Position numbers and translations under genes: made by a program. The notes under the pieces are model-generated. The model worked only from the letters and a program-made list of their open reading frames with translations, did no database searches and was not told where the DNA came from. Below are positions 1-64,000 of a stretch of DNA of 64,000 nucleotides, piece by piece; the stretch's first letter is position 1, and every line of letters starts with the position of its first letter. This DNA is from Desulfomonilia bacterium (GTDB taxonomy: Bacteria > Desulfobacterota > Desulfomonilia > UBA1062). The stretch lies in contig JBEKDT010000005.1 of the NCBI GenBank assembly GCA_050014195.1, forward strand, positions 128,001 through 192,000. Direction: 5' to 3'.

Positions 1-1109
1 TTCTTCCGGAAGATGTTAAGCTTACAGGTACGGGCGAATCGCCTATTGCCCAGGTGGATGCATTCGTGAACACCACATGCCCGATATGCGGGGGTAAGGC
101 CAAGCGGGAGACCGACACCATGGACACCTTTGTGGAGTCATCCTGGTACTTTATCCGTTACTGCAGTCCGAATCACAAGGACAAGGCATTTGACGCCGAG
201 GAAGTGGCTTACTGGATGCCGGTTGATCAATACATCGGCGGCATTGAACACGCCATCCTGCACCTCATGTACTCGAGGTTCTATACCATGGTGCTCCGCG
301 ACCTCGGGTATGTGGATTTCGACGAGCCATTTGACCGGCTGCTCACCCAGGGCATGGTCATCAAAGATGGGGCAAAAATGTCCAAATCCAAGGGAAACGT
401 GGTGGACCCGGAAGACATGATAGGGCGCTACGGCGCTGATGCCACAAGGCTCTTCACCCTCTTTGCCGCTCCCCCGGAAAAGGACATGGACTGGAGCGAC
501 CAGGGGATTGAAGGTACTTACCGGTTCTTGACCCGGCTCTGGCGTCTCGCCATGGATATCAAGGACATGCAGGGTCCATCGATGATCAGCCGGATCCCGG
601 CATCCGTTGAGCCAATCATGAGAAAGACCCATCAGACCATCCGCAAGGTCACCGAGGACATAGACAAGCGTTTCCGATTCAATACAGCTATTGCCGCCAT
701 GATGGAACTCATCAACGAGCTCTACAAGGCAAAAGAAGTGGTAAAGAACAAAGACGAGACAGCAGTGCTGAAGCATTCTCTCGAACAGCTGCTTATCATG
801 CTCTCCCCTTTTGTACCACATATAGCCGATGAGCTGTGGGAGGCCATGGGGTTGACCGGACAGCTCTTCGAGCACCCTTGGCCGGAATACAATCCCGTTT
901 GGGCTCAGAGTTCGGAAGTCACCATCGCAGTTCAGGTAAACGGTAAGTTGAGAGCCACCATTGAAGTACCTAAAGATGCAGAGCAGGCCCTTGTGCAAAG
1001 TACTGCTCTTTCAGACGTGAACGTTAAGCGTTTCATTGAGAGCGTATCCATACGCAAGGTCATCTATGTCCCGAACAAGATCATTAATATTATTGTTGCT
1101 GCTCTCTAG
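1..1109 (+). CDS. leuS: Leucine--tRNA ligase, C-terminal part (5' end outside window)
   Basis: RETDTMDTF, YIGGIEHAILHL, KMSKS motif, C-terminal VQVNGKLR. Confidence 0.97.
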   Translation, partial: LPEDVKLTGTGESPIAQVDAFVNTTCPICGGKAKRETDTMDTFVESSWYFIRYCSPNHKDKAFDAEEVAYWMPVDQYIGGIEHAILHLMYSRFYTMVLRDLGYVDFDEPFDRLLTQGMVIKDGAKMSKSKGNVVDPEDMIGRYGADATRLFTLFAAPPEKDMDWSDQGIEGTYRFLTRLWRLAMDIKDMQGPSMISRIPASVEPIMRKTHQTIRKVTEDIDKRFRFNTAIAAMMELINELYKAKEVVKNKDETAVLKHSLEQLLIMLSPFVPHIADELWEAMGLTGQLFEHPWPEYNPVWAQSSEVTIAVQVNGKLRATIEVPKDAEQALVQSTALSDVNVKRFIESVSIRKVIYVPNKIINIIVAAL

Positions 1110-1539
1110 CCTGGTCTCCTGCAGATACGGCTTCGTCCTGGAGGGCACTGAAGGCGGCAAGAAGATCGCCCTGGACCCGAGCACGAACAAGACCCACCTG
1201 CGGGAGGGGGGCATTGTGCTGGATACCTATCTAGAACAGTCGCTGGCCTCTATGGGCATGCTCTCACCCAAAGATCCCAAACAGAGACTCGAGTGTTCCA
1301 TAGTCTCCTCTACCAGTGGGCGTATTACATCGGTTTCGCTCAAGTCAGGAGACCGATACCGGCTCACCATCAGTGTGCTTGCAAAGTTGACTGATGCATC
1401 CGGCAAGGTCCTCTGGCAAACCACCTTTTCCGATACCGGGACATTCTCGGAAGGCGGCCAGGACGAAGATGCCCTGGATGAGGCCTGCAGACAAGTCTCT
1501 CTTCAGATCGCACGGGCCCTGGCAGCACTGAGGATATGA
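1066..1539 (+). CDS. LptE-like LPS-assembly lipoprotein
   Basis: Lipobox-like LVS-C after a hydrophobic stretch from ATG 1066; occupies the lptE position in leuS-lptE-holA synteny. Confidence 0.7.
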   Translation: MSRTRSLILLLLLSSLVSCRYGFVLEGTEGGKKIALDPSTNKTHLREGGIVLDTYLEQSLASMGMLSPKDPKQRLECSIVSSTSGRITSVSLKSGDRYRLTISVLAKLTDASGKVLWQTTFSDTGTFSEGGQDEDALDEACRQVSLQIARALAALRI

Positions 1540-2528
1540 GCGCGCAGAAATCCAAAAAACCATTTCTCAATGCCGTTTTTATAGGCCAGGAAACATTCCT
1601 CATGGAAGAGGAGCTCTCATGCCTGAAGAATCGGCTTGGCGAGAATGCATCAATGAACTGGGCGGTCTTCAATGCCGAAGAAGGACCGGCTATGGATGAA
1701 GTCATAAGCCTATGCAACACCATGCCCTTCCTCTCTGATAGAAGGGCCATTATCATCAGGAACGGCCACAAGCTTACTGCGAAACAGATAGATCAGGTTA
1801 TTACATACCTTGATAACCCGTGCGAGACCACCATGCTCATTACAGTCATGGAGGCGGAAAAAACGGATAAAGATCTCGCAAAGCTCCTAAAAAGGTTCGA
1901 CGGCATGGCGGAAATCGTCCGGTTCGAGTCCATAAAGAACAGATCCGAGCGCACAGCCTGGATCATGGACAGGGCGCTCCTTCATGGAAAGAAGATCGAT
2001 AAGGATGCCGCTGTGCTGCTTGCCGAGATTGCAGGGAGCAGCATGTGGTATCTTGATAGTGAAATTCAAAAGCTCTGCCTGTATGTGGCTGATGATCCTT
2101 CCATCACCACAAAAGATGTCCATGAAGTCGTCATGCGCACGCATGAGCCCGCCATATTCGCCTTCCTTGATGCGCTGTTCGACCGGAAGAAGGATACCCT
2201 CTCAAGGCTCTATGATCTGGAACTTACCGGGATCGCCGAACTCGAGATCATCAGCAGGATAGAAAACCAGATCATCAATCACTACGTCGTACTTTCCGGC
2301 AGGGACTGGAAAAAGATGAAGATACACGATTTTATTGCAGACAAGGCCATGAGGCGCAAGTCCCTCTGGAACATGGCGCAACTCTTATCCCTTCTTAAGG
2401 ATGTCCGTCAGATAGAACAAAGGCTCAAATCGAGCTCAATCGTTCATGTATATGCCTCCCTTACCGAGGTGATCGGGCGGCTTGTGCTGCCCCCCAGGAA
2501 TGAGGGGAGGATACTTGGCAGGTTTTAA
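1536..2528 (+). CDS. holA: DNA polymerase III delta subunit
   Basis: G-E-FL start, T-MPFLSDRR-IIIR, EIQKL, IF-FLDAL; leuS-holA-rpsT synteny. Confidence 0.88.
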   Translation: MSAQKSKKPFLNAVFIGQETFLMEEELSCLKNRLGENASMNWAVFNAEEGPAMDEVISLCNTMPFLSDRRAIIIRNGHKLTAKQIDQVITYLDNPCETTMLITVMEAEKTDKDLAKLLKRFDGMAEIVRFESIKNRSERTAWIMDRALLHGKKIDKDAAVLLAEIAGSSMWYLDSEIQKLCLYVADDPSITTKDVHEVVMRTHEPAIFAFLDALFDRKKDTLSRLYDLELTGIAELEIISRIENQIINHYVVLSGRDWKKMKIHDFIADKAMRRKSLWNMAQLLSLLKDVRQIEQRLKSSSIVHVYASLTEVIGRLVLPPRNEGRILGRF

Positions 2529-2531
2529 GCT

Positions 2532-2798
2532 TTAGGAGAGCTGGGCATTCACCATCTTGGTCAGGCGGGAGATCTTCCGGGATGCGGTTCTCCTGTGGAG
2601 AGCCCCCTTGCTCACGGCGCCGTCCAGGCGGGCGACGGCTTCACGGTACAACTCACGTGCCTTATCTGTTTCTTTCTCGCTCAGAGAGGAGAATATCTTC
2701 TTTATGGTGGTATTAATAACGGACTTGTGGCCCCTGTTCCTCAAGCGCCGCTTCTCACTCTGTCGCTGCCTCTTCAGGGCTGAAGCATGGTTAGCCAT
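2532..2798 (-). CDS. rpsT: 30S ribosomal protein S20
   Basis: MANHASALKR...RNR...SKGALH...ASRKISRL. Confidence 0.97.
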   Translation of the reverse strand: MANHASALKRQRQSEKRRLRNRGHKSVINTTIKKIFSSLSEKETDKARELYREAVARLDGAVSKGALHRRTASRKISRLTKMVNAQLS

Positions 2799-2917
2799 TA
2801 ACTTTTTATCCTCCTTTGTATCACAGCTACGAGGTGAATCTTAATATATGGGCTGCACATTTCTGTCAAGGCCTTTATGGCCGGTAGGGAACTGCCGCGA
2901 CCATTCCTTAATCGGTA

Positions 2918-3880
2918 TTATATACGAAGGCATGCAACAAAGTGCCCGGGTTCGGCCTCCTTCAGCTCCGGCTGTGCACGAGTGCATTCTTCATCTTCTT
3001 TTGGACATGCGGCCCTGTATGTGCACCCGCCTTCGAACCGTACGGGGAAGAACCCTGCACGCACCCGAGTCGGACTCGATGCATGGTCCTGGAGTTCCGC
3101 CCCGGGCACTGCGGCCATCAGGCACTTAGTGTACGGGTGCAGGGGGTTATCAAAAATACTCAGCGCTTTTGCAAGCTCTACGATCCGCCCCTTATACATG
3201 ACGGCTATGCGATGAGACAAATAGCCCACAATGGCAAGGTCATGGGAGATAAACAAGTACGACAGTTTAAATTGTGCCTGGAGATCCGTCAGGAGGTTAA
3301 TAACCTGGGCCTGGATTGAAACATCCAGAGCAGAGACCGGCTCGTCACAGATGATAAGCTTCGGTTTGATGGCCAATGCCCTGGCAATACAGATTCTCTG
3401 CCTCTGCCCGCCCGAGAACTCATGAGGATAGCGGCCCAGTATATCAGGGCTTAAGCCAACCATTTCAATCAGTTGTACGGCCCGATCCCTGATCTCGGCT
3501 TTGGCAAAAGTCTTGTGAACGATCATGGGCTCTTCAATGATGGACCTCACCTTTTTTCTTGGATTCAAAGAGCCGAAGGGGTCCTGGAAGACTACTTGCA
3601 TACCCTTGCGGACCTTGCGGAGCATTTCTCCCTTTGCCTGTATGACATCCGTCCCGTCAAAGATGATCCTGCCTTTATCCGGGGTTTCAAGCCTTAAGAT
3701 CAGCTTGCCTAACGTGGTCTTCCCGCACCCGGACTCCCCCACAAGCCCCAAGGTCTCTTCCGGCCATAGGTCGAGATCTACGCCGTTGACTGCCTGAACT
3801 TGTCCGATCGACTTACCAAAGGCCCCTGATCGGATGGGGAAGGACTTCATGAGCCCTTGTACGGCAAGGAGAGGGTTCAT
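2918..3880 (-). CDS. Oligopeptide/dipeptide ABC transporter ATP-binding subunit (OppF/DppF type)
   Basis: [32 protein letters not shown]-terminal Cys cluster. Confidence 0.93.
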   Translation of the reverse strand: MNPLLAVQGLMKSFPIRSGAFGKSIGQVQAVNGVDLDLWPEETLGLVGESGCGKTTLGKLILRLETPDKGRIIFDGTDVIQAKGEMLRKVRKGMQVVFQDPFGSLNPRKKVRSIIEEPMIVHKTFAKAEIRDRAVQLIEMVGLSPDILGRYPHEFSGGQRQRICIARALAIKPKLIICDEPVSALDVSIQAQVINLLTDLQAQFKLSYLFISHDLAIVGYLSHRIAVMYKGRIVELAKALSIFDNPLHPYTKCLMAAVPGAELQDHASSPTRVRAGFFPVRFEGGCTYRAACPKEDEECTRAQPELKEAEPGHFVACLRI

Positions 3881-4917
3881 GCCTCCTTGTACCTCCAGCA
3901 GCTCACCTCTCGGCCCTCAGAAGGGTAAAAGATCGGGGGAAACTCCACCCTGCAGATGTCCATAACTTCAGGGCACCTGGGGTTAAACGTGCATCCCAAG
4001 GGCATATCCTTGAACGTAGGTACATTACCCGGGATGGCATAGAGCCTATCACCCCTGAAGCCTGCGCTGAGCCTTGGTACGGATTTCATAAGCCCTTTGG
4101 TGTAGGGGTGCAAGGGTTCTGAGAATACCGCAGGAGCTTGAGCGTATTCCACCACATGGCCTGTATACATGACAGCCACATCCTGGCATACCTGTGCAAC
4201 AACGCCAAGGTCATGGGTCACCAGGATGATGGATGTGCCTATCTCCTCTTTCAGATCGTGCATGAGGCACAGGATCTGTGCCTGGGTGGTTACGTCCAGG
4301 GCGGTGGTGGGTTCATCGGCAATAAGCAGCATCGGCCTGCATGCCATGGCCATGGCGATCATAACCCGCTGGCACATGCCTCCGCTGAGCTGGTGGGGAT
4401 AATCCCCTATCCTCTTTTGGGCTTCAGGTATGCCGACCATGTCCAACATGCCCACTGCGATCTCAAGGGCCTGTTTTTTTGTACCCGCCCGCCGGCTTTG
4501 GTGCAAAAGGATCACCTCGGCAATCTGAGAGCCTATGGTGAACACCGGGTTCAGCGAGGTCATGGGTTCCTGGAAGATCATGGAGATCTTATTACCCCGA
4601 ATGGACCGCATACCGTCCTCGTCAAGACCCATGAGGTCGATGCCCTGGAACATGATGCTGCCTTTCGTAATCTTTCCCGGCGGATCAGCCACCAGCCTTA
4701 GGATGGACAGGGCAAGCACCGTTTTACCGCAACCGGATTCGCCTACGATGCCGAGTGTATGCCCGGACTTCAGTGCCAGGTCAACACCGTCTACGGCCTT
4801 CACAACGCCTTCGGGGGTAAAAAAAGATGTATGCAGGTCCTTAATTTCCAGGAGGTTTTCCCCCTGCCCTATCCGGGACAGTATATCAAGTCCTGCAGTA
4901 GTGCTCTTAGTGGCCAT
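3877..4917 (-). CDS. Oligopeptide/dipeptide ABC transporter ATP-binding subunit (OppD/DppD type)
   Basis: [41 protein letters not shown]. Confidence 0.93.
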
Positions 4918-5018
4918 TTAGCTCATTCCCTAAGGCAGACATATCTTGCCTTGTAAAATATAACAGATTCCCTGCCATTAGGATACAATCAGTCATTATC
5001 TCAAGGAATGGTTCATTC

Positions 5019-5369
5019 TCAGAACAGCACCTTCGTACCACCGCTCTCACAGAGAAAGTGAACCTGGCTGAGAGCTTCCTTCATCCGGATTGCCTTTGCT
5101 ACCTCAGCATACAGCTTCTCTTCAATCGGCTCCACCGTGGAGACAGGCCTTTTGTCATGGCTGAAGCCGTTCCGAAGAGATCGGACATGGCCGGCCACCA
5201 CCGCATAGCCGCATCCGGCAAGCCCGCAACATGACCGGTCCGTTACTGCATATCCGACAAGATACAGGATCTTGCCTGTTCTATGGTCGAGTTCTTCTTC
5301 TTTTATGAAGAGATAATGGCCTCCAATCGCATCAACTTCTACCCCAAGTAAAGGATGTACAAATTCCAC
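5019..5369 (-). CDS. Hypothetical protein with SCCG--GC motif
   Basis: Open frame; probable GTG start at 5369 behind AAGGGGAG RBS (longer starts at 5417 or 5456 possible). Confidence 0.6.
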   Translation of the reverse strand: MEFVHPLLGVEVDAIGGHYLFIKEEELDHRTGKILYLVGYAVTDRSCCGLAGCGYAVVAGHVRSLRNGFSHDKRPVSTVEPIEEKLYAEVAKAIRMKEALSQVHFLCESGGTKVLF

Positions 5370-5579
5370 TGTCTCTCCCCTTATGACTTTCCCATGTCCT
5401 TTCTCATAGATGGCCATATCTTCAGTGATGTCAAGCCGATCATCGTGTTGCCACAATGCATTCCATGATTGTTATCTCTTGATAATCCGGTTAAAGTTTG
5501 TATACCGCTCCACCGATGAACCATATATCATGGCCTATAAAGGGTGCTGTACTATCCTCGGAAAGGTTTTGTTTAAGAG

Positions 5580-6614
5580 ATGAGCTTATTTGACAAGTTC
5601 TTCGGGCGTAATAAGGCATCCAAAGAGATCGCTGCCTGCGAAGCAGCGTTGGAGAAGCGCCCGAATGATACCATGATCCTCAAGAAGCTTGGGGACCTAT
5701 ACAACCAGGCGAACAATATCAAGAGCGCCTCCGATATATATGTCCGCCTCGGTGAGATCTACAGTGAGAAAGGGTTCTACCCCAAGGCCATTGCCTTGTA
5801 CAAACAGGCCATCAAAATAAACCCATCCTGGGAAGGGCCGTATGAGAAGCTTGCCGATCTCTACCAGGTGCAGGGATTTTCCCGGGAGGCAGCCACCCAG
5901 TATGTCAAGCTTGCCGAGATGCTCGAAAAGAATGGAGACAGTGTAGAAGCCACCATGTATATGCAAAAGGCCGCAGAGCTCGACCCGGCCATTACCCAAA
6001 TGAACAAGAAGGTCCAATCCTTCAAGGTGAAGGAAAAGGCCATGACGGAACCCATTCCCAAGGCCGTTCCCAAGCCTGATCTGGAACGTACTGATTTCTA
6101 TGATCTTAACAAGGAACTAGACAAGCAACTGGAAAAGGAAATAGAGGAGTTCTCCATCGATGAGACTTTCGAGGATACTGTTGATACCACCGGGGTAGAG
6201 TCCGTATTCAAAGCCATCGAGGAAAACACACCAAAGGAAGATAAAGATGACCCTCTATTCCAATACAATATGGGCCTTGCCTACCGGGAAACAGGGCTGC
6301 TGGATGAGGCCGTCGAGGCCTTTAAAAAGGTGATCGGTACAGGCGATAAACTCTACGATGCCTATGTCATGCTTGGGGTAACCTATCGCGAAAAGGGCCT
6401 TTTCAATGAGTCTCTTGATGCGTTTCGGCAGGCGGTATCCCTGAAAGAGGCATCTGCGGAAATGAAAGTCGGGATCCTTTACGAGACCGCACAGACTTAT
6501 AAGGCCCTGGGAGATAATCTGAATGCCTTGTCCATCTTCAGAGAGATTCAGAAAGAGCACAAGGAATTCAAAGATGTCGAGCTTGAAATAATCCGCCTGG
6601 CGGGTGGAGGATAA
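5580..6614 (+). CDS. Tetratricopeptide-repeat protein (N- and C-terminal TPR clusters, acidic linker; SgmX-like C-terminus)
   Basis: LGDLY, LGEIY...KAIALYKQA, QYNMGLAYRETGLLDEAVEAF TPR motifs. Confidence 0.85.
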   Translation: MSLFDKFFGRNKASKEIAACEAALEKRPNDTMILKKLGDLYNQANNIKSASDIYVRLGEIYSEKGFYPKAIALYKQAIKINPSWEGPYEKLADLYQVQGFSREAATQYVKLAEMLEKNGDSVEATMYMQKAAELDPAITQMNKKVQSFKVKEKAMTEPIPKAVPKPDLERTDFYDLNKELDKQLEKEIEEFSIDETFEDTVDTTGVESVFKAIEENTPKEDKDDPLFQYNMGLAYRETGLLDEAVEAFKKVIGTGDKLYDAYVMLGVTYREKGLFNESLDAFRQAVSLKEASAEMKVGILYETAQTYKALGDNLNALSIFREIQKEHKEFKDVELEIIRLAGGG

Positions 6615-6615
6615 T

Positions 6616-7632
6616 ATGGCCGTTATCAACTATTCAAAAAAGGAAATCTCCGCGAAGATCGTCTATTATGGCCCTTCCCTCTGTGGAAAGACCACAAACA
6701 TCCAGTCTATTTATGCCAGTATCAAGCCTGATCAAAAAGGTAAGCTTGTGTCACTGGCAACAGAGGCCGACCGTACTCTGTTCTTCGACTTCCTACCCAT
6801 AGAGATTGCAAACATCCGTGGTTTCAAAACCAGACTCCACTTCTATACCGTCCCCGGCCAGGTATATTACAATTCCACACGAAGGGCCGTGCTCACCGGT
6901 GTCGACGGCCTTGTATTCGTCGCCGACTCTCAGCGGGACAAGATGGAAGAAAACATCGAAAGCCTGAACAACTTGGAAGAGAACCTCAATTACTACGGGA
7001 AGAGTATCAAGACGATACCGATTGTGATCCAGTATAACAAAAGGGATCTTGCGGATGTACATCCGATTGCCGAAATGGAGCAGATCATCAATCCCTATGG
7101 ATACCCATCGTTCGAGTCGGTGGCCACCACCGGAGAAGGTGTTCTGGATACGCTCACCAAGATCACGAAAATGGTTCTCCAGCACATCGAGATGGGAACG
7201 AGCGGCAAGCAGCAGCGAACTGCACCAACGCCTCCGGAAAGACCTTCCCTTTCTCCGGGGCTGTCCCAACCAGGCCGGACCCAGCCAGGCATGCCTCAGA
7301 CCGGAATATCGCAACCGGGCTTATCCCCTCATGGCGCAACACAACCCGGTCCGTCCCAGCCTCCTGCTTCACCAAAGGCGCCGGAACCCTCTCCTGTGAG
7401 GCAACTGGAGCCGACCTTAGATCTGTCCAGGTTTAATGAACCAGAGCCTCTTTCCGGTGAACCCGTAACCAAGTCCGTTATAGGTAGGATTCAGATTGTG
7501 GGCACAGATAATGCAGAAATTATCTCGGCAAACGCTATCAGCATTCCAATACGGATAAAAATTGAGGGTGACATGAAGGTGTACAAGATGGACCTAGCCA
7601 TCAAGCTTGATGGCTTCAAACCCGAGGATTAA
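6616..7632 (+). CDS. mglA: MglA-family small GTPase with Pro/Gln-rich C-terminal extension
   Basis: KIVYYGPSLCGKTTN, RTLFFDFLP, YTVPGQV, VDGLVFVADSQ, QYNKRDL; GGAGGA RBS before ATG 6616. Confidence 0.92.
   Translation: MAVINYSKKEISAKIVYYGPSLCGKTTNIQSIYASIKPDQKGKLVSLATEADRTLFFDFLPIEIANIRGFKTRLHFYTVPGQVYYNSTRRAVLTGVDGLVFVADSQRDKMEENIESLNNLEENLNYYGKSIKTIPIVIQYNKRDLADVHPIAEMEQIINPYGYPSFESVATTGEGVLDTLTKITKMVLQHIEMGTSGKQQRTAPTPPERPSLSPGLSQPGRTQPGMPQTGISQPGLSPHGATQPGPSQPPASPKAPEPSPVRQLEPTLDLSRFNEPEPLSGEPVTKSVIGRIQIVGTDNAEIISANAISIPIRIKIEGDMKVYKMDLAIKLDGFKPED
7261..7365 (+). repeat. Seven degenerate 15-bp units encoding x-S/T-Q-P-G-like pentapeptides in the MglA tail
   Basis: LSQPG RTQPG MPQTG ISQPG LSPHG ATQPG PSQPP. 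Confidence 0.8.
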
Positions 7633-9133
7633 GGGTGTTCGAGCAGTGTCTATGCTCACGGGGATACTGCCGATAACCTTTCTCGAAGGGGTTCCCTTAT
7701 CTTGGCCCGTCATCAGTACAATCCTTGGGGATAGTTACTTTTTTGTCATTGCAACAACACTTTTGTCCATCTTCCTTATTGGTGTGTGCATGCTCATCAA
7801 GTACTCACCCCTTATGTTCAATGACCTTAAGAACTTTACCAACAATGAGATGCCGGACAAAGGCATCATCTTGTGGATAGTCTTTATCCTGCTCATACCT
7901 CTGTTCTTCAATGTCGGCCCCATGGTGCCCCTTCTCTGGTGGCTCTTCCTGCTGTGGGGGTACATGATCCCTGCTGAAAAGCGGATCACCTTCTTCTTCG
8001 TGTTCCTGACACTCATGTCCAGCTGGATTGCACATGTAGGGGCGGGTTTCATCACCTACACTGAGAACCAGCTTAACCTGCAGATCTATACTATCGAACA
8101 CAAGATTGCCAATGAAGCGGATACCGCTCAAATATCTTCATGGATCAAGACTCATCCTGCTGATGCAGAACCCATGAACGCCATGGCACTTATTGAGATT
8201 AATAGATCGAATTATAGTGATGCCATCAAGCTCCTCAACCAGGGAATCGATCTGGAACCCAACAATCCAAGATTCTACAATCACTTGGGCATCTCGTATC
8301 TCGGCTTGGGGAAAAGCAAAGAAGCATTGAAGTCATTCCAAAACGCCATCTCGCTCATGCCTGATAACATGATCTACCATTACAACGTAAGCAGGCTCTA
8401 CCAATCGACCTATAACTTCTATGAAGGGGAAAAGGCCATTGCCACTGCAAGCGGTCTTGATGCAGATGGGGTAAGGCGTCTTCTGGACGTAGAAAACGCT
8501 GCAGGGAGGACTCTGTATATCCAGGAATACACTCCGCTGTTGCTTCAACTCGCACGGCAGATGAGACCTTCGCAGGACCTAAAGGCCGCTGCCGACGCCC
8601 TGTGGACTTTTGCCTACGGCCTGTTTCCGAGAAAGGCGTCCGTTTTTCTGGCAATAGGAAGTTTTCTCATCTTCGTTATGTTAAGCTACATCCCCGATGA
8701 CAAATTCACCAAGCAGTGCAGCCGATGTGGAAAGCTGTATTATTCCGGCACCAAAACAAAAACCGGCAGCCCCATATGCCTCCAGTGCCATTGGATTGAT
8801 GTGAAAACAAAGAAACAGCAAGGGAGCATACTGCACCATAAGACCGAAGAGATCAGAAAATATAAGACACACAGTTATCAGAAACTGCTCCGGCTTGAGC
8901 TTATGCTGCCCGGTCTAGGCTCATTCCTGACCAACAAGACGGGTATCGGCCTGATCCGCATCGTCGTTTTAAGCGCTTCTCTCATGGCTATCCTAACCGG
9001 TGGACAGTTCATCATCTCTTTCATTCAGGTTCAAGTTGAGTTTACCACGATCGTCAGGATCACCGGTGTTATCTCCTTAGTGTTACTCTTGATAAGGGCT
9101 TACAAAGCCCCTCCGATCAGGTACGGGGTGTAA
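7607..9133 (+). CDS. Polytopic membrane protein with TPRs and a CxxC...CxxC zinc-ribbon motif (start may be 7652)
   Basis: Several hydrophobic helices, TPRs (FYNHLGISYLGLG), CSRCG...CLQC. Confidence 0.8.
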   Translation: MMASNPRIKGVRAVSMLTGILPITFLEGVPLSWPVISTILGDSYFFVIATTLLSIFLIGVCMLIKYSPLMFNDLKNFTNNEMPDKGIILWIVFILLIPLFFNVGPMVPLLWWLFLLWGYMIPAEKRITFFFVFLTLMSSWIAHVGAGFITYTENQLNLQIYTIEHKIANEADTAQISSWIKTHPADAEPMNAMALIEINRSNYSDAIKLLNQGIDLEPNNPRFYNHLGISYLGLGKSKEALKSFQNAISLMPDNMIYHYNVSRLYQSTYNFYEGEKAIATASGLDADGVRRLLDVENAAGRTLYIQEYTPLLLQLARQMRPSQDLKAAADALWTFAYGLFPRKASVFLAIGSFLIFVMLSYIPDDKFTKQCSRCGKLYYSGTKTKTGSPICLQCHWIDVKTKKQQGSILHHKTEEIRKYKTHSYQKLLRLELMLPGLGSFLTNKTGIGLIRIVVLSASLMAILTGGQFIISFIQVQVEFTTIVRITGVISLVLLLIRAYKAPPIRYGV

Positions 9134-9134
9134 C

Positions 9135-10103
9135 ATGGCATTGCTCGGGACGCTCAAAGGATTCGGGGTTACTGAGATCTTCCAGCTTATCTCCCAGCAG
9201 ATGAAGACAGGGGCACTGATCCTATCCTCACCTAAGGCTAATGTCACCATCACTTTTGAAAACGGGATCATCGTGGGCATAACCTCCGACCAGTGGGAAA
9301 GGGATCCTAGGGCCGATGTGCTGCTGAAAGCGGATTATGTCAACGATAAAGAGCTCAAGGCGGCATTCGAGAGCGAGAAGAAGAATTCTGAACGCTGGCA
9401 TGAGATATTGATCTCAAAAGGTCAGCTGAAAAAGATCTTCCTGGACCGGGCTACCACCGTCGTGATTAAGCAAATACTGCTTGAAGTGTTCCAGTGGAGA
9501 GAAGGAGGGTATAAGTTCGATGACTGGAACACCGAGTCAGAAAGTATGCTCTCCTGCCATATTCCCACTGAGGGAGCCATCCTTGACACATTACGCATCA
9601 TTGATGAATGGCCTACAATCAAGCAGAAGATACCTCCGGTGGATTATTGTCCTGTGACTATCATCCCCATCACCGAAGAGATCGTCCGCCATCACGATCT
9701 ATCGGACGTGGATATGCACATCTACGACTTGATTGATGAGAAACGGACCGTCGAGCGGATAGTAAAAGAATCGCTGGAGCCCCCCTTCGAGGCACTAAGC
9801 TCAATTGTCAGGCTCCTGGACATCGGGCTCGTGGAGGTCTTCCCAGAGGGCGCCAGGGACATACGTGATGTCGCAATCGCCCGGAACCTTTTTTTGAGCA
9901 AGATCAAACAGGTGGCTCTCTATGTCGTGCTCGTTCTCAGCATCTTCACACTCGTCATCATAGGCCAGCCCCGGATTACCAAAGGGGGGTTCATACCCAA
10001 GGAGATCAAGACATACCTTAACGACCAGAAGACGGTCCTGCAACGTTTCAGCGGGAAGCAGACAGCGCTTTCAATGACAGATACAAATAACTATGGCCAT
10101 TGA
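9135..10103 (+). CDS. DUF4388 (PatA N-terminal-like) domain protein with C-terminal TM helix
   Basis: MAL-GTLK-FG--EIFQLI--Q-KTG-L...F-W-EG-Y-F signature; LRIIDEW. Confidence 0.85.
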   Translation: MALLGTLKGFGVTEIFQLISQQMKTGALILSSPKANVTITFENGIIVGITSDQWERDPRADVLLKADYVNDKELKAAFESEKKNSERWHEILISKGQLKKIFLDRATTVVIKQILLEVFQWREGGYKFDDWNTESESMLSCHIPTEGAILDTLRIIDEWPTIKQKIPPVDYCPVTIIPITEEIVRHHDLSDVDMHIYDLIDEKRTVERIVKESLEPPFEALSSIVRLLDIGLVEVFPEGARDIRDVAIARNLFLSKIKQVALYVVLVLSIFTLVIIGQPRITKGGFIPKEIKTYLNDQKTVLQRFSGKQTALSMTDTNNYGH

Positions 10104-11739
10104 GGCGCATCTTCACGGGAGTAAAGGCTACATCGAGGTATCTTCCCCTTTCACAGATATCCGAGTCCACCGTACACCGTAGCGTGTGAAAGACCCGATT
10201 GGAATGTCTCAACACGAGTTTGGTCTGCCCGCCTTCAAAGACCCTCCGCCCAACGATCTCCATGGAGGGGATCAAGAACACCGGTTCCGGGTTACCCTCA
10301 CCGAATGGGGCAAGCAGTTCCAGTTCATCTAAAAAAGCCGGTGTGAGATCAAGGGGGGATATCTTGAGATCTACCTCGAATGTGGTTAGTTTCCGGTGCA
10401 TCTGAGAGCCGACGGCCTCATTAAGGGCCGGGGCTAACAACTCAATCTGTTCTTCAGAGATGCTCAAGCCCACGGCCATCTTGTGCCCTCCAAAACTGTT
10501 GAGAAGCCCTGTGGAATTGTTAAGGGCCCGGTGCAGGTCAATACCCACCAGCGACCTGCCTGAACCGATACCGATACCATCCATAAACGATATGACTATG
10601 GCGGGCCTGGAGAAAATGCTCACCAGCCGCGATGCCACGATTCCCAGGACACCGATGTGCCAGTTATTTCCCCAGACTACGGTCACGTTTTGCTCGGAGG
10701 GACGATCCCTCAATTGATCAAGCGCCATCACCAGGACTTTCTGCTCATGGATCTGTCTTTTCCTGTTCAAGCCGTCGAGTTCCTGAGCCAAGGCATGTGC
10801 CTTCTTCTCATCGTCTGTGGTGAGCAGGTCAAAGGCCTTTCTGGCATCCGATATCCTACCCGCCGCATTGATCCTTGGACCTAATATGAACCCCAGGTCG
10901 CGCGAGATGACCTCTTTCTTGATGCCGGCAACCTTCACCAGCGCTGAGATACCCACCCTCAACGATGAATTCATGACATTTAATCCCTCTTTAACGAGAA
11001 TGCGGTTCACCCCGGAAAGACTTACTGCATCGGCAACGGTGGCCATAGCAACAATATCGAGTTCATCCTTGAGGTTAGGCAGATCCTGCATGCCGCGCTC
11101 TCTGAGCAAGGAGCGCAATACTACGATAAGGTGGAATACGACCCCTGCACCGCAGAGATCTTCCCCGAAGAACAGACAATCACTCTGTTTGGGATTGATG
11201 AGAGAGTATGCATCAGGAACAAGCTCATCCACCTCGTGGTGGTCAGTGACGATCACATCCATTCCCAGCGAGTTTGCGTAGCTCACCTCATCAGTGGCCG
11301 TAATCCCGCAGTCGGCGGTGATGAGCAGGCTCACACCCCTGGCATGCAGTTCGTCGATCCCACGCATGTTAAGGCCATATCCGTCGGTGACACGGTCGGG
11401 TATGAAGATTATCGGCGGCTCACAGCCTATACCCACGAGGAAGCGGTGTATGAGCGCTGCGCTGCATACACCGTCCACATCGTAATCCGTAAAGACACCG
11501 ATGGTTTCTTTCTGATCAATAGCCCCTATGATTCGCTCGCATGCCTTCACTATCCCTTTCATGGACCGAGGGTCTTTGAGCTGACCGAGATTCGGCGCAA
11601 GAAAGTTCAGCACCTCTTTAGTATCCATCATCCCCCGGCCGCGCACGAGGGACCGAAAGGCCGGAGTGAACCTCAGGGACGGCAACGCAGTCTCATCGAC
11701 CTGCCCTCGGATCACCCATTCGGGAGATATACATATCAT
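10048..11739 (-). CDS. recJ: Single-stranded-DNA-specific exonuclease RecJ
   Basis: DYDVDG, DGYGL, TADCG, TDHH, GPRINAAGR, GSGRS, FGGH, PFGEGNPEP. Confidence 0.96.
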   Translation of the reverse strand: MICISPEWVIRGQVDETALPSLRFTPAFRSLVRGRGMMDTKEVLNFLAPNLGQLKDPRSMKGIVKACERIIGAIDQKETIGVFTDYDVDGVCSAALIHRFLVGIGCEPPIIFIPDRVTDGYGLNMRGIDELHARGVSLLITADCGITATDEVSYANSLGMDVIVTDHHEVDELVPDAYSLINPKQSDCLFFGEDLCGAGVVFHLIVVLRSLLRERGMQDLPNLKDELDIVAMATVADAVSLSGVNRILVKEGLNVMNSSLRVGISALVKVAGIKKEVISRDLGFILGPRINAAGRISDARKAFDLLTTDDEKKAHALAQELDGLNRKRQIHEQKVLVMALDQLRDRPSEQNVTVVWGNNWHIGVLGIVASRLVSIFSRPAIVISFMDGIGIGSGRSLVGIDLHRALNNSTGLLNSFGGHKMAVGLSISEEQIELLAPALNEAVGSQMHRKLTTFEVDLKISPLDLTPAFLDELELLAPFGEGNPEPVFLIPSMEIVGRRVFEGGQTKLVLRHSNRVFHTLRCTVDSDICERGRYLDVAFTPVKMRLNGHSYLYLSLKALSASR

Positions 11740-11771
11740 GCCTCTTTCCTTAACCCTGCTGCGGGAGTAAG

Positions 11772-12539
11772 TCAAGGAGGGCCGGCGAAGCTTATACAGC
11801 CTTCCAGCGCCTTTCTCGTGCGAGGCATGTCGACAGGCTTCACCTCCATGGTGATGGTTGAACCGTATCCCGTACCTAAGAGAGACGATACGATAGCCTG
11901 AAAATCAACACTCCCCTCTCCCAGGGCCAGATGCAGATCGTCCTTCACGCTTGTCCCCCCGTGGTTGTCATGAACGTGCACATGTGCAATCTTCTCGGGG
12001 CAGTTATCTATGAAGCGGTAAGACGTGTTCACCTTGGCCAGAAGCTGAGCATGGCCGATGTCCAAGGTCATCCTAAGATCGCCGATGGCCTCGAATGCGG
12101 CTTGGAAACTATCATAGCGTTCACTTAAATTTTCTATACAGATCACCATGCCCGCCTTTGATGCATAGCCTACCATCTCTTTAAGGAGTTCGAGCTTTTG
12201 AGGGATAAGTCCTTCCGGGGCCCATCTCTTATCGATCCAGAAATGCATGGTCGCCTTATCGATCCCCAGTTGCCTAGAGAGGTCTGTGAGAGCCTTAATC
12301 CTTGGTACGAAACGTTCTTTGAGGATGCCGATATCGAATGGGTTGTCTTCGTTGGGGAAATGGGCAAGATATGAAATGCCGTAGATTTCCTTCATTTCGA
12401 GAAGCGTAGGAATCCAGCGAAGAACCGTTTCCGGTTCATCCAGAGACATCTCAACAAAAGGCAGGCCGAGTCGCCCAACCTCATGAACCTCTGCTACGGT
12501 ATGTGCCCTTCCCCCGATGGTGACTACGCTTCTCTTCAT
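11772..12539 (-). CDS. Sugar-phosphate isomerase/epimerase (AP endonuclease 2 TIM-barrel family)
   Basis: IEN, TLDIGHA, HVHVHDN, DLHL-LGEG, ITMEV. Confidence 0.85.
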   Translation of the reverse strand: MKRSVVTIGGRAHTVAEVHEVGRLGLPFVEMSLDEPETVLRWIPTLLEMKEIYGISYLAHFPNEDNPFDIGILKERFVPRIKALTDLSRQLGIDKATMHFWIDKRWAPEGLIPQKLELLKEMVGYASKAGMVICIENLSERYDSFQAAFEAIGDLRMTLDIGHAQLLAKVNTSYRFIDNCPEKIAHVHVHDNHGGTSVKDDLHLALGEGSVDFQAIVSSLLGTGYGSTITMEVKPVDMPRTRKALEGCISFAGPP

Positions 12540-12692
12540 GTTTTCGCCGATTCATCCCTTGGAGGTCATCTGTGGCTCTGTTCATGAAGCCTACTCATCT
12601 GAAAGACTATTTCGAGATACATAAATCTTTTGAAATCCGCCGACATGAAAGAGATCTCAATGCGCCGCTCATCCTAAAAAAGGCAATTTGAA

Positions 12693-14051
12693 TTATGTGC
12701 TTGTTTCGTCCGTACCGGTAAGCGGTCTGACCATAAGATCCATGCCGAAAAGGTCCACCACCTTCACCTTCTCACCCGCCTTCAATGTGGTAGGGCCTTT
12801 GGCATTCCAGTACTCACCGTGACAGAAGACTTTTCCTGTACCGTCCTCGGTCCAGACAAATACCGTAGCAATCTCATCCTTCAACCCTTCTGCGCCGACC
12901 CTGGAGGTCCTCCGCTGGGCCTTGACCACAAGGTAGATGGTAGCGGCAAAGAACGCGGCAAAAAAGAATGTGACCGGCAGAATAAGCCCATAGGAAACCT
13001 GGGCATAGAGCTCAGGCGTCCTGAAGAGCAAGAGCGAGCCCAACACCATGGATACGATGCCGCCCACAGTGAGCAAGCCGTAACTGGGCACCTTGATCTC
13101 GGCAATGAACATGAGTACGGCAAGCAGGATGAGCGCGACCCCGGCATAATTCACCGGCAAGGTCTGGAATGCGAAAAAGGCAAGAATAAGAGAGATACCG
13201 CCGATGACGCCGGGCAGAACAGCCCCTGGGCTTGAGAGCTCGAAGTAGATACCGGCAAGCCCTATAAGCATAAGGATGTAGGCAATGTTTGGATTCGATA
13301 TTGTGGCAAGCAGGTGATACCTGAATCCCATGGGCTTAAACACCAGGTTGGCCTGCCTGGTATGGAGCACAAAGGTGTTTATATTTTTCTTGATCTTCCT
13401 GCCATCAAGCTTGGTCAAAAGATCGTCCATGTCCTGGGCCACGATGTCGATGACACCTTTGGCGAGTGCATCCTGGGATGGTGTGGATATACTCTTTCGC
13501 ACGATATCCTCGGCCCACTGCTCACTCCTGCCACGTTCCCGGGCAATGCTTTTGGCATAGGCAACGGCATCATTGGTCACCTTGTTCACCATGGTGCTGT
13601 TTTTATCCTCTTTATCATCACCGCCGCCGATATCCACGGGGTGTGCGGCACCGATATTCGTCCCGGGCGCCATGGCCGCCACATCCGAAGCCAGCGTAAT
13701 AAGGGCACCTGCAGAGGCTGCCCGTGCACCCTTGGGAGAGACATAGACGATCACCGGGACGTTTGCATTCATCTCCTTCTGGATAATATCACGCATGGCG
13801 GTATCCAGCCCCCCAGGCGTGTCAAGGCGTATGATAATTGCGGCCTTGTTGGTCTGGACTGCATCATCGATGTTCTCCATGACGAAAGAAGCGATAGGAG
13901 GGCTGATGGCATCTCTGACATCAATGACGAGGATATCGGCTGCGCGGAGACTTAAAGGCCCTGAAAACAGCAAAACGATCAGGGCGGCACAATTGATCAG
14001 CGCGGTAGAGCTAACCCAAGTACTTCCATTACCTTCTTGATATCTTCCCAT
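12693..14051 (-). CDS. nfeD: NfeD-family membrane-bound serine protease (long form)
   Basis: LDTPGG, RAASAG, MAPGTNIGAAHP, TM region, C-terminal OB-fold (GEYWNA). Confidence 0.92.
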   Translation of the reverse strand: MGRYQEGNGSTWVSSTALINCAALIVLLFSGPLSLRAADILVIDVRDAISPPIASFVMENIDDAVQTNKAAIIIRLDTPGGLDTAMRDIIQKEMNANVPVIVYVSPKGARAASAGALITLASDVAAMAPGTNIGAAHPVDIGGGDDKEDKNSTMVNKVTNDAVAYAKSIARERGRSEQWAEDIVRKSISTPSQDALAKGVIDIVAQDMDDLLTKLDGRKIKKNINTFVLHTRQANLVFKPMGFRYHLLATISNPNIAYILMLIGLAGIYFELSSPGAVLPGVIGGISLILAFFAFQTLPVNYAGVALILLAVLMFIAEIKVPSYGLLTVGGIVSMVLGSLLLFRTPELYAQVSYGLILPVTFFFAAFFAATIYLVVKAQRRTSRVGAEGLKDEIATVFVWTEDGTGKVFCHGEYWNAKGPTTLKAGEKVKVVDLFGMDLMVRPLTGTDETST

Positions 14052-14677
14052 ACATCCCTCTTTTTTGATGGGTTCTGCAACAGATAACTCGGGTGATAGG
14101 TCGGCATGATAGGGATCCCCCGATACTCCTTGAATATACCCCTGAGCCTGCCGATCGGTGTATTCTCATCCAGGAGGCTATGGGCTGCTATCCTGCCCAA
14201 GGCCACAATGACCTTAGGGTTAATGGCCTGGATCTGTGCATGAAGAAATCCAATACACCTGCCCACCTCATCCGGCAACGGGTCCCGGTTGTCAGGAGGC
14301 CTGCACTTGAGGATATTGGCAATGTAGACATCCTGTCTCTTGAGGCCCATACCCTTTTCTATGATATCCGTCAGAAGGTTGCCTGCAGGGCCCACAAAGG
14401 GCCTGCCTGTCTTATCCTCCACTGCCCCCGGTGCCTCTCCTATAAACATGACCAATGCATTCGGATTACCCTCACCGAATACAACATTTTTCCTGGTACG
14501 GCTTAATCCACACGAGGTACATTCACCGATCACCTTTACGATACGCTCCAGCTCATGCTCAGTACCAAGATGTGCTTGCTTCTCCGAAGGCCTCGAAACC
14601 TCAATCTCCGGCAGTATGAGAAAAGGACCTGCCCACTGGGCCTCAACACGCAGGAGTTCTATGATCTGTTCCCTCAC
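13997..14677 (-). CDS. Uracil-DNA glycosylase family 4 (Fe-S)
   Basis: CTSCGL, GEAPG, GRPFVG, KCRPP-NRDP, TYHPS. Confidence 0.93.
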   Translation of the reverse strand: MREQIIELLRVEAQWAGPFLILPEIEVSRPSEKQAHLGTEHELERIVKVIGECTSCGLSRTRKNVVFGEGNPNALVMFIGEAPGAVEDKTGRPFVGPAGNLLTDIIEKGMGLKRQDVYIANILKCRPPDNRDPLPDEVGRCIGFLHAQIQAINPKVIVALGRIAAHSLLDENTPIGRLRGIFKEYRGIPIMPTYHPSYLLQNPSKKRDVWEDIKKVMEVLGLALPR

Positions 14678-15888
14678 AGCCTTTCTTTCACGAGGTCAAG
14701 GATCTTGTGGGCGAGCACCTCTTTTGCCATGTGCTCAAAATCGTAGATCACGCCTTCCGGGGAGAGTATTACCCCGCTGTTTGTGTCGGAAGCAAAACCG
14801 GTGTTCGACTCACCGACCCGGTTTGCCACGATCATGTCGAGCCCTTTCCTGACCATCTTGTCTTGGGCATAGCTCTTGAGATTTTCCGTCTCAGCGGCGA
14901 AGCCGACAAATATTTTTGACTCCTTCATCGTGCGAATCGTTGCAAGGATGTCTGGTGTTGATGCAAGCTCTATATGGGCCGTCTTCTCGCCCTTCTTGAT
15001 TTTGCTTTTTGAGTAGGTGTGGGGGGTGTAGTCCGCCACTGCGGCAGCCATGATGAGAATGTCAGTATCCGAGAGGTTCTCCTTGACGGATGCGAGCATC
15101 TGCTGGGCGGAGCGGACATCTATCACGGTGGCCCATGGCGCATACTCAACGGGGACAGGTCCGCTGATCACCTTCACCCTGGCCCCCCTGATGCAGCATG
15201 CCTCAACAATGGCGGCCCCCATTTTGCCCGTGGACCTATTGGTGATAAACCGTACAGGGTCGATATCCTCGCATGTAGGTCCCGAGGTAATGAGGATGTT
15301 GATGCCTGCAAGGTCGCGCTGGGCAAGTAACATCTTCACCTCTGCGATGATACGCTCTGGCTCCGGCAACCTTCCCGCCCCTTCCCATCCACATGCAAGC
15401 TCGCCTGTCACCGGCTCAAGCACATGGATGCCCCTGGCCTTAATGGCTTCCAGGTTGTCCTGGGTTGCCCTGTTGGCAAGCATATTCACGTTCATGGACG
15501 GACAGACAAGGACAGGGGCCCTGGTGGCAAGCACCGTACAGGTCAATAGGTCATCCGCAATGCCATGGGCCAACTTTGCAATGAAGTTCGCCGTGGCCGG
15601 GGCGATGAGGAAGAGATCCGCCTTGTCTGCAAGCGCAATGTGGTCGATTTCATAAGCCCCTGATTGTGTTGCGGGAAACATCTCGGTATGCACGGGTCTG
15701 TTGGTCAGTGTCTGGAGGACAAGGGGCGTCACAAAATGCTGCGCAGCCTGGCTCATCACCGCATGTACGTCAAGGCCGAACTGCTTGAGGCCGCGTACAA
15801 TAAGCGGTGCCTTATAGGCCGCTATCCCGCCGGTTATGCCGAATACAACCGTCTTGCCCTCTAGATCTTCTCCTGGGGAACCATCCAT
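14674..15888 (-). CDS. coaBC: Bifunctional phosphopantothenoylcysteine decarboxylase/synthase
   Basis: TGGIAAYK, APATAN, PSMN, LACG--G-GR, DPVRFITNRSTGKMG, AAAVADY, GFAAET. Confidence 0.96.
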   Translation of the reverse strand: MDGSPGEDLEGKTVVFGITGGIAAYKAPLIVRGLKQFGLDVHAVMSQAAQHFVTPLVLQTLTNRPVHTEMFPATQSGAYEIDHIALADKADLFLIAPATANFIAKLAHGIADDLLTCTVLATRAPVLVCPSMNVNMLANRATQDNLEAIKARGIHVLEPVTGELACGWEGAGRLPEPERIIAEVKMLLAQRDLAGINILITSGPTCEDIDPVRFITNRSTGKMGAAIVEACCIRGARVKVISGPVPVEYAPWATVIDVRSAQQMLASVKENLSDTDILIMAAAVADYTPHTYSKSKIKKGEKTAHIELASTPDILATIRTMKESKIFVGFAAETENLKSYAQDKMVRKGLDMIVANRVGESNTGFASDTNSGVILSPEGVIYDFEHMAKEVLAHKILDLVKERL

Positions 15889-16280
15889 ATCTCCACCCTT
15901 GTCGAAAGGGGATTCTCTGTAATCAGGATCTCAGCGAACTTGTCCTGTTTCTTAAAGAATAGCTTAATGTTGCCAAGAAACTTATACTGGCTCAGGGAAA
16001 CCCAGCCTTCAGAGTTCATGGAGGTGATGAAAAACTGCGAAAGAGACTCGGGCTCTATCCGGCCCGAGACAACCAGCCTTCCGAACCCGTTGGTGATACT
16101 ACACTCCTTGGGCACCCTTTCGAGCTCGCCGGGGATGAGTATGTCGGCAAAATCAAGATACCTCGGCGACGGCCGTGTCTCTTGACTTGAAGACTCATTC
16201 GAAGTGACACTCTTTAACTGGGCGCAACCGGCCAGCATAAGCACCAAAACAAGACTCATCAATACAGCTCTTCTCATCAT
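15861..16280 (-). CDS. Conserved hypothetical lipoprotein
   Basis: LAGC lipobox; F-DI-IP-EL motif. Confidence 0.75.
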   Translation of the reverse strand: MMRRAVLMSLVLVLMLAGCAQLKSVTSNESSSQETRPSPRYLDFADILIPGELERVPKECSITNGFGRLVVSGRIEPESLSQFFITSMNSEGWVSLSQYKFLGNIKLFFKKQDKFAEILITENPLSTRVEIWMVPQEKI

Positions 16281-16288
16281 TATCCTCC

Positions 16289-16915
16289 CTAAAGGAATGG
16301 ATTATACCTGCGCTCGGCCCCGAGGGTAGTTGCAGGTCCATGTCCGGGCAGCACCTTCATATCGTCCCCTAAGGGCAACAGCTTGGTCTTGATGGATGTG
16401 ATCAATGTATGATAGTCCCCGCCGGGAAGGTCCGTTCTCCCGATAGAACCCGCAAAAAGGGTATCTCCCGCAAAACAGAGTTTCTTATCGGAAGTGACGA
16501 GCGAAATGCCGCCCGGAGAATGTCCGGGTGTATCCAGGACAGACAGGGAAATACCGTCGCCCAGAGAGATTACCTCACCTTCGCTCAAGAATCGGTCCGG
16601 GTCCGGAGGCTGCTCAATACGGATCCCAAAGAGCCTGCCCATACGCGATGCAGCCTGCAGCAAGGGCAATTCCGCCTCATGCATCATGATCTGTGCACCC
16701 GTTACATCCTTGATCTGCCTGATAGCCCCGATGTGGTCCACATGTGCATGGGTATTCACAATAGCCATGACCGTCAGGCCCATGGAGTCTATCTGACGCA
16801 GGATCTTGTCCGCCTCTCCCCCCGGGTCTATCACAATGGCCTGATGCGTCTGTTCATCCCCGAGGATGAAGCAGTTCGTCATGAACTCCGTAACCACAAT
16901 CGTATTCAAAAGCAT
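16289..16915 (-). CDS. MBL-fold metallo-hydrolase (glyoxalase II-like)
   Basis: THAHVDH, TPGHSPG, GDTLF, GRTD, PGHG. Confidence 0.93.
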   Translation of the reverse strand: MLLNTIVVTEFMTNCFILGDEQTHQAIVIDPGGEADKILRQIDSMGLTVMAIVNTHAHVDHIGAIRQIKDVTGAQIMMHEAELPLLQAASRMGRLFGIRIEQPPDPDRFLSEGEVISLGDGISLSVLDTPGHSPGGISLVTSDKKLCFAGDTLFAGSIGRTDLPGGDYHTLITSIKTKLLPLGDDMKVLPGHGPATTLGAERRYNPFL

Positions 16916-17108
16916 CGATCTCTCCCATCGCTACGGGACCTTAATTTATCTCGATAATAGCATGTTAAAGTCCGAACACACATACTAAATAGTATACCAG
17001 CCAGATTAGGTCAACTGCCATCACCCCTTTCTTCATGAAACCTAAATCCCAATAATTCTTTCCCGGAGATAAAGTTTTCCATGCATAAATCCGATTACAT
17101 CTACTGGT

Positions 17109-18500
17109 ATGGCACACATTCTCATAGTAGAAGACGATATCAACCTGGGACAGGTCATCTTCCAGGAATTGAAGAGGCACAATCACGAGGTGGAGCTCGT
17201 AGAGAATGCCGAAGCAGCGCTTGTACGCTTGGGAAAATATATCTATGATCTTATGCTCACCGACCTGAAGCTTCCGGGCATCGACGGCATCGAGCTCCTG
17301 AAGCGGGTCAAGGCGACCAACCCCACCACTATTGTGCTTGTCATGACCGGATATGCCTCTGTGGACACAGCCGTTGTGGCTATGAAAAACGGGGCCCAGG
17401 ATTTCATTCAGAAACCCTTCGGTTTGCATGAGCTGGTACAGAAAATCGATGATGCCCTGGCTATCAAACGGATGAAAAACGAGATTGATTACCTGCGCCA
17501 TGCCCAGGAAGACGTTATCTACCGTACTGCCGACATTGTGGGAGTAAGCCAGGCGCTCAAAAAGGTGCTCAAGCTTGTAGAGAAAGTGGCCAAGGCCGAT
17601 TCCACCATGCTCGTCACCGGCGAAACAGGCGTAGGCAAGGGTCTTATTGCAGGCGCCATTCACCATAACTCAAGCCGGTGTGGGAACAACTTCGTACAGG
17701 TCAACTGCGCAGCACTACCTCAAAACATACTTGAAAGCGAGCTGTTCGGACACGAAAAGGGTGCCTTTACAGGGGCCGTTCGGATGCGTGTCGGCAGGGT
17801 GGAGCAGGCGAACATGGGGACCATCTTCCTCGACGAGATCGGAGATATGGATCTGGGCCTGCAGTCAAAGATATTAAGGGTGCTGGAAGAGAGGGAATTT
17901 GAGAGGGTCGGGGGAGAGCGTACCATCAAAGTGGACGTGCGTGTAATAACTGCAACCAACCAGGACCTGCATACCCTCGTGGAACAGGGTAAATTCCGCG
18001 AGGATCTTTATTATCGGATCAATGTAGTCAATATCCACATCCCGCCCATTCGTCAACGCAAGGAGGATATCGAGCCTCTGGTGACCTACTTCATCAGAAA
18101 GTACTGCAGAGAATTCAACAAACCCGAGATGGAGATAGAACCTCAAGCCCTTGCCGCCATCACAGAATACGACTGGCCCGGCAATGTCCGTGAGATCAGG
18201 AACTGTATCGAAAGGGCAGTGCTGCTGGCAGAAGGGACTATAGTAAGAGTCCATGACATCTCCATACTCCATCCAGGCCAGAACCAGGCTCCCTTAACCC
18301 AGGACGGAGGGAATGGTGATCATAAAAAGTCCATGTCGACTCTGGCGCTGTCCGAACGCGATATGATTCTCGAAGCGCTGAAGAAGAACGATTGGATCCA
18401 AAAAGAAGCTGCCCACGCTCTCGGGATCAGCAAGAGGGTGATCCATTATAAAATCAGGAAATACGGCATCACACATCCCCGGTGGATCAAGAACCGATAA
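17109..18500 (+). CDS. NtrC-family sigma54-dependent response regulator
   Basis: REC (VEDD, TDLKLPG, KPF), GETGVGK, ESELFGHEKGAFTGA, FLDEIG, WPGNVRE, Fis-type HTH. Confidence 0.95.
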   Translation: MAHILIVEDDINLGQVIFQELKRHNHEVELVENAEAALVRLGKYIYDLMLTDLKLPGIDGIELLKRVKATNPTTIVLVMTGYASVDTAVVAMKNGAQDFIQKPFGLHELVQKIDDALAIKRMKNEIDYLRHAQEDVIYRTADIVGVSQALKKVLKLVEKVAKADSTMLVTGETGVGKGLIAGAIHHNSSRCGNNFVQVNCAALPQNILESELFGHEKGAFTGAVRMRVGRVEQANMGTIFLDEIGDMDLGLQSKILRVLEEREFERVGGERTIKVDVRVITATNQDLHTLVEQGKFREDLYYRINVVNIHIPPIRQRKEDIEPLVTYFIRKYCREFNKPEMEIEPQALAAITEYDWPGNVREIRNCIERAVLLAEGTIVRVHDISILHPGQNQAPLTQDGGNGDHKKSMSTLALSERDMILEALKKNDWIQKEAAHALGISKRVIHYKIRKYGITHPRWIKNR

Positions 18501-20352
18501 GATCAACGTATAGGGATACAACCTCCGGATCAAGGGTTTTGCCGGACATGGCACACAGCTCTTTGAGCGCATCCTCATGCCGCATTTGTGCTCGGTAGAG
18601 CCTTGGGGTAGTCATTGCATTGTATGTATCCACCACCCTCATAGCCCGGGCAGACAGTGGAATATCCTCACCTTTGAGTCCTCGCGGGTAACCACTGCCG
18701 TTGAAATTCTCATGGTGATATATCAGCAGGTCCTCATCAAGGTCGAGTACAGTCACATCCTTGAGGATCCGAGCGGTGATGATGGGGTGATTGTTAAGCC
18801 TTTTTTTATCAAAGGGGGTAAGATCACCCTTGGTGAACAGCGTTGTAGGTATGCCAAGGTATCCGATATTGGCTGCCAGAGAAGAATTGGCCCACTGGCC
18901 TGCAAGCATGTCTCCGACACCCATTTCCTTGGCAAGTGTATATATCTGATCAGAGACCTTCAAAGAATATCCCATAGGATATCCTGCGCGCAGATCGCTC
19001 ATAATGGATGCCGTGTTCAGGATGCCCATATACCAGTTCTGGATATCCGCATCAAAACCCGAGGCAACAGCCCAAGCAGGGGCAAGAAAAGTGGTGATCC
19101 AGTCAAATAGGTCCTGCGGCAACCCTTCCTGGTGGAGGTATCCAAGGTCATGGCCTTCCCAGGTAACCGGCACACCTTGTGTATCGTAGCGGATGGACAC
19201 CTCATCCGCCTGGCACTGGATCTTGAGAAGGTTAAGTAAATCATTAAGAGATTTCAAGGACGGCCCTGACTGGAGGCGTTTCTTCATGGGAAGCTCCAGC
19301 GAAATATTGACCTGCCTCATGGCCCCGGTCTGGGCAAAGGTGGCCACGTGAATCCCCTTCTTCTTTGCATGGGAAAGTGCCTGGTGCGCGACATTAATGA
19401 GCCCTTTTGCATCCTGGGCATCATCGGGCAAGGTCGCCACCCCGATAGTCATAGTGTCTGCAAGATCCGCCCCCAGGCTTAGGGTGGCCTTGTGCAGGGC
19501 GGTGACGGCATCCCGTGAAGAGCAGCCGGGCAGGATCACAAAAAAGCTGAGTTCTTCATACCGCAATACCTTATCGTAGCAGCGCAAACCTTCCTGAATC
19601 CTCCTGGCCAGCGTTCTAAGCGTCCTCACCCCTTCGGGAATATGTGTATACAGACCGAACTTATCCCTGTCCTCTATCTCGATGATTGCAACACTCAACG
19701 GGAAACAGAGCCTCCTGGAAAGCTCCTCGTACTGGTGAAGGACGTCAAGGAGGATGTGCCGCTGCGGAATATCGATACGGACATCCAACACATCATCAAA
19801 ATCCTTATCAGGAGTCAGGACGCCCTTAAGAACCTTCTCCGAGCTCAGCAGGAGTTGCTTGGTCAGGATGAGGTCATTGATATTGAATGGACTTGCCCCT
19901 TTTCTAAAAAGCTCCAGGCACCCAATGACCTTTGTATCCCTGTAGATGGGGAGCCCGATCATGGATGTGCAACAGATAGGTATCTCTTCAGAATTGATAC
20001 CGGTCTGGATCATATCGGGAATAAGAATCGGTTTGGCCATCTCCTTGATGGCATTGGTGAAGATATCGCCCTTATCAATTTTATTGGGGATCTCACCCTG
20101 TAGGCCCCTGCAGAACCAGGTGTCCTGGGGTTCCCAGATGTATGCAAGGGCTACATCATAAGGTGTGATGTGGTTGATGAAATTGAGGATAAGGTCAGAT
20201 AGCTTCTCAAGCTGATCATTCCTGACTTCCCAATCGGATAAAAGGGAAACCTGAAAAAGCATCGGAATGATGTTTGCATTATTTTTTATGAATTCCGGGG
20301 AGAGTTCAAGTGTTTGGTCAACAATATATTCATTTAATCGCTCAGGCCACAT
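18487..20352 (-). CDS. GAF + degenerate GGDEF + degenerate HD-GYP protein
   Basis: GAF (GLPI...IGCLEL); RCYDKVLRYEELSF in place of RxxD...RYGGDEF; ANIGY in place of HDIGK; HHENFNGSGYP-GL, RLYR. Confidence 0.85.
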   Translation of the reverse strand: MWPERLNEYIVDQTLELSPEFIKNNANIIPMLFQVSLLSDWEVRNDQLEKLSDLILNFINHITPYDVALAYIWEPQDTWFCRGLQGEIPNKIDKGDIFTNAIKEMAKPILIPDMIQTGINSEEIPICCTSMIGLPIYRDTKVIGCLELFRKGASPFNINDLILTKQLLLSSEKVLKGVLTPDKDFDDVLDVRIDIPQRHILLDVLHQYEELSRRLCFPLSVAIIEIEDRDKFGLYTHIPEGVRTLRTLARRIQEGLRCYDKVLRYEELSFFVILPGCSSRDAVTALHKATLSLGADLADTMTIGVATLPDDAQDAKGLINVAHQALSHAKKKGIHVATFAQTGAMRQVNISLELPMKKRLQSGPSLKSLNDLLNLLKIQCQADEVSIRYDTQGVPVTWEGHDLGYLHQEGLPQDLFDWITTFLAPAWAVASGFDADIQNWYMGILNTASIMSDLRAGYPMGYSLKVSDQIYTLAKEMGVGDMLAGQWANSSLAANIGYLGIPTTLFTKGDLTPFDKKRLNNHPIITARILKDVTVLDLDEDLLIYHHENFNGSGYPRGLKGEDIPLSARAMRVVDTYNAMTTPRLYRAQMRHEDALKELCAMSGKTLDPEVVSLYVDLIGS

Positions 20353-20409
20353 AGCAGTTCCCGTTCTCTCCCCACAGTTTAGAAATTAAAATAGATATAC
20401 GCAGGGGCT

Positions 20410-20535
20410 TTACATCCGATGGTGCTGAGAATACCAGTAGGATTCAAATTCTCGACAGGCCTTCTTCAGGTCACGCAAGGTCCTGATGCCTAACCTACCA
20501 AGCTGTTCGAGAATTTCTCTCCTTGTAAGCCACAT
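20410..20535 (-). CDS. Small hypothetical protein (41 aa)
   Basis: ATG at 20535 with AGGGG RBS, about 40 nt downstream of a consensus sigma54 promoter. Confidence 0.55.
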   Translation of the reverse strand: MWLTRREILEQLGRLGIRTLRDLKKACREFESYWYSQHHRM

Positions 20536-20577
20536 TATGAGAACCCCTGTGCATTTCCATATATTCTCAATAATAAG

Positions 20578-20593
20578 TGCAAACATGGTGCCA
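20578..20593 (-). promoter_or_regulatory. Sigma54 (-24/-12) promoter
   Basis: Minus strand reads TGGCACCATGTTTGCA = TGGCAC-N5-TTGCA consensus; AT-rich upstream region. Confidence 0.8.
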
Positions 20594-20763
20594 CAGGACG
20601 TTTGTGGCATAACATATTGTTATTTTATGTAAAAAGGTGCTGCCACCCTTTGGGGCATTGATTCACTAATAGAAATTTTCTTACTCTTTTTAAGAAATAA
20701 ATTTCATACCTTATTCCATTTTACTGCAATATGGATAATGTTACCCTTGATTCGACAGACGGA

Positions 20764-22305
20764 TCAGGACGGGCGATGCTTTACGGGAAATCCTCTCATT
20801 CCCATAATCCACAGGAGCCCGAAATACAGAGCACCGCCAAACACCACACAAAGAAGCAACACAGCGCCGCTTTTTATTGTCAACCCCGTTCTCCACAAAT
20901 ACCTATGGGCTAAAGGTATCAGCGTAATACCCATAATTGCTGCGGCGGCAATCATCTTTCCATACTGTCTGAGGTACTCTTTGGGAATATGGATTTCCGC
21001 CTTTTTCAGATACCTATGTTGAACAACGAGTTGAGCGAACACCGAGATACTGCTTGCAAGGGCGATCCCTGCATGCTTCAAGAACGGCATGAGGATAAGA
21101 CAGAATACAATATTCACAACGAGACTCAGCCATGAAATGTTTACTACGACCTTGGCCTTCTGCATGGCATAGAGCGCCTGGGTCTGTATGCGCGCATATC
21201 CCACTGCCCAGAGGCTTAATCCATACATCTGTAATGCATAGGCCGACGCCAGTGCATCATTGAACGTAAAGGCCCCGCGTATGAAGAGGATCGTAAAGAT
21301 GGGCCTGGCCAATACACATGCGCCTACAGTTGCCGGGATTGTGAAGAGCAGCACTGCCAAAAGACCCCTGCCCATGAGAAAAGAGAATTGTTCCGTGTCC
21401 ATCCGTGCAGAAGCGGAGCTCATGGCAGGCAGCATCACATTGCCCACGGCAAAGGCGAATATCCCTAGAGGGAGCTCGAGTAATCTATTGGCATAATAGA
21501 GATAAGAAACACTACCTTCAGAAAGCAGTGAGGCAAAGAGTGTCCCTATAAGCACATTGATCTGGTAGATGGAGGCCCCGATGGCCGCTACACCTAAAAG
21601 GCGGAATACCTGCTTTACCCGCGAGGAATGGAAGGTGGTAGTGAAACGCAAGGGAATTCCTCGCTTCAATAAAGGGGGCATCTGGATGATGATCTGAGCG
21701 ATCCCTCCGATGATCACCCCCCACGCAAAGGCATCCGCAGGCGAAGAGAATATGTGGAAGACCACAAAACAGAGCAGCGGCACAGAGATCATGAAGAGGT
21801 TCATGAGGATCGGGGCAGCGGCAGGCGCTGTAAAGTGGCCTATGGAGTTGAGTATCCCCATAAAGAGCACGGCAACACCGATCAGGAGTATGTACGGGAA
21901 CATGATGCGGGTAAGGTGAACCGTAATGCCGAAAACACTACTGTGGAGAAATCCAGGAGCCATGACGGCCACCAAGGCAGGTGCGATGATCTCGCCGAGG
22001 ATCACTACCACCACCAGGCCGTAGAACATCAATGTCATGATCTCCTGGGCCATGCGGTAGGCACGATCTATCCCCTCACGCTCCTTGACCTCGCTGAATA
22101 CAGGGACAAATGCAACACTGACCGCTCCTTCGGCCATGAATCTCCTCAAGAGATTGGGGATCCTGTTTGCAACAACAAAGGCATCGGCAAGAGGCCCCGC
22201 CCCGAGAAGCCAGGCCATTACCATGTCACGGATAAAACCAAGGACACGGCTTATAGCAGTGAGCCCACCGACCGTAACAACATTCTTCCTGAAGCCATCC
22301 TTCAT
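20764..22305 (-). CDS. murJ: Lipid II flippase MurJ (MviN)
   Basis: SRVLGFIRD, ADAF-VA-RIPNL-RR--AEGA, LYYANRL-ELPLG. Confidence 0.95.
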   Translation of the reverse strand: MKDGFRKNVVTVGGLTAISRVLGFIRDMVMAWLLGAGPLADAFVVANRIPNLLRRFMAEGAVSVAFVPVFSEVKEREGIDRAYRMAQEIMTLMFYGLVVVVILGEIIAPALVAVMAPGFLHSSVFGITVHLTRIMFPYILLIGVAVLFMGILNSIGHFTAPAAAPILMNLFMISVPLLCFVVFHIFSSPADAFAWGVIIGGIAQIIIQMPPLLKRGIPLRFTTTFHSSRVKQVFRLLGVAAIGASIYQINVLIGTLFASLLSEGSVSYLYYANRLLELPLGIFAFAVGNVMLPAMSSASARMDTEQFSFLMGRGLLAVLLFTIPATVGACVLARPIFTILFIRGAFTFNDALASAYALQMYGLSLWAVGYARIQTQALYAMQKAKVVVNISWLSLVVNIVFCLILMPFLKHAGIALASSISVFAQLVVQHRYLKKAEIHIPKEYLRQYGKMIAAAAIMGITLIPLAHRYLWRTGLTIKSGAVLLLCVVFGGALYFGLLWIMGMRGFPVKHRPS

Positions 22306-22339
22306 GTCGGTGGGCTCTTAAGATTGTAAAGAGGCCGTA

Positions 22340-23047
22340 TTAATTCCCCACGACCTTTGCCCTGATGCGGGCATCCTTGGTCTTGATATTCTCCTGATCG
22401 GTCTCCACATGGAACAAACTGAAAAAGAAATTATCAATCTGGGTTGGCTGATATCGCAATTCAACCGAAATGGACTTGCCGGCGTCCAGCTTCACCTTGC
22501 CCTGCTGGGAAACGAAAAGCACGTTTGAAGGATTTGCGGATATACTGGTAATAGTAATGGGCTCTTTACCCTTGTTCGTAATAGTGATCATCTTCTTATT
22601 TATTGAACCCACCTTTACCGTTCCGAAATCGATCTCCATAGGCACGATGGAGAGGACCTCCACGATCTTAGCCTTCATGGTCAACTTCAGAACCGGCATG
22701 GCCGGATCATTGGTCTCGACCTCGATATTCTTTGTATAATCTCCTCTCATATTTCTGGCGGAAATACTTACAACAAGCTTCTGCGTCTTTCCCGGCTCAA
22801 TTTCCTGCCCTCCCGGGGCAGTCACTGTTGCCCCTCAACAGGGCTTGGGTTTGAATGTAAGCTTCTGGTCGCCGACATTCTTGAATATAAACTCGTGTGA
22901 TAAATCCTTACCCTCGGGGATTGATCCCGCATCGTAGACAGTCTGGTCCACCTGAATCTTCGCTGCTGCATGGCAGATGGTCTCAGCGATGAGGGAAAGG
23001 GTGAGACAAGCTACGAACAAGATCGCAAATCTTAAGAATTTACCCAT
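22340..23047 (-). CDS. Exported DUF1573/Ig-like domain protein with in-frame UGA at 22835-22837 (candidate selenoprotein, 235 aa if read through)
   Basis: ORFs 22835-23077 and 22340-22825 are in the same frame, joined as KPKPC-UGA-GATVTAPG; signal peptide; F-FKN-G, I-PG, K-I-V-TND pattern spans the UGA. Confidence 0.75.
22805..22821 (-). promoter_or_regulatory. Putative bacterial SECIS hairpin
   Basis: CUGCCC-CGGGA-GGGCAG at +14..+30 after the UGA; G-containing loop about 20 nt from the UGA. Confidence 0.5.
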
Positions 23048-23161
23048 AGAATCACCTCCGTTTTTTATGGCTAACACAAAACCTACACGTTTTCCATAGG
23101 GTTTTGGAGACCATCTTGGGTTCGTGTTGACTTTTCATACTCGTAAGAATACATCTAAGCC

Positions 23162-24301
23162 ATGCGCGGAAAACTGGAACACCCGAGAGGACTCATCGAG
23201 CTCATCTCTGTCGAAGTGGAGCGGATTGACAACGAGTACCGTGAATTATGGCTGAGTTTTGAGTATACATGCCCCGGTGGTGAGTATAAATCCGCCATGG
23301 TGCTGCCCATCAGCAACTCCAAAGAGATGGCGAACTTCTTTTTCAAAGAGCTTATCAGCGAGGCCAAGCACCTCTCCGAGATTGAGAAGAACGAGACCCT
23401 GAACGTCGGCCTCTATGTGGCCAACAAGACAGATACCATGCTGCCCATAAAGAACCTGTGCCAGCGGGTCATCGATGTACTCAATACCGAAGAAGATCTC
23501 CATGAAAACCGCGAATTTATAGATCTGTGCACATCAGGGTTCCATTTCAAGGATGGCTCAAACAGTCTCAGCACCAAGGGCTTTGAGGAGCGTTTCAAGA
23601 TATTCATGGGCCGCGCCACGGAAAAGATGTCGCAAGGCTACTATACCATAGCCGCAGACGACCTTGAAAAGGCGAACATCCTGTGCGCAACCAGCCCCTT
23701 CATATCAAAGCTCATCGGCATATGCCACCGTGAACTCGGGCATCTTGATCTTGCGCTGGATATGTTCAACCGCGCCATGGAGCTCGGCGACAAAGAAAAG
23801 GATACCTATCTCTATCTCTCTGAGATCCATTTCTTCTTAAATGACATGGAACGTGCATACGTTATCCTTGAAAAGATGCTCGAAGAGCATCCTGATGATA
23901 TAAGGGCCCTGGTGGAGATCGCCAACATCAAGTACCAGATGGATAAGGAGTATGTTACGTATCTGGACAAGGCCTATGCCATTGATGCAGAGCAGGCTCA
24001 AAAGACTATCCTCCAGACCTTTATGTTCAAGAAGGTCGGCGGAGGCAAGAAGATCCGCATATCCATCGAGGAGGCATCAAAGCTCCTGGGCATTCCGGAG
24101 CAGAGCATCAGGCAACTTGCCCTCAGCAACCGGATACCCGTGAGGGCATTCCCGGATAACGATGAGATGGTGCTGGACGAGAACGAGCTCAGATCATGGG
24201 CATACGTTTACAGGAGATACAAGCTTCTTCAGGATGAAATCGAGAGAGTTCACACTCACCCGGGAGGGGATAAAAATCAAGGCATGGCTCTACTTTCCTG
24301 A
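23162..24301 (+). CDS. TPR protein with C-terminal excisionase/MerR-like HTH
   Basis: TPRs (LIGICHRELG, YLYLSEIHF); ISIEEASKLLGIPEQSIRQLA...IP. Confidence 0.75.
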   Translation: MRGKLEHPRGLIELISVEVERIDNEYRELWLSFEYTCPGGEYKSAMVLPISNSKEMANFFFKELISEAKHLSEIEKNETLNVGLYVANKTDTMLPIKNLCQRVIDVLNTEEDLHENREFIDLCTSGFHFKDGSNSLSTKGFEERFKIFMGRATEKMSQGYYTIAADDLEKANILCATSPFISKLIGICHRELGHLDLALDMFNRAMELGDKEKDTYLYLSEIHFFLNDMERAYVILEKMLEEHPDDIRALVEIANIKYQMDKEYVTYLDKAYAIDAEQAQKTILQTFMFKKVGGGKKIRISIEEASKLLGIPEQSIRQLALSNRIPVRAFPDNDEMVLDENELRSWAYVYRRYKLLQDEIERVHTHPGGDKNQGMALLS

Positions 24302-24992
24302 GCCGGCGCCGAAAGGCCTGCTTCCAGCATTAATCTTCTGCCACGGGATACCAGGCTCAAACCCAGACCCCAATGACAGGGGTTATATCCCCCTTTTTGA
24401 GGAGTTCACACACAGAGGGTTTGCATGTGCCACCTTCAACTTCAGGGGATGCGGCCTCTCTGACGGCAACATCGACATGAAAGGCTGGGAAAGCGACCTG
24501 GCCTCTGTAGTCGATAAGGTATTCGACAGCCCCGGCATAGACCCGAAATCCATCCACTGCATCGGGTTTTCCGCAGGAGGGGCAATAGCCTGCAAGATCG
24601 CTGCATATCAGAAGGAGATCTCGAGCCTGCTTTTAATGGCCACCCCCCAGACCTTCGTGGATATCCTCCCCAAGGACCCATCTCTCCTTCATGCGCACTT
24701 CCTCAGCATCGGGACCATACGGGACAGCTCGTTTCCGAGTGATCTCGCCAAGTGGTACAACAATTTCCTCGAGATAAAACCCGCCCATTGGCTGCCTTTT
24801 ATCTATCCCCGTCCCGTGGGTATCGTACATGGAGATTGCGATGAAACCGTCCCCGTAGGGCATGCAAAGATTCTTTATGATGCGGCATGGCAGCCCAAGA
24901 AACTGACCATATTGGAAGGTGCAAATCATCAATTAAGAAAAGACCCCCGGATAATCCAGGTCATCCAAGGCTGGTTGAAAGAGGTTCTGTAG
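24234..24992 (+). CDS. Alpha/beta-fold hydrolase
   Basis: CHG, FNFRGCG-S-G, GFSAG nucleophile, HG--DETVP, GANH. Confidence 0.9.
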   Translation: MKSREFTLTREGIKIKAWLYFPEPAPKGLLPALIFCHGIPGSNPDPNDRGYIPLFEEFTHRGFACATFNFRGCGLSDGNIDMKGWESDLASVVDKVFDSPGIDPKSIHCIGFSAGGAIACKIAAYQKEISSLLLMATPQTFVDILPKDPSLLHAHFLSIGTIRDSSFPSDLAKWYNNFLEIKPAHWLPFIYPRPVGIVHGDCDETVPVGHAKILYDAAWQPKKLTILEGANHQLRKDPRIIQVIQGWLKEVL

Positions 24993-24998
24993 AAGCAC

Positions 24999-25661
24999 AT
25001 GGACAACCCTGAAAACATCTATCTCCCCATCTTTGTGGACTTGACAGGCAAGCTCGTAGTGGTGGTAGGAGGCGGTATGGTGGCTGCCCGGAAGGTGGAA
25101 TCGCTGGTAAAGGCAGGGGCAATAGTAAAGGTCATCGCACCGGTGGTGGTCGACGAGATAGTTCAGTATCCGGATGTCCGGATAGAATTGAGGGAGTACG
25201 AAGAGGACGATCTGGAGGGTGCCTTTCTGGTTATTGCAGCCACAGACAATGATAAAACCAACCGAGCCGTGAGCGAAGAGGCCCTTGACCGACGTATTTT
25301 CTGCAACGTGGTGGACAGGCCCGATCTCTGTTCATTCATCGTGCCCTCGGTTGTGGAAAGAGGTCCCATCAAGGTCGCCATCTCCACAGGCGGCTTCTCC
25401 CCTGCCCTGTCCAGAAGATTGCGGGCCTGCATCGGCAAGAACATCGGTGACGAATATGTCGGCCTGGCCGCCATCCTGGGGATGATCCGCCCGATCGTCC
25501 GGTCTCAGGAAGGTAGCGCCGAAGACCACAAGAGGGTCTTTGAGCTGCTCATCGACTCGGAGCTTATTGATGCCGTCCGCTCGGGTGATCGCAAACAGGC
25601 CGAGGATATCCTCTTCCAGGCCCTCGGAGAGCATATCGATCTCAAGGGGATCATACCATGA
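24999..25661 (+). CDS. Precorrin-2 dehydrogenase / sirohydrochlorin ferrochelatase (SirC/Met8/CysG N-terminal type)
   Basis: VVGGGMVA-RK, AATD, NVVD-P-LC-F, ISTGG-SP. Confidence 0.92.
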   Translation: MDNPENIYLPIFVDLTGKLVVVVGGGMVAARKVESLVKAGAIVKVIAPVVVDEIVQYPDVRIELREYEEDDLEGAFLVIAATDNDKTNRAVSEEALDRRIFCNVVDRPDLCSFIVPSVVERGPIKVAISTGGFSPALSRRLRACIGKNIGDEYVGLAAILGMIRPIVRSQEGSAEDHKRVFELLIDSELIDAVRSGDRKQAEDILFQALGEHIDLKGIIP

Positions 25662-26470
25662 CAATATCTGTGGTCCTCCTCCTTTACTTTTTAGCCAGCC
25701 TCGGCTTCATCACCTATCTCTTCTTAAAAAAAAGGGGGGGGCAAGCCCCATTGAGGATATTGTACGCAGCCTGTGTTGCCTGCCATCTCCTCTTCGTCAT
25801 TACCCTTTGGCACACCACAGGGCAGTTGCCCATGGCCACGCCGGCCCAGGCAATCAATATGCTTATCCTCTTCTCATCGTTGGCCTTCATGCCCTTTGTT
25901 CTGAGGAAAAACACCACAGTGCTCGCTGCCTTCTTCCTGCCGGTTGCCGCCTTTGTACTCGCCTTCATCGCCGCTTCCCTGCAGCCCGGCCATGAGGTGA
26001 TGATCGCCTCCTCCCGATACTGGTACCCGCTCCACACGATAAGTGTGATTATGGGGGAGGCCTTCTTTGTGGTGGCAGCCATTGCCTCGGTGGTATACCT
26101 CATCCACGAGCGGATCATCAAGAAAGGCTCCATCCATTCGTCCGTATCCGCCCTGCCGCCGCTGACATTGCTGGATTCCATCCTCTATATATCGCTTGCG
26201 CTGGGTTTCTTTGCCATTACGATAGGAATGATACTCGGAGGCCTCTGGGCATCATCCATGGGGCTCAGGTTCAGCCATATCGCCCCCAAGGTGCTTGCAG
26301 GCGGCCTGACATGGTCCGTGTTTGCCGTAAGCTTGCACCAGCGATATGCAATCGGCTGGAAAGGAAGGCGCACCGCCATCATCACCCTCATAGGATTCAC
26401 CTTGATGGTGCTGCTCTTCATCGCAATCAACCTTGCCTTCCCTGATTCCCACGGAATAAGGCTCATCTGA
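25658..26470 (+). CDS. CcsA/HemX-family cytochrome c assembly membrane protein
   Basis: About 8 TM helices, conserved His, LPPL--LD, G--WA, GWKGRR; position before hemA. Confidence 0.85.
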   Translation: MTISVVLLLYFLASLGFITYLFLKKRGGQAPLRILYAACVACHLLFVITLWHTTGQLPMATPAQAINMLILFSSLAFMPFVLRKNTTVLAAFFLPVAAFVLAFIAASLQPGHEVMIASSRYWYPLHTISVIMGEAFFVVAAIASVVYLIHERIIKKGSIHSSVSALPPLTLLDSILYISLALGFFAITIGMILGGLWASSMGLRFSHIAPKVLAGGLTWSVFAVSLHQRYAIGWKGRRTAIITLIGFTLMVLLFIAINLAFPDSHGIRLI

Positions 26471-27705
26471 TGGAGAGGATCTGCTGTATCAGCATAAACC
26501 ACAAGAACGCCCCTGTAGACATCAGGGAGCGCATCAGAATCAGTCCCTTGGATATCCATGCCATCATGGAGGAGGATTCTGAGGCATTCCCCTTAAATAC
26601 CTGCAACCGGACCGAGGTGTACTGGACATCCCTGGATAAACGCTCTGTCTTTAAACTCCTGGGAAACCTCTCGGGCATCGACGAAGCAGGTTTGCGGCGG
26701 GTATCCGAATATCGTATCGGCAGGGAGGCGGTCCGCCATCTTTTCATGGTAGCATCCGGCTTGGATTCTCTCGTCATCGGCGAGCCCCAGATCTTGGGGC
26801 AGATGAAGGACGCCTACCGGGAGGCCCTTGCAGCCGACACGACCGACACCATCCTGAACAAGGCCCTCCACCGGGCATTCAGAACGGCCAAGCGCATCCG
26901 CACCGAGACCAGCATCGGGAACTATCCCGTCTCAGTGGCTTCAGAGGCGGTGGAACTGGCAAGCCATATATTCACAGATATCGGCGAGAGCACGGTTCTC
27001 ATCATCGGTGCAGGAGACATGGCAGGCATCGCGGCAAGGCGTTTAAAGGATAGGGGGGTAAAGCAACTGCACATCGTCAACCGAACCCACAGCGCAGCCT
27101 GTGACCTTGCCCAAGAGCTCGGCGGAATTGCGATACCCTTTGAGCACCTGTCAGATGAACTCTCAAAGAGTGATATCGTCATCACCTCCACAGGATCTGC
27201 CCGCCCTATCATCACCAAAGACCTTGTGGCCTCGGCCATGAAAACCAGAAAGAATAGACCCATCATCATCATCGACATCGCAGTTCCGAGGGATGTGGAG
27301 GATGCTGCAGGCAAGTGCTATAACTGTTATCTCTACGACATCGATGCGCTCAAGACCATCGTTGACAAACACTTTGCCCATAGGGAGTCTGAAGCAACCA
27401 GGGCGATTTCCATCATTGACGATGAGACCGACAAGTTCGAAAAATGGCTTGGTTCGCTGTCGGCCCAATCTACCATTAAGGATTTGTTTTCACTCATGGA
27501 TGCCCATATCGAAGACCAGCTTAGAGGACTCAGCGTCTCCCGGGAAGAACGCTCATTGCTGGAGCAGAGACTCCGCGCATCATACAAACGACTGCTGCAC
27601 CGGCCCGTGAGCTTCCTGAAGGAGCACCCTGACATGAGATATATCGAACATGTACGAAGGATATTCCAGCTCGATGAAGACTATTCGGATCGGTACAAGG
27701 GGTAG
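26470..27705 (+). CDS. hemA: Glutamyl-tRNA reductase
   Basis: TCNRTE, SGLDS-V-GEPQILGQ, IGAGDM, DIAVPRD. Confidence 0.96.
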   Translation: MERICCISINHKNAPVDIRERIRISPLDIHAIMEEDSEAFPLNTCNRTEVYWTSLDKRSVFKLLGNLSGIDEAGLRRVSEYRIGREAVRHLFMVASGLDSLVIGEPQILGQMKDAYREALAADTTDTILNKALHRAFRTAKRIRTETSIGNYPVSVASEAVELASHIFTDIGESTVLIIGAGDMAGIAARRLKDRGVKQLHIVNRTHSAACDLAQELGGIAIPFEHLSDELSKSDIVITSTGSARPIITKDLVASAMKTRKNRPIIIIDIAVPRDVEDAAGKCYNCYLYDIDALKTIVDKHFAHRESEATRAISIIDDETDKFEKWLGSLSAQSTIKDLFSLMDAHIEDQLRGLSVSREERSLLEQRLRASYKRLLHRPVSFLKEHPDMRYIEHVRRIFQLDEDYSDRYKG

Positions 27706-28564
27706 TGCCCTGGCCCTGGCCCAGGCGGAGATGGTGAGATCGGCGCTGCTCAAGGCAGCGCCCGGGGTAACCCTCAAGGTTCTCACCTTCAAGACAACGG
27801 GGGACATCCTGGTTGACGCATCGCTGGACACCATCGGAGGCAAGGGTGTGTTCGTCAAGGACATCGAGCGGAGACTCATTGACCACAGTATCGACCTGGC
27901 GGTCCACAGCCTGAAAGACATGCAGGCACTCCTGCCCCAAGGGCTTGTGATCGGTGCATATCTTATACGGGAAGACCATAGGGACATGCTCTTTTCACGG
28001 GGAAACTACAGCCTGGAAACCCTGCCGAAGGGCTCCCGCATCGGCACTTCCAGTATGAGGAGGAGATGCCAGCTCAAGATGTTCCGTCCGGACCTTAAGG
28101 TAGCGGATATCAGGGGGAATGTGCCGACCCGCCTGAAGAAACTCGGTGACGGACTCGATGCCGTCATCCTTGCGGCAGCAGGCGTCATCAGGCTTGGATT
28201 GCCGCTGGGCGTTGCCATTGATCCCCAAATAATGATACCCTCTCCCGGCCAGGGCATCATTGCCGTGGAGTGCAGGTCCGACGACCAGGATATTTTAGAG
28301 ATGCTCCGGAGCCTCAACCATGCAGCTACAGAAGTCTGTGCCGAGGCTGAGCGGGCCTTTCTGGCCACCCTCGGACAGGATTGCAACCTCCCTGCAGGTG
28401 CATTTGCCGTCGTGATCGGGGAAGAAATATCGATCACCGGAATGCTCGGTTCCCCCGACGAGACGGCCGTGGCAAGGATGTCGCTCATGGGAAAGACACC
28501 GGAGGTGGGAAGTCATCTGGCAAGAAAACTGATGGAAAAGATACACGGAAACAGTGCATTATGA
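27674..28564 (+). CDS. hemC: Hydroxymethylbilane synthase
   Basis: IGTRGS-LA, GGKG-FVK, VHSLKD, GTSS-RR, RGNV-TR, cofactor Cys in DCNLP. Confidence 0.95.
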   Translation: MKTIRIGTRGSALALAQAEMVRSALLKAAPGVTLKVLTFKTTGDILVDASLDTIGGKGVFVKDIERRLIDHSIDLAVHSLKDMQALLPQGLVIGAYLIREDHRDMLFSRGNYSLETLPKGSRIGTSSMRRRCQLKMFRPDLKVADIRGNVPTRLKKLGDGLDAVILAAAGVIRLGLPLGVAIDPQIMIPSPGQGIIAVECRSDDQDILEMLRSLNHAATEVCAEAERAFLATLGQDCNLPAGAFAVVIGEEISITGMLGSPDETAVARMSLMGKTPEVGSHLARKLMEKIHGNSAL

Positions 28565-30042
28565 AGGTATTTCTCATTGGGGCAGGTCCGGGAGACCCGG
28601 AACTCATCACCCTTAAGGCCAAGCGCATCCTTGAAGGATGCGACGCCGTGGTCTATGACGACCTTATCCCCGAGGAGATCTTGGGGCTTGCTCCCGGGAA
28701 TGCCCGGAAGATCTATGTGGGCAAGCGCGGCGGCAAAGAATACATGAAGCAACCCGAGATCAATGATCTTCTGGTCAGCCTTGCCCGGGAAGGGCTCATA
28801 ATAGCCCGGGTCAAGGGTGGAGACCCCTGCATCTTCGGCCGAGGCGGCGAGGAGGCCCTTTTCCTGGCCGAGAACGGCATCCCCTTCGAGATCGTCCCCG
28901 GCATCACCTCTGCAATTGCCGGCCCCATCAGCGCGGGCATACCGCCAACACACCGGGGGCTCGCAGCTTCCGTGACATTTGTCACCGCCCACGAAGATCC
29001 CGCCAAGGAATCCGGATTCCTTGACTGGTCTCATCTGGCCAAGGAACCCGGCACCATCGTCTTTCTCATGGGTGCAGGCAGGATAGGCCCCATTGCATCC
29101 CGTCTCATGGAAGAAGGCATGAGAGCAGACACGCCTTGTGCCGTAGTCCAGGATGCCACCACCTCCTCTCAACGCCTTGTTGTCTCTACCCTTGAATCGA
29201 TAGGACAGGAGGCCGAACTTAAGCACATAGCCTCTCCGTGCATCATAATCGTAGGCAAAGTGGTGGGTCTGAGTGAAAAGCTCTCCGGCAAGAATGACCT
29301 CCCGCTTGCAGGCATGTCGGTCCTCATTACCCGGCCTGACCACCTGGCCCTCGAGACAGCCTCTCTCTTTGCATCCAAGGGCGCCCGGGCAGTGGTCTAT
29401 CCGCTCATTGAAATCTCTCCGCTCTCCTTTGAGCTCCCGGATCTGAAGACATATGACATGCTCATCTTCACCTCACAGAACGCGGTGAGCCTGTTCTTTG
29501 ATAAACTGTTTTCACATGGCCAAGATGCCAGGGCCTTTTCCGCCATCGAGGTCTTCTGCATCGGGCCCAAGACGCGGGATATCTTGAGATCCTACGGGAT
29601 CATCGCCGACGGTATGGCTCAAGAATTCCGGGCCGAGGGGATCGTGGAACTTCTCGGGGCAAGGGATCTTATCGGCAAAAAGGTGTGCCTGCCCCGTGCC
29701 AAAGGGGCAAGGCCCTACCTTGTGGAGGCCCTGCGGGAAAAGGGTGCAAAGGTGGATGAGATCATCGTCTATGATACCATCCTTCCTCGCAGTGCAACTC
29801 GTGAAGGATTCATGCAGGCCCTTCATGGCGTGGATACCGCTGTATTCACAAGTCCGTCCGGCATCAGGCATGCAGTTGAGCTCCTGGAGAGTAATCCTGC
29901 CACACTTGCCTCCAAGAGACTCGTTGCCATCGGTCCGGTTACGGCCAAGGCCATGGAGGGGTATGGCCTGACTCCGTCCCTTATCGCCGACGAATATACC
30001 GATGAAGGCATCATCAGGGCTTTGTTGGGGGAGACACCATGA
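28561..30042 (+). CDS. cobA: Uroporphyrinogen-III C-methyltransferase / uroporphyrinogen-III synthase fusion (CobA-HemD)
   Basis: GAGPGDPELIT, KGGDP--FGRGGEE, then ITRP, FTSQNAV, IGP-T, FTSPS. Confidence 0.93.
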   Translation: MKVFLIGAGPGDPELITLKAKRILEGCDAVVYDDLIPEEILGLAPGNARKIYVGKRGGKEYMKQPEINDLLVSLAREGLIIARVKGGDPCIFGRGGEEALFLAENGIPFEIVPGITSAIAGPISAGIPPTHRGLAASVTFVTAHEDPAKESGFLDWSHLAKEPGTIVFLMGAGRIGPIASRLMEEGMRADTPCAVVQDATTSSQRLVVSTLESIGQEAELKHIASPCIIIVGKVVGLSEKLSGKNDLPLAGMSVLITRPDHLALETASLFASKGARAVVYPLIEISPLSFELPDLKTYDMLIFTSQNAVSLFFDKLFSHGQDARAFSAIEVFCIGPKTRDILRSYGIIADGMAQEFRAEGIVELLGARDLIGKKVCLPRAKGARPYLVEALREKGAKVDEIIVYDTILPRSATREGFMQALHGVDTAVFTSPSGIRHAVELLESNPATLASKRLVAIGPVTAKAMEGYGLTPSLIADEYTDEGIIRALLGETP

Positions 30043-31211
30043 TCGGCATATCGAAGCTCTACTGCGGCACTGTCGAGGCATCGGATCCGCTGCGCTATGG
30101 CCGCTCATCCAAAGAGCTGCCATCTCATCTGCTTCAGTTCTCTGCCGACAAGAAACCCGTAGTGGTCTGGAACATCACGAGCGCCTGCAATCTCAAGTGT
30201 GTGCATTGCTATGCATCAGCGGGCAAGGCCACGGGTGAGCTCACGACAAGAGAGGGCCTTGAGCTGATTGCGACGCTCAAAGATTACGGTTCGCCGGTCA
30301 TCCTTTTTTCAGGCGGTGAGCCTATTATCCGCAAAGACCTCCCCACCCTCATCGAGGCCGCGGTAAAGTCGGGCATGCGTGCGGTTATCTCCACCAACGG
30401 CACGCTTATCTCGCAAGACATGGCCATGCATTTTGCGGACCTCGGCCTTTCCTACATCGGGGTGAGCCTGGACGGCATGGAAGAAGTAAACGACACCTTC
30501 AGGGGGGTTCAGGGCGCATTCAGGGACGCACTCCAAGGCATCTATAATGCCATGCACGAAGGCATCAAGGTGGGGCTGCGCTTCACCATGAACCGGCGAA
30601 ATGCAGATCAGATCAAAGGCATCTTCGACCTCATGAAGAATGAGGGCATCCCCAGGATATGCTTCTATCACCTGGTCTATACCGGCAGGGCCAGGGAGCT
30701 CATGGCAGAGGACCTCTCTCATGAGCAGACCAGGCAGACGCTTGACCTCATCATGGACCGGACAAAAGAGATGATCGATGCCGGGAAAGACGTTGAGGTG
30801 CTCACCGTGGACAACCATGCGGATGGCCCGTATGTGTACCTGCGCATGAAGCAGGAGGGCAGCCCCCGTGCAGGAGAGGTGCTGGAGCTGCTCAGGATGA
30901 ACGCAGGAAATTCGAGCGGCCTGGGCATCGGATGCATCAACTGGGACGGGGATGTCTACCCCGACCAATTCTGGCGCACCAAAGTGCTCGGCAATGTCCT
31001 GAAGAGGCCTTTCTCCGAGATCTGGGACAATAGGGACAACGAGTTCCTCATGCAGCTCAAGAACAAAAAGGACTATGTGCAGGGCAGATGCCGTTCCTGC
31101 AGGTGGCTCGATGTATGCGCCGGCAACTTCCGCGCCCGGGCCGAGGCGACTGCGGGCGACCCATGGGCCGAGGACCCGGCATGCTACCTGAGTGACGAAG
31201 AAATCACGTGA
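30039..31211 (+). CDS. ahbC: Radical SAM/SPASM protein AhbC (alternative heme biosynthesis)
   Basis: MIGISKLYCG...LRYGR...KKPVVVWN, CNLKCVHC, RICFYHLVY-GR, TVDNHADG, DPACY. Confidence 0.9.
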   Translation: MIGISKLYCGTVEASDPLRYGRSSKELPSHLLQFSADKKPVVVWNITSACNLKCVHCYASAGKATGELTTREGLELIATLKDYGSPVILFSGGEPIIRKDLPTLIEAAVKSGMRAVISTNGTLISQDMAMHFADLGLSYIGVSLDGMEEVNDTFRGVQGAFRDALQGIYNAMHEGIKVGLRFTMNRRNADQIKGIFDLMKNEGIPRICFYHLVYTGRARELMAEDLSHEQTRQTLDLIMDRTKEMIDAGKDVEVLTVDNHADGPYVYLRMKQEGSPRAGEVLELLRMNAGNSSGLGIGCINWDGDVYPDQFWRTKVLGNVLKRPFSEIWDNRDNEFLMQLKNKKDYVQGRCRSCRWLDVCAGNFRARAEATAGDPWAEDPACYLSDEEIT

Positions 31212-31250
31212 TTATCAATGCAACAAGTGACCAGAATACTGGACTTACTT

Positions 31251-32612
31251 TTATTCTGCTACAATCTTCTCCTTAATGAAATAAATATGGGATCTATCTT
31301 TCCAGGCAAGGTAATGAAGATCATGAGGGGTATCAAAAATAATCCTACCTCCCCCAATGGTAATAATTGAATTATATTGTTTTCCCTCTTTCCCATCAAC
31401 TATAACAAACTGTTTGTCATTTTCTTGAGCTACATATGCCCAGTGCTTTCCATCAGGACTGAATACAAAAGAGCCTACTGCGATATCATCATATCGCTTC
31501 CCTTCTTTCCCATCTATGACTATAAAGCACTTATTACCTCCTCGAACTACATACACCACATATGTGCTGTCTTGACTAAAGACAAGTGTACTACCTACGA
31601 TATTATCGTATTGCTTCCCTGTCTCCCTACCATCCACGACTACAAAATATTTAATACCGATTGAAGCTACATAAGCCACCTGCTTGCTATCAGGGCTAAA
31701 GATCGGAGTCCCCTTTCCGATGATATCGTATTGCTTTTCCTCTTTTCCGTCCACAACCACGAAGAATTTATCGTCTGTTTGCGCTACATATGCCACATGC
31801 TTGCTATCAGGGCTGAAAATGTATGAGTTATTCATGATTCCATCGTATGGCTTTTCCTCTTTCCCATCTACCACCATAAACATTTTCTTCTTGCCTACTT
31901 GAGCTGCATATATCAAGCGCTTGCTATCAGGGCTAAAAACTGGGCCACCTGTCGTAATGCTTCTATCAGGGTTAAAACTTGTGCTACTTGTGACAATGCT
32001 ATCATATTGCTTTTCCTCTTTCCCATCCACAACCACAAACCACCTCTTCCCTCCGAATATTTTGTCTATGAGAGCTGCATATGCCACACGTGTGCTGTCA
32101 AGGCTGAATACAGGGCCACTATCCATGATGCCATCGTATGGCTTTGCCTCCTTTCCATCTATGACTGCAAACCATTTATTGCCGGTTCGAGCAGCATACG
32201 CTAAGCGTTTACTATCAGGGCTAAAAACAGCGCCGCTTTTCCCTATACCATCATATTGCTTTTCCTCTTTCCCATCTATGACTACAAATCTTTTATCACC
32301 TTCCAGGGCCACATATGCAACTCTAGCACTGTTAGGACTGAATGTTTGTAGACTTTGCTCTATCCCATCGTATTGCTTACCCTCTTTTCCATCTACGACT
32401 ATAAACCGCTTTTTCCCTGATCGGGATATATACGATACATGGTTGTCATCAGGGCTTACTTGGAGAGATGATTTTATCCAGGAAAAAATATCTACAGTTA
32501 CAATTAATTTTTCAGATATTACCTTGAGTTGATCACTATCCTTTGCATTGCAAATTGTGGAAAAGCAAAAGACAAAAGCTGCCAAATATAATGCGATACA
32601 TTTTTTAGACAC
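31251..32612 (-). CDS. Exported beta-propeller (TolB/PD40-like) repeat protein, AT-richer than flanks
   Basis: Signal peptide; about 9 repeats of FSPDSK--AY...FVVVDGKE-KQYD-I. Confidence 0.85.
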   Translation of the reverse strand: MSKKCIALYLAAFVFCFSTICNAKDSDQLKVISEKLIVTVDIFSWIKSSLQVSPDDNHVSYISRSGKKRFIVVDGKEGKQYDGIEQSLQTFSPNSARVAYVALEGDKRFVVIDGKEEKQYDGIGKSGAVFSPDSKRLAYAARTGNKWFAVIDGKEAKPYDGIMDSGPVFSLDSTRVAYAALIDKIFGGKRWFVVVDGKEEKQYDSIVTSSTSFNPDRSITTGGPVFSPDSKRLIYAAQVGKKKMFMVVDGKEEKPYDGIMNNSYIFSPDSKHVAYVAQTDDKFFVVVDGKEEKQYDIIGKGTPIFSPDSKQVAYVASIGIKYFVVVDGRETGKQYDNIVGSTLVFSQDSTYVVYVVRGGNKCFIVIDGKEGKRYDDIAVGSFVFSPDGKHWAYVAQENDKQFVIVDGKEGKQYNSIITIGGGRIIFDTPHDLHYLAWKDRSHIYFIKEKIVAE

Positions 32613-32902
32613 TTAGCTAATCCTCTTTATCATGGGTATTTTGTTAAAATATTTTGTATTCTATTTATTATGATCACCTGCCACATATGCTCATTTACTT
32701 TGTTTCCGATAGAGAAAAGATAAGAAATACTAATAGATTTCATTCCTCACTTCAACCATTTTCCACTCCCATCCCCGTGATCAAGTACTCGAGATTTCAA
32801 GGCTTGCTTTTGATCTAAAGATTCTATGCCATACTCACTATTCTGAGCATCGGTTGAGGTTGAGATATAAATAATGGCTCTTAATGTCCTGCTCATGCTT
32901 GC

Positions 32903-33493
32903 TTAGAGGATTTCGAGGATCCTACTCTGGAATCCCTTGAGCACCTCTTCGATATCCAGCATGCCGGGCTCGAATATGGTCGAGAAGAGGGCCATGCCCT
33001 CCCAGAAGGCTACCATGGCGATGCTCACATTTTTTACAAATTGCTTGTCTTCGATAAAGCGGCTCAAGTTCAACACCAGCTCATCTATCCACCGTATGTA
33101 CGCCTTTCGCAGCTTTGCCCGGACGGAATCATGGTACAGGGCGATCTCCCATATCTCCACAAATATCGTCGAGAGGCCCTTGTTAAGCGTGATGCGGTTG
33201 TTTACGAAGCCGAATAGCTCGTCGATGAATTCCTTCTTCCCGTATCGGGACAAATCCTTTTCATTAAGCCATTCCCTGATCTGGGTCTGATAATCATCGA
33301 TGACATAGTCGATGTAGTTGAGGAGGATGTCTTCCTTGCTGGAGAAATAGTAGTGCAGCACACCGTGGTTCACCCCGGCAACGCGGGCGATGTCCTTGAT
33401 GGAGGTCTTCTCAAAAGACTTCTCCTGAAGACAGGCATCCAGGGCCTTGAGGATCTGCTGTTTGCGTTCTTCCTGTATCCTTTTTCTCGCCAT
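32903..33493 (-). CDS. TetR/AcrR-family regulator
   Basis: TSIKDIARVAGVNHGVLHYYFSSKEDI. Confidence 0.93.
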   Translation of the reverse strand: MARKRIQEERKQQILKALDACLQEKSFEKTSIKDIARVAGVNHGVLHYYFSSKEDILLNYIDYVIDDYQTQIREWLNEKDLSRYGKKEFIDELFGFVNNRITLNKGLSTIFVEIWEIALYHDSVRAKLRKAYIRWIDELVLNLSRFIEDKQFVKNVSIAMVAFWEGMALFSTIFEPGMLDIEEVLKGFQSRILEIL

Positions 33494-33505
33494 TGATCAC
33501 ATTCC

Positions 33506-34936
33506 TCATACCCCATCCGGGGGGCCTGGAACTTTCCCTTCCGGCTTTCCCGGCCTTCTCTTCACCCTCGTGGCTGCCTTCTGTGCTGCCTTCTTCTTGA
33601 ACACAGGCACGACAAGCACGGTATAAAGGGTGCAGAGTAAAAGGAACCCTGCCATGAACACGGCAACCCAGTAATTCGCGAACAGGACCCTGCCCGAGTA
33701 GTCTTTGCTGACATCCATGAATATGCCGATCATGAGTCCTAAGAACACCACGGCAGTAATGACCGGTATCACCGGTCCGAACGGTATCTTGAAGTCACGC
33801 GGGGTATCCGGGAACTTTTTTCTGAGCCTGAGCACGCATATCGCCATGACCACATAGATGAAGCATTCGAGTGCCGCAGCCATCAATATGATGAACAGAT
33901 ACTTGCCGGTAATGAATATGGCGATGCTTATTGCCATGGCGAATATCATAAGCCCGAGGATCGCCACCCACGGCGTCGCATAGTCCGGGTGGAGCTTGCT
34001 GAACACCCTGGGCAGGACATTGTCGCGGGCCATGGCATAGGTGAAGCGGGAGGTGTTCAAGAGCCCTGCATTGAAAGACGTGACCGATGCCAGCACGCTC
34101 ATGAACATCAGGAGCACCACGCCCGGCACGCCGAAAAGGTTCCTGCCCAGGAGGATATGCGGGATCACCGTGCCGCTCAGGCGCTGCTCGGGGGTAAGCC
34201 CGATCCATATTGCTACCGTGAACAGCGAGTAGAGGATGGACAGGATACCGACCGTAATAAGCATACCCTTGCCGATGAGCCGGTAATCCGTTGTCTCCTC
34301 GGCGAGCGGGGTGACCCACTCGAAGCCCACGAAGAGGAATACGCCCACTCCCGCAGCCTCGATTATCTTCGGGATCGTAAAATTCGGACTCGCAAGGGCA
34401 GGGGTGAAATCGATCCCTATGGTGGAGATGGCGTAGATGGAAACAAAGGCGAGCAGGCTTATCTTGCTGAAGGTCATGATGTCTTCCGCGAGCCCGGTAA
34501 TCTTCACCCCCCGGTAGTTGAGGAATGCCACGAACAGGATGAAGATGCTCAACCAGATGATCCGGTCGAACATCGGGCTTACAAAGGTATGGGCGCTTAT
34601 CATAACGCTCGAAAGGATATAGCTTTCCGTTCCCACCATGGAGATGCCGAGCACGACATAGAATATCCCGATGGTAATGGCGATGGGCTCATTGAAGGCG
34701 TTCTGCATAAAGAGCTTGATACCTGCGGCACTCGGGTAGAGTGATGTGAGTTCGGAGAAGCACATCGCAGAGAGAAGGCAGAATAACCCCGCAACCAGTA
34801 TGGAGATCCAGGCGAGCTCGCCCACTACGATGATGGCTACCTGCAGACCGGCAATATAACAGGAAGTGGCAAGGGCCATACCGACCGATGTAGATATAAC
34901 AGTCCTGAGCTTAAGCACTTTTTTGAGCGTAGTCAT
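33506..34936 (-). CDS. APC-family amino acid/polyamine permease
   Basis: FSEL-S-YP-A-G, FVGFE...AEE, SR--YAMARD--LP--F-K-HP---TP. Confidence 0.92.
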   Translation of the reverse strand: MTTLKKVLKLRTVISTSVGMALATSCYIAGLQVAIIVVGELAWISILVAGLFCLLSAMCFSELTSLYPSAAGIKLFMQNAFNEPIAITIGIFYVVLGISMVGTESYILSSVMISAHTFVSPMFDRIIWLSIFILFVAFLNYRGVKITGLAEDIMTFSKISLLAFVSIYAISTIGIDFTPALASPNFTIPKIIEAAGVGVFLFVGFEWVTPLAEETTDYRLIGKGMLITVGILSILYSLFTVAIWIGLTPEQRLSGTVIPHILLGRNLFGVPGVVLLMFMSVLASVTSFNAGLLNTSRFTYAMARDNVLPRVFSKLHPDYATPWVAILGLMIFAMAISIAIFITGKYLFIILMAAALECFIYVVMAICVLRLRKKFPDTPRDFKIPFGPVIPVITAVVFLGLMIGIFMDVSKDYSGRVLFANYWVAVFMAGFLLLCTLYTVLVVPVFKKKAAQKAATRVKRRPGKPEGKVPGPPDGV

Positions 34937-34954
34937 GAATCCTCCCCCATCTCA

Positions 34955-35245
34955 TTATCTGTCCGATCCGCCTTCATAAGGATTCAACGAATCATAGGCG
35001 CCGTAGATGAGCAGCCAACTGGTTATCTTCATGGCACCACTACTCAGGCGAAGCCTGGGCCAGATGATTCCCACGATAATAAGCAGCATGCCGCTCATCA
35101 CGCCCTCAACATGGCTCGAAAGGCCCATTCTGGGGTTTGCAAGGATGGGAATAAGCAAGCCTGTCAAAAGGCCCAAGAGAAGCAGCAAAACGCCCAGACG
35201 TATGAGTCGCCCGGACAGCCGCTGCTTCATACTTGATGTATCCAT
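34955..35245 (-). pseudogene. Probably truncated small membrane protein (NPRMGLS-H-EG family, StyC-like)
   Basis: Two TM helices with NPRMGLSSHVEG; third helix ends abruptly in a polar tail. Confidence 0.45.
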
Positions 35246-35336
35246 GATCCCTCCTGAAAAAATTCTTGCCCATATTACTTTCTAAGCCTAAGACCTTTTC
35301 CGCTTTCATGCCGCTGAGACGACTTTAGGTGTCAGG

Positions 35337-35696
35337 TCATGCATCGGGCCAGATGATCATGGTGATGGCATCGAGTCTCATGACATCCTCCTGGCTCGCC
35401 TTCACCTTGATCTCTCCGTCCAGGTACTTCTGTGACGGGTTGAGATCTCCCCAGAACATGTCGCACAGGTTTTCACTCAGGGTCGTGACAATGACGTCGG
35501 GGGTCCCCTTCGCCCCCGCCTCGTATGACACGATCTCGCCGTTTTTCACGTCCATGGTGAAGTAATCCCCCGTGTCTTCTGCAAAAAAGTGGATCAGCCT
35601 CGACCAGTCCCGCTGCATCCTTCTCAGGCGTGCATTATCATTGCATTGAACCTGATAATCAGCCAGGGCTTCTAAGATATTCTCTTTTGTCGCCAT
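35337..35696 (-). CDS. SCP2 sterol/lipid-binding domain protein
   Basis: PDVIVT...GDLNP-QKYL-GEIKV pattern. Confidence 0.85.
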   Translation of the reverse strand: MATKENILEALADYQVQCNDNARLRRMQRDWSRLIHFFAEDTGDYFTMDVKNGEIVSYEAGAKGTPDVIVTTLSENLCDMFWGDLNPSQKYLDGEIKVKASQEDVMRLDAITMIIWPDA

Positions 35697-35708
35697 ATCT
35701 CTCCTCCG

Positions 35709-36977
35709 TCAATCGTTCTTGCCTATGCCGCTTTCCTTCGAGAGCTCCCTCATTGAATCCTCTAACGCATTCAGCACAAAATCCACCTCTTCAGGGGTTA
35801 TCACCAATGGGGGCATGAACCGGCATATGGTCGGATCATTGCCCGTATAGACGGCAATCACGCCTCTATCTGCGAGCTTCTTCGTGAGCCTGGGGCCGAT
35901 GGACTGGTTCGTGTACTGGAGCCCCATCATGAGCCCCTTCTGTCTCACCTCGATCAGAAGGCCAGGATAATCTTTCAGAAACCGGTCAAACCCGGCCCTG
36001 AAACGATCCCCCATCTTAACTGCGCGGTCGGCCAGGTGATTCTTTTGTATATATTCAATGACGGCAAGGCCCACAAGGCATCCCAGATCTGAGCCTCCAA
36101 AGGTGGAGAGGTGGATGAATGGATGCGGGATGAAGAAATCCATGAGCTCTTCGGTGAATATGGTGGCCGAGATCGGATAGATCCCGCCGCCCAACGACTT
36201 CGCCACAGTCATGATATCCGGCACTACGCCCCAGTGCTCGGAGGCGAACATCTTCCCTGTCCTGGCAAACCCGGTCTGTATCTCATCCAGGATGAGCAGA
36301 GCCCCGTTTTCGTTACAGATCTTCCTAACTTCCTGGAGGTAACCTTCTGGAGGAAGATTGATGCCCCCCTCTCCCTGTATGGGCTCCAGGATAACTGCCG
36401 CAGTATCTTCGGTGAAGGCATCCCAGATTGCCTGGGCATTACCGAACGGTACCATCTTGAACCCGGGGATGAGCGGCTCGAAAGGCTCCTTGTAGGCATC
36501 ACGGCCTATGGCGGAAAGCGCAAACCCGGTGTGGCCGTGATAGGCCTTATCCGCATAGATGATCTCTTTCTTCATGGTATAGCCGCGCGCCAGCTTGATG
36601 GCGGCATCATTCGCCTCGCCTCCGCCGGTCCCGAAGATCGTGCACTTGAGGTTGCCCGGCGTTATCTCTGCAAGCTTCTTCGCCAGGTCCGCCTTCTGCT
36701 TGGAGCATAGGAGAAAGACCCCGATGTCATAGGTGTCGAGGGCGTCTTTGAGTGCCTGCACGATCACGGGGTTGTGACGGCCCACGTTCATGATGCCGGA
36801 GCCGGTCTGACAGTCGATGTATTTCTTGCCCGTCATATCCCAGATAGATGCCCCGTCGCGCCTATCCTCGATGATATCCAGGCCCGCACTTTTCATGGTG
36901 CGGGTCTTCATGGGGCCTAAGTACTCGGAGAAATCTGCCAGGGCCTGCTTCTTGATCTTCTCACGATCTATTGCCAT
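35709..36977 (-). CDS. Class III PLP aminotransferase (putrescine/ornithine aminotransferase-like)
   Basis: [35 protein letters not shown]. Confidence 0.93.
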
Positions 36978-37083
36978 AATGACCTCCTTTGTCCATCCGT
37001 TTTGATCATTTTATCGACCGCCATATGCCCCTTCCTCACTGCATGAAAAGGTTCATGCATAGTCCTGCTTTTAACCCAGAATG

Positions 37084-37156
37084 TGTAGGAGCGGCTTTAG
37101 CCGCGACAGGGACAAGGGGTGCACACAACTTTTTCGCGCCTGAAGGCGCTCCTACA
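37084..37156. repeat. GTAG-type REP inverted doublet (copy A)
   Basis: TGTAGGAGCGGCTTTAGCCGCGA ... TCGCGCCTGAAGGCGCTCCTACA. Confidence 0.85.
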
Positions 37157-37239
37157 GAAGCAGAGCTACTGCATATATCGCTGCAATGAGCACGTACAAA
37201 TGAAAAATCCGGTTTTGGAAATTTTCTCATATCCGATTT

Positions 37240-38874
37240 TCAGTATGCCTTCTTTCCGTCGATCCAGGTCTGGACCACCCGGCTCGAATCCGAGAAGGGG
37301 TCACCATCAACCACACAGAATGTGGCCGGAGCGCCCTCGTTGAGCCCGTTATTCACTGTGCCCAGAGAGAGGCTACCCCCGATGGTTCCTGCAGTGAGGG
37401 CCTGAAACTCGCTGAGCCTTTCCTCAGGGCCGAACATCGACCCGTCCGGTTTTTTCCGATCAACCGCACGTCTGATGTTATGCAGGGGGTCATCAGCTGC
37501 ACAAGGGCCGTCGGAACTGATACAGATGGGAACCCCCCTTTCAAGAAGACTCCTTAAGGGGAATGCCTTCAGGTAGGGGATGGCCCCCTGCCTCTCGATG
37601 TCATGGGCATAGTAGGGGATGAATCCCGGTTGCAGAGATGCGACCGACCCGCAGCCCGCAAAGATGTCCAGGTCCTCATCGTCCATGATAAGCAGATGCT
37701 CGACCGATGCCCCGACAGGTTTGAGTCTCTTTATTACTTCTGCAGCCTGGCGGCAGGCCACATTGCCCAGGGCATGCATGACCAGTCGATACCCCTTGTC
37801 CGTAAAGACTTTTGCCCTGCCGATGAGATCATCGAGGTCCTCGAACCTCAGGTAAGGCAGGTATATTTTCCCGTTCTTCAGGGTGATCTTCTGCTCGAAG
37901 AGTAAACGAAACGGTGATAAGCTGCCAAGGGCGACACTATCCTTTGCAGCCATGAGGGCCGCCTTCAGACCTCCTGCGAGCGGCATGCTCGCTGCAGTCC
38001 GGTAAGCCCCGTCCAGAAAGAACTTCACGCTCTTAGGCGCGTGATCGGAGTTCAGTGCATTCGCATCATCTCTCTGGTTCGGCGGGGCAAATATGCTGTC
38101 ATAGGCCGTCACGCACCAGCTGATCTTCAACGGGGTATATCCTTGCGCATCCTTCAGGAGCCTTTGAATATCAGAAGGGACTCCGGGATCATTGACATGG
38201 GTGAGCCCCTTTTGCAGGCACCTGGTGGCCTCATCGAGGATTATCTTCCTCTTCTCCTCTTCAGAGCATGTCCGGAAGACCTCCCGGCACATCGTAACGA
38301 GCACCCTGCCGAGTGCATCTTCCCATACGGTACCCTTGGGCGTACCATCCCGCTGGATGTCGATATCTATGGGGCACCGCAAGGTGTTCCTGCTGATCCC
38401 GGCGCGCCTGAGTGCTGAAGTCGAGACAAGGCCACGGTGAAAGGTGGTATCAACGACAAGCACCGGCGATCCAAAAGCTGCCGCATCGATTTCCTGTAAA
38501 CTGGGAAGGGTCGGGGTCTTCCACCTGGTATGGTCGAACCCGGAGAAGAAGACCCAGCGCTTGTCCGATCGGCATACCCTGCATGCAGCCTCGATGGCGC
38601 CGAGTGCGTCGTCTTTTGATGCCCACGACCCCGCATCGCCATAGAGCGGCAGCAGGGCGGATATGAAAAAGTGCCGGTGCGCATCAATAAGCCCAGGTAT
38701 GATATGCATCCCCCCGAGATCTTCTGATGGCCTGAGCGCTGAAGCTGCCTGCTCTTGGTTAAAGATCTCCAGGATCTTGCCGTCTCTGAAACGCAGCCCG
38801 CCATGTATCTTTTCCATCGGGCTCCCGGCCCAAAGCACTGCATTGCCCAGCACCACCTCTTGCTGCCGGCCCAT
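37240..38874 (-). CDS. Amidohydrolase family 3 (YtcJ-like)
   Basis: PGLIDAH-H, KFFLDG, HALG, VEH, SSDGP. Confidence 0.88.
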   Translation of the reverse strand: MGRQQEVVLGNAVLWAGSPMEKIHGGLRFRDGKILEIFNQEQAASALRPSEDLGGMHIIPGLIDAHRHFFISALLPLYGDAGSWASKDDALGAIEAACRVCRSDKRWVFFSGFDHTRWKTPTLPSLQEIDAAAFGSPVLVVDTTFHRGLVSTSALRRAGISRNTLRCPIDIDIQRDGTPKGTVWEDALGRVLVTMCREVFRTCSEEEKRKIILDEATRCLQKGLTHVNDPGVPSDIQRLLKDAQGYTPLKISWCVTAYDSIFAPPNQRDDANALNSDHAPKSVKFFLDGAYRTAASMPLAGGLKAALMAAKDSVALGSLSPFRLLFEQKITLKNGKIYLPYLRFEDLDDLIGRAKVFTDKGYRLVMHALGNVACRQAAEVIKRLKPVGASVEHLLIMDDEDLDIFAGCGSVASLQPGFIPYYAHDIERQGAIPYLKAFPLRSLLERGVPICISSDGPCAADDPLHNIRRAVDRKKPDGSMFGPEERLSEFQALTAGTIGGSLSLGTVNNGLNEGAPATFCVVDGDPFSDSSRVVQTWIDGKKAY

Positions 38875-38940
38875 ATGTCTCCTCCTTTAAGACAAGGTTC
38901 TTGCTCTTTTCATAGCAACTTGCTTAAGATATCCCTGCTC

Positions 38941-40050
38941 TCAGAGCGCCGGATATTCCACGTAGTCCCAGCCGAAGGCATTGGCCACTTCGCCGTTGGT
39001 AAGTATGCCTTTATATACGTTCAAACCTTTCCTCAGCGCCGTGTTCTCCTTCATGGCCTTCTCACCGCCTTTGTCCGCAAGCTCCAGCACATAGGGCATG
39101 GTGGCATTGGTAAGCGCATAGGTTGAGGTCCTGGGCACTGCTCCGGGCATATTTGCCACACAGTAATGCACGATCCCCTCCTCGATGTAGGTCGGGTTGT
39201 CATGGGTGGTGGGCCTGCTCGTCTCTGCGCATCCTCCCTGGTCAATGGCAATATCCACTATGACCGAGCCGGGCTCCATCTTTCTCAGCAGGTCCCGCGT
39301 GATGAGGTGCGGGGTTTTCGCACCGGGGATGAGCACCGACGCGATGACCAGATCTGCATGGATGATGGCCTCCTCAACGTTCCCGGCATTGGCCATAAGC
39401 AGCACAGCTCGGGAATGGAAAATGTCCTCAAGGTAATTCAATCGTTTTTGATTGATATCGAGGATGGTGACCTGGGCACCCACCCCGGCGGCAATGTGGG
39501 CTGCATTGATACCCGATATGCCTGCCCCGAGGATGGTTACTTTCCCGGGATGCACCCCCGGCACCCCGGAGAGGAGTATGCCCTTGCCCCCGTGTATTTC
39601 TTCAAGACATGTGCAGCCCGTCTGGATCGCCAGCCTCCCGGCCACTGCACTCATGGGTGCAAGCAGGGGCAGGCTCCCGTCTTCCGTCTGAATGGTCTCA
39701 TAGGCGATGCCGGTTATCTTGCTTTTGAGCAGTTCTCTGGTGAGGTCTTCATTGGCTGCCAGATGGAGATAGGTGAACAGGATCAAATCTTCCCGCATGA
39801 ATTTGTATTCCTGCTCTATGGGCTCCTTAACCTTGACGATCATATCGGAACCTGTCCAGAGTGCTTCAGCGCCCTGAACAATGCGTGCCCCTGCCAGCTC
39901 GTACGCGACATCCTTTATACCGGAACCGATTCCTGCATCCCTTTGAACAAATACCTTGTGCCCGTGGTGGACAAGGGTCCTCACACCGACGTGTGTCATA
40001 GCTACCCGGCCTTCCCTGGTCTTGATTTCCTTTGGTATGCCGATGTTCAT
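38941..40050 (-). CDS. ald: Alanine dehydrogenase
   Basis: PKEIK--E-RV, KVKEP, FTYLHLA, LPLLAPMS-VAGR, IDQGGC, ANMPGAV. Confidence 0.96.
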   Translation of the reverse strand: MNIGIPKEIKTREGRVAMTHVGVRTLVHHGHKVFVQRDAGIGSGIKDVAYELAGARIVQGAEALWTGSDMIVKVKEPIEQEYKFMREDLILFTYLHLAANEDLTRELLKSKITGIAYETIQTEDGSLPLLAPMSAVAGRLAIQTGCTCLEEIHGGKGILLSGVPGVHPGKVTILGAGISGINAAHIAAGVGAQVTILDINQKRLNYLEDIFHSRAVLLMANAGNVEEAIIHADLVIASVLIPGAKTPHLITRDLLRKMEPGSVIVDIAIDQGGCAETSRPTTHDNPTYIEEGIVHYCVANMPGAVPRTSTYALTNATMPYVLELADKGGEKAMKENTALRKGLNVYKGILTNGEVANAFGWDYVEYPAL

Positions 40051-40063
40051 ATGCGGCTCCTAT

Positions 40064-40133
40064 TTAGTTGATTGACTAAGATTTAAACTGAAACACTGGC
40101 TCTGTCAATAATCTAATTTAGACGTTCAACTAA
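40064..40133 (-). promoter_or_regulatory. ald promoter flanked by two 16-bp TTAG-N8-CTAA imperfect palindromes (putative TetR operators)
   Basis: TTAGTTGATTGACTAA (40064-40079) and TTAGACGTTCAACTAA (40118-40133) on either side of TTGACA (minus strand, 40103-40108). Confidence 0.65.
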
Positions 40134-40209
40134 CATTATCGAATAAAAACCCGGTTCATTGCAGTAAAGCATACTTAAGATCATTGAGGAACGGCACAGA
40201 AGGATATTC

Positions 40210-40338
40210 TCACCACGAAGGACACGAAGAGCACGAAGAAGATCTAAAAAACCAGAACAAACACTCTTGGATCCATTGAACCGGTCAGCGATTTCAAAAG
40301 ACTTTCTTTCTTCGTGTCCTTCGTGCTCTTCGTGGTGA
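40210..40338. repeat. Inverted-repeat element with 9-bp periodic CACGAAG arms (copy 1; extra partial arm at 40399-40420)
   Basis: TCACCACGAAGGACACGAAGAGCACGAAGAA ... TTCTTCGTGTCCTTCGTGCTCTTCGTGGTGA. Confidence 0.9.
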
Positions 40339-40468
40339 AGTACTCCTATGTCTGATCGAATCCCATGCTCCATTTTGGTTGCGGCTATGCTGCGCTAAGC
40401 TCTTCGTGTCCTTCGTGGTGGAAACAATGGGCTGCAAACCATAAAAGTATGCTCAACAGAGAAGAAAC

Positions 40469-40506
40469 AAAAAAAACACAGGGCCCTTTATTGCCGGGAC
40501 CCTGTG
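40469..40506 (-). terminator. Rho-independent terminator after the MCP pair
   Basis: CACAGGGTCC/GGGCCCTGTG stem followed by T8 on the minus strand. Confidence 0.8.
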
Positions 40507-40548
40507 GGTGTGTGTCAGTCTGCAGGAATAGAGCCTTAAGCTACTCAC

Positions 40549-42195
40549 CTATTCCCTTTGGGATGTCTTGAACTTCTGTACGTCTTCTGCGAGAACGGAC
40601 GCCGCGGTGCGCAGGTTGTCCATTGTGCTCGCCAGCTCTTCCACCGTCGAGGCATTGTTCTGCGTCGATCCGTCTATCTTGGTAATGGCCCGGCTCAGCT
40701 CGCCGATATTCTGGGTCTGCTCCGTGCTGGACGTGCCTATCACCTCCATCATCCTGAAGAAAAACTCCATCCGGCTCATAAGCTCTTCCAGTGATGACGA
40801 GGTCTTCTTCATCATCTCATCGCCGTTCTTGATCCTTCCAACCGTCCCTTCGATCAATGCCTTGATCTCGCTCGCCGCCTGTGCAGAACGCTGAGCCAGC
40901 GACCTCACCTCCCCAGCCACCACCGCAAAGCCCTTCCCGTGCTCTCCCGCACGCGCCGCCTCAACCGAGGCGTTCAGCGCCAGCAGGTTCGTGTGAAAGG
41001 CCACTTCGTTTACCGTCACCACGATGTCCCCGATCTTCTTGGAGTCCATGGAGATACCCTGAATCGCCTTCATCAGATCGGAAAAGACCTGCTTGCTGTG
41101 GTCGATAAGCTTGGTTATGGCGTTCGAGGTATCCTGCCCCTCTCTGATAAGGTCGGCATTGTGCAGAATTGTCCCGTTCATTTCCTCGATGGAGGCCGAG
41201 ATCTCCTCAATGGATGCAGCCTGCTCCTGGGTTGCCTGAGACAGATCTTGCGAGCCCGAACTCACATTCTCTATGGCCTGGTGGAGCTGCAACGATGTCT
41301 CCATGACATGCCCGACGATCTCCTCGATGTCACTGATGAATTCATTGAACCAGAAGGCGAGCTTGCCCACCTCATTGAGCCCTGTTACATGGAGCCGCTT
41401 GGTGAGATCTCCCTGCCCTCGGGCCATGTCTTCAAACATGACGGACATCTTGCCCACCGACAACGAAAGGCTCTTCATGAGCAGACCGGCATTGATGAAT
41501 GTCATGAGCGCTGTCTGGACAAGGAGGAGTACGAATCCGAACTGCATGGTAGCAAGGTTTAGTCCGGTTGCAATGGACAGATATATAGTACCGAGGAGGA
41601 GTCCTATAGGGGGAATGGCGATCAGGAGTATTGTGGCAAGGAGCTTCTTGTTGAGGCTCATATGGAACAATCTTATATCTTTATCCAGGACCCCCTTCAT
41701 GTTGCATCTCATGTAGAAGGGAACGAGGCTGTTCTCTGAGGCAAGATAAAAGAACGGCGTGACTAACAGTCCTGTCATGACGAGGTTGTTTATAGCGGAA
41801 ACGAATTCTACCGGGCCTATATATCCTTTGAGATACATCGGCAGAATGGCGATGAGATTGCCGAACAGCGCGAACCTTAAGAATATGGTAATGGCCTCAG
41901 CCAGTGGGAGGATGGAAATTGAACGCAAAGCCCGTTGAACTTCTTCGGGTTTGAAGGTATCCTTCTCCATGAGCTCAATGGAAGGACGGATCAGGAAATA
42001 TTTGACAAGAATTCCCAATGCCAGGCCCAGATTTGCTGCGTTCAATGCACCCATGGCTGCAGTAAGGAAATGGTCTTTGGCACCTTGTGAGACATTCATA
42101 AAGAAGACCAGTAATATGGGCACAACGATCACCGCAGTGACCGACTCCTGGAACAACAATGGTTTCAGGAACATTACCTTTGTGTTTTCTTTCAT
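40549..42195 (-). CDS. Methyl-accepting chemotaxis protein (multi-TM sensor, HAMP, MA domain)
   Basis: GDLTKRL...NEVG-LA--FN HAMP; [33 protein letters not shown]. Confidence 0.95.
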
Positions 42196-42323
42196 AGCCC
42201 CCCACCTGCCTTAAACATAAATAATTTCTGAGATGTGTTATCTCAAAGCTTGTGATTGTTTATCGGCGTTTTCGACGTGAAAAATTAATCAAGGATGACA
42301 CTGCCCCTTAATTTCCCGACAAT

Positions 42324-43973
42324 TTAATCTCCCCTTTGGGATGTCTTGAACTTCTGCACATCTTCTGCGAGAACGGCCGCCGCGGTGCGCAGGTTGTCCA
42401 GTGTGCTCGCCAGCTCTTCCACCGTCGAGGCATTGTTCTGCGTCGATCCGTCTATCTGGTATATGGCCCGGCTCAGCTCGCCGATATTCTGGGTCTGCTC
42501 CGTGCTGGACGTGCCTATCACCTCCATCATCCTGAAGAAAAACTCCATCCGGCTCATCAGTTCTTCCAGTGATGACGAGGTCTTCTTCATCATCTCATCG
42601 CCGTTCTTGATCCTTCCAACCGTCCCTTCGATCAATGCCTTGATCTCGCTCGCCGCCTGTGCAGAACGCTGAGCCAGCGACCTCACCTCCCCAGCCACCA
42701 CCGCAAAGCCCTTCCCGTGCTCTCCCGCACGCGCCGCCTCAACCGAGGCGTTCAGCGCCAGCAGGTTCGTGTGGAAGGCCACTTCGTTTACCGTCACCAC
42801 GATATCCCCGATCTTCTTGGAGTCCATGGAGATACCCTGAATCGCCTTCATCAGATCGGAAAAGACCTGCTTGCTGTGGTCGATGAGCTTGGTTATGGCG
42901 TTCGAGGTATCCTGCCCCTCTCTGATAAGGTCGGCATTGTGCAGAATTGTCCCGTTCATTTCCTCGATGGAGGCCGAGATCTCCTCAATGGATGCAGCCT
43001 GCTCCTGAGTTGCCTGAGACAGATCTTGCGAGCCCGAACTCACATTCTCTATGGCCTGGTGGAGCTGCAATGATGTCTTCATGACATGCCCGACGATCTC
43101 CTCGATGTTATTGATGAATTCATTGAACCAGAAGGCGAGCTTGCCCACCTCATTGAGCCCTGTCACATGGAGCCGCTTGGTGAGATCTCCCTGCCCTCGG
43201 GCCATGTCTTCAAACATGACGGACATCTTGCCCACTGATAACGAAAGGCTCTTCATGAGCAGGAATCCGTTTAAGAATGTCATGATGATTGTCTGGAGAA
43301 GAATAAGGAAAAATCCCAGCTGCATGGATTCCAGGCGCATACCGGTGAAGATGGAGAGATATATCAGACCGAGCAGGTTTCCGATGGGAGATATTGCAAT
43401 AAAGAGTATGGTCAAAAGGAGCTTTTTGTTGAGGCCCATATGAAATAATCTTAAATCCGCGTCCAGAATCCCTTTTAAGCTGCATTCCTGATAGAAGGGA
43501 ACAAGACTGTTCTCTGATGCAAGATAGAAAAACGGGGTAATGGACATTGCGGTCATGAAGAGGGCATTTATCCCGAATATGGCCTGGGTAATGGTAATAT
43601 AACCACTGGAATAGAAGGGTACTATGCAGATGAGTATTGCAAGCAGCGACCATCTTATGAAAACGACAACGGCCTCTGCAATGGGGAGGATGGATGCCGA
43701 ACGGACAGCGCGCTGTATCTCTTCAGGGGTACAGGAATCCTTGTCCATAAGCTCGATTGCCGGGCGGACAAGTAAATATTTAATAAAAAACCCTGATACG
43801 AGGCCCACGGCACCTGTCGTTGAGGCCAATATGCCTGCATAAATGAGATGATTGTTGAACTCGGGAACAGACTTCATGAAGAGAAAATATACAAGGGGTA
43901 TGAGTACAAGTGCAGTGACGGTCTCCTGGTATATAAAAGGTCTTAAGAATAGGACTTTAGAACTATCTTTCAT
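42324..43973 (-). CDS. Methyl-accepting chemotaxis protein (paralogue of 40549-42195)
   Basis: Same architecture; signalling half nearly identical at the DNA level. Confidence 0.95.
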
Positions 43974-44203
43974 CGATGCCTCCTATCTCTTTCCATCGGT
44001 AAAGTTACCTGGATGTGATGGTTATCAGCTTGCGTATTTCTATCGGAATTTCTGCTTGTCAACTTGACTGCATCATGAATCTTCACCCATGTCATTTTGC
44101 GGCACAAGGGCAGGAGGCTGTCTTGGGTGTAAGTTAATTATTTTTGGTTCTTCTCTGTGAAACATACTTTTATGGTTTGCATCTTTTCCCCGGCCCATTG
44201 TTC

Positions 44204-44331
44204 TCACCACGAAGTACACGAAGAGCACGAAGAAGAGCCAAGAAATGCAGAACGGACACTCGCGGATCTCTTGCCAATCTGAGACTTCAAGAAAATTCTC
44301 TCTTTCGTGTCCTTCGTGCTCTTCGTGGTTA
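44204..44331. repeat. Inverted-repeat element with 9-bp periodic CACGAAG arms (copy 2)
   Basis: TCACCACGAAGTACACGAAGAGCACGAAGAA ... TTTCGTGTCCTTCGTGCTCTTCGTGGTTA. Confidence 0.9.
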
Positions 44332-44407
44332 GATATCCCTCTGTGTACTCCTCAATGATCCAAGTGTGCGTGACGATGATGAACATTATTTATCAGGGGA
44401 TAATGCC

Positions 44408-44986
44408 CTACCTTGATTGCAGTAGGGTGAGAGAATATTTTCTGAGCTCTTTTCGCAAGCCACAGGCATCTCCTACCAGTGTATCGAGCCTTTGCCAGAA
44501 CCCTTTTCCATGTCCTTTGATCTTCGTGTGGAGAAGTTCGTGGATGATCACGTAATCCATGAGTTTATCAGGGAGTCTTGCCAGATTGATATTGAGGCTG
44601 ATGGCACCCCGCATGCTGCAGCTCCCCCAGCGGGTCTTCTGGTTGCGAATAGACACATGGGTATAGGGGAGCTTATGCCGCGCCGCAAGCTCTCCCAGGC
44701 GAACAATGATCCTCTTCCTGGCAGTTTCCCTGTCTGTCATGAGGGGCAAATTGCAGGCTTCACCGGCTTGAGTCCTTGCCAGAAATTCCATGCGACGAAG
44801 GTGCCGCCTTATCCATTCCTTCTTGGCAAAGGCGAAATCCTTGCCCTTCGACAGCGCTACGCCAACAGGTACGGCAACCCTCACCCTTGAAGGACGCACT
44901 GAAATACTCATCCTGCGGGCCCTGCGGCTGTGCTCGACCAGCGCCTCACCGACACCATCGATGAAAAATTTCAAAGATGCCCTCAT
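44408..44986 (-). CDS. YgjP/DUF45-family metal-dependent hydrolase
   Basis: QKTRWGSCS, DYVIIHELLH, H-K-FW. Confidence 0.9.
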   Translation of the reverse strand: MRASLKFFIDGVGEALVEHSRRARRMSISVRPSRVRVAVPVGVALSKGKDFAFAKKEWIRRHLRRMEFLARTQAGEACNLPLMTDRETARKRIIVRLGELAARHKLPYTHVSIRNQKTRWGSCSMRGAISLNINLARLPDKLMDYVIIHELLHTKIKGHGKGFWQRLDTLVGDACGLRKELRKYSLTLLQSR

Positions 44987-45060
44987 CAAAGCCCTTTTAT
45001 CAGCATGGAATAAAGCATTCCAGGCATAATCAATATCCGTTTCATGGTATAAGGCTCTGC

Positions 45061-46026
45061 ATGTCCAAGAGGACCATGCCGGTGAACAGTGCGGTTATTA
45101 AAAAGAGCGCGCGATGGGGGCATTTTCTCATTGCCGTGTCCCTTTTGATGATCCCCATCTTTATCTTACCGGCACCCGTATATTCAGGGCAGCTTGAGAC
45201 GCTCAATACAAACGATGTTGCAATATTTTATGAACAGCCCCTCAAGGGTCCCGCACGAGAGATTGCAGAAATATATCCGAGCGTCAGGAAAGAGCTGGAG
45301 ACTACAGTGACTTACAGGGTTGATTTCAGGCCAGCCATAGTCCTTGTATCCGATGAGAGGGCCTTCGAGCAGATAACGGGCAACCGTCTCATCGTAGCCT
45401 ATGCCGTACCGGAAAAGATGCTTATCGTCATCAATCATGCCCGCTCGAGCAAAGACCCTTTCAGTACCCGGACCATCCTCAAGCATGAGCTCTGCCATCT
45501 TCTGCTCCACCGCTACATTCACACCCTGCCCCGCTGGATTGACGAAGGGGTGAGCCAGTGGGTAAGCGGCGGGTTTGCCGAGCTGTTCTCGGAAAATCGG
45601 GAGTCTTACCTGAGATGGGCCTCCATCAGCGGAGGCCTTATGAGCCTGAACGCCCTGGATACCTGTTTCCCGCAGGACGAGCAGGGACTTGTCCTGGCTT
45701 ATGAGGAAAGCAGGAACATCGTGGATTACATCGTTTCCAGATACGGCAAGAACGGCATCATCAACATCCTCATGGCCCTGCAGAACGGGAAATCGACACA
45801 AGATGCAATCATGATGTCATTAGGAACCCCTTACCCCGAGTTCGAAAAGGTGTGGCAGCACAGCCTCAGGACATTGCCAGTCCTGATTACCTTCATCATG
45901 GGCAATATTTACGGGGTCATCTTCTTCCTCGCCGCCCTGTTCACCATGGCGGGTTATGCGCGCTACCGCATCAGGAAGAGGCGGCTCATTGATGAAGAAG
46001 AGGAGATCTCTCCGGAAGGCCCATAA
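45061..46026 (+). CDS. Peptidase MA-like (gluzincin) membrane-anchored protein
   Basis: HELCH...PRWIDEG; N-terminal signal and C-terminal TM helix. Confidence 0.82.
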   Translation: MSKRTMPVNSAVIKKSARWGHFLIAVSLLMIPIFILPAPVYSGQLETLNTNDVAIFYEQPLKGPAREIAEIYPSVRKELETTVTYRVDFRPAIVLVSDERAFEQITGNRLIVAYAVPEKMLIVINHARSSKDPFSTRTILKHELCHLLLHRYIHTLPRWIDEGVSQWVSGGFAELFSENRESYLRWASISGGLMSLNALDTCFPQDEQGLVLAYEESRNIVDYIVSRYGKNGIINILMALQNGKSTQDAIMMSLGTPYPEFEKVWQHSLRTLPVLITFIMGNIYGVIFFLAALFTMAGYARYRIRKRRLIDEEEEISPEGP

Positions 46027-46099
46027 GACCTTCCACGCCCAACGGATGCCGTCATCACGGTCTCTATAAGCAGGGGCGAAGGGATATTTAAACATTATC

Positions 46100-47023
46100 T
46101 CAGCCGAGGGCCCGCTTTCTTCTGGGAAAAGGGATGGTCTGCCCGTCAACGGCGACAACAACATCCCCATGATACGCCGATGCCTCACGGACAAATTCAT
46201 CAACAGAGCTGTATCGCTGGGAATAGTGGGTGAGCACGAGCCTCTTCACCCCGGACTCTTGAGCAATTTGTGCAGCCTGGGCCGCAGTGAGGTGGCAGTA
46301 TTCGTGCGCGGTCTGTTCCATATCGGAAAGGTAGGTGGCCTCCATCACACACAGATCAGCCCTTTGGGCGAGTTCATATGCCCCCTCGCACACCCTGGTG
46401 TCCATGATAAAGGCAAAGCGCTGGCCATATCGCACAATGCCTACATCCTCAATGCGAACGGTCTTTCCCCGGATGCTGAGCTTCCCTGAAGCCTTCATGA
46501 TTCCCACATCCCTGCCCTTGATGCCCGCCTTTTCCAGCTTGTCAGGGTCGAGTGTGTAGGAGTCTTTCTCCGTAATACGGTAACCGAGGCATTCCACACC
46601 GTGATCGAGTCTCTTCGCCTCAACAACGATCTTCTCATCCTCAAAGATCACCCCTTCAGAAGTGATCGGGCGTTCCCTGAGGTGGGCTGCATTATAGAAC
46701 AGGCACGAGTCTCTCAAGTGCTCATAGTAGATCTGCCCTGAAGCGGGATAATAGATCTCAACCTCATGGGGGACACGGTCCAGCGATATCCTCTGGATCA
46801 GGCCTGCAAGCCCCAGACAATGATCTCCATGAAAATGGGTGATGAATATCTTTGTTATCTCGGATACCGACACCCCGGCCGGAATCATCTGCCGCTGTGT
46901 GCCTTCCCCGGGGTCGAAGAGAAAACCCTCATCATCAAAACGGAGCATATAGCCGTTCTGGTTCCTGGTGCGCCCGGGCACTTGGCTCGCCGTGCCCAGG
47001 ATGATGAGTTTTCTCTCCGACAT
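46100..47023 (-). CDS. rnz: Ribonuclease Z
   Basis: LGTAS--P---RN, FDPGEGTQRQ, THFHGDH, EATY, HLTA, LTHYSQRY. Confidence 0.92.
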   Translation of the reverse strand: MSERKLIILGTASQVPGRTRNQNGYMLRFDDEGFLFDPGEGTQRQMIPAGVSVSEITKIFITHFHGDHCLGLAGLIQRISLDRVPHEVEIYYPASGQIYYEHLRDSCLFYNAAHLRERPITSEGVIFEDEKIVVEAKRLDHGVECLGYRITEKDSYTLDPDKLEKAGIKGRDVGIMKASGKLSIRGKTVRIEDVGIVRYGQRFAFIMDTRVCEGAYELAQRADLCVMEATYLSDMEQTAHEYCHLTAAQAAQIAQESGVKRLVLTHYSQRYSSVDEFVREASAYHGDVVVAVDGQTIPFPRRKRALG

Positions 47024-47205
47024 ACGTGGCTCCTCGTTCCCATATATCCATGAAAATGACAATCCCTGCAACGTGATCCGTATTATATTGGTATATATGG
47101 AGATTTTTCAATATATGTCATGATGCTTGAAATTTAGGTTGACAGGAAAGTGGGCCTTGGTGTGTATATGCCCTGCACAACACGACATACACCTGGGAGG
47201 GCACG

Positions 47206-49008
47206 ATGCATCAATGGCAACTGGACAAACCGGATAACCTTGTGGACTTTCTCGAAGACAGCGTCAAGAAATACCCCGACAGCAAGATGTTGGGCACCAA
47301 GAATAAAGCAGGTGAGTACGAGTGGATAACCTACCGCGAGTTCGGCCGCCGGGTTGACAACCTGCGGGCCGGCCTTGCAACGCTTAACATCGAGAAGGGT
47401 GATGCAGTGGGTATCATCGCCAACAACCGCACCGAGTGGGCCATCTGCGCCTTTGCGGCCTATGGCCTGGGTGCACGCTGGGTGCCCATGTACGAGGCCG
47501 AACCGGCATCGATCTGGAAATATATTGTTGCAGACAGCGGCATCAAGGTGCTCTTCTGCTCCAAACCCGAGATCCTGGCCAAGGTGAAGGACTTCCCCAA
47601 GGACATCAAGACACTGGAAAAGCTGATCCTCGTTGAAGGAACGGGCAAGGACACCATGGAAGAGATCGAACGGAAAGGCGAAAAGAAGCCCGTGCCGTCC
47701 ATCAAACCGGGCCCCGACGATGTCGCGGCCCTGATCTACACATCAGGCACCACGGGCGACCCCAAGGGCGTGCTGCTGACACACGGCAACTTCACCAGCA
47801 ATTCTTTAGGCGGCCGGAAGTTCTATACCGAGTTCAACCATAACGACGTGGGGATTTCCATTTTGCCCTGGGCCCATTCCTATGCCCAGACCGCAGAGCT
47901 CTATACCTTTATCAATCTCGGCGGTCAGCTCGGGTTTATGGAGAGCATCAGCACGCTGGGCCAGGACATGCTTGCATTGAGACCAACCTTCATCATCGCG
48001 GTGCCCAGGGTGTTCAACAAGATCTATGACGGCATCTTCGCCAAGATGCATGAAGAGAAGGGACTCAAGAAGAAGCTGTTCTTCATGGCCGTTGAGAGCG
48101 CAAAGAAGAAGCGGGAGCTTGCAGCACAGGGCAAGTCCGACCTTATAACCAATATCAAGACCGCGATCGGCGATAAGCTTGTGTTCTCAAAGATACGCGA
48201 GCGCTTCGGCGGCAGGCTCAGAGGAGCCATGACCGCCAGTGCCGCCATGAACCCCGACATCGCAGGGTTCTTCTTCGATGTCGGCATTCCCACCTATGAC
48301 TGCTACGGCATGACCGAGACATCCCCTGCCATTACCATGAACAGCCCTGCGGGCTATAAGCTGGGCAGCGTGGGCCGCGCTATCGACAAGGTGAAGGTGG
48401 TGATCGACCGGTCAGTGGTGGAAGAAGGCGCCACTGACGGCGAGATCGTTGCCTACGGGCCGAATATCATGAAGGGCTATCACAACAAGCCCGAGGCTAC
48501 GGCAGAGGTCATGACCAAGGACGGCGGCATGTGCACCGGCGATCGCGGCAGGCTCGACAAGGACGGATACCTGTTCATCACGGGCCGCATCAAGGAGCAG
48601 TACAAGCTGGAAAACGGCAAGTTTGTCTTCCCCTCTTCGCTGGAGGAGGACATCAGGCTGATCCCCTATATCGAGAACGCCATGATCTACGGCGAAAACA
48701 GGCCGTACAACGTCTGCATCATCATACCGGACTTTCAGGTGCTGGCCAAATATGCAAAGGATCACGGCCTGCCCGCCGACCCCAAACAGCTCATCAAGAG
48801 CAAAGAGGTCCAGGACCTTATTTCAAGCGAGGTAAACAACGCGCTCAAGGGCAAGTACGGCGGGTATGAGATCCCCAAGAAGTTCCTGCTCCTGAGCGAG
48901 AACTTCTCGGTAGACGACGGCACGCTCACCCAGACCCTGAAGGTGAAGCGCCGGGTAGTGCTCAAGAGGCTCCAGGACCGGATAGACACCCTGTATCAGG
49001 CAAAATAG
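47206..49008 (+). CDS. Long-chain fatty acid--CoA ligase (AMP-binding)
   Basis: YTSGTTGDPKG, YGMTET, TGD-G, GRIKE. Confidence 0.92.
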   Translation: MHQWQLDKPDNLVDFLEDSVKKYPDSKMLGTKNKAGEYEWITYREFGRRVDNLRAGLATLNIEKGDAVGIIANNRTEWAICAFAAYGLGARWVPMYEAEPASIWKYIVADSGIKVLFCSKPEILAKVKDFPKDIKTLEKLILVEGTGKDTMEEIERKGEKKPVPSIKPGPDDVAALIYTSGTTGDPKGVLLTHGNFTSNSLGGRKFYTEFNHNDVGISILPWAHSYAQTAELYTFINLGGQLGFMESISTLGQDMLALRPTFIIAVPRVFNKIYDGIFAKMHEEKGLKKKLFFMAVESAKKKRELAAQGKSDLITNIKTAIGDKLVFSKIRERFGGRLRGAMTASAAMNPDIAGFFFDVGIPTYDCYGMTETSPAITMNSPAGYKLGSVGRAIDKVKVVIDRSVVEEGATDGEIVAYGPNIMKGYHNKPEATAEVMTKDGGMCTGDRGRLDKDGYLFITGRIKEQYKLENGKFVFPSSLEEDIRLIPYIENAMIYGENRPYNVCIIIPDFQVLAKYAKDHGLPADPKQLIKSKEVQDLISSEVNNALKGKYGGYEIPKKFLLLSENFSVDDGTLTQTLKVKRRVVLKRLQDRIDTLYQAK

Positions 49009-49030
49009 ATCATACCCCATTATACAAGAC

Positions 49031-49075
49031 AGCCGGTGCAGCGGTTGCAGGCCGTTGCCCCGGCTTCTTCGTTTT
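49031..49075 (+). terminator. Rho-independent terminator
   Basis: AGCCGGtGCAGCGG...CCGTTGCcCCGGCT hairpin then TCTTCGTTTT. Confidence 0.65.
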
Positions 49076-49097
49076 AAAGAAGGATGCAGGGCGCCTT

Positions 49098-49153
49098 TAA
49101 GGAGCGTTCGGCTTCACCGAGACTTATGGTCGCGGCTTAAAGCCGCTCCTACA
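49098..49153. repeat. GTAG-type REP (copy B; left arm degenerate)
   Basis: TCGCGGCTTAAAGCCGCTCCTACA preceded by an AGGAGCG remnant. Confidence 0.75.
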
Positions 49154-49395
49154 AGATCGCCCTTCTGTTTGCCAATTTATCTTCCATATTTGACAGCAAT
49201 ACCCCTGTCCATTATCATATAGTATAAGCTGTATGCTGGCTGCAGCATGATATGGAATGACAAAATCCTACCCGTTCTTGAAGGAGGGTCCATGCCGTCT
49301 CCACGAATCCACCCTTACTGGACGGAGTCTGCGCATACTTTTTAATCGGGCCAAGCACAGAGAGAACTGTATCACTCTTTCTTAAGGAGGAAACG

Positions 49396-50853
49396 ATGAC
49401 GATTAAATACGTTTGTTTATCGGATATGCATCTAGGGCAGGATAACAGCCTGCTGACGAACCTTATCGAGGCCGATGCCGTCCTGGACCACAGCTCTGCC
49501 AGCCCTGTCATGAAGGCCCTGTGCGATGCTTTGCAAGAATTGATCGAACACGCCAATGCAGGTTCAGGGGTCAAACCCGTACTGATCTTAAACGGCGACA
49601 TCCTGGAATTGGCACTGGCGGATGTCAACGATGCAGCCATGGTGTTCTCACGGTTCATCGAATGCACGATGCCCATAGGCAACGAGATCTTTTCGGAAAT
49701 GATCTATATCCCCGGCAACCATGACCACCATATCTGGGAACTAGCCCGGGAAACCCAATACGTCGAGTACTTGAAGCAAATTAAGATTAGTGACAAGCTC
49801 CCGGCGCCCTGGCATACGACGAACCTGTTTATGGATGACAAGAACCCCCTGGCCAGCTATTTCTTAAACGGTCTGGTCCGCCGCTATGGGCATCTGAACA
49901 AGTTTAGCGTCATGATGGCGTATCCCAATCTGGGGCTTTGCGACCCGAACAAACAGCGCTATGTCATCTTTCACCACGGCCATTATATCGAGTCCATCTA
50001 CATGCTCATGACGAAAGTCATGTCCTGGATTTTCCCGGACAGAGAGAAACCACAGGAAATCTGGGACATCGAAAAAGAAAACTTCGCGTGGATTGATTTT
50101 TTCTGGTCGACCATGGGACGCTCCGGCGGGGCAGGCACTGAGGTCGAGGTCATCTACAAGGCACTGCCCGTTCAGAAAGCAAGAAACCGGCTTATTTCCA
50201 ACATATGCGGTAGCCTTGCCAAAGAATATGATCTGCACGGCCTGGGCGACTGGATGGAAGAGAAGATCCTCCCGGTCATCCTTACCAGGCTTGCCGATTA
50301 TTTTGCAAAGAGAGAACGACGCGTAACCGACAAACCGTTGAGCGAGGATGCCCAGAAAGGACTGGGGAACTACCTGAAAGGGCCGTTACACGGTCAGTTG
50401 CTGATCGCACTGAAAAAATTTCGGGGTCTGCCTAAAGAACAAACGCCCGACATACCGAAGGACATTACCTTTGTCTTCGGCCACACCCATAAGCCTTACC
50501 AGGATGACGATGATTTCGACGGCTATCCCGGCTGGGTGGATGTCTACAATACCGGGGGATGGGTTGTGGAATCGGTGCAGAGACAGCCGATTAAGGGGGC
50601 TTCCGTGGTGCTGTTCGATGAAAACCTGCAATCCACATCCATAAGGCTCTATAACGAGTCCGATGCAGCATCAGACTACCGTGTGCAGGTGATTCAGGCT
50701 TCCCGGAAGAAAACAGGAAATACTTTTCATTCTGGAATCGAGAATCTGGTGATGAATAATAAGAAATGGGACATCTTCTCAAAGGAAGCAGCCCGGGCAG
50801 TGGATGTCCGCGCCAAGCACCTGAAGGCGAAACTGGCGCGTACTGCAGGGTGA
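49396..50853 (+). CDS. Calcineurin-like metallophosphoesterase
   Basis: SDMHLG, NGDI, PGNHDH, HGH, FGHTH, YNTGGW. Confidence 0.9.
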   Translation: MTIKYVCLSDMHLGQDNSLLTNLIEADAVLDHSSASPVMKALCDALQELIEHANAGSGVKPVLILNGDILELALADVNDAAMVFSRFIECTMPIGNEIFSEMIYIPGNHDHHIWELARETQYVEYLKQIKISDKLPAPWHTTNLFMDDKNPLASYFLNGLVRRYGHLNKFSVMMAYPNLGLCDPNKQRYVIFHHGHYIESIYMLMTKVMSWIFPDREKPQEIWDIEKENFAWIDFFWSTMGRSGGAGTEVEVIYKALPVQKARNRLISNICGSLAKEYDLHGLGDWMEEKILPVILTRLADYFAKRERRVTDKPLSEDAQKGLGNYLKGPLHGQLLIALKKFRGLPKEQTPDIPKDITFVFGHTHKPYQDDDDFDGYPGWVDVYNTGGWVVESVQRQPIKGASVVLFDENLQSTSIRLYNESDAASDYRVQVIQASRKKTGNTFHSGIENLVMNNKKWDIFSKEAARAVDVRAKHLKAKLARTAG

Positions 50854-50860
50854 CGCATGT
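50712..50860 (+). repeat. 149-bp direct repeat, copy 1 (3' end of the metallophosphoesterase gene)
   Basis: Matches 51935-52083 with 3 mismatches. Confidence 0.95.
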
Positions 50861-50919
50861 GAGGGATGAGTGAAAGATGGAAGATTGAAAACCACAAAAA
50901 AAGTTCGAAAGGAGGAGTC

Positions 50920-51777
50920 ATGAGCCCGAATGGAAACAGTAACACGGGTGGTTCCGTGGGTCCAAATCCCTCAGGGATGTCACGGAGACCACAACCAAAC
51001 GCAGTGTTGGTCGAATTCCTGAACCCCAAGTCCATGATCACGCCAGGCCTGGCAGGCGCATTGACGATGATGGTTACGAATTCGGTGTGCTGCAACTTCG
51101 GTCTTCCAAAGCCATACATTGCACTTGTAGTAGCCGCTCTAATTGTCGTGCTTGCTGTCGGCGTAGGTACCATGCCGTTATGGCAAAAGTCGATCTATTT
51201 TTTATTAAATACTCTTGTTGTCTTTACAATGGCATTGGGAGCGAACTCGGCGGGCGATGCCGCGTTGGGAGCGAACTCCGCAGGCGATGCCATCGCGAAA
51301 TCGGCCATGCCGTCACATTCATTCGAAGCCATCCAGAAGAGGAGTTCCATTTCGTTTTTAGCCTCCGAAGCCTTCGCGCAGGAATACACCGAGGGTACCT
51401 TGCTTAAGGGGAGTGGGCCGCCCGTCTACCTAGTAATACATGGGCAGCGCCGGTGGATTCCGGACCGGCATACCTTCGATGCATTGGGCCTTAAGTGGAA
51501 TGCCATCGGGCAAATAGACGACGGAAAACTCGAAGCAATTCCGAGGGGGCCAGATTATCCGTCTCTCCCTGGGCCGGTCATTAAGGGTTCAGGGCCGCCG
51601 GTCTACCTGCTTCAAAATGGTTATAGGCACTGGATCACTGATCGAAAGACCTTCGAGGCTATTGGCCTCCGATGGGATAGCGTTCGGGTCATCCCCGATC
51701 AGGTACTTGGTTTGGTTCCGGAAGGGCCCCCCATCCAGCAGCAAGAAAACTTTTTCAGCCCATGGTTCAAAAAGTGA
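50920..51777 (+). CDS. Membrane protein with about 3 TM helices and two C-terminal KGSGPPVYL---G-R-WI-D--TF-A-GL-W repeats
   Basis: GGAGGAG RBS before ATG 50920; hydrophobic N-terminal half; duplicated ~50-aa module. Confidence 0.75.
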   Translation: MSPNGNSNTGGSVGPNPSGMSRRPQPNAVLVEFLNPKSMITPGLAGALTMMVTNSVCCNFGLPKPYIALVVAALIVVLAVGVGTMPLWQKSIYFLLNTLVVFTMALGANSAGDAALGANSAGDAIAKSAMPSHSFEAIQKRSSISFLASEAFAQEYTEGTLLKGSGPPVYLVIHGQRRWIPDRHTFDALGLKWNAIGQIDDGKLEAIPRGPDYPSLPGPVIKGSGPPVYLLQNGYRHWITDRKTFEAIGLRWDSVRVIPDQVLGLVPEGPPIQQQENFFSPWFKK

Positions 51778-51934
51778 CATCGCAGACGTGACCTCGCTGA
51801 GCTTCCTGCGAAGGACAACGAGTGCCTGCGGGCTGATTGTGGCCCGATGGGTATTCCGGGACGCAAGTCCGCTATTGAGGAGTAGCATGCTGCTGTTTCC
51901 GAAGCTCATTCAGTCCGGATCCGGGGACATCCAG

Positions 51935-52083
51935 AACAGGAAATACTTTTCATTCTGGAATCGAGAATCTGGTGATGAATAATAAGAAATGGGACATCTT
52001 CTCAAAGGAAGCAGCCCGGGCAGTGGATGTCCGTGCCAAGCACCTGAAGGCGAAACTGGCGCGGACTGCAGGGTGATGCATGT
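51935..52083 (+). repeat. 149-bp direct repeat, copy 2 (orphan gene 3' end)
   Basis: Matches 50712-50860; offset 1223 bp. Confidence 0.95.
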
Positions 52084-52251
52084 AAGGTAAGGGGGAAAGG
52101 AGGGAAGAATGACCTTTATCCTGTCCCTTTTTATCCGAACCCCTTTTATTCCCTTGATTCCGGGAACGGTATCCCTGAGGAAAAATATATGTGGGATTCT
52201 GCATGGGTACATCCCCATTGCAGCGGCATGCGCGCCTGATCTGGGTTAAGG

Positions 52252-52319
52252 AGGAGCGCCTTCAGGCGCTAAAATTGTGTGCGCACCTTATTCCAGTCGC
52301 GGCTGAAGCCGCTCCTACA
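52252..52319. repeat. GTAG-type REP inverted doublet (copy C, inverted relative to copy A)
   Basis: AGGAGCGCCTTCAGGCGC ... TCGCGGCTGAAGCCGCTCCTACA; spacer also similar to copy A (GCACACAA). Confidence 0.85.
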
Positions 52320-52377
52320 GGTTCTGACTTCTCTCCAATGCAAATTCCGGGATAAAATAACACATGAGGAGGTTTCT

Positions 52378-54153
52378 ATGGCTATCTCGTTGTATGAACC
52401 ATCCGTCGATAATGTGCTTAAGGCACAGCCTGCTACGACAAGGACCGCCGGGGGCGGGCAGATTGCCTATCCCTTCCCCTCACCCGATGACTGGAGGGAC
52501 CACTGGATCTACTTTCTTCTTGTCGATCGTTTCAACAACCCATCGAAGCCGCCGCAAAACAGTGATCCCTATGATTTCTATCAAGGCGGCAACTTCGCCG
52601 GCATCAAGAAGCAGCTGCCATACCTCAAAGACCTCGGCGTTGGTGCGATCTGGGTGTCACCGGTCCTTATGAACCCCCCGTGGTTTGAGCAATATTGGGG
52701 AGGTTACGGCACCCTCGACTTCCTGCGCATCGAACCGCGCTTCTGCACCGATCCCGACCAAGCGGCCAAGAATCAGGACATAGCCGACAAGGAGTTCCGC
52801 GATCTGGTCGATGAGGCACACGGACAGGGCATGTATATCATCCTCGACATTGTCCTGAACCACGTCGGCGATCTCTTCAACTATGAAGGCATGCGCGATG
52901 CCGCGCCCTGGAACGACTACCGCGAGTATTCCATCTATTGGCGCAATGAGAAGGGGGAAGCCCAGGGCGGGTGGACCGACATCGGCAGCATCCCCGGTCT
53001 GCCGCGCGATGCCGGCATATGGCCGAAGGACTTTCAGCGCAACGATTTTTTCCGGCGCCGGGGTACATATGACAACAGCCCCGACCCCACACGCGGCGAC
53101 TTCAGCAGGATGAAGGAACTGGTGACCGAGTATCTCATCCGTGACGCGAATATCTATCCGGTCCGCAACTTTCTGATACGTGCCTACCAGTATCTCATTG
53201 CAAAGTTCGACCTTGACGGCTTCCGCATCGATACCCTGCAATATATCGAAGCGGATTTTGCGCGGGTCTTCGGCAATGCCATGCGTGAGTACGCCCTCTC
53301 CATCGGCAAGAAAAACTTCTTCACCTTCGGAGAGGTCTGGCAGGAAGACGACGAAAACAGGATCGCGGAGTTCGTCGGCCGCGACACCCTGAATGGCAAC
53401 GAGCTGGTCGGTGTGGATGCAGCCATCGACTTCCCTATGCGCAAACGCCTGGTCAGCGTATGCAAGGGATTCACCCCGCCCGGCGATCTTGCCGATCATT
53501 TCGATTACCGCCGCAGGATATTAAAGACGACCGTGAGCTCGCATGGTGATGCCAGCGGCTACTATATCACCTTCCTCGACAACCATGACCTACACGAACG
53601 CTTCCACAATACGCAATATCCCGAGCAGACCGGGATGGCATTGACGCTGCTCATGTGTATGCAGGGAATCCCCTGTATCTATTACGGCACCGAGCAGGGA
53701 CTGGACGGCCATGGCGACCGGTGCGAATACGTCCGCGAAGCCCTCTGGGGGAAGCCGGGTGCCTTTTCATCGACCCATGAGCTATATAAGACGATCCAGG
53801 ACCTCAAAACGCTTCGAGACCGCCAGCCTGCACTTCGCTACGGTCGGCAATACTTCCGGCCGTGCAGCGGGAACGGTACGGACTTCGGCTATTCACCCTA
53901 CTGCGGGGGAGTCGTCAGCCTCTCACGGATACTGAATGATTGCGAGATCCTCATCGTTGCCAACACCGACACCCAGCAGAAAGCAACCGTGCACGTAGTC
54001 ATCGACGGCAACCTCAATCCGGACGGCAGGAATTGGAGCATATTGTTCTCTACGAGGCAACACCCTGCCGCGCCCGGATCAACCACGACCCACGGTGCTT
54101 GCCGCACAATACAGGTCACCCTGGAACCGATGGAAGCCCAGGTGCTGGGTTGA
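52378..54153 (+). CDS. Alpha-amylase family glycoside hydrolase (GH13)
   Basis: YFLLVDRF, DIVLNH, DGFRIDT, GEVW, FLDNHD, GIPCIYYGTEQ; GAGGAGG RBS. Confidence 0.93.
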   Translation: MAISLYEPSVDNVLKAQPATTRTAGGGQIAYPFPSPDDWRDHWIYFLLVDRFNNPSKPPQNSDPYDFYQGGNFAGIKKQLPYLKDLGVGAIWVSPVLMNPPWFEQYWGGYGTLDFLRIEPRFCTDPDQAAKNQDIADKEFRDLVDEAHGQGMYIILDIVLNHVGDLFNYEGMRDAAPWNDYREYSIYWRNEKGEAQGGWTDIGSIPGLPRDAGIWPKDFQRNDFFRRRGTYDNSPDPTRGDFSRMKELVTEYLIRDANIYPVRNFLIRAYQYLIAKFDLDGFRIDTLQYIEADFARVFGNAMREYALSIGKKNFFTFGEVWQEDDENRIAEFVGRDTLNGNELVGVDAAIDFPMRKRLVSVCKGFTPPGDLADHFDYRRRILKTTVSSHGDASGYYITFLDNHDLHERFHNTQYPEQTGMALTLLMCMQGIPCIYYGTEQGLDGHGDRCEYVREALWGKPGAFSSTHELYKTIQDLKTLRDRQPALRYGRQYFRPCSGNGTDFGYSPYCGGVVSLSRILNDCEILIVANTDTQQKATVHVVIDGNLNPDGRNWSILFSTRQHPAAPGSTTTHGACRTIQVTLEPMEAQVLG

Positions 54154-54383
54154 GCGGAAGGGCGGGCGGAACAAAAACGGGCTGACCCGTGTTAGACCAA
54201 ACGAACCCGATGGAATGATGCCATAGCGTATACAGGGCACCTACCTTTTGGGGCTTTCAAAAATTTCGAATTCTCGGGACATGATAGGAAACATGCTTGC
54301 ATGACTTTCCATCCGTCATTGCAATAGGGATGAGCCGACCAGCAGGTTCTCACAGATAGAGACTTTTGCATTACCCTATGTCC

Positions 54384-54550
54384 GTCATTGCGAGCGTAGC
54401 GAAGCAATCCCTGCATCTTGGCACAGTCTCGATTTATCGAGATTGACTCGGGACATCCCTGCCCCTCGCCCTTTGGGCGCAACTTCGATGCGTCAATTTC
54501 TGCTTTCCTGCAGAAATTTGACCACGTCGCCTTCGGCTCCTCGCAATGAC
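54384..54550. repeat. GTCATTGCGAG...CTCGCAATGAC palindromic element carrying a 76-bp insert (54446-54521)
   Basis: 11-bp perfect terminal IR; internal GCAATC/GATTG; insert-free right half present at 61745-61787. Confidence 0.8.
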
Positions 54551-54701
54551 CGATGAATAGGATGTGCAAAGGTCTCAGATAAAGAATTATAACAGAATAA
54601 TGCCTTGCACTCAATATCCGGATATACTGCAATTGTGCATCGGATAACTATAGTGATATACTGCAAAAGTGCAGTATAGTAATTATATTTAAGGGGGAAA
54701 T

Positions 54702-55436
54702 ATGTTCCCTTTTGCAATACAGCAACAAACAAATCACTGGGTTGAAATAATTAAGGCGCTAACAACATTAGTTGCAGCGTTCGGAGGTGCTTGGTTTGCT
54801 TTCTTGCTCCAGAATAGAAAAGAGAAAAAGAGAGAGACAAACACTAATGTTGAAGCTTTAAATAAAGTTCAAATTACGTTAACTCAGCAGCTCAATGCTC
54901 TAACAATTTTTAATAAAGATTTTATACAACCATACAAAGACCATCCAATAAACTGGATCGCTCTGCCAGCTGCTCCACACAGGGATTATTCGAAGCTCCA
55001 AGTAGATGGAGGATCGTTGGCGTTTCTTGTCGAGAAGAATTCCTCTGCTCTGATTTCAAAAGTATTAGTTGTTGAGGAAAAATTTAAAGAGGTAATGAAT
55101 GTAATTAATTTAAGATCAAATATTCATGTCGATCAATTACAACCAAAACTGGCAGAGATGGGTTTCATAGAAGGTAAGCCCTTTGATTTTTCGCTTGAAA
55201 AAGTGGAAAGCTTATTAGGAACTCAGCTCGTTAGCGGACTTAAAAGATTAACTAACGATTTGATTTTCGTCACGGAAGATGCCATCCAATCTCACGAAGA
55301 AATAATAAAAGAAATTAAAGCGACTGGCATTAAGCTTTTTCCCAACAAGCGAATACTTTCATTTGAGTATATGGATAAAGATAAACAATATAACAAGGCT
55401 AATGCAGCCGACGCAAAAAGCAGCACGGCTGATTAG
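54702..55436 (+). CDS. Integron cassette 1: hypothetical protein with N-terminal TM helix, AT-rich
   Basis: AAGGGGG RBS; ORF runs into attC (tail YNKANAADAK). Confidence 0.8.
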   Translation: MFPFAIQQQTNHWVEIIKALTTLVAAFGGAWFAFLLQNRKEKKRETNTNVEALNKVQITLTQQLNALTIFNKDFIQPYKDHPINWIALPAAPHRDYSKLQVDGGSLAFLVEKNSSALISKVLVVEEKFKEVMNVINLRSNIHVDQLQPKLAEMGFIEGKPFDFSLEKVESLLGTQLVSGLKRLTNDLIFVTEDAIQSHEEIIKEIKATGIKLFPNKRILSFEYMDKDKQYNKANAADAKSSTAD

Positions 55437-55447
55437 CAGCGTTGGGC
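55388..55447 (+). mobile_element. Integron attC site 1
   Basis: R'' ATATAAC, L'' GCTAATgCAGCCG pairing with L' CGGCTGATTAGC (extrahelical G), R' GTTGGGC; 60 bp. Confidence 0.9.
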
Positions 55448-55460
55448 TTGATAAATCGTC

Positions 55461-56393
55461 ATGAAACGTAAAAAGAGCTCCCAGACGAAATCGAGTGATT
55501 GTGTAATTCCTTCGCGGCCGTCCACAGCGGCCTTGCGAAAGAACCTCGTCGACTCATCTCCATATGAGGAACGGGAAGTCGCCGAGTACGTCGAATGTGA
55601 GTTATCAAAGGAAGAGCAAGATCCAGTCACGGTTGAGCACCTCGAATTAGTCAAATCTGAGGTCGTATGGGGTAGGCTTCACAAGGTTTGGGACGTCCAC
55701 ACAACCGATGGTCGCTGGTGGGTGGTAACTGAGCCGATGAATCTTTACTCACAGACAGACTTTCCCAGTCTGGATTACATCCTTTCTTTCCACGTTGGGT
55801 TGATGGCTCGCTTGGCTGCGCGTGAATCTAGACGGGTTACAAACAAAAACGCCGAGCGTTTCGCAGCGGCATGGCGTCGGTGGGAGCAAGCCGCCATTGC
55901 TGTTGATGAAGCTAGAGAAGCCGAAGACTTCCAAGCTGTGGGAATGAAATGTCGGGAGTGCCTTCTTACCTTTGTTCGAGATGCGCAGGATGATGTGCAC
56001 GTTCCCCAAGGGCAAGAACCACCCAAACGTGCGGACTTCGTACACTGGTCGGAACTGTTGGCCGACTTCGCTACGCCAGGAGCACATGGAAAAGATCTAC
56101 GTGCTTATTTAAAGCAAATTGCTAGTTCCGCTTGGCCCCTAGTGAACTGGCTTACGCATACAACTAGCGCCGTGCGTTACGACGCAGAGATCGCAGTCGC
56201 CGCAACGAATCATGTTCTGGAGTCCTTTGCAGGAGCACTGATTCGTCAAGAGTCAAAGAATGCTGGTCGGTGCCCGAAGTGTTCGTCCTATCAGGTTCAG
56301 AGTTTCTATATGCCGGAGCTTGAGTACGACCCGCCATATCTATTGGTGTGCATGGCATGCGGGTACGAAGCGCCAGCTAAAGAAGAGGCCTAA
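55461..56393 (+). CDS. Integron cassette 2: hypothetical protein with C-terminal CxxC...CxxC zinc ribbon
   Basis: Lies between two attC sites; CPKC...CMAC. Confidence 0.82.
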   Translation: MKRKKSSQTKSSDCVIPSRPSTAALRKNLVDSSPYEEREVAEYVECELSKEEQDPVTVEHLELVKSEVVWGRLHKVWDVHTTDGRWWVVTEPMNLYSQTDFPSLDYILSFHVGLMARLAARESRRVTNKNAERFAAAWRRWEQAAIAVDEAREAEDFQAVGMKCRECLLTFVRDAQDDVHVPQGQEPPKRADFVHWSELLADFATPGAHGKDLRAYLKQIASSAWPLVNWLTHTTSAVRYDAEIAVAATNHVLESFAGALIRQESKNAGRCPKCSSYQVQSFYMPELEYDPPYLLVCMACGYEAPAKEEA

Positions 56394-56397
56394 TGAA

Positions 56398-56455
56398 GCC
56401 CAACCATCGCATCCACCCGGACGGCTTTCAGCCGCCGGTGATCAGCTCGTTAGCC
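56398..56455 (+). mobile_element. Integron attC site 2
   Basis: R'' GCCCAAC (exact reverse complement of the preceding GTTGGGC), ATCCACCCGG/CCGGTGAT arms, R' GTTAGCC; 58 bp. Confidence 0.85.
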
Positions 56456-56486
56456 GCCCAAATATGTATTGCCCAATATAGCAACC

Positions 56487-56522
56487 GGTAGTACCATTGA
56501 TAATACAATTGGAGGTACTACC
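56487..56522 (+). promoter_or_regulatory. Inverted repeat upstream of the antitoxin (putative TA autorepression operator)
   Basis: GGTAGTACC-N18-GGTACTACC; right arm overlaps the GGAGG RBS. Confidence 0.55.
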
Positions 56523-56523
56523 A

Positions 56524-56799
56524 ATGCCTAAAGCTCCCAAAATCATACCCATCTCAGATCTCAGGCAGAATGCCAGTAATGTTGTGAAAAGGGTATCATC
56601 ATCCCGAGAGCCTGTCTTTATCACCCAGCGCGGCAGAGCCGCTGCCGTCATGGTCAGTATGGAATCGTATGAGCACTCGCAGCATGAACTTGAAATCTTA
56701 CGCTTGCTCGCACGGGGTGAAAAAGAGATTGAGGCGGGTATCGGCTACGAACTCGATGATGTACTGAAGGAGGCTGATAGGATTCTTAAAGGGAAATAA
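56524..56799 (+). CDS. Phd/YefM-family antitoxin
   Basis: PISDLR...EPVFITQRGR-AAV-VS-E-YE. Confidence 0.92.
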   Translation: MPKAPKIIPISDLRQNASNVVKRVSSSREPVFITQRGRAAAVMVSMESYEHSQHELEILRLLARGEKEIEAGIGYELDDVLKEADRILKGK

Positions 56800-56802
56800 A
56801 CC

Positions 56803-57093
56803 TTGAAAATTCTTTTTATCCCGACAGCACGTCTTCAGTTTTTTGAAGCAAAAACATATATTCGTCAAGACAACCCGAGCGCCGCTGCAGATTTTCGGCA
56901 TAAGGCAGAGAAGAGTCTAACCCGTCTTAAAAAGTTCCCTGAATCGGGAAGGCTGCTGCCTGAGTTTCCTGATCTTCCCTTTCGCGAAGTAATTGTGCAT
57001 CCATATCGTTTTTTTTATCGCGTGAAAGATAAGACCGTGTGGATCGTAGCTGTATGGCATGGTGCTCAACTTCCTTATGAACCTGAAAAATAA
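56803..57093 (+). CDS. RelE/ParE-family toxin
   Basis: YI-QDNP-AA, L--FP-SGR, REVI--PYR-FYR, I-AVWH. Confidence 0.9.
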   Translation: MKILFIPTARLQFFEAKTYIRQDNPSAAADFRHKAEKSLTRLKKFPESGRLLPEFPDLPFREVIVHPYRFFYRVKDKTVWIVAVWHGAQLPYEPEK

Positions 57094-57148
57094 TGACCGA
57101 ACGGGCACATAGGCAACAGATTGTTCTGGGTACATGGGTAACACTTTT
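57094..57148 (-). mobile_element. Isolated IS end remnant, IS481-like
   Basis: Minus strand AAAAGTGTTACCCATGT...TGTTGCCTATGTGCCCGTTCGGTCA: two TGTT-CC-ATGT units ending in CA; family assignment is from recall. Confidence 0.55.
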
Positions 57149-57204
57149 GCATAGTTTCATAGACACTGGATGAGGTGTCTATGGGATGGAAAGGAGTAAC
57201 CAAC

Positions 57205-57612
57205 ATGAACAAGAGGCCGCTGCAAGTCACAACAGCAATTCTTGGGCTGGTTCCGGTGATTACGGGCATCATTACGATGCTGGGAATCTACGATCCCATT
57301 TATGCTTCGGCAGGGGTGCCAAGGTTTCCGCTCCTAGACAGTAACCTTAGGTTCTTTGGTGGTGTGTGGCTTGGCCTCGGTGTAGCCATACTCTGGCTGG
57401 TTCCGTCCATTGAGAAACAGGGCACCCTGTTCCGGGTTATCTGGGGAGCTATCTTTCTTGGCGGTATCGGCAGGCTTCTTTCCATGGTGTTCTTGGGCCT
57501 GCCTCCAATTCCATTTATCGGCTTCACCGCCCTAGAAATTATTGGGGCACCCCTCTTTATTTACTGGCAGTATCGCGTGGCGCAGATCTATGTGCAGAGT
57601 CCGCCCGTCTGA
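57205..57612 (+). CDS. DUF4345-like membrane protein
   Basis: LDS-LRF-GG-WLG-G, F-GG-GRLLS; 4 TM helices. Confidence 0.8.
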   Translation: MNKRPLQVTTAILGLVPVITGIITMLGIYDPIYASAGVPRFPLLDSNLRFFGGVWLGLGVAILWLVPSIEKQGTLFRVIWGAIFLGGIGRLLSMVFLGLPPIPFIGFTALEIIGAPLFIYWQYRVAQIYVQSPPV

Positions 57613-57697
57613 CATTTCCTTCCAGCCGACCAGGAAACAAGGGCGAAAAGACTTGTAGAAGAAGATCTGAAATCCGTGTATCCCAATAAGCACAGTA

Positions 57698-59101
57698 GTG
57701 AGCACAGACCTTACACGCGCCGAGGCACTCTTTATCGAGGGGAACCGCCATATGTCCGCAGGCGATGCCCATAAGGCAGAGGCATGCTTTCGGGAGGCAA
57801 TCAGGCTTGTGCCGGACTTTGCCGAAGCCCATGCCAACCTCGGGCTGCTGCTTGATCAAGGGGGCAAGCCTGCCGAGGCAGAGCATCAGTACCTGCATTC
57901 CATCGCCCTTAATCCCAATCTCGGGAAGACGATCATGAACCTGGGGGCCCTGCTGGCCGGCCAGAAACGCTTCGAAGAGGCCGAGGCTGCTTATCGTCAA
58001 GCCCTTGAGCTGCTCCCGGATTCCCCGGCGGCCTGGTCGAATCTGGGGGTGCTGCAGGCCTGCCGGAAGCAGGAACAGTCAGCCGAGCTGAGTTATCGCA
58101 GGGCCATAGAGCTGGATCCGGATTACGCCTTAGCCTATTTCAATCTCAGCTACCTGTTGTTGCGTCAGGGCCGCTTTGAAGAAGGCTGGCAATGTCTTGA
58201 GAAGCGGAACTGGTATGCCCGGCTGGAGAAGAATATCTCTTGTCCCCGCTGGCGAGGGGAATCGCTTAAGGGTAGATCTCTGATGATCGGCTTCGAGGCG
58301 GGGCACGGCGACATGATCCAGTTCTGCCGTTATGCGTCGGTATTGAAAGCTCAAGGGGCTGCACGGATCACCATTATTTGCCATCCTGCATTGAAGACCC
58401 TGTTCACTACCATGGACGGTGTGGATGCTGTCTTTGCCTTTGACGAGACATCAGAGCCTCCAGAGTGGGATTTATGGACGCCGCCACTGAGCATGCCATA
58501 CTATTGCCGGACCCGGCTCGATTCGATCCCTGCGGACATACCCTATCTGCACCCAGACAGAGAGCTTGTTGAAAGATGGTCATCCGTGCTGTCCGATCAG
58601 TGCGATCCTTCCGATGTCCGTGTGGGCCTGGTGTGGAAAGGCTCTACACGTTTCGAGAACGATGCCGATCGATCCCTTTCCGATCTGAAGACGCTGGAGT
58701 CCTTGGGCATGGTCGCAGGGGTGCGCTTTTTCAGTTTGCAGAAAGGGGCCGGTGAGGATGAAGCGGCAAGTCAGCCGGAGGGCCTGCCTTTCGTGAATCT
58801 GGGGCCGCAGATTTCGGACTTTGCCGATTCTGCGGCCATTGTGATGAATCTCGACTTGATCATTTGCGTCGACACTGCCATGGCCCACCTTACCGGGGCT
58901 CTTGGCAAGGACTGCTGGGTACTTCTGCCTGACTACAAGACCGATTGGCGCTGGCTGACCGGGCGCATCGATTCGCCCTGGTATCCCGGCGTGATGCGCC
59001 TCTTCCGCCAGCCCCGCATGGGCGACTGGGCGGCGGTGGTTGCCGAAGTGCGCGCGGCGCTCAAGAAGTTTGCAGCGACACCCAGGCCCCTTGGACGATG
59101 A
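57698..59101 (+). CDS. TPR-containing glycosyltransferase (GT9/heptosyltransferase-like C-terminus)
   Basis: 4-5 TPRs, E-G-GD-IQF-RY, VGLVW-G, LDL-I-VDT--AHL-GA-G, SPWYP. Confidence 0.88.
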   Translation: MSTDLTRAEALFIEGNRHMSAGDAHKAEACFREAIRLVPDFAEAHANLGLLLDQGGKPAEAEHQYLHSIALNPNLGKTIMNLGALLAGQKRFEEAEAAYRQALELLPDSPAAWSNLGVLQACRKQEQSAELSYRRAIELDPDYALAYFNLSYLLLRQGRFEEGWQCLEKRNWYARLEKNISCPRWRGESLKGRSLMIGFEAGHGDMIQFCRYASVLKAQGAARITIICHPALKTLFTTMDGVDAVFAFDETSEPPEWDLWTPPLSMPYYCRTRLDSIPADIPYLHPDRELVERWSSVLSDQCDPSDVRVGLVWKGSTRFENDADRSLSDLKTLESLGMVAGVRFFSLQKGAGEDEAASQPEGLPFVNLGPQISDFADSAAIVMNLDLIICVDTAMAHLTGALGKDCWVLLPDYKTDWRWLTGRIDSPWYPGVMRLFRQPRMGDWAAVVAEVRAALKKFAATPRPLGR

Positions 59102-59197
59102 ATTGTCGCGCTTGACGGCCACAGACCTGGGCATATTCCACACCGGCTGCCGTCCCGGACCGGTTGACTTCTTTCGGTTCGGTAGAGGAATCTAAGT

Positions 59198-59461
59198 ATG
59201 AAGAAACGATGTCCGGGAATGGATCCTACCTATTTCAAAATCGAGGATATCCGTGCACAGAAGTGTACTTCCTGCGGCAGTGATATGGAGTTCTGGAAAG
59301 ACGATGTATTCCTTGTTTGTCCTGGCTGTGGAACCAGAAACACAAATGCCGGGGTCCGGAATACTTGTCTGGCCTGGTGCAAAGAAGCTTCTGCCTGCAT
59401 CGGGAACAGGGATATTGAAGAATGGTTGATCTTGCAAAAAAGGAAAAAGGGGAAGTGCTGA
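59198..59461 (+). CDS. Small Cys-rich (zinc-ribbon-like) protein
   Basis: CPG, CTSCG, CPGCG, CLAWC---A--C. Confidence 0.75.
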   Translation: MKKRCPGMDPTYFKIEDIRAQKCTSCGSDMEFWKDDVFLVCPGCGTRNTNAGVRNTCLAWCKEASACIGNRDIEEWLILQKRKKGKC

Positions 59462-59529
59462 CAAAAGGCTGCAGCGGACATGGTGCAGGCACAGGCCGCC
59501 GATCAGCGGCAATATTTATCTGAGTGCCC

Positions 59530-59555
59530 TTGACTTGTATGCATAGTTAATGCAT
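59530..59555 (+). promoter_or_regulatory. vapBC promoter with paired ATGCAT palindromes
   Basis: TTGACT -35; ATGCAT-N5-ATGCAT over the spacer/-10 region. Confidence 0.5.
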
Positions 59556-59565
59556 ATATATACAT

Positions 59566-59766
59566 ATGAGAACGACACTCAATATCGATGATGATACCTT
59601 AAAAAAAGCGAGCCGGTTAACGGGGATCAAAGAAAAAACCGCCTTGGTGCAACGTGGACTCGAAGCGATCATTGCAATAGAGAGCAGTAAAAGACTCGCA
59701 AAGTTGGGGGGGACCGAAAAGGATCTCCGGCCGATTCCCCGTCGCAGACCGTCCGGATCTTCATAA
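59566..59766 (+). CDS. vapB: VapB-type antitoxin
   Basis: MRTTLNIDD--L--A--LTGI-EKT-LV--GL. Confidence 0.88.
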   Translation: MRTTLNIDDDTLKKASRLTGIKEKTALVQRGLEAIIAIESSKRLAKLGGTEKDLRPIPRRRPSGSS

Positions 59767-60128
59767 TGGTCCTGGTTGATACATCCGTATGGATTGACCA
59801 TCTCAAAAAAGGCAATGCACACCTGGAAAAATTACTGCTCGATATTGAGGTGGCATGCCATCCTTTTATCATTGGTGAGATTGCATGCGGCAACCTGAAA
59901 AACAGGACAGAGATTCTTTCATTACTTCATTCACTCCCTTTGACGCCCATCATAGAAAACGAGGAAATATTGCTCTTCATCGAGAGGAATAATCTTTCAG
60001 GAATCGGGATTGGGCTTATTGATGTACATTTGCTTGCATCTTCACGTCTCGCTCACATTCCCATTTGGACACGTGATAAAAGATTACTTAACGCCTCTAT
60101 ATCTCTCCAAATGGCATATATCTACTGA
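59766..60128 (+). CDS. vapC: VapC PIN-domain toxin
   Basis: LVDTSVWID, GE, ID-HLL, WT-D; TAATG overlap with vapB. Confidence 0.92.
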   Translation: MVLVDTSVWIDHLKKGNAHLEKLLLDIEVACHPFIIGEIACGNLKNRTEILSLLHSLPLTPIIENEEILLFIERNNLSGIGIGLIDVHLLASSRLAHIPIWTRDKRLLNASISLQMAYIY

Positions 60129-60202
60129 AGACAATTCATTCCGGGCGCAGGGCTGAATCCAGCATGCCGAGGCACAAAATGACGCAGGCGAGGAGGAAAA
60201 AG

Positions 60203-61117
60203 ATGGAGAAAAACAGAAAGATCCGGAAGGTCATCAAGAGCAAACCCACTATCGAGGGAGCCGGTGTCCACTTGAAGCGGGCATTCGCCTTCAGTGAGGT
60301 GCCTGCATTTGATCCGTTCCTGCTCCTCGATGATTTTCGTTCAAGGGACCCCCGGTATTACCTCAAGGGCTTCCCCTGGCATCCGCACCGCGGAATCGAG
60401 ACCATCACCTATATCCTTCATGGAAGTGTCGAACACGGGGACAGCATGGGAAACAAAGGCGTTATCAGCCCCGGGGATGTGCAATGGATGACGGCCGGCA
60501 GCGGTATCATCCATCAGGAGATGCCGAAGGGGGATAAAACAGGCCGCATGGGAGGGTTCCAGTTGTGGGCCAATCTCCCGGCCTCACACAAGATGATGGA
60601 CCCCCGTTATCGTGACGTAAAAAGCGAGCAGATCCCTGAGATCTCCATGTTAGGCGGCGTAACGATCAGGATCATATGCGGCAAAGTCGAAGGGGTTAAA
60701 GGCCCTGTCCAAGACATCGTCACCGATCCGGAATACCTTGATCTCTCTGTCCCTGCAGACACGGAGTTCATTCACCCGACCAAACCAGGGCACACGGTCT
60801 TCGCATATATCATCGAGGGCAAGGCAAGGTTCTGCAAGGAGAAAAACCCGTTCACCTACGAGGTCGAGGGGGCAAACTATTTCGACATCCAGAGGGACCC
60901 TTTTGCGACTGACGAGAATCTTGTCCTGTTTGGTGACGGGGAACAGATCGTCGTTTCTACCGAAGATGATCCTGTCCGCTTTCTCCTCATGTCCGGAAAA
61001 CCCATCAATGAACCGGTCGCATGGTACGGTCCTATTGTAATGAACACACAACAGGAATTGGAGGTCGCCTTCGAGGAGTACAACAACGGCACATTCATCA
61101 AGCACAGGAATGCGTGA
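60203..61117 (+). CDS. Pirin-family protein
   Basis: DPFLLLD, HPHRGIET, QWMTAGSGIIHQE, QLWANLP, GPIVMNT. Confidence 0.94.
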   Translation: MEKNRKIRKVIKSKPTIEGAGVHLKRAFAFSEVPAFDPFLLLDDFRSRDPRYYLKGFPWHPHRGIETITYILHGSVEHGDSMGNKGVISPGDVQWMTAGSGIIHQEMPKGDKTGRMGGFQLWANLPASHKMMDPRYRDVKSEQIPEISMLGGVTIRIICGKVEGVKGPVQDIVTDPEYLDLSVPADTEFIHPTKPGHTVFAYIIEGKARFCKEKNPFTYEVEGANYFDIQRDPFATDENLVLFGDGEQIVVSTEDDPVRFLLMSGKPINEPVAWYGPIVMNTQQELEVAFEEYNNGTFIKHRNA

Positions 61118-61183
61118 TCCCCTTCGAGGAATCATTCAATCGACGAATCGGCATGAGAGACATCTGCCCGCTCACATGAGATA

Positions 61184-61678
61184 TTACCCGACCCTCATCT
61201 CATACCGCACGACATAGTGCCTTCCCACCTGGCGAAAACTGTGGCGGATGAAGCCTGCGGATTCATACAGAGCGCAGAGCTTTGCCCGGCTTGCCTCCGT
61301 ATCGAGGCGCAGAAACTTCATACCTTCCTTATGGGCCTTCTCTCCGGCCCACGCGATGATCCGCCTTCCCAATCCCCTGCCTGCCGCGGAACTTTTCAGG
61401 GTTATCTTATGGATGTAAGCCGCATCGCCTTCCGGCATGTCGGGCCAGTAGAGCCTGTCATGGAGCTGAAAGATCGCGGTACCGACAGGCCGGCCCTGCA
61501 TCATTACCAGATAGAGCTCGCCTGCATCGATTGATCCTTTAAGCCTCTCTACCGTGAGCTCCTCGGGGAACCAGAGGGTTTGCCCCTGCTCCTTGAGCCG
61601 GAGGGCAGCCTCACACATAATGGAAGAGGCGGACCCGGCATCCTCAGAACCTGCCCGGACGATATCGATATCCATCAT
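61184..61678 (-). CDS. GNAT-family N-acetyltransferase
   Basis: GRGLG acetyl-CoA motif, LRLD, LYESAGF. Confidence 0.88.
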   Translation of the reverse strand: MMDIDIVRAGSEDAGSASSIMCEAALRLKEQGQTLWFPEELTVERLKGSIDAGELYLVMMQGRPVGTAIFQLHDRLYWPDMPEGDAAYIHKITLKSSAAGRGLGRRIIAWAGEKAHKEGMKFLRLDTEASRAKLCALYESAGFIRHSFRQVGRHYVVRYEMRVG

Positions 61679-61744
61679 TATTACCTCGTTCGTAGGTGTT
61701 CTTTATATATCAATGGGGTAGTATACACATTCATCAACTGGTTT

Positions 61745-61787
61745 AGATTGCCACGTCGGGAATCTTTTGTTTCCTCTTCGCAATGAC
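61745..61787. repeat. Right half of the GTCATTGCGAG palindromic element (no insert)
   Basis: AGATTGCCACGTCG...TCGCAATGAC. Confidence 0.7.
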
Positions 61788-61822
61788 TTTATATACTAAT
61801 TCGTTGTCATGGAGGAACGGGT

Positions 61823-62248
61823 TTACAGGTCATCCGAAGAGGTCGTTCGCCGCATACCCTTCTTCGCAGCCATCCTGTGCTTCGATTCCAGGCGCTGGAT
61901 CCTAGATGATGAACTGGGCCGTGTCCTGATCCTTGGCCTGGGTTTTCTGACGGCCTCTGTGATGATCTCCTGCAGGCGTTCACGGGCATCAACGCGGTTG
62001 CGCTCCTGGGACCTGAAGCGCTGGGCCCTGATGATGAGCACCCCCTCCGCAGTCATGCGTCTGCCTGCAATCCTCTTCAAGCGGCCTTTTACATCCGGTG
62101 GGAGTGATGCAGAGCCAGCGACATCAAACCTGAGCTGGACCGCGGTTGCGACCTTGTTCACATTCTGGCCGCCGGGCCCGCTTGAGCGCACGAATTCCCA
62201 GCTCAGCTCATCTTCTTCAATGATAATGTCGCTGCCTATCCGTATCAT
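61823..62248 (-). CDS. arfB: Alternative ribosome-rescue factor ArfB (YaeJ)
   Basis: RSSGPGGQNVNKV, RSQ--NR, basic C-terminal tail. Confidence 0.93.
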   Translation of the reverse strand: MIRIGSDIIIEEDELSWEFVRSSGPGGQNVNKVATAVQLRFDVAGSASLPPDVKGRLKRIAGRRMTAEGVLIIRAQRFRSQERNRVDARERLQEIITEAVRKPRPRIRTRPSSSSRIQRLESKHRMAAKKGMRRTTSSDDL

Positions 62249-62317
62249 AGATATGAAATGCCGGGGCCATAAGAAGATCCCCGGCATGATACCCCAGGGC
62301 ATCCCCCCGGGAATTTT

Positions 62318-63076
62318 CTACATCATGGACATCACGAACTCGATTGCTCCCCTCACATCCTTGTCAAAGAAACACTTGAAGCCTTCCTTCCAGTTCTCTT
62401 CGGCCAGCCTCTTCCTGATCCGGTCTGCAGTGGGTTTCTTCAACCCTTCCTTCAGCTTGATGAATGCCCTGCCCGGGTTGTCGATCCACTTTTTCACGAT
62501 CTCCTTTGCCCTTCCGATGAGGTCCGCCTCCTCCACTATCTCATCCACAATGCCTAATTCCTTGGCACTGTTGATATCGAGCATCCTGCCGAAGTACATC
62601 AGATCGCGGAACTTCTTGTTGCTTTCATACCCGAACTGCATGATCTCGGACTGGGCTATGGTAAGCGCCAGTCCCAGCTTGATCTCGGACATGCCGATGG
62701 AGATCTTGGGGTGGTTCTTGACAATACGGTAGTCGCTTGCCATGGCAAAGATCAGTCCGCCTGCAATGGCATGGCCGTTCAAGGCGGAAACCACCGGTTT
62801 ACGGCACTCGAAAAGCGCAAGAAGGATCTCTTCTCCTTCATCAAAGAAGTCACCGATCTCTTTGACATCCTTGAACCCCATGAACATGGGGAGGTCGAAC
62901 CCGCTGCTGAAGGTCCTTCCCGCACCGGTGAGGACAATTCCCTTGACGGCATCGTCTTCGTTGGCCTTCTTTACGATATCACTCAATTTTCGAAGTATCT
63001 CCAGGGTAAGGGAGTTGGTCTTCCCATGTTCGAACGTGGCGATGATGATCCCGTCTTCGAGCTTCTCGTTCAGCAT
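62318..63076 (-). CDS. Enoyl-CoA hydratase/isomerase family protein
   Basis: FSSGFDL, KPVVSALNGHAIAGG, E--LG. Confidence 0.9.
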   Translation of the reverse strand: MLNEKLEDGIIIATFEHGKTNSLTLEILRKLSDIVKKANEDDAVKGIVLTGAGRTFSSGFDLPMFMGFKDVKEIGDFFDEGEEILLALFECRKPVVSALNGHAIAGGLIFAMASDYRIVKNHPKISIGMSEIKLGLALTIAQSEIMQFGYESNKKFRDLMYFGRMLDINSAKELGIVDEIVEEADLIGRAKEIVKKWIDNPGRAFIKLKEGLKKPTADRIRKRLAEENWKEGFKCFFDKDVRGAIEFVMSMM

Positions 63077-63185
63077 ACTATTATATCCTCCTGCTCTGTA
63101 AATATAATGCAACCCTGATTCGAGGTTGCCCCTGTGATATAGCGCATTTTAGCCCTGATGTCATGGAGCAATCGGGAGGTAGCGG

Positions 63186-64000
63186 CTACCCGGCGATAAG
63201 AACCCTCTTCAGGTAGGCCTTCGCATAAAAGAAGGTAAAAAGGGCGGCCCCCCAGTTGATGAGAAAGATACCCGTCCAGATGCCGGTAAGCCCCATGCCC
63301 ATCAGTTTTGAAAAGAAGGGGAACACCACCACGGGCAGGGCGATCTGCCTTATGACCCCGATATAAAGGCCATACGCCGGTTTCTTTACCCCTTGAAGCA
63401 CTGAAACGTTCACATAGAGGATCACATAGGCATAGAGGATAAATGCTGAAATGCGAAGGTACAAGGTGCCGATGGCTATCACCTGTTTATCGGCTGAGAA
63501 AAGGCCCATGAGGGATCCGGCAAAAATCAGCAGCAGCATAGTGCCGAACGCCATGAAGACCCCCCCATACGTGAGCGCAGTACTTACCGTCTCGAAAATC
63601 CTCTTGTACAGACGCGCCCCGTTGCTGTGTGCCACGAGTGTTACGGTGGCGATGCTCAGGCCGATCGTGGGCATGAGTATGATCTGCTCAACCCTCGTTG
63701 CTATCCCATAAGCCGCCACAGCCTCCTTGCCGAAGATACTGATGAAGTAGGTTATCACGAACACACCCACACCCACGGTGATGGAATTCAGGCTCGTGGG
63801 GAATCCCTGCCTGGCTATCTCGCCGAAGGCTTCCGGCCTGGGAATGATTTCGCTGAAGCATCTCTCGCATGTGAGCTTGGTATGCGACACCTTATACCCC
63901 AAATAGAAATTCCCGAGCATCTGCACAAACACCGTTGCCAGGGCGACTCCCATGACCCCCATGGCCGGAACACCCAGGCCTCCGTATATGAACCACGGGT
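63186..64000 (-). CDS. MATE-family efflux transporter, C-terminal part (5' end outside window)
   Basis: P-MGV-G-A-AT, FG--AVAAYG, GA--Y-R, G--GIW. Confidence 0.88.
   Translation of the reverse strand, partial: PWFIYGGLGVPAMGVMGVALATVFVQMLGNFYLGYKVSHTKLTCERCFSEIIPRPEAFGEIARQGFPTSLNSITVGVGVFVITYFISIFGKEAVAAYGIATRVEQIILMPTIGLSIATVTLVAHSNGARLYKRIFETVSTALTYGGVFMAFGTMLLLIFAGSLMGLFSADKQVIAIGTLYLRISAFILYAYVILYVNVSVLQGVKKPAYGLYIGVIRQIALPVVVFPFFSKLMGMGLTGIWTGIFLINWGAALFTFFYAKAYLKRVLIAG

Follow-up and report, generated by a model that had tools for sequence, protein, structure and literature searches.

Among bacterial Ras-like polarity switches MglA serves as the model, and a four-gene locus in a Desulfomonilia bacterium, a peat-bog relative of sulfate-reducers, encodes a GTPase of this family with no MglB beside it. 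The locus lies in the window, the stretch of 64,000 nucleotides of contig JBEKDT010000005.1 that was analysed, within a genome of 4.2 Mb in 29 contigs with a completeness value of 100. Among 24 sequencing runs, all of peat or wetland metagenome DNA, no RNA run that contains it was listed. An open reading frame check of the window recovered the four genes at the positions first given, all on the + strand (Table 1). As the first-pass annotation had described, they are tightly coupled, with a TPR gene directly upstream of mglA and no Roadblock/mglB gene among them. The intergenic gaps measure 1 nt between the TPR gene and mglA, 19 nt between mglA and the membrane TPR gene (counted from the ATG at 7652) and 1 nt between the latter and the PATAN gene, while a scan of positions 5300 to 10400, which is weak evidence either way, found no promoter- or terminator-like sites on the + strand. 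A single operon is the best explanation of these short gaps and of the lack of internal sites in that scan, and the four genes very probably work together. At its 3′ end, the PATAN gene overlaps a convergent recJ-like ORF (10048-11775).

Table 1 Features of the four-gene locus, in positions of the window
Feature	Position	Strand	Basis
Gene 1, cytoplasmic TPR protein 'mini-SgmX', 344 aa	5580..6614	+	Multiple TPR Pfam matches
Gene 2, long MglA-family GTPase, 338 aa	6616..7632 (ATG 6616)	+	E 4.2e-70 to M. xanthus MglA
G domain, aa 1-195: R53, T78, Q82, NKRD (G4)	6616..7200	+	Alignment
Codon 21, TCC (Ser), Gly in canonical MglA	6676..6678	+	Read directly from sequence
Pro-rich linker, aa 196-289, variable length, predicted disordered	7201..7482	+	pLDDT <50
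C-terminal mini-domain, four beta strands, aa ~290-335	7483..7620	+	Model pLDDT 86-90, conserved columns
Gene 3, polytopic membrane protein, 493 aa	7652..9133 (ATG 7652; alternative TTG 7607)	+	TPR matches, hydropathy scan
Gene 4, PATAN (DUF4388) protein, 322 aa	9135..10103	+	PF14332

The four-gene order is kept in 47/47 close loci where the contig allows, and a survey of synteny bore out co-conservation far beyond close relatives. Sixty long-MglA loci were fetched from a 301-genome sample of the phylum. Of these, 29 are module loci, and the gene order in them is the same as far as the contigs reach, three (L105, L110 and L111) being truncated by a contig end. The module loci belong to six coded families, with partner proteins that are 16-35 % identical and flanks that differ, and a further scan with a narrower PATAN alignment returned nineteen full modules among 53 loci. 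The membrane TPR-PATAN pair is found without an adjacent MglA at 29 loci of other phyla, and can thus work apart from the GTPase; such lone pairs occur in Myxococcota-labelled and Acidobacteriota-type MAGs. The module carriers seen here are uncultured MAGs without exception.

No Roadblock/MglB gene is present at the locus, and a genome-wide search for mglB returned none. The PF03259 profile gave a best E of 0.56 against the genome, and a phylum MglB profile, built from 17 MglB proteins and run with filters off against 36,924 six-frame ORFs, gave a best E of 0.21. Roadblock matches were found in 1/30 module genomes and 137/271 others, a contrast in which the 30 module genomes amount to six families and few independent events. 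The Roadblock gene of the lone positive module genome (G135) lies next to a second, short MglA, none of the 60 loci has a Roadblock gene near the long MglA, and the other genomes of the same family as the window gave no Roadblock matches (0/3).

The GTPase is colinear with Myxococcus xanthus MglA over residues 1-195 (5ymx_A, E 4.2e-70), with a G domain identity of about 60 %, and GGAGG is found 6 nt before its ATG. The G1-G4 motifs are present, including the P-loop GxxxxGKT (G19-P-S-L-C-G-K-T) and NKRD, as are R53 (TEADRTLFFD), Q82 (YTVPGQ) and Thr78, which in the MglA family replaces the usual Asp of DxxGQ (PMC3000849). All of 38 diverse MglA sequences, module types included, have Q82, and R53 reaches at least 90 % conservation in them. 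Canonical MglA is a single domain of about 195 aa, but this protein reaches 338 aa through a 143-aa C-terminal extension comprising a linker and a beta mini-domain. The linker is gapped and unconserved in the MglA alignment, while the mini-domain has predicted strands at residues 292-297, 301-304, 307-316 and 322-330 and conserved columns at G290, I292, T297, N306, P311, A328, K330 and D332. The full length is kept in 45/45 complete orthologues (287-396 aa), a similar tail occurs on long MglAs of other families, and the mini-domain is fused exclusively to MglA-like proteins (51/51 matches). The full-length model has a mean pLDDT of 51, and a wide structure search, for which the query was the full-length protein and not the mini-domain alone, matched the G domain only (best match 5ymx_A; Z 9.4, rmsd 4.9, 185 aligned). 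In a quick ML tree the module MglAs form one group (SH-aLRT 94), apart from the canonical clade (100). What gene 2 encodes is a distinct 'long MglA' paralogue that carries a C-terminal domain, and not a canonical MglA minus its GAP. A search of the genome for a second mglA with Gly21 found nothing of full length. The one other MglA-like ORF is a truncated copy of 137 aa without G4/G5 and with Ser in the P-loop, which was rejected as a Gly21 partner GTPase; an orthologue of it occurs in 1/12 other genomes of the same genus.

The natural Ser21 P-loop, together with the retained R53 and Q82, was confirmed, and Ser21 is invariant in 47/47 related loci. A proposed tie between Ser21 and the absence of mglB proved loose on a wider sample. 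Across 30 module rows (window included), residue 21 is Ala in nineteen, Ser in five and Gly in six, and the six Gly21 enzymes all fall in a single family (f37), with no Roadblock matches in their genomes. The canonical short MglAs of the phylum, in the rows displayed, have Gly21 and mglB directly upstream. As Gly21 is kept in six module MglAs without Roadblock, residue 21 does not explain MglB independence; in these alignments it is loosely tied to MglB loss, and Ser21 is not a hallmark of the module. The occurrence of Ala, Ser and Gly at this position in one orthologous, MglB-free setting makes the 'oncogenic' site testable by swaps.

In the product of gene 1 an acidic linker separates two TPR blocks, one N-terminal and one C-terminal. 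An FFDL..EL motif (F174-D175-L176, L180) is conserved in the linker among aligned orthologues, and a hydropathy scan of the protein found no TM helix. Its top NCBIfam family is SgmX (NF052243), which is matched at profile positions 21-158 (E 2.4e-31, 108.9 bits) and, by the second half of the protein, at positions 826-1015 (E 6e-12), and nowhere else; the score is far below the full-length cut-off of 1800 bits. The SgmX model is matched by 29/29 gene 1 orthologues, and the upstream TPR protein is specifically SgmX-like. Judged by these two profile matches, gene 1 encodes a minimal SgmX in which only the functional ends, N- and C-terminal, are retained. In M. xanthus, TPR12-14 of SgmX bind MglA-GTP (PMC7668184), and MglA and the TPR protein of the module are likely to be an effector pair.

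Prediction of a three-protein complex (MglA, TPR, PATAN) gave a score of 0.43, against 0.01 for the best of three controls, with a contact agreement of at least 67 % and partner pLDDT of at least 80 in the runs. The prediction returned scores but no interface; the fall of the score to 0.01 when only the TPR chain was replaced and the PATAN chain was kept suggests that the predicted interface is with the TPR protein. In calibration, the score mark was reached by 58/80 solved complexes and 2/110 mismatched pairs, and at scores of 0.60 or below by 7/80 solved complexes and both passing mismatches, counts which are rough here since own alignments and a riding GTP were used. Modelling of MglA with its partners, which had been proposed as a check, thus lends weak fold support to binding of the TPR protein by MglA and none to binding of the PATAN protein. 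The MglA-PATAN contact is unsupported by the TPR-swapped, PATAN-retaining control, which is not evidence against it either.

Gene 3 encodes, in order, approximately four N-terminal TM helices, a stretch of TPRs (~aa 175-270) that may face the periplasm, one TM helix, a zinc-ribbon-like CxxC..CxxC (with its Cys motifs at residues 356 and 376) and two C-terminal TM helices. The start first assigned, TTG 7607, is probably wrong, as an in-frame stop occurs within that stretch in the two closest relatives (L006/L007), and translation probably begins at ATG 7652. A weak match to Wzy_C_2 (membrane polymerase C-terminal; E 6.4e-4) scores 20.2 bits, where the cut-off is 28.5, and the ESM Atlas returned TPR clusters only, the top one possibly the protein's own cluster.

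In gene 4, PF14332 is matched at residues 5-159 (E 1.1e-21; 77.6 bits against a gathering cut-off of 25). A PATAN core with a helical insert occupies aa 1-163 of the protein, followed by a winged helix at aa ~171-237 and, at aa ~259-277, a C-terminal TM anchor; DUF4388 is the sole Pfam family found there, and no REC domain was detected. Its model (pLDDT 76) gave winged-helix matches of Z 6-10, limited to residues 163-238, in a wide VIA-align search, while Foldseek against the PDB returned nothing at E ≤0.001, the weak top rows being GATOR1 subunits. The idea that PATAN is a cryptic Roadblock/longin domain is unsupported: the GATOR1 and other rows cover the winged helix only, and the core was barely probed. 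The PATAN domains of Synechocystis bind the N-terminal domains of PilB1 and PilC (bioRxiv 10.1101/2021.06.11.447907). PilB-, PilT- and PilM-type genes are present in the genome, on another contig than the module. PilM_2 is found in 29/30 module genomes (G254 has no match), and hardly discriminates, since it is also present in 230/271 non-module genomes.

From what is observed, namely the genes present, their domains, their co-conservation and the lack of MglB, we infer, as the best reading and on balance a credible one, an MglB-independent MglA/mini-SgmX switch that is tethered to the inner membrane and probably acts on type IV pili. MglA-GTP would bind the C-terminal TPR block of mini-SgmX, by analogy with TPR12-14 of SgmX. 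The gene 3 and gene 4 membrane proteins would pair and fix the complex to the inner membrane, with the base of the type IVa pilus machine as the most likely site. There the N-terminal, SgmX-like block of gene 1 would act, together with the PATAN domain, on the PilB/PilC motor. Given Ser/Ala21 in most lineages and the absence of MglB, the switch is expected to hydrolyse GTP slowly and to be mostly GTP-bound, and control would be exerted by tethering, localisation or abundance, not by a Roadblock GAP. Pili as the output fall slightly short of an even bet, and a GAP-independent or mostly GTP-bound state is somewhat more doubtful still. The conservation of R53 and Q82, which are positioned by MglB, suggests that hydrolysis still matters and that another activator may exist.

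The same two residues, conserved across the 38 diverse sequences, would suit a switch that cycles normally, with the GAP/GEF role of MglB and RomR/RomX taken over by a module-encoded part. This role might fall to mini-SgmX, to the PATAN-winged-helix protein or, in cis, to the C-terminal beta mini-domain; any of these would then be a new, non-Roadblock regulator of a bacterial Ras-like GTPase. The Gly21 enzymes in genomes without Roadblock, a conserved mini-domain exclusive to MglA-like proteins and the tight four-gene linkage across six families point the same way. However, neither structure nor sequence gave any sign of a GAP, structure searches with the PATAN model matched only its winged helix, and Ala/Ser21 in 24/30 rows would, by analogy with Ras G12, blunt GAP-stimulated hydrolysis. 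Such a takeover appears unlikely. Among the Ras G12 substitutions that blunt GAP-stimulated hydrolysis, G12A is counted. Ras G12 substitutions have been used as an analogy for MglA residue 21 by Milner et al. (PMC3983030). In a version that we consider slightly less probable again, a module-encoded regulator has replaced the Roadblock GAP within a membrane-tethered GTPase unit, and MglA, SgmX and PATAN form a hard-wired path to the pilus motor. If true, this would be a second, non-Roadblock control of bacterial Ras-like GTPases and the first genetically hard-wired MglA-SgmX-PATAN pathway, in at least six families of Thermodesulfobacteriota.

The module could also serve polarity, or act as a landmark, in some envelope process that does not involve type IV pili, such as secretion or outer-membrane assembly, polysaccharide export or cell division. 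No pilus gene adjoins it, gene 3 has its sub-threshold Wzy_C_2 match, the membrane TPR-PATAN pair occurs by itself in the Myxococcota-labelled and Acidobacteriota-type MAGs, and the Bdellovibrio TPR protein Bd2492 is encoded in a TamAB-like operon (PMC3983030). That SgmX, a pilus activator, is the best family of gene 1 in 29/29 orthologues, that pilus motor binding is the only PATAN function tested in the literature consulted, and that all but one of the module genomes have PilM_2 make a non-pilus device improbable. An ordinary MglA with an MglB that is merely divergent, unassembled or distant would be compatible with an assembly in 29 contigs, and MglB can drift, as that of Bacteriovorax is highly divergent (PMC3983030). 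This is nevertheless very hard to sustain against a completeness of 100, two profiles with no hit better than E 0.21, Roadblock matches in 0/3 same-family and 1/30 module genomes, and the protein's place in a paralogue group apart, which has a domain architecture of its own.

The module is a variant of the known MglA-SgmX polarity/pilus control axis. It is not the undescribed signalling system that the first-pass annotation had considered possible, as a gene link between MglA/MglB and PATAN (PMC4316618) and Ala/Ser21 in MglB-less species (PMC3983030) are already in print. Orphan MglAs, including SofG and the 59/449 MglA homologues without a neighbouring MglB, are likewise uncoupled from MglB, and Group 1 and Group 5 MglA genes occasionally lie near PATAN genes (PMC4316618). 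That survey, as consulted here, set the orphans aside and mentions no C-terminal mini-domain, TPR neighbour or conserved four-gene order; its supplementary tables may list such loci.

The M. xanthus system of MglA-MglB-RomR/RomX and SgmX has the same GTPase family, with R53/T78/Q82, and the TPR-only partner of the module matches the pilus-activating N-terminal and MglA-binding C-terminal parts of the SgmX model. PATAN proteins occur near SgmX there too, two of them being on the candidate list that yielded SopA, an SgmX partner (PMC11580455). The module differs in having no MglB, Ser21 in place of Gly21, a linker and beta mini-domain on the GTPase, and an SgmX-like protein of 344 aa where SgmX has about 1,060. 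Here the partners share one operon with two membrane proteins, whereas mglBA and sgmX of M. xanthus lie apart from each other in the genome.

The MglA of Bdellovibrio bacteriovorus is a short single-domain protein. The first-pass annotation was correct on its Ser21, its lack of MglB and its TPR partner: Ser21 is natural there, mglB has been lost, and a short (353 aa) SgmX-related TPR partner, Bd2492, binds it (PMC3983030). Bd2492 is encoded away from mglA (PMC3983030), while here the TPR gene adjoins mglA; mini-SgmX also matches the C-terminal part of SgmX, and the Bdellovibrio account consulted reports no membrane TPR or PATAN partner. How MglA acts without MglB is a question raised for Bdellovibrio, and the module supplies, in one natural operon, a list of parts for such an MglA: a minimal SgmX, a PATAN protein, a membrane partner and an MglA-specific C-terminal domain. 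The PatA-type regulators of cyanobacteria (PixE, PixG and others) have in common with gene 4 the PATAN/DUF4388 domain with its helical insert, and cyanobacterial PATAN proteins are membrane-localised and bind PilB1 and PilC (bioRxiv 10.1101/2021.06.11.447907). Unlike these, the gene 4 product has a winged helix and TM anchor instead of a receiver domain, and its gene is linked to a small GTPase and not to a chemosensory system. The PATAN protein of the module ties the cyanobacterial link between PATAN and the pilus motor to the MglA-SgmX axis.

The genome from which the window derives (G000; contig C5, positions 128001-192000) is 4.2 Mb in size, comprises 29 contigs and is rated as 100% complete. 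Its nearest public relatives are labelled as Desulfomonilia or Thermodesulfobacteriota MAGs, and near-identical DNA is present in peat and wetland metagenomes. Four plus-strand ORFs fill the interval 5580-10103, with intergenic gaps of 1, 19 and 1 nt, and the four coupled genes recognised there in the first-pass annotation constitute a real, strongly conserved operon (hereafter the module). As the gene 3 leader starting from the alternative TTG is interrupted by a stop codon in the two closest relatives, the downstream ATG is the likelier start of this gene. A divergent 145-aa ORF upstream of the module is syntenic in most close relatives and has no match in Pfam or NCBIfam.

Features of the module, of the genome G000 (contigs C2 and C12) and of the surveyed loci (L-numbers)
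Feature	Position or loci	Strand	Description
Divergent ORF	5019-5456	-	145 aa
Gene 1	5580-6614	+	344 aa, all TPR
Linker motif of gene 1	6097-6120		FYDL form, aa 174-180
Gene 2	6616-7632	+	338 aa, MglA homologue
Codon 21 of gene 2	6676-6678		TCC (Ser)
Gene 3	from ATG 7652	+	493 aa; alternative start TTG 7607
Gene 4	9135-10103	+	322 aa, DUF4388/PATAN, E 1.1e-21
Second MglA-like ORF	C12:11162-11572 (L004:1486-1899)	-	truncated, 137 aa
Two further DUF4388/PATAN genes	C2:64071-66300		~2 kb apart at most
GTPase-like match	C2:80901-81161		weak, E 0.003
Membrane TPR-PATAN pair only	L153-L168, L170, L171, L173, L175-L183, L185		29 loci
Other long-MglA type, Gly21	L053, L054, L062, L065, L066, L068, L069, L071, L072, L113-L119, L123-L132
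Other long-MglA type, Ala21 instead of Gly21	L057, L070, L121

Residues 1-195 of the gene 2 product align residue for residue with MglA of M. xanthus (E 4.2e-70). Reading of the sequence confirmed that the natural P-loop (GPSLCGKT) carries Ser at position 21 (S21) in place of the canonical Gly, and that the catalytic R53 and Q82 are retained, as previously annotated, together with T78 and NKRD. Identity as a canonical 195-aa MglA is ruled out by the C-terminal extension, which consists of a Pro-rich linker of variable length followed by a conserved segment of ~45 residues, modelled as four beta strands (pLDDT 86-90). A database search with this segment returned exclusively MglA-like proteins (51/51 matches; 186-384 aa).

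The top NCBIfam family of the gene 1 product is SgmX (NF052243; E 2.4e-31), with a score of 108.9 bits, far under the full-length cut-off of 1800 bits. Its N-terminal half corresponds to positions 21-158 of the SgmX profile and its C-terminal half to positions 826-1015, while all 29 gene 1 orthologues match the SgmX model (best E 7e-37) and, more weakly, also the MamA model. Because TPR repeats cross-match easily, this positional reading, by which gene 1 would encode a mini-SgmX covering the N- and C-terminal regions of SgmX, is only suggestive. In M. xanthus SgmX, the C-terminal TPR12-14 are described as binding MglA-GTP, with the upstream TPRs activating the pilus (PMC7668184), and Bd2492 has been reported as an SgmX homologue (PMC7519303). 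An F-[FY]-D-L..EL motif, near-invariant among the 29 orthologues in six families, is located in an acidic, otherwise unconserved linker between two TPR blocks, and looks like a putative short linear binding motif.

The hydropathy profile of the gene 3 product is that of a membrane TPR protein, with approximately four TM helices at the N terminus, then a TPR region, a single TM helix, a CxxC-19-CxxC element and two C-terminal TM helices. The gene 4 product is modelled (pLDDT 76) as a PATAN core that carries a helical insert, followed by a winged helix, for which many winged-helix chains gave Z values of 6-10, all on residues 163-238; the protein ends in a TM helix. A PATAN sub-alignment scan yielded 53 loci, five of which are cut by contig ends. 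Nineteen of these are full modules, in MAGs labelled as Thermodesulfobacteriota, 'delta proteobacterium' and, in one case, unclassified bacterium. A further 29/53 contain the membrane TPR-PATAN pair only, with neither MglA nor mini-SgmX as neighbours, and carry the labels Myxococcaceae or Myxococcota, Thermoanaerobaculia or Holophagales, Chloroflexia (one MAG) and, for some, delta proteobacterium or unclassified bacterium. The occurrence of this pair without MglA in other MAGs thus identifies genes 3 and 4 as an older two-gene unit, which in this phylum is joined to a TPR-MglA pair. The Myxococcaceae-labelled locus L161 has a longer gene 3 homologue, of 693 aa, which begins with a signal-peptide-like segment. 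Two further PATAN genes of G000 occur on contig C2, where a weak GTPase-like match lies ~15 kb from them, and a fourth on contig C19.

Among 47 related loci, S21 is invariant (47/47) and the four-gene order is held wherever the contig allows. As the flanking genes, recJ and an ABC ATPase, are also common to these close loci, they do not represent independent evidence, and 301 genomes of the phylum were therefore surveyed. An MglA match was present in 171/301 genomes, many of which pair a long-ORF paralogue with a short one. Sixty long-MglA loci were taken from among the matches listed, with a further 117 matches outside that listing, and some module genomes may hide among the loci beyond these 60. 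Profile classification distinguished 29 module loci, two partial loci (L059 and L120) with the TPR and MglA genes only, and 29 loci whose long MglA is of another type. In the module loci, mglA is preceded by the TPR gene and followed by the membrane TPR and PATAN genes as far as each contig extends, three of the loci (L105, L110 and L111) being truncated at contig ends. The module loci span six coded families (f1, f10, f35, f37, f53 and f58). Partner proteins of the distant module loci share just 16-35% identity with their counterparts in the window, and the flanks differ, with RecJ not found in those loci checked for the far flank. The same order in six families at this level of partner identity bears out the co-conservation on which the first-pass annotation had staked its reading. 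One f37 genome (G197) encodes two module-clade long MglAs, both with Gly21, one in a full module (L102) and the other with a mini-SgmX gene upstream only (L120).

The absence of mglB extends from the module to the whole genome. No gene with the Roadblock fold of MglB, the GAP of MglA, was found in G000 using PF03259 (best E 0.56), nor among its 36,924 six-frame ORFs, with all filters off, using a second profile derived from 17 MglB proteins of the phylum whose genes immediately precede a canonical mglA (best E 0.21). Roadblock matches occur in 138/301 phylum genomes and in 1/30 module genomes (G135, in which a second, short MglA has a Roadblock gene on either side), a contrast that rests on few independent events since the 30 module genomes represent six families. 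Of the 30 module rows (window included), 19 have Ala at position 21, five have Ser and six have Gly, all six Gly21 rows belonging to f37. In a quick ML tree, midpoint-rooted for drawing only, the module and partial rows all fall in one group (SH-aLRT 94) and the canonical MglAs in a separate one (SH-aLRT 100), with Ser21 present in two places, f1 and L063. The suggested covariation of S21 with mglB absence is thus only loose: 24/30 module rows have Ser or Ala, but the Gly21 lineages likewise lack Roadblock matches, and MglB independence is therefore not tied to this residue. Five MglB-less species with A or S and four with Gly at this position had already been counted by Milner et al. (PMC3983030). 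The genome does not supply the second, G21 mglA that was sought, as its truncated second copy has Ser in the P-loop (GPSLSGKT). This ORF has no G4 or G5 motif. Its neighbours on the two sides are genes for an HD-GYP-type response regulator and a histidine kinase, and it overlaps the start of the histidine kinase gene. Its orthologue in 1/12 other same-genus genomes is a longer, 228-aa open frame (90% identity).

The other long-MglA type is characterised by GPGLSGKTT, VPGQ[VI]F (28/29 loci; VH in L123) and neighbours unlike those of the module. It has a similar disordered linker and small C-terminal beta segment, without TPR or PATAN neighbours. In several of 11 mapped loci, the gene immediately upstream encodes a protein of ~350-425 aa whose N-terminal sequence is shared, and four loci (L053, L054, L065 and L072) have a ~695-aa EF-G-like GTPase nearby. 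Genomes with this type usually also have a canonical mglBA pair.

A complex was predicted from the TPR protein, residues 1-240 of the PATAN protein and GTP, with MglA 1-200 as the scored partner. The prediction lends weak support: MglA scored 0.43, against 0.01 for the best of three controls, with at least 67% of contacts agreeing among runs and a partner pLDDT of at least 80. The score mark is reached by 58/80 solved complexes and 2/110 mismatched pairs; at scores of 0.60 or less it is reached by just seven of the 80 solved complexes and both passing mismatches, counts that are rough for this complex given its custom alignments and riding GTP ligand. Replacement of the TPR chain alone lowered the score to 0.01, which suggests that the predicted MglA contact is with the TPR protein. 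In the proposed mechanism, the MglA/mini-SgmX switch would work independently of MglB, would be anchored to the inner membrane through the products of genes 3 and 4, and would most likely tune the pilus motor. Alternatively, a part of the module may take the place of MglB as the MglA activator, with which the conservation of R53 and Q82 in the long MglA agrees. As regards the pilus motor as target of an MglB-independent switch, PATAN domains of Synechocystis are reported to be membrane-localised and to bind the N-terminal domains of PilB1 and PilC (bioRxiv 10.1101/2021.06.11.447907), and the SgmX partner SopA of M. xanthus came from a candidate list that includes two PATAN proteins (PMC11580455). 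Matches in G000 comprise three ATPases of PilB size, several of PilT size, and PilM, all of them outside the window; one PilB-size ATPase is encoded ~26 kb upstream on the same contig, and the other ATPases and PilM on other contigs. The distribution of PilM_2 (29/30 module genomes versus 230/271 others) is compatible with a pilus role of the module but non-discriminating.

The literature covered, which included few subscription journals, yielded no account of the four-gene order, the mini-SgmX or the long MglA and its mini-domain, and such loci may be among those in the supplementary tables of PMC4316618. Occasional MglA-PATAN or MglB-PATAN neighbourhoods are already in print (PMC4316618, citing Makarova et al. 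2006). The module is not, in kind, the undescribed signalling system proposed in the first-pass annotation, since both MglA with an SgmX-type effector and MglB-less MglA with S21 are kinds of system that have already been published.
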